Shown: piece by piece, positions 1 to 32,000 of the stretch
How the letters are laid out: each line of letters begins with the position of its first letter
How positions within the stretch are numbered: the first letter of the stretch is position 1
DNA from: Candidatus Methanoperedens sp.
Lineage (GTDB): Archaea > Halobacteriota > Methanosarcinia > Methanosarcinales > Methanoperedenaceae
Reading direction: 5' to 3'
DNA length: 32,000 nt
NCBI GenBank assembly: GCA_041494705.1
Contig: JBGQBI010000002.1
Coordinates: forward strand, 180,001-212,000
Translations under genes and position numbers: made by a program
Notes under the pieces: generated by a model
Database searches by the model: none
What the model was told of the DNA's origin: nothing
The model's input: the letters and a program-made list of their open reading frames with translations, nothing else

Positions 1-366
1 GTTGCTGGTAATCACCGTGCCCGCGCCGTCGCATGCGGTCACGCAGGTGTCCAAAAGTCCCCGGCGCAGTCCTGTCATGAAGGTCTCGCTTGCCCCGAAT
101 CCCACGAAAATTTCCATCTCAATGGCCCTGTCTTCGGTGAACAAACCGAAGTCCTTAATCCTGAATTCGATATTTTCCTTTGCGGTTTTTGATGTGAATT
201 TCTTTATACCGCGAACTTTGTCGAATATGGGACAGTATTCAGTCTGCGGTTCCCCGGCTTCAACGACTTTCCCGCTCTCAACGACCACGCGGGTCTTTCC
301 AAGAGCTTCCATTACATGCCTGTCTTTTGTCATGGTGATAAGATTGTTGTCGAGTGTATTAACCAT
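1..366 (-). CDS. N-terminal 122 codons of a CDS that runs off the left edge of the window. It resembles DUF2099 / methanogenesis marker protein 8.
   Basis: I translated the minus strand by hand from the ATG at 366-364. It gives MVNTLDNNLITMTKDRHVMEALGKTRVVVESGKVVEAGEPQTEYCPIFDKVRGIKKFTSKTAKENIEFRIKDFGLFTEDRAIEMEIFVGFGASETFMTGLRRGLLDTCVTACDGAGTVITSN and stays open to position 1. The sequence is protein-like, unlike the low-complexity plus-strand ORF 2..415 in the track. The family name comes from memory of the GKTRVV...CP.F...IEFRI.DFG.F...FG(A)SE...CDGAGTVI pattern. Confidence 0.6.
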   Translation of the reverse strand, partial: MVNTLDNNLITMTKDRHVMEALGKTRVVVESGKVVEAGEPQTEYCPIFDKVRGIKKFTSKTAKENIEFRIKDFGLFTEDRAIEMEIFVGFGASETFMTGLRRGLLDTCVTACDGAGTVITSN

Positions 367-444
367 TAAGATATTGACAAAATTTTATAAGTTGAGGCAA
401 AAATTGCCTGATTAAATTCATAAAAATTGAACTTACTATATGCC

Positions 445-507
445 TTTGCGCTCTTGGCGTCTTTGCGGTGCAGGTTTTTCACCGCAGAGGCGCAAAGGAC
501 GCAAAGA
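445..507 (+). repeat. Long imperfect inverted repeat or hairpin, with about 25 of 27 positions paired and a 9-nt loop, in the divergent intergenic region upstream of moaB.
   Basis: I paired left arm 445-471 with right arm 481-507 by hand. There are 22 Watson-Crick pairs, 3 T-G (G-U) wobbles at 464/488, 461/491 and 453/499, and 2 mismatches. The wobbles pair only in a plus-strand transcript. Each arm contains the word CTTTGCG or CGCAAAG twice. Confidence 0.5.
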
Positions 508-557
508 GACTCTTGAATAGAATTCTTCATATATCATTTCACATATAAGAACCCTCA

Positions 558-1091
558 ATGGACACATCGCAGCTTCACAAGGAAAATGTACAAAAAACAT
601 TCAAATGCGCTATCCTGACCATAAGCACCTCAAGGTATGAAAAATACGGGAAAACAGACCGTCCCGAGCGCGCCGAGGACGCTTCAGGAAAGCTCATCTG
701 GGGAATGGCAGAGGTGCAGGGCAGCAAGATTGTGCATTACGAATTAATTCCTGACGATATGGAAATGATAAGGGAAGCCTTCAAGAAATGCCTTTATACG
801 GAGGCTGATGTTATAATATCAAGCGGGGGAACCGGTCTTTCGCCTACAGATATCACCATCGAAGCGGTTGCGCCTTATATTGAAAAAGAGATGCCGGGTT
901 TCGGGGAACTGTTCAGGCTTAAGAGCATTGACCAGATTGGAAATGCAATGATGCTTTCAAGGGCAATTGCCGGCGTGGCGCGCGGGAAAGTTATATTTTG
1001 CCTTCCGGGGTCGCCAAATGCGGTAAAACTTGCCCTTGAACTCGTACTGCCAGAGATAGGGCATATTATCAAACACGTGAAGGGTCAGTAA
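558..1091 (+). CDS. moaB: MoaB/MogA-family molybdenum (tungsten) cofactor biosynthesis protein.
   Basis: The 177-aa ORF has the MoCF_biosynth signatures ILTISTSR, SSGGTGLSPTDIT and FCLPGSPNAVKLAL. Confidence 0.85.
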   Translation: MDTSQLHKENVQKTFKCAILTISTSRYEKYGKTDRPERAEDASGKLIWGMAEVQGSKIVHYELIPDDMEMIREAFKKCLYTEADVIISSGGTGLSPTDITIEAVAPYIEKEMPGFGELFRLKSIDQIGNAMMLSRAIAGVARGKVIFCLPGSPNAVKLALELVLPEIGHIIKHVKGQ

Positions 1092-2453
1092 ATGGAATAC
1101 AAGTGGAAGGCGATGTTCACCGTCTGGATAGGCATCTTCATGGCTACGCTTGACGGAAGCATCGTGAATGTAGCTCTTCCAACGCTTACGGAATACTTCA
1201 AAACGGATATAACCACTATCGAATGGGTGGTGATGGCGTATCTTTTGACCATAACAAGCCTTCTCTTGAGTCTTGGCAGGATTTCGGATATGATAGGAAG
1301 GAAAACGATATTTGCAGGTGGGCTTGCAATTTTCACCATAGGTTCAGGCTTGTGCGCCATCTCAGCAACCGAAAACCAGTTGATATACTACAGGGTTTTG
1401 CAGGGAATAGGCGCGGCTATGTTGATGGCGACCGGAATAGCAATAATCACTCATGCATTTCCTCCGAGAGAAAGGGGCAAAGCGATGGGATTAATCGGAA
1501 CTGTTGTAGCGATAGGTTCCATGGCAGGACCTGTAGCAGGCGGGTTTTTAATCGAGAATGTAGGATGGCAATCTATTTTTTACATAAATATCCCGATTGG
1601 AATTTTCGGGACTGCAATGGCGTTAATCGTACTCAGGAAAGACAAAACTACATCGGGGCAAACCTTCGACATACCAGGGGCGCTTGCGCTTTTTATCAGT
1701 CTTATGTCATTGCTGCTTGCTTTGAGCCAGGGCCAGGAGTCTGGCTGGCTTTCCGGCTATATAATCCTGCTTTTTATTTTATCAATTGTATTTATAATTA
1801 TATTTATCCGGATTGAAAATAAAGCCAGGCACCCGGTGATGGAATTGCAGCATTTCAGGAACAGGCCGTTTGCGGCAGCAAACATCAGTGCTCTTATTAG
1901 TTTTACTGCCTTGTATAACGTCATACTGTTAATGCCGTTTTTCCTCCAGAACGAGCTTGGATATTCACCCGAGCAAGTGGGAATTGTTTTCCTGGCGGTT
2001 CCACTCGTGATGTCCGTTGCCGCCCCGTTCAGCGGGTGGTTATCGGACAGGACGAATTCGTTTTTACTCAGTTCAATCGGCATCGGGATTTCAAGCGTAT
2101 CCATACTGTGGCTTGGCTACCTGACCCCCACCTCCGGTTCCATCGATGTTGTTTTACGCCTTGCGCTCCTCGGTCTTGGCATGGGGCTTTTCCAGGCGCC
2201 TAACAACAGCATAATAATGGGGGCGCTTCCCAAGGAAAAGATAGGTATTGCAGCAGGTACGCTCGGGACGATGAGGAACATGGGGATGGTGATAGGCATT
2301 GCAGTATCGGGTGCTGTGTTCTCAAGCAGGTACGTTTATTATGGAAATACCGTGGGTTCATTTTTACCGGCTTTCCGGGATACATACACAGTTTCAGCTA
2401 TTATATGCGGCATCGCCATGCTGACATCGCTTGTACGCGGCAAAAGCAAATAG
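1092..2453 (+). CDS. MFS transporter, DHA2/EmrB-like, with many TM segments.
   Basis: The 453-aa hydrophobic ORF starts with FMATLDGSIVNVALPTL, typical of DHA2 MFS, and has the GRISDMIGRK loop motif. Its ATG immediately follows the moaB TAA with 0 nt between them. Confidence 0.85.
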   Translation: MEYKWKAMFTVWIGIFMATLDGSIVNVALPTLTEYFKTDITTIEWVVMAYLLTITSLLLSLGRISDMIGRKTIFAGGLAIFTIGSGLCAISATENQLIYYRVLQGIGAAMLMATGIAIITHAFPPRERGKAMGLIGTVVAIGSMAGPVAGGFLIENVGWQSIFYINIPIGIFGTAMALIVLRKDKTTSGQTFDIPGALALFISLMSLLLALSQGQESGWLSGYIILLFILSIVFIIIFIRIENKARHPVMELQHFRNRPFAAANISALISFTALYNVILLMPFFLQNELGYSPEQVGIVFLAVPLVMSVAAPFSGWLSDRTNSFLLSSIGIGISSVSILWLGYLTPTSGSIDVVLRLALLGLGMGLFQAPNNSIIMGALPKEKIGIAAGTLGTMRNMGMVIGIAVSGAVFSSRYVYYGNTVGSFLPAFRDTYTVSAIICGIAMLTSLVRGKSK

Positions 2454-2578
2454 GTTTAAATCGTTTGCATTAACAACAAAATAACATAACTGCGAACTGG
2501 TTTATTGATGCCAGATTACATTATCAGTGCTAAAATAGATAAGTTGATTTACTATATGATATTAAAGAAGGGACGTAA

Positions 2579-3439
2579 ATGTTTAGGGAATTTCGTATCG
2601 GAAATGGAAAAATTATTCAAGGCGACTGTTTAGAAGTTCTTAAAACCTTGTCTGAGAATGAAATAGTTTTAGCGTTCACTTCACCACCCTATTTAAATGC
2701 TATAAATTACGAAGAGCATGTTGAAAAGATTAAAGGCAAAAAAGAACGATGGGAGCGAAAAGATATTTCTTACGATGAATACAAGCAATTCTTGGTTGAT
2801 AGATTTCGGGAGTTGCTCAGAGTTGTTCGCCCTGGGGGATTCAACGTTGTGAACATTTCCCCCATTCTATGGAATGGTGAACGAACCCCCCTTCCTTTCC
2901 ACTTTGTTTCTTGGATGGAAGAGATAGGTTGGAAGTTCAAAGAAGACATTATTTGGGAAAAAACTGTAGCCCGCGATCGCAGATCTGGCGTTCTTTTACA
3001 ACATCCTTTTCCTGGTTATTACTATCCTAGCCTTGTTGCGGAGTATGTCTTTGTTTTCCAAAAACCCGCCGAGAAAAATAAAGATAATATTTATTGGTTT
3101 CGCACATCGAAAGAGAAAGAAAACAACCGCATCGACTTGTCAGACTATCAAGGCGAGAAGAGTAAAAATGTTTGGAAAATTCGTCCTGTTGCCCCACAAG
3201 AAAATATTCACCCTTGCCCGTTTCCAGTTGAACTTGCTGACCGGGTTATCCAACTTTATTCTTATAAAAACGATATTGTAATAGATATTTTTGCTGGAAG
3301 CGGACAGACAAATTTAGCTGCCGAAAGAGCTGGGAGGAAGCACATTGGTATTGAAATCCAGATTGAATATATTGACTACGCTGTTGAGCGGATTAATGCC
3401 GAGTTGGCTCAACAAACGCTTTGTCAATATGCGAGGTAG
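2579..3439 (+). CDS. Beta-class DNA methyltransferase acting on an exocyclic amino group. The SPPY motif favours N4-cytosine, but N6-adenine is not excluded.
   Basis: Motif IV, AFTSPPY, lies near the N-terminus. Motif I, DIFAGSGQT, lies near the C-terminus, which gives the beta-class order. The gene is AT-rich, with one hand-counted 60-nt line (2581-2640) at about 35% GC. Confidence 0.85.
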   Translation: MFREFRIGNGKIIQGDCLEVLKTLSENEIVLAFTSPPYLNAINYEEHVEKIKGKKERWERKDISYDEYKQFLVDRFRELLRVVRPGGFNVVNISPILWNGERTPLPFHFVSWMEEIGWKFKEDIIWEKTVARDRRSGVLLQHPFPGYYYPSLVAEYVFVFQKPAEKNKDNIYWFRTSKEKENNRIDLSDYQGEKSKNVWKIRPVAPQENIHPCPFPVELADRVIQLYSYKNDIVIDIFAGSGQTNLAAERAGRKHIGIEIQIEYIDYAVERINAELAQQTLCQYAR

Positions 3440-4598
3440 TAGTTTGAAAATCGATGCAAAAATTGAAAATCTAAAATATGAATCTACCCTTTGCCTACAA
3501 CTTAAAACATTCAGCATCGATGATTTCCCTTCAGGCGTTGCCTTCTCTAAGGCTGCTTTTCTTCTTTCCTACAAAAATAATATTTTTGCAATAAGTCATT
3601 GGGTTTCCCCAAAACGCACTCGGAGCTATCCTTACGCTCGTGTTTACGACACGATGAATACACGCACTCGTATTACGATAATTCCATTTCTCAAGGATGA
3701 AGGCAAAGATGGCGACAGAGATTTCATTCAGTGGGATACTGTTTCTCTCATGAGTCTGCTTGGAGTGTATGTTATTCTTGGCTATTACCACACGGCTAAA
3801 AAAAATTCCACCTACTCTCATAAGATTACCGATCAAGAATTCGATTACGATTACCTCAAAAGCCGCCTTGATGAGCTTTCACAGTATAAGCTTGACGCAC
3901 TTCACTGGAATCTAAACGAATTGAACAAGAACCTTCTAAGTGTTGCAGAATTAAGTAAACTTCATTACCAGAATATTTCAAAGAATACGGGCGTTGAAAT
4001 GCATGGTGAAAAAGGTGTTTCTGACCGAGTTAAAGTTATTCGTGAGAGTGTTGCTAAATTCCAAAGCAATTCAAGAGACCTCGCAGTTTCTGCGCAGAAT
4101 CGAGAGTATCAAACAACCCAACCAAAAGAAAGCGTAATAGAAGATAAGGCTACTATAACAATTAAAAATTATCTCGGAGGATTCTATTATTTCACCATTG
4201 ATGAGGTTTTGCTTTATGGAAAAGAACTCTTCTTGATGGAGAAAAAACATAGCTCAGGTGCTCTCGTTCCAAGTATTGCTGATATAAAAGATGGTCTTGT
4301 AAAAATGATGCTTTACACTAACTTCTCCGAAGTTCTTGTTTCTGGTGAGCCATACTCTCACCACCCTACTCTTGGATTGACTTCAGAAAACATACAAGGT
4401 TACTGTCATAACCTATCTACCGAACCCGAATTGAATTCTTTTTTTTCAAAAAATGCTTTCTCTAAAAAGGCTATCAAATCATTTATGGACTTGATTACCG
4501 AAGCAACAAAGAACAATTTTCTTGTTTTTCTTATGGACAGCAGAACACCAAAACTACAAAAAGAGATTGTTATAGAATACCTGAAACGAAAAAAATGA
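3429..4598 (+). CDS. Putative type II restriction endonuclease partnered with the adjacent methyltransferase. The family is not recognised.
   Basis: The long ORF overlaps the methyltransferase stop by 11 nt if it starts at ATG 3429. Alternative in-frame starts are 3396 and 3345. A PD-(D/E)XK-like arrangement, TID(286)...LME(299)KK(301), lies at nt 4200-4247. The gene shares the AT-rich composition of the methyltransferase. The nuclease function is inferred from context and this weak motif only. Confidence 0.5.
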   Translation: MRGSSLKIDAKIENLKYESTLCLQLKTFSIDDFPSGVAFSKAAFLLSYKNNIFAISHWVSPKRTRSYPYARVYDTMNTRTRITIIPFLKDEGKDGDRDFIQWDTVSLMSLLGVYVILGYYHTAKKNSTYSHKITDQEFDYDYLKSRLDELSQYKLDALHWNLNELNKNLLSVAELSKLHYQNISKNTGVEMHGEKGVSDRVKVIRESVAKFQSNSRDLAVSAQNREYQTTQPKESVIEDKATITIKNYLGGFYYFTIDEVLLYGKELFLMEKKHSSGALVPSIADIKDGLVKMMLYTNFSEVLVSGEPYSHHPTLGLTSENIQGYCHNLSTEPELNSFFSKNAFSKKAIKSFMDLITEATKNNFLVFLMDSRTPKLQKEIVIEYLKRKK

Positions 4599-4696
4599 AT
4601 CGGCAACTAATGGTCATAAAAAAGTTTTCTTGAAAAATAAGCCGCAAGATGGGGAAATGTGTTTATAGTTTCCTATACGTTAAAAAATTGAATATA

Positions 4697-5173
4697 ATGA
4701 GATTCGTAACTGACAGGATGCTTGGCAAACTTTCGCGCTGGCTTCGTCTTTTCGGGTATGATACCCTTGAAATCAAAAAGCAGGAGAACGAGGACGATGC
4801 ACTGCTGGCGCTTGCTGAAAAAGAGGGGAGGATTCTTGTTTCAAGGGACAGGGCGCTTGTCAGGAAAGCAATAAAAAGAGGGATAAGGACGTATTCTGTC
4901 CAATCGCCTGAAATCATGGAACAGCTCCGGGAGATGCAGGAGGAATTCGGGATTTCAACCGAGCCGCCACTTGACAGGTGCACTCTTTGCAACTCGGTTA
5001 TCAGGAAAGTCAAACCCGAAGAGATGGAAATTGTCAGGGCGAAGGATTATGTTTATCCTGACAGGCTGGGGGAGGGAACTGATTTCTGGCTCTGCGATAA
5101 TTGCGGGCAGGTTTACTGGCAGGGTAAGCACTGGGAGAATATTACGGAGAGGGCGGGGAGATTGAAAAAATGA
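4697..5173 (+). CDS. Mut7-C (DUF82) PIN-like RNase domain protein with a C-terminal zinc ribbon.
   Basis: MRFVTDRMLGKLSRWLRLFGYDT is the characteristic Mut7-C N-terminus. The C-terminal zinc ribbon is CTLCNS...CDNCGQVYWQGKHW. The ATG at 4697 is preferred over the track start at 4649. GC is host-like, with about 47% in line 4741-4800. Confidence 0.8.
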   Translation: MRFVTDRMLGKLSRWLRLFGYDTLEIKKQENEDDALLALAEKEGRILVSRDRALVRKAIKRGIRTYSVQSPEIMEQLREMQEEFGISTEPPLDRCTLCNSVIRKVKPEEMEIVRAKDYVYPDRLGEGTDFWLCDNCGQVYWQGKHWENITERAGRLKK

Positions 5174-5180
5174 CAGCTTC

Positions 5181-6506
5181 CTATCTGACATCAATTTTTT
5201 TTGCTTCTTTTGCGCTCCCTTCACCCATCACCATTTTTAACAAAGCAGCAGCCACTTCCAAAGTTGTATAATCTTCCTGGGTAAGTTTTTCAACCAGATT
5301 ACTATATTCTCCCAGATGCCCTGCATCAACAGTCCCTTTAACTTTTTCTAAAAGCAGGTTTGTCCTGATATCTTCCACATCACTGACAGAAGGAACTTTC
5401 TGGGGTATTATTTTCGTCTTTGTGAATTGCTGTATCTGCCTAATTCTATATACCTCCCTGCCTGTCACAAAGGTAAATGCCTGCCCTCCTTTTCCGGCTC
5501 TCGCTGTTCTTCCTATCCTGTGCAAATAATATTCATCATCAGGAGATATATCATAGTTGAACACTGCCTCGATATCCCCTACATCGATTCCCCGGGCAGC
5601 CACATCGGTTGCCACTAAAATCTCAATCTCCCTCTTTCTGAATTTAGACATGACAGTATCTCTTTGTCTTTGCTGCAAATCCCCATGCAGCCCATCAGCG
5701 AGATACCCTCTTGACTTCAGGGTTTCTACCAATTCATCCACACGTCTCTTTGTATTACAGAACACGAGCGATAATTTCAGGTCGTGAAGGTCAATTAAGC
5801 GGCACAGGGCTTCTGTTTTTGCCTGCTGTTTGACTTCAAAATAAAATTGTTCAACCTCGGGAACGGTCATCTCCTTATGTGCCAATTTTATCATTTGCGG
5901 TTTGTTCTGGTATTTTTTGGTCAAATCTAAAATTGGCCTGGACATGGTTGCTGAGAAGAGAATGGTTTGTCTTTCCTTTGGAATTTTTCTCATAATTATT
6001 TCAATATCTTCCCTGAATCCCATATCCAGCATTTCATCTGCTTCGTCAAGTATGATTATTTTTACGCCATCCATTTTCAAGGTACGGCGGTCAAGGTGAT
6101 CCATGACGCGGCCCGGAGTGCCTATTATAACCTGTACGCCCCGTTTTAGCGCCCTTATCTGGCGGTCAATTGGCTGCCCGCCGTAAACCGGTAAAATCTC
6201 AATGCCTCTTTTATATTTTGAAAGCTTTTTCAGTTCTTCTGCTACCTGGATTGCCAGTTCTCTTGTGGGGCATAAGATTACAGCCTGCAATCCCCTGTTT
6301 TGCGGGTCTATTCTCTCTAAAGTTGCAATTCCGAAGGCTGCGGTTTTCCCCGTACCTGTTTGCGCCTGTCCGATGACATCTTTTCCTTCTAACATATAGG
6401 GAATGGATTGCGCCTGAATCGGGGTGGCTTCTTCAAAACCCATATCTGTAATTGCCTTTTGCATCTCTTTTGATAAATGTAACTCTTTAAATCCTGAATT
6501 TTCCAT
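5181..6506 (-). CDS. DEAD-box ATP-dependent RNA helicase.
   Basis: Recognised motifs are the Q-motif region GFEEATPIQ, motif I AQTGTGKTAAF, motif II DEAD, motif III SAT, and HRIGRTARAG. The ATG at 6506 is preferred because AAGGGGGAT lies 6-7 nt upstream. The track start at 6524 has no such SD. Confidence 0.9.
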   Translation of the reverse strand: MENSGFKELHLSKEMQKAITDMGFEEATPIQAQSIPYMLEGKDVIGQAQTGTGKTAAFGIATLERIDPQNRGLQAVILCPTRELAIQVAEELKKLSKYKRGIEILPVYGGQPIDRQIRALKRGVQVIIGTPGRVMDHLDRRTLKMDGVKIIILDEADEMLDMGFREDIEIIMRKIPKERQTILFSATMSRPILDLTKKYQNKPQMIKLAHKEMTVPEVEQFYFEVKQQAKTEALCRLIDLHDLKLSLVFCNTKRRVDELVETLKSRGYLADGLHGDLQQRQRDTVMSKFRKREIEILVATDVAARGIDVGDIEAVFNYDISPDDEYYLHRIGRTARAGKGGQAFTFVTGREVYRIRQIQQFTKTKIIPQKVPSVSDVEDIRTNLLLEKVKGTVDAGHLGEYSNLVEKLTQEDYTTLEVAAALLKMVMGEGSAKEAKKIDVR

Positions 6507-6566
6507 GTTTAATCCCCCTTTCATTGTTTGTTACTTTTCTTATATCTATTCATCACGTAAAATGCC

Positions 6567-7082
6567 TCAAATGCTCCATTTCTCCCACATCACTATCTCA
6601 TCGAGGTTTTTTCGTGGTGTAGGGCGCGGTATAGCCGAGGGATACCCCAGAGTCAGAAGCGCAACTACTCGTACACTTTCCGGGATATCTAATATTTCTT
6701 TGACTTTGATTTCATCGAATGCACCGATCCAGCATGTACCAAGACCTTCTTCAACAGCAGCAAGAGTCATATGGTCCACAGCAATTGCGGTATCAATCGG
6801 ATAAGCCGGCTGCCCGCATGACATTATATATTCTGTCTCAACCGAACAGGCTGCAATTACTACAGGCGCTTCTGCCACAAATTTCTGGCCTCTTGCAGCT
6901 TCAGAAAGCAATTGTCGTTTCTTGCCATCTCTAATTATGACAAACCTGCGCTCCTGGCGGTTTCCGGCAGAGGGAGAAAGCCTGCCGGATTCAAGGACTC
7001 TTGACAATTTATCATCTTCCACCTCACGGGAATCATACGCCCTTATGCTTCGCCTTGATTGTATTGCTTTGCGCACTTCCAT
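6567..7082 (-). CDS. Nitroreductase-family protein.
   Basis: The 171-aa ORF starts AIQSRRSIRAY, a typical nitroreductase N-terminus, and contains SAGNRQ and a GYP pattern near the C-terminus. Confidence 0.8.
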   Translation of the reverse strand: MEVRKAIQSRRSIRAYDSREVEDDKLSRVLESGRLSPSAGNRQERRFVIIRDGKKRQLLSEAARGQKFVAEAPVVIAACSVETEYIMSCGQPAYPIDTAIAVDHMTLAAVEEGLGTCWIGAFDEIKVKEILDIPESVRVVALLTLGYPSAIPRPTPRKNLDEIVMWEKWSI

Positions 7083-7291
7083 AAATCTTCAGTCCTTTAT
7101 TATTTCAAATTCTATTGATTGAATCTTGGTTATTATTCCATTAGCATCTCTCTAATTATAGGTATCTCAATACTTCGGCCAAGAAAAGAATTGTCTGTTG
7201 AGAGCTATCAGATGGGGATAGCACCCTTGATGGGAAAATAACCTGCACTATAGAGTAATCTATAAGCCATATAATTCTATTGAGTACCTCT

Positions 7292-8497
7292 ATGTACCAC
7301 CTCGAGTGCATCGAATGCCACAAAAAGTATCCTGAAACCGAAGTCATATACACATGTACATGCGGTGGTCTTCTCGATGTCGTTTATGATTATTCAGAAA
7401 TCAGTCTCACCAAAAAAGACTTAAAAGGTCCCCTTTCTGTCTGGAAATACAGGGCGCTTCTTCCGGTAAGCAGGGAGCCCATATCCCTGAAAGAAGGCGG
7501 GACGCCGCTCTATCGCGTTGACAGGATTGCAGAAAGCATTGGTCTAAAAGACCTTTATGTCAAGCATGAGGGAATGAATCCCACAGGTTCGTTCAAGGAC
7601 AGGGGAATGACCGTGGGCGTCACAAAAGCACTTGAACTTGGCATGAAGACCGTAGCCTGCGCCTCCACAGGAAATACATCGGCGTCGCTTGCTGTTTACG
7701 GCGCAAGGGCCGGTGTTCCGGCAGTCGTGCTCCTGCCTTCAGGCAAGGTGGCTCTCGGGAAATTAGCACAGGCGCTCATGCACGGAGCAAAGGTGTTGAG
7801 CATCCGGGGAAATTTTGATGATGCGCTCAAGCTCGTTCGCGACCTCTGCGACAGGGAAGGATTCTATCTCCTGAATTCCGTGAACCCGTACCGTCTTGAA
7901 GGGCAGAAGACCATTGCTTTTGAGATTGCAGACCAGCTGGGATGGAAGGCTCCTGACAGGCTTATTCTTCCGGTCGGGAATGCAGGCAATATCACGGCGA
8001 TTTACAAAGGATTCAGGGAGCTAAAACATCTTGGCCTCATCGACAGCATTCCGAAAATGACCGGCATCCAGGCCGAAGGCGCAAGCCCGATCGTAAAAGC
8101 CATTAAAAGTAATGCGCCGGTGATAACTCCGGAAAGCAAACCTGAGACCGTAGCGACAGCAATCCGCATCGGCAACCCGGTGAATGCAATAAAAGCGCTG
8201 ACCGCAATAAGAGAATCGGGCGGAACAGCCGAGACGGTTTCTGACGAGGAGATTGTGAAGGCGCAGCACGAACTTGCATATCTTGAAGGAATAGGCGTGG
8301 AACCTGCAAGCGCATCCTCTATTGCAGGGCTTCGGAAACTCGTGTATCTGGGGGTTATTGACCCGGATGAATGTGTGGTTTGCGTAACGACAGGGCATCT
8401 GCTTAAGGATTCCGAGCATGTGCTTGCGGTGTGCCCCAAACCCATAGAAATCGATGCGACCATTGAAGCCGTAAGAAAAGCTGTTTTTTCAAATTAA
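7292..8497 (+). CDS. thrC: Threonine synthase.
   Basis: The ORF has an N-terminal Cys-rich motif, CIECHKKY...CTCGG, and the PLP lysine motif GSFKDRGMTV. A long PALP-type domain follows. ATG 7292 is preferred over the TTG at 7280 used by the track. Confidence 0.9.
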   Translation: MYHLECIECHKKYPETEVIYTCTCGGLLDVVYDYSEISLTKKDLKGPLSVWKYRALLPVSREPISLKEGGTPLYRVDRIAESIGLKDLYVKHEGMNPTGSFKDRGMTVGVTKALELGMKTVACASTGNTSASLAVYGARAGVPAVVLLPSGKVALGKLAQALMHGAKVLSIRGNFDDALKLVRDLCDREGFYLLNSVNPYRLEGQKTIAFEIADQLGWKAPDRLILPVGNAGNITAIYKGFRELKHLGLIDSIPKMTGIQAEGASPIVKAIKSNAPVITPESKPETVATAIRIGNPVNAIKALTAIRESGGTAETVSDEEIVKAQHELAYLEGIGVEPASASSIAGLRKLVYLGVIDPDECVVCVTTGHLLKDSEHVLAVCPKPIEIDATIEAVRKAVFSN

Positions 8498-8503
8498 AGT
8501 TAA

Positions 8504-8611
8504 GAAGTTTTTGCTGGACCAGTAGATATAATTGTCGTGAACGACGGGTCGCTTTTTGTGAGCGATGATAATGCAGGGAAGATATACAGGATTTATTACA
8601 CCGGCAAGTAA
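8504..8611 (+). pseudogene. Start-less 35-codon C-terminal relic resembling the end of a PQQ-dependent sugar (glucose/sorbosone) dehydrogenase or beta-propeller protein.
   Basis: The frame opens directly after a TAA at 8501-8503 and reads ESFAGPVDIIVVNDGSLFVSDDNAGKIYRIYYTGK*. It contains no start codon. The GPVD...DGSL.VSDD..G.IYRI.Y pattern is the typical C-terminal blade of that family, recalled from memory. Confidence 0.4.
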
Positions 8612-8622
8612 ATACAAGTACT

Positions 8623-9720
8623 ATGTCCTTGTCTGAAATCATAAAAGAAAAAATCCGGCGGCATGGCCCTATCTCTTTTCGCAATTTCATGGAAATGGCG
8701 TTGTATTATCCCGGGCTTGGTTATTATACCTCTTCCAGAGAAAAAATCGGAAAAACCGGGGATTACTATACAAGTCCCAACCTGACACCAGTTTTTGGGG
8801 AAATAATAGGCAGGCAGCTTGAAGAGATGTGGCGCATTCTTGGCGGGAAAGAGTTCACAATCGTAGAGATGGGGGCTGGCATGGGTCTTCTTTCAGGCGA
8901 TGTCCTTGCATATCTAAAAAAAAATGAGGAACTGTATGAAAACCTGAATTACTGCATAATCGAAAAAAGCCCGGCAATGCGCAAAGAACAAAAAAAGTTA
9001 CTTCGCGAAAAAGTTACCTGGCATGATTCAATAGAAGAGCTTCGGGGAATCAGGGGGTGCATTTTCTCAAACGAGCTTGTGGATGCGTTTCCAGTGCACC
9101 TTGTTGTGATGGAAAAAGAACTGATGGAAGTCTTTGTTGATTATGAGAACGGTTTTATTGAGGTATTAAATCCCGCATCAGACGAACTTAAAGATTATTT
9201 TGGTGAGCTTGGAGTGGTTTTACCGCATGGGTACAGGACAGAGGTAAATCTTGACGCGATAAAATGGATAAAAGAAATCGGGGCATCTCTGAACGTTGGA
9301 TTTGTCATAACAATAGATTACGGCTACCCGTCTTTTGAATTATACCAGGAATACAGGAACAGGGGAACCCTGATGTGCTATTATAAGCATACCACGAATG
9401 AGACGCCGTTTGAGCATATAGGGGAGCAGGATATTACGTCCCATGTGAATTTCTCGGCGCTTGAACACTGGGGCATCAAAAATGGGCTGGAACTGTGCGG
9501 TTTCACAGACCAGTCGCATTTCCTGATGGGACTTGGGATTGAAGAATACCTGGAAAAGCTGAAGGAGAATGAACCTGAAAATTATCTTAAAAAAATGCTG
9601 CCTGTGAAGACGCTGATGATGGAGATGGGTGATACCTTCAAAGTCCTGATACAGAAAAAAGGAGTGGATTGCAACGAGCTTTCAGGATTGAAATACCGGA
9701 GCAGGTGGCAGATTAAGTAA
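8623..9720 (+). CDS. Class I SAM-dependent methyltransferase, DUF185 / MidA (NDUFAF7-like) family.
   Basis: The N-terminus has GPISFRNFMEMALYYPGLGYYTS, followed by the EMGAGMG SAM-binding loop and SNELVDAFPVH. Confidence 0.8.
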   Translation: MSLSEIIKEKIRRHGPISFRNFMEMALYYPGLGYYTSSREKIGKTGDYYTSPNLTPVFGEIIGRQLEEMWRILGGKEFTIVEMGAGMGLLSGDVLAYLKKNEELYENLNYCIIEKSPAMRKEQKKLLREKVTWHDSIEELRGIRGCIFSNELVDAFPVHLVVMEKELMEVFVDYENGFIEVLNPASDELKDYFGELGVVLPHGYRTEVNLDAIKWIKEIGASLNVGFVITIDYGYPSFELYQEYRNRGTLMCYYKHTTNETPFEHIGEQDITSHVNFSALEHWGIKNGLELCGFTDQSHFLMGLGIEEYLEKLKENEPENYLKKMLPVKTLMMEMGDTFKVLIQKKGVDCNELSGLKYRSRWQIK

Positions 9721-9725
9721 TCAGG

Positions 9726-9747
9726 AAAAAAATAAATAAAAAATAAA
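9726..9747 (-). terminator. Oligo-T tract (minus-strand sense) immediately downstream of the small desulforedoxin-like ORF.
   Basis: The minus strand reads TTTATTTTTTATTTATTTTTTT, beginning 12 nt after the TGA at 9761-9759. Archaeal terminators are oligo-T runs. Confidence 0.4.
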
Positions 9748-9758
9748 TTCAGATATTA

Positions 9759-9974
9759 TCAGCAGACCAAACACATCGGTTCATCGCAACAGAGAATTGA
9801 CCCCGCGCTGTCTTCTACGCAGACTACCTCGCTTCCGCAAACTTCGCAGTAATAAATCTCTCCCTTCTTTGCTTTGCTTTTGCAGGTTTGGACGTGGTAG
9901 TCTTTGCTACAATTTTACTTCTTTTTTGAAGAAGCAGGCTTTTTGGTGGATTTGGATTTTGTTTTCTTTGCCAT
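9759..9974 (-). pseudogene. Small 72-codon frame with a lysine-rich 19-codon leader, an in-frame TAA at 9917-9915, and a 51-codon desulforedoxin-like Cys-rich domain.
   Basis: My hand translation of the minus strand gives MAKKTKSKSTKKPASSKKK-TAA-NCSKDYHVQTCKSKAKKGEIYYCEVCGSEVVCVEDSAGSILCCDEPMCLVC-TGA. A strong SD, AGGGGAGGG, lies 7 nt upstream of the ATG at 9974. The Y.C..CG..V.V......G.L.CC.E.M pattern matches the desulforedoxin / Dfx N-terminal domain. No ATG, GTG or TTG occurs in frame after the TAA. Confidence 0.45.
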
Positions 9975-10111
9975 AAATTTTCCCTCCCCTTGAATTATAT
10001 GTTATGTTTTAATTTAACAATACTGTAATTTATACATATCGGTCAAAACTCTTAATTATCATTTCCTGTCATGACAAAAGTGATATATTTGATAAAACTA
10101 TTTACTGGATT

Positions 10112-10834
10112 ATGATACTTACCCCTTTTTTATATGGAAATGAGGAAACTATCGGGTTGCACGTTATCATTTCAAATATATTCTGGTGGGCTTCCCTTGT
10201 CCTGGTCATCACAGCATACAGGAACCGGAACCTGTGGAATGTAGGTGACATGCCGTGGACTTTTTTGTTTTTAACCTTCCTATTTTTCGGAATCCGCGAA
10301 TTAGGCCACCTGAGTAGTTCACCTTTGATTGCTTCCGTACGATATGTTTTCGGAATATGGGCTGCAATTTTTATGGCTTCTCTGTTTATCTACCTGTATA
10401 TTTTGATATGCCAGAGGAAAACAATTCCAAAGATTGCAACATATCTTCCGTTTGTTCTTGCTCTTCTGTTCCCGCTTGTCATGCTTTTCCTCTTTTTTGC
10501 CGGAATTAAATATGATGAGATGGAAAATATCATGTTTTCAATAGAAAATCTCGTATGGATAGCGGGAAGTTCAATAACCATTTTAACAACCTACATGCTC
10601 GGAACCCGGGCAACGGGAGGATTTGTAAAAGTATATATGTTATTCCAGATAGCGGCAATTTTCGCTCTTTTATGGAAATTCCTGGGTCTCATAGCAAGTA
10701 TGGGCTGCACAATACCCTATTCTATCAGAGAAACCCTTGAAACGCTTTTTGGGGTGTTTGCGATAATATCCGTATACGTATTGACAAAAATGCTAAAATC
10801 GTTAGCAAGGCACATTCACGGGCGATTAACATGA
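10112..10834 (+). CDS. Integral membrane protein of unknown function with about 7 predicted TM helices.
   Basis: The 240-aa ORF shows seven hydrophobic stretches of about 20 aa by eye. I recognise no catalytic motif. Its stop overlaps the next start as ATGA at 10831-10834. Confidence 0.7.
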   Translation: MILTPFLYGNEETIGLHVIISNIFWWASLVLVITAYRNRNLWNVGDMPWTFLFLTFLFFGIRELGHLSSSPLIASVRYVFGIWAAIFMASLFIYLYILICQRKTIPKIATYLPFVLALLFPLVMLFLFFAGIKYDEMENIMFSIENLVWIAGSSITILTTYMLGTRATGGFVKVYMLFQIAAIFALLWKFLGLIASMGCTIPYSIRETLETLFGVFAIISVYVLTKMLKSLARHIHGRLT

Positions 10835-11244
10835 CTACCAAAGCTGAATTATATCATCTTGCACTTGAGCAACTGGAAAATTCTACGGGTGATATTTTAA
10901 GCTCCGCACTGGTGACTGATGATGGGCTGATTATGGCAAGCACGACTTCAGGAGACGTAAACAAAGAAACCTTTGCGGCATACTGTGCGGCAGCGTTCAA
11001 ACGCGCCAGTGAGACTATGGAAGAACTTTCCAGCGAGAATATCGATACATTGCTTTTTGAATCCAAAAATAACCGCATCGTAACCGTGCGTGTTGGGGAA
11101 CATGCCCTTCTGGTAGTGTTGACCAGTAAGAATGTCCAGATGGGGCTTGTACTTATCAATATGCAAAGGACTGCCCAGAAAATAAAGGAATTAAGTGAAA
11201 CAAGTATTTTCACACCATCCGCGGTATTGGCGATAGCGTATTAA
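10831..11244 (+). CDS. Roadblock/LC7 (MglB-like) domain protein.
   Basis: The 137-aa ORF contains GDILSSALVTDDGLIMASTTSG...ETFAAYCAA, which matches the Roadblock/LC7 core pattern (G...A.LV..DGL.IAS). Confidence 0.75.
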   Translation: MTTKAELYHLALEQLENSTGDILSSALVTDDGLIMASTTSGDVNKETFAAYCAAAFKRASETMEELSSENIDTLLFESKNNRIVTVRVGEHALLVVLTSKNVQMGLVLINMQRTAQKIKELSETSIFTPSAVLAIAY

Positions 11245-11267
11245 CCAATTAACGAATCTGGAACGCA

Positions 11268-11813
11268 ATGAATAGGACGCAAGCTAAAACCAAAATATGG
11301 CTGGTTAACAATAAGGAAGAGCCGATTATGGGAGAAGGGAAGGCTGCTCTTTTAAAAGCTATAAATGAGGAAGGGTCGCTGAACAAAGCATGCAGGAAAG
11401 TGAAAATTTCATATAAACATGCATGGCTCCTGCTTAAAGAAATTGAAGAGAGCGCAGGTGAGCCTGTGATAATTAAAAAACGGGGTGGAAAAGCTCAAGG
11501 CACATTCCTGACCGAAAAAGCCATAAACTTACTTGATGAATATAATACATACGAAGTAATACTTGCACAAACCGTTTATGACAAAACTTTCTGGGAGGTG
11601 ATTGGGTTGAAAATCTCTGCAAGGAACCAGATGAAAGGCAAAGTAATAGAAGTTGAAAAAGAAGGTCTTATTGCAAAGGTTAAGATTTCTATCGAGCCAA
11701 CAACGATAACAGCGGTCATCACGAAAGAGGCTGCTGATGCTCTTGCAATCAAAAAAGATGATAAAGTACTGGCGGTTGTAAAGGCAACAGAAGTGATGAT
11801 CGGGAAAGAATGA
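11268..11813 (+). CDS. modE: ModE-like molybdate/tungstate-responsive transcriptional regulator with an N-terminal HTH and a single C-terminal Mop/TOBE domain.
   Basis: The N-terminal part, LLKAINEEGSLNKACRKVKISYKHAWLLLKEIEE...RGGKAQGTFLTEKA, is ModE-type. The C-terminal part, ISARNQMKGKVIEVEKEGLIAKVKI...VKATEVMIG, is a Mop/TOBE fold signature. Confidence 0.8.
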   Translation: MNRTQAKTKIWLVNNKEEPIMGEGKAALLKAINEEGSLNKACRKVKISYKHAWLLLKEIEESAGEPVIIKKRGGKAQGTFLTEKAINLLDEYNTYEVILAQTVYDKTFWEVIGLKISARNQMKGKVIEVEKEGLIAKVKISIEPTTITAVITKEAADALAIKKDDKVLAVVKATEVMIGKE

Positions 11814-11880
11814 CCGAATCTTTTTCTTAATTAAAATATTAAGAGCGGCACAACTTTTTCGAAACTTTTATTAATTAGCA

Positions 11881-11900
11881 TTATGTTTGAGTGAACATAA
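11881..11900. promoter_or_regulatory. Inverted repeat TTATGTT-N6-AACATAA abutting the tupA SD. It is a candidate operator or translational hairpin.
   Basis: The 7-bp arms at 11881-11887 and 11894-11900 are perfect. They lie 12 nt upstream of the tupA ATG and just downstream of the ModE-like gene. This is an AT-rich short word, so a chance occurrence is plausible. Confidence 0.25.
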
Positions 11901-11912
11901 AGAGGCAATAAT

Positions 11913-12797
11913 ATGAAGAACATTTTTGCTAAAATAATTTTAGTTTCGATTTTAATATCGCTATTTGCCGGCTGCGTCCAGCAGGCACCGACTGGAAATA
12001 CAACATCCCCGACATCGACAGCATCCGCTCCGCAGGATTTGCACCTGGCTACGACCACTTCCACCTGCGATACAGGATTGCTCGACGTGCTGAACAAGAA
12101 ATTCGAGGATGAAAATAACGTGAAAATTCTGACTGTATGTGAGGGAACGGGCAAAGCTATAGCTACGGGTGAGCTTGGCGCTGCGGACGTTGTGATGGTG
12201 CACGCAGTCCAGGCTGAATTAAAAGCAGTTGCCAACGGGAGTTTCATAAACCGCAAATACATGATGTACAATTATTTCGTGATAATCGGACCTGAGAACG
12301 ATCCGGCTGGAATAAAGAATGCCAGCAATGCTACGGATGCCTTCCGCAGGATAGCCGCAAAGCAGTCTCCCTTCATATCACGCGGCGACAACTCGGGCAC
12401 AGATATAATGGAAAAATCAATCTGGAAAGCTGCAAACATCACGCCTGCTGGAACATGGTATCAATCAGTTGGCAAAGGCATGGGTGAGACCATCATAACA
12501 GCCGACATCAAGAATGGCTATACCCTCTCCGACAGGGGAACATTCCTTGCAATGAAGGATAAAATAAAACTGAGGCTCCTTTTTGAATCTGACCAGAAGT
12601 ATCTTTTCAACCCGTACCACGTCATGGCTGTGAACCCGGCGAAGTTCCCGAACGTGAAATACGACCTTGCAATGAAATATGTCAACTATACGACATCTCC
12701 GCAGGGACAGGATATCATAAGGAATTACGGTAAGGACAAATACGGTGAAGCGCTTTTCGTGCCCGAGGAAGATGCTGGCAACGTGACAAGTCCATGA
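11913..12797 (+). CDS. tupA: Tungstate ABC transporter substrate-binding lipoprotein, TupA family.
   Basis: A signal peptide with the lipobox LFAGC is present. TupA-type blocks follow: TTTSTCDTGLLD, GTGKAIA.GE.G.ADV..VHA, YNYFVIIGPENDPAGIK, ISRGDNSGT and YTLSDRGTFL. Confidence 0.85.
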   Translation: MKNIFAKIILVSILISLFAGCVQQAPTGNTTSPTSTASAPQDLHLATTTSTCDTGLLDVLNKKFEDENNVKILTVCEGTGKAIATGELGAADVVMVHAVQAELKAVANGSFINRKYMMYNYFVIIGPENDPAGIKNASNATDAFRRIAAKQSPFISRGDNSGTDIMEKSIWKAANITPAGTWYQSVGKGMGETIITADIKNGYTLSDRGTFLAMKDKIKLRLLFESDQKYLFNPYHVMAVNPAKFPNVKYDLAMKYVNYTTSPQGQDIIRNYGKDKYGEALFVPEEDAGNVTSP

Positions 12798-12903
12798 AAA
12801 TAGTTCCATTGAGGTGACCGGTTTGAATCACGCTGCTCCCCATGTTTGCATTCATTCAGATTATGGTAACCCATTCAAAGCGCAGGCTGGAAGGGATATT
12901 TGC

Positions 12904-13494
12904 ATGGATGATGTCATAAAGAAAATCACCGATACCTATCTTCTTTTCCAGATAGAGCGGGTGAGTTCATTCCACGGATACCTGAGCACAGGCGCATTCA
13001 TCGGCATCCAGATGCTAAACATCGCAAGAAGGGTGCTGGATGCGAATGTCGGGGAGCAATTGTATGTCACCTGTGAAACGTATAATTGCCTTCCAGACCC
13101 ATTCCAGATTCTTGCCGGGTGCACCATCGGGAACAAGAAACTGAAAATCAGGGACTATGGCAAGATGGCTGTCGTGGTCAACAAGAGGGCGCCAGAGGAC
13201 CAGAAGTTTGTCAGAAGCGTCAGGATAGTGCTTGATCCTGCAAAAACGGCACAATATCCGAGATTTCACGAGTGGTACATGAAAACCGGAAAAGTCTCTC
13301 ATGAAGAGGCAATCTCTGTGCTGATAGATGCCGGGGAAAGTGTGTACACATACGAAATCATGGACATCGAATTGCCGGAAAAACCAGAAAAACGCATAGC
13401 TCTATGCGACAAATGTGGCGAGAGTTTTGTCCGAAAAAATGATGGGGCCCTATGCCTCGCCTGTATGGAAAATATTGGAGTATTAAAGGAGTAA
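12904..13494 (+). CDS. fwdE: FwdE/FmdE-family protein with a C-terminal zinc ribbon.
   Basis: The FmdE core FHGYLSTGAFIGIQMLNIARRVL is present, with a C-terminal CDKCGESF...CLAC. ATG 12904 is preferred over the GTG at 12814 used by the track. Confidence 0.75.
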   Translation: MDDVIKKITDTYLLFQIERVSSFHGYLSTGAFIGIQMLNIARRVLDANVGEQLYVTCETYNCLPDPFQILAGCTIGNKKLKIRDYGKMAVVVNKRAPEDQKFVRSVRIVLDPAKTAQYPRFHEWYMKTGKVSHEEAISVLIDAGESVYTYEIMDIELPEKPEKRIALCDKCGESFVRKNDGALCLACMENIGVLKE

Positions 13495-13497
13495 TAT

Positions 13498-14526
13498 ATG
13501 AAAGAGGTAGTGTTTGAAACAAAGGAAGATAAGACCCTGGTATATCTTCCGGAAAAGTGTATAGGATGCGCAACATGCACAATGATTTGCCCTAAAGACG
13601 ACCTGGTGATAGGTTCGGTGGGAGCGGTGGCACGTGGGCTTATCAACAAGGACTTTCTCCAGAAAGGAAAAGGTGGATGTCTTGTATGCGGCATGTGCTC
13701 AAAGGTATGCCCCACAGGCGCGCTTGAGGTAAGAAAAGCGGGTAAAGTGGAGATGGATGACTCCTATCTCTACGGCGCCTTAAAACCCACTGTGGTTGAC
13801 GAAAAATGCGTCCGCTGCGGGATGTGCGCTGAGGTGTGCCCGCAGGAGTGCATAGAAGTACAGAAGCGCAAACTTGCCCAGGATGGAAGCCTTGGCATGG
13901 ACGGAAAAACCATCATCGACCAGAAATGCTGCGTGCACTGCGGCTGGTGCGCCTCGATATGTCCGGTTGAAGCAATAACAATGGAGAAACCATTTTCAGG
14001 TGAATTTTCAAGAGATGAGAATGTATGCCAGGCATGCCACACCTGCGTGGAGACATGTCCGTGCGATGCCCTGTTCAATAAAGAATGGAAAGCCGGGGAA
14101 AGGGTTGAGAAAGTGACGCACAGGAAAGATGCATGCATATACTGCGGCGCATGTTCTGTCGCATGTCCGGTGGGAGCGATAACTGTCAGGAAGACCGCTA
14201 TCCTACCCGACATGAAGAAAAAGCAGGTATTTGAGAAAAAGCTCACTGCGGAGCCGACTCCACGACCAATGCTGACCTCGACACTCATCACGGACGAAGA
14301 GGCATGCCTTGGCTGCGGCAACTGCGTTATCGCCTGTCCTGTCAACTCTTTATCAGACCCTTATCTTGCAGCAGGACATCTCAATGAACTCGATGGGAAA
14401 CCGCTGCTTGAGGTTGAGAACGGCAAGATTAATGTGGTAAATCAGGAAGTATGCGGCTCATGCGCCACATGCAGCCTGATATGTCCAACTGATGCGATAC
14501 GGCTTGAGAAAAGGGAGGTGGCGTAA
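13498..14526 (+). CDS. fwdF: Polyferredoxin with eight [4Fe-4S]-type motifs, the FwdF-like subunit of formylmethanofuran dehydrogenase.
   Basis: I counted eight CxxCxxCxxxCP motifs in 342 aa: CIGCATCTMICP, CLVCGMCSKVCP, CVRCGMCAEVCP, CVHCGWCASICP, CQACHTCVETCP, CIYCGACSVACP, CLGCGNCVIACP and CGSCATCSLICP. Confidence 0.85.
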   Translation: MKEVVFETKEDKTLVYLPEKCIGCATCTMICPKDDLVIGSVGAVARGLINKDFLQKGKGGCLVCGMCSKVCPTGALEVRKAGKVEMDDSYLYGALKPTVVDEKCVRCGMCAEVCPQECIEVQKRKLAQDGSLGMDGKTIIDQKCCVHCGWCASICPVEAITMEKPFSGEFSRDENVCQACHTCVETCPCDALFNKEWKAGERVEKVTHRKDACIYCGACSVACPVGAITVRKTAILPDMKKKQVFEKKLTAEPTPRPMLTSTLITDEEACLGCGNCVIACPVNSLSDPYLAAGHLNELDGKPLLEVENGKINVVNQEVCGSCATCSLICPTDAIRLEKREVA

Positions 14527-16298
14527 TGCCTGGTACAATGGTTATAAGAAACGGATATGTCTTCGATCCGTTAAATGAAATTGACGGGGAAATAAAGGAT
14601 ATTTTTATAAAAGACGGAAAGATAGTGGAAGACCTTACTGGCAGCGGTCTTCGGGATGCCAAGATAATTGACGCGCATGGCAAGACCGTGATGCCTGGCG
14701 GTGTTGACTCGCACTCTCATGTTGCCGGCGCAAAGGTGAACGCAGGAAGGATGATGTGTCCTGAAGACCGATACAAATGGGTGACAAAAAAGACAGACCT
14801 AACCCATAGCGGGAGCGGGAATACTGTGCCATCGGTGTACGTCCAGGGCTATGATTATGCAAAAATGGGATATACAACAGTCTTTGAAGCGGCAATACCT
14901 CCGATGGAAGCGCGGCATACCCATGAAGAGATGCGCTCAACACCAATACTGGATATGGGCGGGTATCTTGTGCTGGGCAATAACTGGTTCATAATGCGCT
15001 ACCTCAAGGCAGGGGATATTGAGAAAGCCGCCGCGTATGTGGCGTGGATGATGAGGACGCATAAAGCCTACGGGATAAAGTGCGTTAATCCTGCGGGCGT
15101 TGAGAACTGGGGCTGGGGAAAGAACGTGAGTTCGCTGGATGAGCCAAACATTCACTTTGGCATCACTTCCAGGGAGATCATTCACGGACTTGCAGAGATA
15201 AATGAAATGCTCGGAATGCCCATGTCGCTGCATCTTCATGCAAATAACCTGGGGCATCCGGGATGCTGGGAAACTACAAGGGATTCTCTTGAAGTGACTC
15301 GCGATGTGAAGGTCAAATGCAACATGGATGTAGAATGGCAAAAGACAAAAATCGACCCGAAGAGAACCCAGAGCGTTTATCTGGCACATGCCCAGTTCAA
15401 CTCGTTCGGCGGGACCTCATGGGGGGATTTTGAGTCCGGGGCAAAAGGTATTGTAGATTATGTAAACAAGTCTGATCATGTCGTAATTGATAACGGCGCT
15501 GTTCCCTTCGGACCGGCAACAGTAATGACAGGAGACGGGCCTGCGATACATCATCTTTACAAGCTCACCGGCAACAAGTGGTCTAATAAGGACGTTGAGC
15601 TTGAGTGCGGTTCCGGTATACTTTCATTTAATTACCTGAAAGCAAATCCGGTACACAGCGTGGAATGGGCTATCGGGCTTGAGCTTTTGCTTCTTGTCAA
15701 TGATCCATGGAAGACCATCCTGACCACCGACCATCCTAACGGAGGGCCATTCACCAAGTACCCGCAAGTAATCACATGGCTCATGTCAAAGAAAGCCAGG
15801 GAGGCTACTTTTGCCGAATGCCATAAGTGGGCGCAGGACAGAAGCAGCCTTGGAGGCACTGACCGCGAAATGACACTCAATGAGATAGCAATCCTCACAA
15901 GGGCAAACCCTGCAAGGACCGTGGGGATAGCACACAGGAAAGGACATCTCGGAGCAGGAGCGGATGGGGATGTGACCATATACGACTTCGATCCGGCGAA
16001 ATTTGATGTAAATGACTATACAAGGATCATACGAGGGTTCCAGAATGCCGCCTATACAATAAAGGACGGCGGGGTTGTAGCGCAGAACGGACAGATAATG
16101 TCAGTTCCACATGGCAGGACATTCTTCAGCGAAGCTCATATGGATGATGGGATTGAGAAAGAAATGTTAAAAGACGTTAAAGAGTGGTTCAAGTACTACA
16201 CTCTGGGCTTTGCAAATTACCCCGTGCCCGATAAGTACATTCGCAACCCTGCGCCTGTGCAGGTAAACAAACCCCTTGAAGCGATCGTGGGGAGGTGA
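14526..16298 (+). CDS. fwdA: Formylmethanofuran dehydrogenase subunit A (amidohydrolase).
   Basis: The 590-aa ORF has the metal-binding motif MPGGVDSHSHV and FwdA-like length and layout. Its ATG overlaps the fwdF TAA by 1 nt. Confidence 0.92.
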   Translation: MPGTMVIRNGYVFDPLNEIDGEIKDIFIKDGKIVEDLTGSGLRDAKIIDAHGKTVMPGGVDSHSHVAGAKVNAGRMMCPEDRYKWVTKKTDLTHSGSGNTVPSVYVQGYDYAKMGYTTVFEAAIPPMEARHTHEEMRSTPILDMGGYLVLGNNWFIMRYLKAGDIEKAAAYVAWMMRTHKAYGIKCVNPAGVENWGWGKNVSSLDEPNIHFGITSREIIHGLAEINEMLGMPMSLHLHANNLGHPGCWETTRDSLEVTRDVKVKCNMDVEWQKTKIDPKRTQSVYLAHAQFNSFGGTSWGDFESGAKGIVDYVNKSDHVVIDNGAVPFGPATVMTGDGPAIHHLYKLTGNKWSNKDVELECGSGILSFNYLKANPVHSVEWAIGLELLLLVNDPWKTILTTDHPNGGPFTKYPQVITWLMSKKAREATFAECHKWAQDRSSLGGTDREMTLNEIAILTRANPARTVGIAHRKGHLGAGADGDVTIYDFDPAKFDVNDYTRIIRGFQNAAYTIKDGGVVAQNGQIMSVPHGRTFFSEAHMDDGIEKEMLKDVKEWFKYYTLGFANYPVPDKYIRNPAPVQVNKPLEAIVGR

Positions 16299-16303
16299 AC
16301 TTT

Positions 16304-17113
16304 ATGAGTGAAGTAATACTCAGACCAAAAGGCAGCATCGATATAATGGTCGAGGCAGAGGTCATCAACCCGGATATCTTTGCTGGAAAAACAAAAAGTG
16401 AAATTGAACAGTTGATCATCTGGCAGGGAGCAAAACAACTTCCGCTTTCCGAGTTCTTTGATGTTGAGGGAAGCGCAGGGAGCACGGCAGCAGATACGAA
16501 GATCATTGTAAAAGGCGATGTGCCCAGAGTGAAGCATATAGGACACGGCATGAAATCCGGAGAGATAGTGATAGAAGGCTCATCTGGCATGCATGTCGGC
16601 TCTGAAATGATAGGAGGAAGCATCCTCGTGAAAGGCGATGCAGGCTCATGGGCCGGCATGGAGATGAAAGGCGGGACTCTGCACATAATCGGGAATGCCG
16701 GAGACCATGTTGGATGCGCTTACAGGGGAAGCTGGCGTGGAATGAATGGAGGGAAAATACTGATCGACGGTAACGCGAAGAGCCAGCTCGGAGGAGGAAT
16801 GAGCGGAGGAGAGATCCATGTCGGTGGAAACGTCGAGAACTTCCCCGGGATAAGAATGAATAGCGGTCTTATTGTTGTAAAAGGTGATGCGATCCGCGGC
16901 GTGGGCGCGCAAATGTCAGGCGGCACCTTTGTCGTAAGTGGGAAGATCAGACAATTATCGCCCGGATTTGAGTATACCGGCCCTGAAAAGAACCCGAAAG
17001 TCGGTGAAACGGCGCTATCAGGAGAATACATGAAATTCGGGGGCGACTATGCGATAAGTAAGACACCAAAAGGAATTTTGTATGCATCAAAAGATGCTAA
17101 TGAGGAGGTGTGA
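16304..17113 (+). CDS. fwdC: Formylmethanofuran dehydrogenase subunit C.
   Basis: Glycine-rich beta-helix repeats, GDAGSWAGMEMKGGTLHIIGNAGDHVG...GGKILIDGNA, are present (GXGXG domain). The SD GGAGGTGA lies upstream of ATG 16304. Confidence 0.9.
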   Translation: MSEVILRPKGSIDIMVEAEVINPDIFAGKTKSEIEQLIIWQGAKQLPLSEFFDVEGSAGSTAADTKIIVKGDVPRVKHIGHGMKSGEIVIEGSSGMHVGSEMIGGSILVKGDAGSWAGMEMKGGTLHIIGNAGDHVGCAYRGSWRGMNGGKILIDGNAKSQLGGGMSGGEIHVGGNVENFPGIRMNSGLIVVKGDAIRGVGAQMSGGTFVVSGKIRQLSPGFEYTGPEKNPKVGETALSGEYMKFGGDYAISKTPKGILYASKDANEEV

Positions 17114-17116
17114 AGA

Positions 17117-17512
17117 ATGAGGATCAAGGTATTATTGAACTCAGGAAGCACGATAAACGAGGGCAGGCTTGCCAAGGGAGGAGACAAACTTTCACCTGAA
17201 TACCAGAAGGAATGCGCGGTGGCAGTTATTCATCCAAGGATATTCAAAGAACTTGGCTGTCCGAAAAGGATAAAAGTGATATCGCGTGATGAAACGCGTG
17301 AGGTCGTTGTCACTGCAAAGTGTGAGGATTCGGTCACGCCCGAACAGATATTCATGCCAAGATCGATATGGCCCAATGTGGTTGTAGAACCTGAGACCTT
17401 CTCCACAGGGTCTCCCCTCTACAAGGGAAGTCCGGTTTTTATAGAAGCTACGGAGGAAGAAGTGAAAAGCGCAGAAGACATTGTATTGAAAGTCTATGCA
17501 GGGAGGAGATAA
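17117..17512 (+). CDS. fwdD: Formylmethanofuran dehydrogenase subunit D (molybdopterin dinucleotide-binding domain).
   Basis: The 131-aa ORF has the LNSGSTINEG N-terminus typical of FwdD/FmdD. It sits between fwdC and fwdB. Confidence 0.85.
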   Translation: MRIKVLLNSGSTINEGRLAKGGDKLSPEYQKECAVAVIHPRIFKELGCPKRIKVISRDETREVVVTAKCEDSVTPEQIFMPRSIWPNVVVEPETFSTGSPLYKGSPVFIEATEEEVKSAEDIVLKVYAGRR

Positions 17513-17513
17513 T

Positions 17514-18815
17514 ATGATGAGCAAGAATATTATCTGCCCGGTATGCGGTGCATCATGTGATGACATACAGGTGGATTACGATGGCGAAAACATTACTGTG
17601 AAGAACGCCTGCAAGATGGGCAATGCCAAATTCCATGAGATCGTGAGCCACCACAGGATAAAAGAACCGCAGATAAAGGAGAATGGAACATTCAGAAAAG
17701 CGCAATGGGATGAAGCACTGGATAAGGCTGCCGAAATCTTGGTCAATGCAAAGCGTCCTCTTCTTTTCATGGGAAGTGAGACTTCCTGCGAAGCAATGGA
17801 GGTAGGTCTGCATATCGCCGAATACCTTGGTGCAGTGGTGGATTCCAACTCAACCGTATGCCATGGGCCGACTGCGATGGGAATCCAGGAAGCTGGCAGA
17901 GTGGGATCCACGGCAGGCCAGCCAAAGCTCAGGAGCAGCCTTGCGATTTATTGGGGAACCAATCCTCTTGAATCCATGCCAAGGCATATGTCACGTTACA
18001 GCGTCTTCCCGCGAGGATACTGGACTAAGCGCGGGAGGTTTGACCGGACTATAATCACAGTTGATCCGAGAAGATCGATCACCGCCGATGCTTCAGACCT
18101 GCATGTGCAGCTTCGACCAAACACGGACTATGAACTTCTGTCAGCCCTCCTGACACTTCTGCACGGTAAGTCGCCTCATCCTTCGGTGGAAGAGATAACC
18201 GGAGTTCCCATTTCTACTATGGAAGAGATGCTGGAGATGATGAAAAGCACCAGCTTCGGCGCTATATACGTTGGCCTTGGCATAGCATCATCATACGGGA
18301 AGCACAGGAATGCCGAGCTTGCATTTAATCTTGTAAAGGAACTTAATGGCTACACCAAGTTCGTAATAGGAGCTCTTCGCGGTCACTGCAATGTGGCGGG
18401 ATTCAACCAGATAGCTTCTTATCTCTACGGTTACCCCTTCGGGTTGGACTTTGCCCGCGGCTTCCCAAGATATAATCCGGGTGAGTACACGGCTGTTGAT
18501 GTACTGAGAGAACGGGATGTGGATGCTGCGTTTGTAATGTCGGCTGACCTCGTTTCTCATTTTCCTGCAACGTGTGCTGAATACCTGAAGGAGATACCCA
18601 TGGTGTGCCTTGATATCGCGCCGTGCCCGACCACGCTGGCTTCTGATGTGGTGCTTCCGGGCGTTATCGATGCCATGGAATGCGACGGTACGTTCTACAG
18701 GCTTGATGACGTGCCTGTGTATTTCCAACCCTTCACAAAGTCGCCATTTGGGTTCACACAGAGCAATGAAGATACCATGAAGCAGCTCTTTGAGAGGATA
18801 AAGAAAATCAAGTGA
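17514..18815 (+). CDS. fwdB: Formylmethanofuran dehydrogenase subunit B (molybdopterin/tungstopterin oxidoreductase), the cysteine type rather than selenocysteine.
   Basis: The N-terminal cluster motif is CPVCGASCDD. The candidate metal-ligand region NSTVCHGPTAMG carries Cys, and the frame has no in-frame TGA. The SD GGAGGAG lies before ATG 17514. Confidence 0.9.
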   Translation: MMSKNIICPVCGASCDDIQVDYDGENITVKNACKMGNAKFHEIVSHHRIKEPQIKENGTFRKAQWDEALDKAAEILVNAKRPLLFMGSETSCEAMEVGLHIAEYLGAVVDSNSTVCHGPTAMGIQEAGRVGSTAGQPKLRSSLAIYWGTNPLESMPRHMSRYSVFPRGYWTKRGRFDRTIITVDPRRSITADASDLHVQLRPNTDYELLSALLTLLHGKSPHPSVEEITGVPISTMEEMLEMMKSTSFGAIYVGLGIASSYGKHRNAELAFNLVKELNGYTKFVIGALRGHCNVAGFNQIASYLYGYPFGLDFARGFPRYNPGEYTAVDVLRERDVDAAFVMSADLVSHFPATCAEYLKEIPMVCLDIAPCPTTLASDVVLPGVIDAMECDGTFYRLDDVPVYFQPFTKSPFGFTQSNEDTMKQLFERIKKIK

Positions 18816-18819
18816 GGAA

Positions 18820-19647
18820 ATGAAAGATAACTGGCACGCGGAAAAAGCGGGTAAATGGACAAGCTACTGGAAGGATGAGGTGCACGACCCTTCCGCCCCA
18901 TATATTTTGACAAAGTGTGTTGAAATTTCCGCAGATGTGCGAAAAGAGCTTGAACTGGATGTTGTGGAAGAAGAAAGCATTAAAATCATGCTGGACGGGC
19001 GACACCTTGTTACCCTTCTTGCCCTGCCTAGAGAACTTCGCGAACTTGCTGCGGGATTTCTTGTATGCGAGGGGGTTCTTAAGGGAATCGGAGACATTCG
19101 TTCGATATCCGTGCAGGAAGATACCGTTTTTTGCCAAAGTTCACTCGATAACAGTGAACTTGAACTGTGGACAGAAGTCAGGAGTTCAGGATGCATTGGA
19201 ATAAAATCTTCATGGGAAGGAATAGAACCTGTCACCTCAAGCGTTCGGATGAAAAAAGAAGTGCTGCTGAATGCTATTGAACTGATAAAAGAGCGGGGTA
19301 AGTTCTGGAGGCGGACAGGCGGAACACACTCCTCGCTTATATGCACAAGTGAAGGTGAGATAGTGGCGTTTTGCGAGGATGCCAGCAGGGCGTGTTCTGT
19401 GGACAAAGCTGCTGGAGCTGCGCTGCTTTCGGGAAGAGAACTTTCAAACTGTGCTCTTGTAACAACAGGAAGGCTTTCAGGCGGGATGGTGGCAAAGGCG
19501 GCACGTGCCGGGATTCCAATCATTGTGAGCAAGGCTGCGCCGTTGAGTACAGGAGTTTTGCTTTCAAAAAGGGTCGGGATGACTCTGGTGGCATTTGTGA
19601 GGAAACCGAATCTGTATATATATTCAGGCGAGGAAAGGGTCGTATAA
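18820..19647 (+). CDS. fdhD: FdhD-family sulfurtransferase/accessory protein for Mo/W-bisPGD enzymes.
   Basis: FdhD-type blocks are present: RTGGTHSS, AVDKAAGAALL, GRLSGGMVAKAARAGIPIIVSKAAP and GMTLVAFVR. Confidence 0.85.
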   Translation: MKDNWHAEKAGKWTSYWKDEVHDPSAPYILTKCVEISADVRKELELDVVEEESIKIMLDGRHLVTLLALPRELRELAAGFLVCEGVLKGIGDIRSISVQEDTVFCQSSLDNSELELWTEVRSSGCIGIKSSWEGIEPVTSSVRMKKEVLLNAIELIKERGKFWRRTGGTHSSLICTSEGEIVAFCEDASRACSVDKAAGAALLSGRELSNCALVTTGRLSGGMVAKAARAGIPIIVSKAAPLSTGVLLSKRVGMTLVAFVRKPNLYIYSGEERVV

Positions 19648-19683
19648 AATAACTTTTAAATTTTAGATTATGAGGTAATAACC

Positions 19684-21156
19684 ATGCTGGAAGGAAAATT
19701 ATTGATTGGAGGTAAATGGACACCATGCGAGAGTAAGTTTGAATCTTTGAATCCTGCTACAGGCGAGGTTATCGGGAGGGCATGTCTTGCAGGTAAAAAG
19801 GAAGTTACAGATGCTGTCGAGGCTGCAAGGCTTGCCCATGAGAATTGGAAAAATACTGGCATAAGTGAAAGAGCAAGAATTTTTATCTGGGTCGGGGATG
19901 AGATTCTAAAAAGAAAACAGGATCTAAAGACACTCATAACCATGGAAATGGGTCGTCCGCTGTTCGAATCCGAAATCGAGGTGCTAAAAACCTCCGAGAT
20001 GGTAAAATATTTTGCAAATGAGGGTAAAACATACCTGGAAGGGGATGCGATTCCAATTAATCCTCATAACTTCAGCTTTACCAGATTTGAACCGGTTGGA
20101 GTGGTGGGTATTATCAAGCCGTGGAACTATCCTTTGCTGCTTCCATTCTGGGCTATAGCTCCCGCTCTTATTGCAGGTAATACTGTTGTATTGAAGCCCT
20201 CTGACCTGACGCCTTTCATTGGGATAGAGATCGGTAAAATATGCCTGGATGCCGGGATTCCTGATGGTGTGATAAATGTTGTAACCGGGGACGGTAGCAC
20301 AGGAGAATGTCTCGTCCATTCGGATATAGATATGGTATCCTTTACGGGAAGTTCGGATACTGGCAAGAATATCATGAAAAACTCTGCTGAAAAATTGCAC
20401 AGGATATCTCTTGAGTTGGGGGGAAGCGATGCTTTTATTGTTTTCAAAGATGCCGACATCGAGGAGGCGATAAACGGCGCGGTCTGGGGAAGATTTATGA
20501 ACTGCGGGCAGGTTTGCGTTTCGCCCAAAAGGATTTTTGTGGAAGCTGATATAGCAGATATTTTCATTGAAGGATTTGTAAAGAAGACCAGGAATCTCGT
20601 TATTGGAAATGGTTTAGATTCAGGTACGGATATAGGCCCGATGGTCAGTATGGAACAGCGGGAGAAGCTTGAACTGCAAGTAGAAGATGCAGTCAGGAAA
20701 GGTGCAATAATCGAGTGCGGCGGGAAAATACCATTGTCGCTGCAAGAAGGATATTACTACGAACCTACGGTTCTTACAGGAGTCACTCCTGAAATGAGTG
20801 TAATGACTGAAGAAGTGTTCGGACCTGTTGCAGCAATTTCAGTTTTTGAAAATATGGATGAAGCCATTGCCCTTGCAAATGGAACAGTATATGGGTTAGG
20901 GGCATCTGTGTGGACTAAGAACCTGGATACCGCAATGCGCATGTCCTCGCAACTGGAATGCGGGATGGTATGGGTAAATGAAATATGTACACTGCATCCG
21001 CAATGTCCATGGGGCGGGATCAAGCATAGCGGTATGGGGAAAGATTTATCCAGATATGGTATCAGGGAATTTGTCAGCATCAAGCATGTAAATATTAACT
21101 TCGGAACTGAAAAAACGCGTCGGTGGTGGTTCCCTTATGCAAAGACGGTCTTATGA
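19684..21156 (+). CDS. NAD(P)+-dependent aldehyde dehydrogenase family protein.
   Basis: The ORF has the ALDH layout with FTGSSDTGK, ELGGSDAFIV and the catalytic Cys region NCGQVCVSPKR, followed by EEVFGPV. Confidence 0.85.
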   Translation: MLEGKLLIGGKWTPCESKFESLNPATGEVIGRACLAGKKEVTDAVEAARLAHENWKNTGISERARIFIWVGDEILKRKQDLKTLITMEMGRPLFESEIEVLKTSEMVKYFANEGKTYLEGDAIPINPHNFSFTRFEPVGVVGIIKPWNYPLLLPFWAIAPALIAGNTVVLKPSDLTPFIGIEIGKICLDAGIPDGVINVVTGDGSTGECLVHSDIDMVSFTGSSDTGKNIMKNSAEKLHRISLELGGSDAFIVFKDADIEEAINGAVWGRFMNCGQVCVSPKRIFVEADIADIFIEGFVKKTRNLVIGNGLDSGTDIGPMVSMEQREKLELQVEDAVRKGAIIECGGKIPLSLQEGYYYEPTVLTGVTPEMSVMTEEVFGPVAAISVFENMDEAIALANGTVYGLGASVWTKNLDTAMRMSSQLECGMVWVNEICTLHPQCPWGGIKHSGMGKDLSRYGIREFVSIKHVNINFGTEKTRRWWFPYAKTVL

Positions 21157-22325
21157 GTTCTCCAATAGCCCTCGACGAAGCACTTGAGAAAATAAAGCAG
21201 CTTAAAAGTACATACTACTTCAGGCGTGATTCTGAAAAGATAGTCCTTAATGATTCTGTTGGGAGGGAACTCAGTGAAGATATTATTGCAGATTCCATGT
21301 CTCCATTATTCGATATAGCGGCAATGGACGGGTTTGCTGTTCGAGTTTGCGACAGTTATCCACTCAGGATATCAGGGAAGGTATATGCAGGCGACAGCAT
21401 TGCAAAGATAAAAGGCGGTGATGCTATGGCAATCGCAACAGGCGCGTTACTCCCGGAAGGTGCTGATGCGGTGCTGAAAATGGAGGATGCGGAGGTTAAA
21501 AAAGATATCCTTTATGGAAAAGTTCTCAAGAAATGGGAAAACGTATTCCGAAAAGGCTCGGATTACAGCACCGGGGACAGGATATTTGAAAAAAATCACC
21601 GCATCATGCCCCAGAGCGCGACGCTTTTATACAGCCTTGGCATCGAAAAAGTTTCGGTTTATAAAAAAATCAGAGCGGGCATAATATCCACTGGCACTGA
21701 AATTTATAACGGCATGATAAAAAATACTAGCGCTGTGTTGATACAGGGATTTATGAAGGAAATGGGCTGCGAGTCCGAATTTTTCGGCTCTGTCCCTGAT
21801 GACTTTTACAGAACAAAGGAAATGCTGCTGCAAGCATGCGAAGAATATGATGTTTTATTTACAACAGGCGGTGTTTCGGTAGGCGAGCGCGATTTTGTTG
21901 CAGATATTATCGCCGAAGCTGGAGAACTCGTATTCCACAGGGTAGCTATCAGGCCGGGGAAACCCATTGCCGTCGGGATTGTGAACGGCACTCCTGTATT
22001 TGCACTCCCGGGCAAACCCACAGGGGCTTTCACTGCTCTTGAAATGGTGGTGCGAAGGTATTTCACGGATATGCCAAGGGCAATGCATGAGCTTGTGATA
22101 AATGAGGACGTTGTGCTTCCTGAAAATGGTTTTGAGTACATCCTTTTCGTGAAGAGAGCACATAACACAGCAAGCTCCATGGGCAGAGAGATGAAGCTAT
22201 TTGATAGGGAATATAAGACAGCGATAATCTCGGCGTCTCCCCGGTCTTCCGTCGTGGAAGGGTATGTAATAACAGACAGGGATATTGGAAAAGGTGAACT
22301 GGTGAAGGTAAATCTTTTCAGTTGA
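21153..22325 (+). CDS. moeA: MoeA-family molybdopterin molybdenum/tungsten transferase.
   Basis: Recognised blocks are AAMDGFAV, ATGALLPEGADAV, TTGGVSVGERDF and IRPGKP...ALPGKP. The ATG at 21153 overlaps the ALDH stop as ATGA. Confidence 0.85.
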   Translation: MSSPIALDEALEKIKQLKSTYYFRRDSEKIVLNDSVGRELSEDIIADSMSPLFDIAAMDGFAVRVCDSYPLRISGKVYAGDSIAKIKGGDAMAIATGALLPEGADAVLKMEDAEVKKDILYGKVLKKWENVFRKGSDYSTGDRIFEKNHRIMPQSATLLYSLGIEKVSVYKKIRAGIISTGTEIYNGMIKNTSAVLIQGFMKEMGCESEFFGSVPDDFYRTKEMLLQACEEYDVLFTTGGVSVGERDFVADIIAEAGELVFHRVAIRPGKPIAVGIVNGTPVFALPGKPTGAFTALEMVVRRYFTDMPRAMHELVINEDVVLPENGFEYILFVKRAHNTASSMGREMKLFDREYKTAIISASPRSSVVEGYVITDRDIGKGELVKVNLFS

Positions 22326-22355
22326 GGTAAACATGAATAAACAAAGAGGCTGGAA

Positions 22356-23090
22356 ATGAGCGGCGCTGACTTTTTGATACTGGGAATTATCAGGGCATTT
22401 GAACTGATATTCAGCTTAAACCCCTATATCCTGAGCATAACAGGCGTTTCTATCAAAGTATCCGGCACCGCTACGCTCCTCGCAACCCTGACCGCCATAC
22501 CACTTGCATTTGCTATCTCCTTCATGAACTTCCGCGGCAAGCAGGCACTGATTACACTTATCAATACAGGCATGGGGCTGCCATCTGTTTTTGTGGGACT
22601 TGTTATTTTCGTGATGTTCGTGCCTGCAGGTCCCCTGGGGCTTTTGAATATGATTTTTACGCAAAAGGCCATGATTTTAGCTCAGTATGTTCTTATCACG
22701 CCGGTTATAACAGGTATCTCGCTTGCTGCAATAAAAGCAGTTCCTCAACCGATAATCGAGACTGTTTACACACTCGGCGGCAACGAAAAAGACGCTGCGG
22801 TCACGGTTTTAAGAGAGGCAAGATTCGGCATCATCACAGCCGTACTTGCAGGACTCGGCAGGGCGCTTGCAGAAGTGGGCGCGATTCTCATAGTGGGCGG
22901 CAATATCGCTCTCACGGGAAGCGTGGGCGGGATAGGCGAGGGGCTTTCAGAGACGCGCACGCTCACGACAGCGATTACACTGGAAACGAGCAAGGGCGAT
23001 ATATCCACATCCATTGCTCTTGGGATTATCCTCATTTCCCTTGTCCTTTCTGTTAATATCCTGGCTAACTTTTTCCAGAGGAGGAGTTAA
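22356..23090 (+). CDS. tupB: Tungstate ABC transporter permease, TupB-like.
   Basis: The 244-aa membrane protein has a BPD-transporter loop, GRALAEVGAILIVGGNI...TRTLTTAITLETSKG. It sits directly upstream of the ATPase. Confidence 0.8.
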   Translation: MSGADFLILGIIRAFELIFSLNPYILSITGVSIKVSGTATLLATLTAIPLAFAISFMNFRGKQALITLINTGMGLPSVFVGLVIFVMFVPAGPLGLLNMIFTQKAMILAQYVLITPVITGISLAAIKAVPQPIIETVYTLGGNEKDAAVTVLREARFGIITAVLAGLGRALAEVGAILIVGGNIALTGSVGGIGEGLSETRTLTTAITLETSKGDISTSIALGIILISLVLSVNILANFFQRRS

Positions 23091-23819
23091 GTGGAGGAAT
23101 TGTTCAGGATTGAAAACGTCTGCATGACTTTCGGGAAAAAAGAAGTTTTAAAAAACATAAACCTGGGAATCAAGCGCGGCGAGATATTCGCCATAATAGG
23201 GCCAAGCGGCGCGGGAAAGACCACGCTTCTGCGGATACTTAACCTGTTTGAAAAACCCCTCTGCGGAACCCTGATATTCAACGGGATTTCCCTTGATGCA
23301 GGTAAAACCGGCAGCTTGAGGCGCAGGATGTCACTGCTTTTCCAGACGCCTTCTGTTTTTAACGGGTCGGTTTTTGATAATGTGGCGTATGGATTGAAGG
23401 TTCGCGGCTTTGACAAGAGGGCAATTGAAAAAAAGGTCGAGGAAGCCTTGAATACAGTTGGACTTCCCGGTATGGGGAAAGAAAAAGCCCGCATGTTATC
23501 AGGCGGAGAAGCGCAGCGTATGGCTTTTGCAAGGGCTATAGTCTATGACCCGGAGATACTTCTTCTTGATGAACCCACATCGAATCTTGACCCTGCCAAT
23601 GTGGCAAATATAGAGGAAATCATAAAACGCATAAGGGATGAGCGCGGGACGACAATCCTGATAGCGACACACAATATCCCCCAGGTGAGGCGGATTGCTG
23701 ACAGGGTGGGTGTGCTTTTAAACGGGGAATTAATCGAGGTGAATAGTAAAGAGGGGATTTTCACATCTCCACATGACGAAAGGTCGGCGGCGTTCATACG
23801 GGGGGAGATGATTTATTGA
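23091..23819 (+). CDS. tupC: Tungstate ABC transporter ATP-binding protein, TupC-like.
   Basis: Walker A is GPSGAGKTT, the signature is LSGGEAQRM and Walker B is LLLDEPTSNLD. The GTG start at 23091 has the SD GGAGGAG 5 nt upstream and a 0-nt gap to tupB. Confidence 0.8.
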   Translation: MEELFRIENVCMTFGKKEVLKNINLGIKRGEIFAIIGPSGAGKTTLLRILNLFEKPLCGTLIFNGISLDAGKTGSLRRRMSLLFQTPSVFNGSVFDNVAYGLKVRGFDKRAIEKKVEEALNTVGLPGMGKEKARMLSGGEAQRMAFARAIVYDPEILLLDEPTSNLDPANVANIEEIIKRIRDERGTTILIATHNIPQVRRIADRVGVLLNGELIEVNSKEGIFTSPHDERSAAFIRGEMIY

Positions 23820-23874
23820 ATTTATTATGCGAAAGTAGATAAGTACCTGAAAACACTATTTAGGAAGGGTAAAA

Positions 23875-25644
23875 ATGGATCACAATGGAAAATCCTCTGA
23901 AGTCATTTTCTTCCTAGGCGCAGGGGCATCAGTTCCAGCAGGTGTTCCTGATACATATTCTTTTGTTCAGGAATTCATTGATGATATTGACGAGGCTGAG
24001 AAAAAAGAAACCATTGAAAAGATAGTCCAAACCTTAGAAGTATGGAATTTAGAAGTATGGAAAAAATCTAAAATTGATATTGAACTTCTTCTAGAAACTT
24101 TAGTAAAACTTAAAGACAGAAAATATGAACCTTTACTGCAATTTTATGAAGGCAAAGCCTTCATCTTAAAAGGATATGCGGATAAGAAACCATTGATAGA
24201 TGATTTAAAAAATTTCATCAAATCTAGAGCAATCGTATCAGAAGAGGAGATTAAATATCTTCAACCTCTCCGTGGTTTTATAGAGGAATTTAGACCATTG
24301 GATATTATTTCACTAAATTATGATACTTGTATAGAGCAATTTTGTAATGTCCATAAGTTATCATATCAGGATGGCTTCGATGTCCACTGGAATCCCAAGA
24401 CATTTACCACAGAACATACAGATATTCGTCTTTACAAGTTACATGGCTCAGTAATGTGGTATCAAAGCGATAGAGGCGGTTATATTAAATCGCCTGTTAT
24501 GACGGATACAAGCAATATTCAGCTTATTACAGGTGAAAAAGCCGAGAATTTGATGCTGTATCCAATGCAAAAATGGGACTTTGCTGAGCCACTTTTGGAG
24601 TTGTTAGTAGAAATCAAACATCTTCTCGAATCCGAAACGTGTAAATTTTTAATTGTTGTTGGCTATTCTTTTAGAGATGATCACATCAGAAAAATCTTAT
24701 GGGATGCAGCAAGAAAAAATAAAAAGCTTCATATTATATTTATTGATCCAAAAGCGTATCAGATTTACGGTGAAAAACTCAAATATTACGATAAGCAGCA
24801 TAAAATTCCATCATCATTTGATGGAAAGGTCATCTGTCTACCATATAAGTTTGAAGATGTATTTCCTTATCTTAAAAACTATTACTTAACTCAGTTAAGA
24901 GCAGGTCTAAGTAGCGAGGCGGGTCAATATCAAGCAGAAATCCATGGAGGAAAAGCGAGTTGGATATCTTGCATTAGACCCTTTCTTAGTGCAGAATATA
25001 TTGAAAAAGCAGAAGAAATTTTGAAGAAGATAGAGACCTCTGAACTAAAGGGTGATTGGATGTTAAGTCTTGAACTCCCTCTGAAGATAGGAATTAATCT
25101 ATCCTCTAATCGGTTAGAAGAAAGAGCATCCAGATACACCAAATATTTTAATAGCCAACTATTTAAAATCGCAGTAGAAAGAATTAATGTGAGCATAGTT
25201 AGAAACCCTCCTGATTTTGATATTGAGATCAACTTCAATTACCGAGGCAATAAATCTGGTAGCAGCTACATTGGAGGGGAACAATTTAAGGAGTTCATTG
25301 AAACTCTATCTGAATTTTGTGAAACGAGGGAGAGATTCGTGAATAATATAGGAAAAGAATTTCAGAAAATCTCCAATCAGTTAAAAAAACTTAAACAGTA
25401 TTTAAAACCATTTAACAAAGGAAAAATTGAATTTGAAAGTTATATTGAGCTTAGAGAGAATGAGATACCTAACATTGAGCAATTCAGAAATGAGTATAAT
25501 CTGTTAAAAAAAGACTCACAATTACGAAATTTAGAGACAACTATCTTAGATGTTGAGCAAAGTATTTTAAAAGGATTTATTGGGATGAAACAAATCCGAC
25601 CCACGCATTCTAGAAGCAAGAGACAAATACATAAAAATGTATAA
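23875..25644 (+). CDS. SIR2_2-type (sirtuin-like, NADase-type) domain protein with an uncharacterised C-terminal domain of about 250 aa.
   Basis: The motifs occur in the expected order: FFLGAGASVPAGVPD (aa 12-26), SLNYDT (N148/D150), YKLHGS (H190) and VVGYSFRDDH (aa 261-270). The C-terminal region (aa ~340-589) is K/E/N-rich and I recognise no motif in it. Composition is AT-rich, with about 33% GC in line 24661-24720 against about 58% in tupC line 23641-23700 (both hand counts). Confidence 0.75.
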   Translation: MDHNGKSSEVIFFLGAGASVPAGVPDTYSFVQEFIDDIDEAEKKETIEKIVQTLEVWNLEVWKKSKIDIELLLETLVKLKDRKYEPLLQFYEGKAFILKGYADKKPLIDDLKNFIKSRAIVSEEEIKYLQPLRGFIEEFRPLDIISLNYDTCIEQFCNVHKLSYQDGFDVHWNPKTFTTEHTDIRLYKLHGSVMWYQSDRGGYIKSPVMTDTSNIQLITGEKAENLMLYPMQKWDFAEPLLELLVEIKHLLESETCKFLIVVGYSFRDDHIRKILWDAARKNKKLHIIFIDPKAYQIYGEKLKYYDKQHKIPSSFDGKVICLPYKFEDVFPYLKNYYLTQLRAGLSSEAGQYQAEIHGGKASWISCIRPFLSAEYIEKAEEILKKIETSELKGDWMLSLELPLKIGINLSSNRLEERASRYTKYFNSQLFKIAVERINVSIVRNPPDFDIEINFNYRGNKSGSSYIGGEQFKEFIETLSEFCETRERFVNNIGKEFQKISNQLKKLKQYLKPFNKGKIEFESYIELRENEIPNIEQFRNEYNLLKKDSQLRNLETTILDVEQSILKGFIGMKQIRPTHSRSKRQIHKNV

Positions 25645-25683
25645 AAAGAAAAATTACGCAAGGCAATTTTCACGGTGATAATA

Positions 25684-27045
25684 TTAACCCTCTATATTGC
25701 GCTTCATCACAGTCCCGAAAAAGCCATCCGTACCATGAACATGCGGCAGCGACCTGAAAAATCCTTCTTCTGTCATAAATTTGCCAAATATATCAGGGTT
25801 CATTTCAGAAGCAGGAACCATGTAGAAATCCATGTTCTCATCAAGAAACCCCCGCACAACTTCCTCATTTTCCTCCCTGCTGATGGTGCATGTTGCATAG
25901 ACAAGCCTCCCGCCAGGTTTTACAAGACTGCTATATTCCCTTATTATTTCTTTTTGCTTAGCAGAAAGCTCTCTTATATCCTCCTGTGTAAGCCTCCATT
26001 TCGAATCCGGGTTTCTCCTGAATACTCCCATGCCAGAACATGGGGCGTCTATCAATACGCAATCAGCCCGGCTTTTGTATTCACCAAGCATGTCAGTTTC
26101 AACAGTCCGGATATTCAAAGCTCCTGCCCTCGCTGCCCGCCGCCTCAGGTTTGCAAGTTTTGAAGCGCTGGTTTCAAAAGCAATAATGGTACCTTTATTC
26201 TTCATCAATCCTGAAAGGAAGAGGGACTTTCCGCCGTTTCCCGCGCATGCATCCACAACAAATTCTCCCGGCTTTGCCCCCGTAAGAAGTGTAATGAGCT
26301 GGCTGCCCTCGTCCTGCACCTCAAAAGCCCCGTTCGAAAAGGCATCTGTTTTAAAGATATCCTCTTTTTTATCAACAACAAGCCCGAAAGGCGAGAACAT
26401 AGTTGGCGATGAAGTATAGCCCTCCTGGTCAAGAGACTCCCGGAGAGATTCGCGTTTTGTCTTCAGGGGATTGGCGCGTATTGTTAAAGGAGGTTCGTGA
26501 TTATTGGCAGCGCATAGCGCTTCCACCACGCCTGGTCCATGAAACTCTTTCAGCCATTTTTCCACAATCCACGCAGGGTGTGAATGATATATTGAGATAT
26601 ATTCAAGAGGCGTTTTTTCTTTATCCGGGAAGATAACTTTATCCTGATTTCTTATTATCCCCTCAACCGTCCTTTTTACAAAACCTTCAAACTTTTTCTC
26701 ATCCACGCAAAGCGCTGTAGCGTTATTTATGATGCCGGCAGCCGATGCCCCGGTAAACGCTGCCTGGTAAGTGCAAATCCTGAGTATATTGAGAATATTT
26801 AAATCAACATCGGAAGGCGATACTCTTGATGCATGTCCGATAATATAATCAATCCGCCCCTGATGACGCAGGATTCCGTAGGTGAACTCAACGATGGTTG
26901 CTTTTTCGGCTGATGAAAAAGTTTCATTTTTAAAAATCCCGCCAAGCAGCACGTCTGGATATTTTTTTCCAGATAATATTGATTTCAGGAGCTGCAGGAT
27001 AACGAAATACGCTTTTTGTCTTATGAAAATGCTGTTATTTCTCAA
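25684..27045 (-). CDS. NOL1/NOP2/Sun-family RNA (cytosine-C5) methyltransferase with an N-terminal NusB-like domain.
   Basis: The SAM motif is VDACAGNGGKS. The catalytic motifs are DAPCSGMGVFRRNPD (PC) and YATCTISREENE (TC). The track start at 27045 is a TTG and there is no early ATG, so the exact start is uncertain. Confidence 0.85.
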   Translation of the reverse strand: MRNNSIFIRQKAYFVILQLLKSILSGKKYPDVLLGGIFKNETFSSAEKATIVEFTYGILRHQGRIDYIIGHASRVSPSDVDLNILNILRICTYQAAFTGASAAGIINNATALCVDEKKFEGFVKRTVEGIIRNQDKVIFPDKEKTPLEYISIYHSHPAWIVEKWLKEFHGPGVVEALCAANNHEPPLTIRANPLKTKRESLRESLDQEGYTSSPTMFSPFGLVVDKKEDIFKTDAFSNGAFEVQDEGSQLITLLTGAKPGEFVVDACAGNGGKSLFLSGLMKNKGTIIAFETSASKLANLRRRAARAGALNIRTVETDMLGEYKSRADCVLIDAPCSGMGVFRRNPDSKWRLTQEDIRELSAKQKEIIREYSSLVKPGGRLVYATCTISREENEEVVRGFLDENMDFYMVPASEMNPDIFGKFMTEEGFFRSLPHVHGTDGFFGTVMKRNIEG

Positions 27046-27613
27046 AAATTATCATACCGGTTTTAAGATGAGCAACATCTTCCGCTGTAAGCTCCTTTTT
27101 CGTGGCATTTTCTGCAATTATGGCGCTGTTGCCCAGCGGGTCTTCGATGATAACGGTTATCTCATAATTACCTGCTTTTATTTTTTCAAGAATCGAGAGA
27201 AGTTCCAGTGCGCGCTCTGTTTTTTCTTTCTCGTCCCAGCGGGTCACCATTCCAAGTATTTCTTCAACCCTGTCAAGCACGCCTTCGATATTAGAGACAA
27301 AAGATTCGGAGGCGGGTCCCGGCTCTATATTTACACCGAGTTCCGGTATCCTTATCGTTCCTGACGTGGAACGCACCACCCGCGCATCAAGGTCGTCCTG
27401 GTTTTTTATTTTCAATTCGTACCGCACAGGTTTACGCTGTGCCAGTATTAAAGTATCCGAATACCGGAATCCGCATTCACACAGGGAAGTAATATGCATC
27501 ACCTCCCCGAAAAAAGGAATATTATCCGGAACCCAGTTTGTCAGGAGTTCCTTATGACAAAGCGGACAAACGCTCCTGGTAACAGTTAATGGGTGAATTG
27601 GTTCAGAGTTCAC
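27035..27613 (-). CDS. ZPR1-type zinc finger protein.
   Basis: CPLCHKELLTNWVPDNIPFFGEVMHITSLCECGFRYSD matches the ZPR1 zinc-finger module. The GTG start overlaps the sepF stop as GTGA. Confidence 0.8.
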   Translation of the reverse strand: MNSEPIHPLTVTRSVCPLCHKELLTNWVPDNIPFFGEVMHITSLCECGFRYSDTLILAQRKPVRYELKIKNQDDLDARVVRSTSGTIRIPELGVNIEPGPASESFVSNIEGVLDRVEEILGMVTRWDEKEKTERALELLSILEKIKAGNYEITVIIEDPLGNSAIIAENATKKELTAEDVAHLKTGMIIFEK

Positions 27614-27981
27614 TTTAACTTTTGTCTGTCGATTCGGACACCACGCGGCGTTACAATGACCTGGTCTTCCTTTATCATTGCAATGTCGCCATGCACGTCG
27701 CCAACAACCTGTTTTAAATCCTTAATCGCCCTGTCGAAAACCATTTTATCCTTTTTTGCAGGCGATATATCAATCATAAGGATATTCCCGCTGTATATCT
27801 GCTTCTTCAATTCCGGCATAATATCAAGCCCGGAAAGTTCAGCTATCCGGATAAAAGTACCCGTCGGTTCATCTTTGAAACCTTCTTCGAATTCCGATAA
27901 ATCAAGTTCTTGATATTCCTCTGCCTCTGCTTTTGCCTTTTTCCCGCTTCCTAGGAACTTATCTAAAAATTTCGACGCCAT
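27610..27981 (-). CDS. sepF: SepF-like cell division protein (DUF552).
   Basis: The 123-aa ORF has a C-terminal core, QIYSGNILMIDISP...AIKDLKQVVGDVHGDIAMIKEDQVIVTPRGVRI, typical of SepF. Confidence 0.75.
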   Translation of the reverse strand: MASKFLDKFLGSGKKAKAEAEEYQELDLSEFEEGFKDEPTGTFIRIAELSGLDIMPELKKQIYSGNILMIDISPAKKDKMVFDRAIKDLKQVVGDVHGDIAMIKEDQVIVTPRGVRIDRQKLK

Positions 27982-28022
27982 GAAATCATCACCTTTACTC
28001 CTTACTGTTTATATCTATTTAT

Positions 28023-28505
28023 TTATTTCTGTTCAAGCTTCCATATTTCGTCCCCGACAAAATGTATGGATTTAACAGCCTTTCCTTTTCCCCCTACCAT
28101 GTCTTTTCCGGTCATAAGAGCCCTTCCAATAGCGAGCGCCTTCCCATGAGCCTGTTCCACTACTATAACGAGGTCGCCCTCCCTGATAGCAGGGTCGGCA
28201 TCGACTATTCCCGGCGCCATTATGTCAGCCCCGTTTATAATGAATTTCACAGCCCCGGGGTCCACCACAACCCTGCGCCGGGAAGGGTTCAACTTGAGAG
28301 CGCCTTTTACTGTCGGGAATATCTTCCCTTCTATCTTGAATAATAGCGGTTCACCGTCCACGAAAATAAAATCCGATTCATCTGACTGTACATATTCAAG
28401 CTTCTTTCCAATAAAAGAAGAGACATCTCCAAAAGCTTCCATAATATCATTGACGAGAGCCTTTTCTTCGGTCTTTCTCAATATATTCCGTGATTTTATT
28501 TTCAT
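28023..28505 (-). CDS. PUA-domain RNA-binding protein (archaeal pre-PUA plus PUA, Tma20/MCT-1-like).
   Basis: The PUA core is VVVDPGAVKFIINGADIMAPGIV...REGDLVIVV...GKALAIGRALM. Confidence 0.75.
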   Translation of the reverse strand: MKIKSRNILRKTEEKALVNDIMEAFGDVSSFIGKKLEYVQSDESDFIFVDGEPLLFKIEGKIFPTVKGALKLNPSRRRVVVDPGAVKFIINGADIMAPGIVDADPAIREGDLVIVVEQAHGKALAIGRALMTGKDMVGGKGKAVKSIHFVGDEIWKLEQK

Positions 28506-28644
28506 AAAGGGTTACGCCCCTTTATGACGTATAGGGGTATGGCGCATACTCCTTCTTTTGATAAACCTTTCTTAAAGGTTTTCATTTGCCACCAATAGTT
28601 TTAAATATTGTCCTGACCACTTTGGTGCACTATTGAATTAATAG

Positions 28645-28884
<240 letters not shown>

Positions 28885-28904
28885 AATAACAAAGGTGATA
28901 ATAA

Positions 28905-29075
28905 ATGTCAAAAGGTACGCCGTCAATGGGTATGCGCCAGCATAAGACCCATATAAAATGCAGAAGATGCGGAAGCGTTTCATTTAATACCCATACAAAA
29001 ATGTGTGCATCGTGCGGATTCGGAAAGACCAAACGAATGAGATCATACAAATGGCAAGAAAAATGCGGATATTAA
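28905..29075 (+). CDS. rpl37e: 50S ribosomal protein L37e.
   Basis: This ORF is not in the track because it is under 60 aa. My hand translation gives [56 protein letters not shown]. It has the C4 zinc ribbon and GKRN/HK-THxxCRRCG pattern of L37e. LSm-L37e adjacency is a known archaeal arrangement. Confidence 0.9.
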
Positions 29076-29086
29076 GGTGACCCCGG

Positions 29087-30490
29087 TTGCATGAAGAATG
29101 CGGTATAGTCGGTGTCTCTTATAAAGAAGAGGCACCTGCCGCACTATCAATCTATTACGCATTATATTCTCTCCAGCACAGGGGCCAGGAATCCGCCGGC
29201 ATAACCGTCCATGACGGGAACTGTGTCCAGACTTTAAAAGGCATGGGACTCGTGCCTGATGTTTTTAATAAAGCCGATATCCAGAAACTGAAAGGTCATG
29301 TCGGCATCGGGCATGTCCGTTATTCGACTACAGGCGGTTCAAAGATTGAGAATTGCCAGCCTCTTCTTGTCAGTTTCAGCAACGGGACAATAGCAATCGC
29401 CCATAATGGCAATCTTGTAAACTCAAAAGAATTGAGAGAAGAGCTTGTAAAAGAGGGGAGGATATTCCTCTCGGATTCTGATACCGAGGTCATTGCGCAT
29501 CTTCTGGTTAAAGAACTCATGCACAATGAACTTGAAGATGCTGTCAGGGAGATGATGAAAAGGCTTGTCGGTTCTTATTCGCTTGCTATCCTGATAGACA
29601 AAACGCTTGTCATTATCCGCGACCCGCTTGGAGTAAAACCCCTGTGTCTCGGGCGTATTGATAATGGTTTTGTTGTGGCGTCTGAAAGTGTTGCTATTGA
29701 TATATTAAACGGGGATTTTATTCGTGATGTTGCTCCGGGAGAAATGCTGATATTCAGCAACGGGTCGTATGAAAGTCGCCAGCTTGTTAAATCAAAAAAT
29801 TGCGCGCACTGCGTTTTTGAATATATTTATTTTGCGCGCCCCGATTCGGTTATAGACGGACAGCTTGTGTATAATGTCAGGATGCGCATCGGAGCAACGC
29901 TTTTTAAGGAGCATCCGGTAGAAGCCGATATTGTTTCCCCGGTGCCTGATTCTGGAATTACCTATGCGATAGGTTTCTCCAAGAGCTCAGGCATCGATTA
30001 TATGGAAGGATTGATGAAGAACCGCTATATAGGGCGGACTTTCATCATGCCCGGCCAGGATATGAGGGAGACTGCGGTCAGATTGAAACTCAATACAATA
30101 AAGCCAAATATAGAAGGCAAACGCGTTGTGCTCATCGACGACAGCATTGTGCGCGGGACAACCTCGCGGCGGATAATAGATTTGATTCGTAAAGCAGGAA
30201 CGAAGGAGATCCACATGAGGGTTGCCAGCCCGCCGATTATTTCACCGTGTTATCTGGGGATTGACATGGCTACAAGAGAGGAACTTGTGGCTGCTTATAA
30301 GTCGGTGAAAGGTGTTGAGGCTTTGATTAATGCCGATTCGCTGGGGTATTTGAGCATTGAAGGGCTTGTGAGCTCTATCGGGATTCCCATGGATGACCTG
30401 TGCGTGGGTTGTCTGAGCGGTGTTTATCCTGTTGAGATTCCTGGCGAGAAGTGTTCAAGAAGGCAGTTGAAGTTGTCGGAGTTTGATTAA
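29087..30490 (+). CDS. purF: Amidophosphoribosyltransferase.
   Basis: The N-terminal nucleophile context is MHEE-CGIVGV, followed by LQHRGQESAGI, the PRPP loop VVLIDDSIVRGTT, and C-terminal Cys residues. Only a TTG start at 29087 is available in frame, with the SD AAGGTGA 6 nt upstream. Confidence 0.92.
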   Translation: MHEECGIVGVSYKEEAPAALSIYYALYSLQHRGQESAGITVHDGNCVQTLKGMGLVPDVFNKADIQKLKGHVGIGHVRYSTTGGSKIENCQPLLVSFSNGTIAIAHNGNLVNSKELREELVKEGRIFLSDSDTEVIAHLLVKELMHNELEDAVREMMKRLVGSYSLAILIDKTLVIIRDPLGVKPLCLGRIDNGFVVASESVAIDILNGDFIRDVAPGEMLIFSNGSYESRQLVKSKNCAHCVFEYIYFARPDSVIDGQLVYNVRMRIGATLFKEHPVEADIVSPVPDSGITYAIGFSKSSGIDYMEGLMKNRYIGRTFIMPGQDMRETAVRLKLNTIKPNIEGKRVVLIDDSIVRGTTSRRIIDLIRKAGTKEIHMRVASPPIISPCYLGIDMATREELVAAYKSVKGVEALINADSLGYLSIEGLVSSIGIPMDDLCVGCLSGVYPVEIPGEKCSRRQLKLSEFD

Positions 30491-30573
30491 TTTCAAAAGA
30501 ATGCATATCATTGGTTTTTCAAAATTAAGGGAAAACTAAAAAAGAGAGAACTGATATTAAACAATGAGGCATA

Positions 30574-31212
30574 ATGACTATGGGCATAATAAAAAGGCTG
30601 GGGCTGAACTTTAAGTGGATAAAACGGTTATTCAAGAAAAGGAAAGCGAGGATTGGAATATACGGTCCTCCCAATGCGGGGAAGACTACGCTTGCGAACA
30701 GGATTGTTAGGGACTGGACCGGCGATGCCATGGGTTCGGTATCCCATATCCCTCATGAAACCCGCAGGGCGAGAAGGCGCGAAGGTGTGACCATCGAATG
30801 CAACGGCTCGTCTGTGACTCTGGATATAATTGATACGCCCGGACTTGCCACCAAAATCGATTTCCATGATTTCATGGCTTTTGGCCTGACTGAAGAAGAA
30901 TCGAAACGGCGGGCAAAAGAAGCGACTGAAGGTGTGATTGAAGCTGTTAAATGGCTGGATGACCTTGATGGTGTGATACTTGTTATGGATGCGACAGAAG
31001 ACCCATATACGCAGGTGAATGTGACCGTGATAGGCAATATGGAAGCGCGGAAGCTTCCGCTTTTGATAGCAGCCAATAAGATCGACCTTCCCACCTCATC
31101 CCCTGCAAGGATTCACAGCGCGTTCCCGCAGCACCCCCTCGTGCCCATATCCGCTCTTGAAGGGCAGAACATAGATGCACTGTACCAACAAATTGCTGAC
31201 CACTTCGGGTGA
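30574..31212 (+). CDS. Small Era/EngB-like GTP-binding protein.
   Basis: G1 is GPPNAGKTT, G3 is DTPGL, G4 is NKID and G5 is ISA. Confidence 0.8.
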   Translation: MTMGIIKRLGLNFKWIKRLFKKRKARIGIYGPPNAGKTTLANRIVRDWTGDAMGSVSHIPHETRRARRREGVTIECNGSSVTLDIIDTPGLATKIDFHDFMAFGLTEEESKRRAKEATEGVIEAVKWLDDLDGVILVMDATEDPYTQVNVTVIGNMEARKLPLLIAANKIDLPTSSPARIHSAFPQHPLVPISALEGQNIDALYQQIADHFG

Positions 31213-31260
31213 TTATTATGAAAAACTTTATGAACGCTTTATCAAAAACTGTTGCGTCAG

Positions 31261-31440
31261 TTTACACCGCACACACGTATAGCTTCGCTATACGTGGATA
31301 CCGCAAAACCGTCGCGCCGCTTTACTTCGCAGATACGTATGGCTTTGCCATACGTGGACACTGCGTAAACCGAAGTTTCGGTTTTCAAACGACAGGTATG
31401 CAAAGCATACCTGAACACCGCATAAAACGAGGTGTCGCTT
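31261..31440 (+). repeat. Tandem array of three 60-nt units, each with a central 9-bp-stem hairpin, inside the GTPase-DUF2073 spacer.
   Basis: The units are 31261-31320, 31321-31380 and 31381-31440, and they align column by column. The hairpins are CACGTATAG-cttcg-CTATACGTG (31274-31296), ACGTATGGC-ttt-GCCATACGT (31335-31355) and CAGGTATGC-aaa-GCATACCTG (31393-31413). An extra hairpin, AAACCGA-agtt-TCGGTTT, lies at 31367-31384. The word CGCTTTA recurs at unit boundaries. Confidence 0.7.
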
Positions 31441-31441
31441 T

Positions 31442-31804
31442 ATGATTAAAGGAATTCAAATGGATTTAATATCAGAGGATAAACTCGATTCCATGACCTC
31501 GATGGAAAAGGTGCGGTTAATCCTGGATGAGGTAAGAAACGGGAAAATCCTTATACTTGAGAAAGGGCTCACCCCGAATGAGCAGACAAAACTTATAGAG
31601 CTAACCATGACAGAGATAGCGCCAGACGATTTCTCAGGGATTGAGATCGAGAGTTACCCTGTAAAACATGATAGCAATATACTGGGTAAACTGTTCGGGA
31701 AAACCACTGTGAAGACAAGGCTTACAGTAATAGGTCCTGCAGACCAGCTAAAGACGATAAAAAAGGACAGGGACCTGATAAGCGCCCTTGTTTCAGCACC
31801 ATAG
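31442..31804 (+). CDS. Conserved archaeal protein of unknown function, DUF2073-like.
   Basis: The 120-aa ORF sits between a small GTPase and a Zn-ribbon gene, the arrangement I recall for DUF2073/DUF2072. I recognise no catalytic motif. Confidence 0.6.
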   Translation: MIKGIQMDLISEDKLDSMTSMEKVRLILDEVRNGKILILEKGLTPNEQTKLIELTMTEIAPDDFSGIEIESYPVKHDSNILGKLFGKTTVKTRLTVIGPADQLKTIKKDRDLISALVSAP

Positions 31805-31808
31805 TTTT

Positions 31809-32000
31809 ATGCCACATAAATGTACGCGATGCGAGGGTATTTTCAAGGACGGCGCTGCAATAATACTTAACGGCTGCCCGAAATGCGGCTGGAATAAGTT
31901 CCTGTATGTGAAAGACGCAGATGAACCCCATTCCGAAACCAGAATAAAGGAGGCAGTTCCCCCCGCTGCCTCAAGATTTATCAAAGAGGTTGATGAGATT
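31809..32000 (+). CDS. Zn-ribbon protein (DUF2072-like), truncated at the 3' end by the window edge.
   Basis: My hand translation from ATG 31809 gives MPHKCTRCEGIFKDGAAIILNGCPKCGWNKFLYVKDADEPHSETRIKEAVPPAASRFIKEVDEI, open to the end of the window. The CxxC...CxxC ribbon is at the N-terminus. Confidence 0.6.
   Translation, partial: MPHKCTRCEGIFKDGAAIILNGCPKCGWNKFLYVKDADEPHSETRIKEAVPPAASRFIKEVDEI

Follow-up and report, generated by a model that had tools for sequence, protein, structure and literature searches.

A putative single-gene SIR2_2 immune module with a family-specific C-terminal domain at the tupC–nop2 junction of Candidatus Methanoperedens

The 32,000-nucleotide stretch of Candidatus Methanoperedens DNA analysed here (hereafter, the window) carries a solitary gene for a 589-aa protein, which joins an N-terminal SIR2_2/SIRim-type domain with an intact catalytic set to a confidently modelled C-terminal domain that is exclusive to one protein family. 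The gene occupies a fixed core-gene junction that is a defence hotspot. We propose, with a probability of about 0.6, that this single gene constitutes a complete immune module of the SIRim (SIR2_2) class, which would deplete NAD+, be regulated through its C-terminal domain, and travel as hotspot cargo. A defence function is suggested by homology and genomic context.

A solitary SIR2 gene inserted between tupC and nop2

The gene, the insert, and the flanking genes lie at the following window positions.

23091–23819, + strand: left flank, tupC-type ABC ATPase gene (Pfam ABC_tran), which closes the tupA-fwd-moeA-tupBC operon
23820–25692, no strand: inserted cargo segment (~1.87 kb, GC 0.33), delimited by alignment with five empty-site genomes and a PDC-M57-bearing genome
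23820–23874, + strand: upstream spacer (55 nt), read from the sequence
23875–25644, + strand: gene for the SIR2 and C-terminal domains, a complete ORF with ATG start and stop codon included (589 aa)
25684–27045, − strand: right flank, convergent NusB/RsmB-F (nop2/sun-type) rRNA methyltransferase gene (Pfam NusB, RsmF-B_ferredox, Methyltr_RsmB-F)

The SIR2 gene is the sole ORF in the 1.86 kb between the tupC stop codon and the convergent nop2 stop codon. Its position between the last gene of a 12-gene co-directional operon and a convergent nop2/sun gene, noted in the initial annotation, was confirmed: the 12 genes from tupA to tupC share one direction, tupC has orthologues in 14 Methanoperedens loci (72–97% identity), and nop2/sun-type orthologues are present in 18 loci. 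In the alignment that delimits the insert, flank homology stops at the tupC stop codon and restarts within the last nop2 codons, with the cargo segment standing in place of the 20–64 bp spacer of empty sites. The insert adds three new codons and a stop to nop2, so that its product ends in VMKRNIEG in the window compared to VMRRN at empty sites. Repeats at the insert ends, whether direct or inverted, did not exceed chance, and no tRNA, Rfam family, integrase, or transposase was found in the insert.

The ATG start is supported by an alignment in which 45 homologues have the same starting point, and an identical copy of the protein is encoded on six public contigs, one of them 2.07 Mb long. A TATA-like TTTATTAT at about 23822–23830 in the 55-nt upstream spacer may be the promoter of the gene, and a ribosome-binding-like GGAAGGG is located 7–14 nt ahead of the ATG; expression by read-through from the tup operon may also occur. 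The GC content of the gene is 0.334 (GC3: 0.285) compared to 0.455 ± 0.037 for the 32 window genes (z = −3.2). The initial hand count of about 33% for the gene was accurate, whereas the value of about 58% for tupC was too high (0.480), making the contrast real, but smaller than claimed.

An intact SIR2_2 catalytic domain

The N-terminal domain and its catalytic elements are as follows.

23890–24849, + strand: SIR2_2/SIRim-type NAD-binding catalytic domain (aa 6–325, including a helical insertion at about aa 27–140)
23917–23931, + strand: glycine-rich NAD-binding loop GAGAS (aa 15–19)
24316–24324, + strand: catalytic N148-Y149-D150 (SLNYDT; N148 at 24316–24318), assigned by conservation/alignment
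24442–24444, + strand: catalytic H190 (YKLHGS), assigned by conservation/alignment

Based on profile, residues, and fold, this domain is a member of the SIR2_2/SIRim superfamily. The motifs first read from the 589-aa ORF (GAGAS, SLNYDT with N148 and D150, YKLHGS with H190, and VVGYSFRDDH, the last at aa 261–270) had all been correctly located. Eight residues (G15, G17, S19, N148, D150, H190, G263, and S265) are invariant among 46 homologues, and A16 and A18 are conserved in at least 90% of the same 46-sequence alignment. N148, D150, and H190 align with N163, D165, and H212 of Paenibacillus SIR2 (PsSIR2), of which N163 and D165 have been named putative catalytic residues (PMC11472057).

The assignment to SIR2_2 was borne out by profile searches. 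Pfam SIR2_2 (PF13289) matched the protein at 46.5 bits (cut-off: 24.5 bits; E = 5e-12) and is carried by 120 of 120 homologues among the matches listed, the classical SIR2 family (PF02146) gave no Pfam match at an E-value of 1 or better, and the NCBIfam deacylase model reached 12 bits (cut-off: 221 bits) over the N-terminal loop only. A total of 25 PADLOC defence-SIR2 models matched the protein, the best being Aga_SIR2 (PDLC02408; E = 1.4e-33), for which aa 6–296 align to profile positions 4–292 of 343. Using Foldseek, the closest folds to the SIR2 domain were the SIR2 subunits of SIR2-HerA (best E = 3e-10, extending to about 1e-9; TM 0.54–0.65 on target), followed by FAM118B and SPARSA, with classical sirtuins ranked behind at E-values of 1e-3 or weaker. 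On homology and context, the domain is probably an active NADase.

A C-terminal domain restricted to the family

The remainder of the protein comprises two parts.

24850–25581, + strand: family-specific C-terminal domain (aa 326–569), the proposed regulatory/sensor module
25582–25641, + strand: disordered 20-aa tail MKQIRPTHSRSKRQIHKNV (aa 570–589), absent from other family members

AlphaFold2 modelled the C-terminal domain alone with a pLDDT of 91 and the full-length protein with a pTM of 0.86. The predicted topology consists of helices (aa 326–435), a three-stranded antiparallel sheet (aa 438–467), and further helices (aa 468–569). The initial annotation had described this region as helical or coiled and as matching no nameable family; the latter stood, given that no family match was found in Pfam, PADLOC, or NCBIfam, whereas the former gave way to a confident alpha/beta domain. 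Structure and profile searches returned best E-values of 0.4 (Foldseek against the PDB), 0.16 (BFVD), and 0.09 (PDB profile), and neither a housekeeping nor a classified defence module was identified by these searches or in Pfam, PADLOC, or NCBIfam. In the tail, residues 573–589 have a pLDDT <50, and most homologues in the C-terminal-domain alignment stop at about aa 569.

To describe the distribution of the domain, a single-sequence phmmer search was run against 1.84e9 representative proteins. Just 67 of these matched, all with the same SIR2 and C-terminal architecture or fragments thereof, and the domain is kept in every full-length family member, down to 31% identity. Mean pairwise identity is 31.5% for the C-terminal domain compared to 64% for the SIR2 domain across the family; as judged from sequence, the former evolves twice as fast. 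We infer that it is a family-specific regulatory or sensor domain, which may act as a sensor, an oligomerisation scaffold, or an autoinhibitor.

Several known C-termini were considered and rejected. An orphan SIR2-APAZ protein was suggested by the length and the Aga_SIR2 match; Foldseek aligned just the SIR2 part to SPARSA 8jl0_A, and the C-terminal model has no SPARSA or SPARTA APAZ match (best E = 2.2, TM 0.08). The full PADLOC model SIR2-PNTD1-PNTD2 aligned to aa 6–57 only, and SLOG and DSR-type C-termini were excluded using PADLOC, NCBIfam, and Foldseek.

The catalytic set of NADases is also that of ADP-ribosylating sirtuins, and this shared set is compatible with an immune or conflict gene that acts without bulk NAD+ depletion, either by ADP-ribosylating a specific target (a protein of the invader or the host, or nucleic acid) or through a second activity (e.g., nuclease), with the C-terminal domain recruiting the substrate. 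The SIR2 of SIR2-HerA, which has the closest solved fold, reportedly gains both NADase and nuclease activities in complex, and a C-terminal domain without precedent leaves room for a recruitment role. However, the SIRim-type defence effectors characterised in the literature examined work mainly by NAD+ depletion, and nothing in the sequence indicates a specific target, making this alternative rather unlikely.

Comparison to known SIR2 defence systems

Compared to characterised systems, the protein shares its N-terminal enzyme with many and its C-terminal domain with none of them. Like DSR1/DSR2, in which the C-terminal region senses a phage protein, it is one polypeptide with an N-terminal SIR2 and no partner gene. 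DSR proteins, however, have about 1000–1260 aa and long helical-repeat C-termini, whereas the 589-aa protein described here has a compact 245-aa alpha/beta domain; the NCBIfam Dsr1 equivalog scored 13.7 bits (cut-off: 1400 bits), and DSR2 (8wye) was a weak fold match (E = 6e-3, TM 0.18–0.27). The earlier distinction from DSR1/DSR2 on length and on the lack of a SLOG-like C-terminus holds, with no ThsA or SLOG match in Pfam, PADLOC, or the PDB. Thoeris ThsA (SIR2-SLOG) is likewise a two-domain SIR2 effector, and its C-terminal domain controls the NADase; the C-terminal domain here differs in being mostly helical with a three-stranded antiparallel sheet, rather than a Rossmann-like SLOG, and no TIR ThsB gene is adjacent. 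By analogy, activation through filaments or oligomers could plausibly be shared with ThsA.

SIR2-HerA (Nezha) has the closest solved SIR2-domain fold, and its N/D/H catalytic set aligns with that described here. Its SIR2 subunit, however, has about 340–400 aa, assembles into 12- to 14-mers, and depends on a neighbouring HerA ATPase, whereas here HerA is absent from the window and from 149 neighbours and an extra C-terminal domain is present; the NCBIfam SIR2_antiphage model matched only partially (aa 181–293; 43.5 bits, cut-off: 500 bits). Among Argonaute-associated proteins, Aga_SIR2, the top sequence-profile match to the SIR2 domain, is probably bAgaS of the long-B pAgo BPAS systems, bAgaS being a Sir2_2-type protein. 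Aga_SIR2 is located in an operon with pAgo, whereas neither the window nor the roughly 90 family loci yielded a pAgo, and the Aga_SIR2 profile extends no further than the start of the C-terminal domain. At 573 aa (8jl0_A), SPARSA SIR2-APAZ is of similar length and likewise carries its SIR2 domain at the N-terminus, but the C-terminus here is not APAZ, the 8jl0_A alignment spans just 309 columns of the SIR2 part, and there is no short pAgo neighbour. Eukaryotic FAM118B/SIRanc shares the SIRim subfamily fold (9r0p; E = 2e-4); FAM118B is a vertebrate, filament-forming protein of about 300–350 aa, without homology to the C-terminal domain here. SIRim proteins often carry fused, unidentified extra domains. 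For the present combination, the earlier suggestion of an undescribed architecture was upheld in the sense that it is absent from the libraries and literature searched, a full-text literature search having found no description of it.

Family distribution and genomic context

The two-domain family (about 570 aa) is found in both archaea and bacteria, with 65–66% identity between archaeal and bacterial copies. Archaeal carriers include Methanoperedens, other Methanomicrobia and Halobacteriota, and Asgard Helarchaeota; those from Methanoperedens make up a separate clade. In the individual loci inspected, the family often sits among defence genes. Two bacterial copies (L008 and L028) are nested within Hma systems, and others adjoin a type IIG R-M enzyme (L105), an Mrr nuclease (L109), ABC-3C genes (L110), or ParE and NERD genes (L007), whereas three loci (L006, L009, and L111) have plain housekeeping surroundings. 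No relatives were found on IMG/VR contigs or in INPHARED phages, and PLSDB plasmids gave remote SIR2-domain matches only.

Every family member checked is AT-rich relative to its host. Because the entire family shows this bias whatever the host, AT-richness cannot by itself date the acquisition; low GC content, considered as proof of recent transfer, was judged insufficient on this basis and with the Methanoperedens copies forming their own clade.

The gene was initially described as stand-alone, with no TIR, HerA, or pAgo gene in the window, and both descriptions withstood analysis. Pfam and PADLOC, applied to the 32 genes of the window, revealed none of these partners, the insert leaves no space for another gene, and no recurrent partner gene was found in about 90 family loci. 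Neighbour clustering over 87 loci, which could have disclosed a hidden partner, returned just lineage synteny (DUF4159 and DUF4175 in 3–4 loci). These data bear on the idea that the protein is an orphan effector whose partner (e.g., pAgo, a HerA-type ATPase, or a signal-producing enzyme) acts in trans from another genomic location, to which the top profile match (Argonaute-associated) and the top fold (a subunit of the two-gene SIR2-HerA) lend some support. With no recurrent neighbour in the clustered loci, and with pAgo, HerA, and TIR found by PADLOC in 0 of 149 neighbours, we consider a trans-acting partner improbable, the more so because what moves at the hotspot is the single SIR2 gene, the 343-position Aga_SIR2 profile stops at the start of the C-terminal domain, and the fused 245-aa domain, conserved family-wide, is an obvious substitute for a partner.

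The tupC–nop2 junction is a defence hotspot

We compared 15 Methanoperedens genomes or contigs at the tupC–nop2 junction. Nine junctions are empty (20–64 bp), two contain SIR2 genes of different subclades, one contains PDC-M57, and three contain other ORFs; the SIR2 gene is thus missing at 13 of the 15 (nine empty and four with unrelated cargo). The PDC-M57 cargo (L010) is a complete candidate defence system (E = 6e-51 and 2e-98), and, of the two SIR2-bearing junctions, L108 contains HEPN/MNT together with a SIR2 gene of another subclade. The nop2 tail differs with each cargo, implying independent insertions, and in one locus (L003) a mosaic boundary falls sharply at about 25760. Given presence/absence polymorphism at a fixed core-gene junction and alternative defence cargo, the tupC–nop2 junction is a defence hotspot. 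The initial annotation had held that orthologues with host-like composition at this junction in most relatives would speak against defence; instead, most junctions lack the gene, and no SIR2 gene that does occur has a host-like composition.

This pattern also bears on a non-immune role as an accessory enzyme (NAD-dependent deacylase or metabolic regulator), possibly tied to the tungsten/formylmethanofuran operon. The SIR2 gene is co-directional with the tup operon and starts 55 nt downstream of it, a second Methanoperedens copy immediately follows a tupA orthologue of 85% identity, and family members appear in some sources under the name ‘NAD-dependent SIR2 family protein deacetylase’. However, most close relatives have the same operon without the SIR2 gene, and other cargo found in this slot is a candidate defence system. 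Furthermore, classical sirtuin models are unmatched, classical sirtuins rank below antiphage SIR2 proteins in the fold search, and the family is present in unrelated bacteria within Hma and R-M islands, all of which leaves a metabolic role with little probability. A decaying or inactive remnant, to which the atypical 20-aa tail and the nop2 end altered by the insertion might point, is very improbable given the intact frame, the retention of all invariant family residues and of the whole conserved C-terminal domain (through E561), and the recovery of an identical protein from several independent samples.

Proposed function and implications

Under the proposed reading as a single-gene immune module, the N-terminal domain would be an enzyme that consumes NAD+ but is kept silent in cells without infection. 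The C-terminal alpha/beta domain would restrain this enzyme and respond to a trigger brought by the invader, most likely a viral protein or one of another mobile element. Activation would probably go together with self-assembly, as it does for other defence sirtuins. The activated enzyme would deplete NAD+ and the infected cell would stop growing (i.e., abortive infection). The module would move as accessory cargo, for which the slot in Methanoperedens is the space between the convergent tupC and nop2 stop codons. More tentatively, the C-terminal domain may be a new fold that directly senses a protein conserved in archaeal viruses or in the large Methanoperedens extrachromosomal elements and activates the NADase by self-assembly.

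SIR2 effectors that deplete NAD+ recur in immunity from bacteria to humans. To our knowledge, nearly all mechanistic work concerns bacterial systems with known sensors (pAgo, HerA, SLOG, and DSR repeats). The family described here adds a compact, autonomous architecture that is well represented in archaea and has a regulatory domain without a detectable relative. If the tentative new-fold sensor reading is true, it would constitute a new family of single-protein immune receptors common to archaea and bacteria, and the tupC–nop2 junction would be the first mapped defence hotspot in anaerobic methanotrophs. Viruses and extrachromosomal elements shape methane-oxidising communities, and the strains that have or lack the SIR2 gene at the tupC–nop2 slot, taken as a natural series, could link defence content to these viruses and elements.

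A SIR2 domain fused to a family-exclusive C-terminal domain

The ORF list and the translation place the SIR2 gene and its four motifs exactly where the initial annotation had put them:

23875..25644 (+), SIR2 gene, 589 aa, ATG start
aa 15–19, GAGAS
SLNYDT, containing N148 and D150
YKLHGS, containing H190
aa 261–270, VVGYSFRDDH

The protein scored well above the gathering score of PF13289 (SIR2_2; 46.5 vs 24.5 bits, E = 5e-12), in line with the SIR2_2-type assignment made earlier, and had no match to the classical sirtuin model in Pfam. Twenty-five PADLOC defense-SIR2 models matched its N-terminal 300 aa, led by the Argonaute-associated Aga_SIR2 (E = 1.4e-33, aa 6–296), and none of them reached the C-terminal region. 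Scores were far under the cut-offs of the NCBIfam equivalogs SIR2_antiphage, Dsr1, and protein deacylase. Homologue searches recovered a large, tight family (~570 aa, 43–72% identity across ~97% of the length), and the SIRim-type NAD-binding domain has an intact, invariant catalytic set: the glycine loop, N148, D150, H190, and the GYSFRD motif do not vary in a 46-sequence alignment. N148/D150/H190 line up with N163/D165/H212 of a Paenibacillus SIR2, residues named catalytic in a study whose catalytic mutants gave no phage protection (PMC11472057). The full-length AlphaFold2 model, built from the 46-sequence alignment, was confident (pLDDT 87, pTM 0.86), and Foldseek matched it in the PDB to the SIR2 subunits of SIR2-HerA (E down to 3e-10, TM 0.65 on the target), human FAM118B (E 2e-4), SPARSA SIR2-APAZ (E 2.7e-4), classical sirtuins (E 1e-3 or weaker), and DSR2 (E 6e-3).

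The C-terminal region, previously read as helical or coiled, is not a coiled coil. Modeled alone, residues 326–569 are predicted to fold confidently (pLDDT 91) into a helical array (326–435), a three-stranded antiparallel sheet (438–467), and a second helical array (468–569). That this region belongs to no nameable family was borne out by Foldseek searches of the PDB (best E = 0.4, TM 0.28 or lower) and of BFVD viral structures (best E = 0.16), neither of which gave a significant match, by a 34-sequence profile run against every PDB sequence (top hit spurious, to BiP, E = 0.09), and by Pfam searches of each member, in which every family hit was limited to ≤3 of 34 members and was coiled-coil/TPR noise. 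When 1.84 billion representative proteins were scanned exhaustively with phmmer, only 67 matched. Every full-length match (557–604 aa) carries the domain at residues ~315–580, the short matches inspected are all N-terminally truncated fragments in which the end of the SIR2 domain is still present, and the whole architecture is kept in members down to 31% identity; this well-folded, fused domain is therefore exclusive to the family and defines it. With a mean pairwise identity of 31.5%, vs 64% for the SIR2 domain, it evolves about twice as fast.

A variable cargo hotspot between tupC and nop2

The upstream operon (modE-like regulator, tupA, fmdE, fwdF/G, fwdA, fwdC, fwdD, fwdB, fdhD, aldehyde dehydrogenase, moeA, tupB, tupC) has the 12 genes originally counted, from tupA to tupC, and Pfam identified the convergent downstream gene, nop2, as a NusB/RsmB-F methyltransferase, also as proposed. 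The compositional contrast of the SIR2 gene is real (GC 33.4%, GC3 28.5%; z = -3.2 vs a mean of 45.5 ± 3.7% for the 32 other window genes) but was overstated, because tupC has a GC of 48.0% rather than 58% (nop2: 44.7%).

The window comes from Candidatus Methanoperedens: orthologues of nop2 occur at 63–92% identity in Methanoperedens MAGs, and an identical SIR2 protein is also found on a 2.07-Mb JGI contig. We compared the tupC|nop2 junction in 15 genomes or contigs; it was empty in nine, and the window-type gene was present in the window lineage.

Contents of the tupC|nop2 junction (L handles denote the contigs compared) and, where given, the nop2 C-terminus up to its stop codon
L011, L012, L013, L014, L017, L018, L021, L024, L026: empty, 20–64 bp spacer (n = 9); VMRRN
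Window lineage (23820–25692): window-type SIR2; VMKRNIEG (nop2 3' end, 25684–25695)
L108:6943–9792: HEPN/MNT pair and SIR2; VMRRKKN
L010:7348–8639: PDC-M57A and PDC-M57B, a complete PADLOC candidate system (E = 6e-51 and 2e-98), GC 0.28; VMRRESVLGL
L015:7351–8536: 243-aa and 65-aa ORFs, no Pfam or PADLOC match
L016:7348–8263: 255-aa ORF, no Pfam or PADLOC match
L019:7339–7864: 164-aa ORF with a GIEIK (ExK-like) motif, no Pfam or PADLOC match
L004 (SIR2 beside nop2): VMRRNDEYHESQQKP

Three of the inserts have a GC of 0.28–0.30. The SIR2 of L108 belongs to another subclade (64% identical to the window SIR2, 77% to that of L006, a contig from another Methanoperedens genome). In L004 and L025, SIR2 also lies beside nop2, and its left flank differs or is unknown. 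Judging from DNA alignments, the left-hand breakpoint coincides with the tupC stop codon and the right-hand one falls inside the last nop2 codons. Each cargo gives nop2 a tail of its own, indicating independent insertions at one hotspot, and the nop2 protein evidently tolerates replacement of its last residues. The convergent tupC|nop2 junction is thus a variable cargo hotspot in Methanoperedens. Neither repeats, a tRNA, an Rfam element, nor a recombinase was found marking the window insert.

A basic 20-aa tail (MKQIRPTHSRSKRQIHKNV; 25582–25641), predicted to be disordered and found in no other family member, ends the window protein and may be a by-product of insertion at the right boundary. 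L003, a contig from another sample (Logan SRR35969293; equivalent to 23055–26038), shares 100% identity with the window over 23055–25759, a stretch that takes in tupC, SIR2, and the terminal ~76 bp of nop2. From 25760 onward, still inside nop2, it shows 24 mismatches in 279 bp (8.6% divergence), a sharp mosaic boundary that suggests, with the caveat of a short contig, flank recombination or an assembly chimera.

Solitary inheritance and defense-related neighborhoods

The insert leaves 55 nt upstream and 39 nt downstream of the SIR2 gene, so that a second gene would not fit. No partner gene was found by Pfam and PADLOC among the 32 other window genes, which agrees with the absence of TIR, HerA, and pAgo noted at the outset. 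In the 87 loci surveyed, of which 80 came from a metagenome scan and 7 from contig look-ups plus a genome scan, neighbor families recurred in 3–4 loci at most, and those recurring (DUF4159 and DUF4175) reflect lineage synteny. PADLOC matches among 149 neighbors comprised methyltransferases, HmaB, PDC-S02, and PD-(D/E)xK nucleases, with no pAgo, HerA, or TIR.

The gene is inherited alone, in hotspot and defense-island contexts. On two bacterial contigs, L008 (1955–13061) and L028 (917–5340), SIR2 is nested in an Hma helicase-methylase-ATPase system with HmaB (DUF1156 methylase) immediately before it; the L008 gene order continues with an MNT/HepT pair and then HmaC (DUF499). HEPN/MNT modules, present in both L008 and L108, may travel with SIR2. 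Other homologues adjoin a type IIG R-M enzyme (L105) or ABC-3C CTD10/DUF2326 genes (L110), or lie near an Mrr-type nuclease (L109) or ParE and NERD genes (L007); three (L006, L009, L111) are in ordinary neighborhoods. The family was not found on IMG/VR viral contigs, INPHARED phages, or PLSDB plasmids.

Identity between archaeal and bacterial copies reaches 66%, implying inter-domain transfer. Methanoperedens copies make up a clade of their own, split into two subclades, (window, L004) and (L025, L006, L108), and are found at no fewer than two loci, nop2-adjacent and tupA-adjacent. All copies checked have a GC of 0.31–0.41 vs 0.40–0.53 in their hosts; low GC is thus a family trait, which supports accessory or mobile status but is insufficient alone to date acquisition.

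In L006 (6757–9716), 360 bp separate the homologue (63% identity) from an upstream tupA orthologue (85% identical to window 11913–12797), so tungstate-transporter genes adjoin two different SIR2 copies at two different loci. L025 (VEPD01000406.1, 3.3 kb, labeled Ruminiclostridium sp. MnB_11) carries a nop2 69% identical to that of Methanoperedens and a Methanoperedens-clade SIR2, and probably represents archaeal DNA that was binned with a bacterial MAG. L004 and L108 share assembly GCA_040960625.1, with two nop2 loci beside different SIR2 subclades (72% and 64% identical to the window SIR2, respectively); this assembly probably mixes two Methanoperedens strains.

Other genes of the window

A separate AT-rich segment (2579–4598, GC 0.37–0.39) probably encodes a type II restriction-modification pair. 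PADLOC detected REase_II (E = 1.9e-83) and MTase_II (E = 1.9e-56) among the window genes, and from adjacency we infer that the former is the 417-aa ORF. Upstream of tupA, a 240-aa ORF without a Pfam match (within 10112–11813), a Roadblock/LC7 protein, and a ModE-like protein may form a regulator set of the tungsten/fwd operon.

2579–3439, N6_N4 DNA methyltransferase, overlapping the 417-aa ORF
3345–4598, 417-aa ORF, no Pfam or PDB match
4649–5173, Mut7-C RNase gene, after the R-M pair
10831–11244, Roadblock/LC7-domain protein
11268–11813, ModE-like HTH+TOBE regulator

Comparison with known systems and proposed function

The window protein belongs to the broad SIR2_2/SIRim superfamily only. DSR1/DSR2 are closest by logic (one protein, SIR2 plus sensor) but differ in size, C-terminal repeats, and Dsr1 equivalog score. 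SIR2 of SIR2-HerA is closest by fold and the pAgo-associated Aga_SIR2, presumably bAgaS, by sequence profile, but the window SIR2 lacks both the HerA and the pAgo partner. It likewise lacks the SLOG domain of ThsA and the TIR partner of Thoeris, as well as the APAZ domain of SPARSA; an APAZ C-terminus was rejected because the SPARSA SIR2-APAZ match spans 309 columns only, the SIR2 part. No model in PADLOC, NCBIfam, or Pfam spans the full two-domain architecture, and no description of it was found in the literature searched.

By analogy with DSR2, ThsA, SIR2-HerA, and FAM118B, the SIR2 enzyme would be held inactive, the faster-evolving C-terminal domain would sense an invader component or govern assembly, and activation would lead to NAD+ depletion and aborted infection. 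The stand-alone effector originally proposed is supported as far as computation reaches by the intact catalytic set, solitary status, and hotspot and defense context, and we assign a probability of roughly 60% to a single-gene NAD-consuming immune module. The more specific version, in which the C-terminal domain is itself the direct sensor of an invader protein, is tentative and rather doubtful. The SIR2 domain could instead perform ADP-ribosyl transfer rather than act as a bulk NADase, which we consider unlikely. A partner acting in trans, beyond the 149 neighbors searched, and a non-immune accessory enzyme are both improbable, and a dead remnant, given the invariant catalytic residues, is scarcely credible.

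SIR2 effectors as a kind are already familiar; what would be new is the fused C-terminal domain on a putative single-gene SIR2 abortive-infection effector spanning archaea and bacteria. A C-terminal domain without detectable relatives, an archaeal-rich family, and the Methanoperedens tupC|nop2 hotspot make this a concrete, testable addition.
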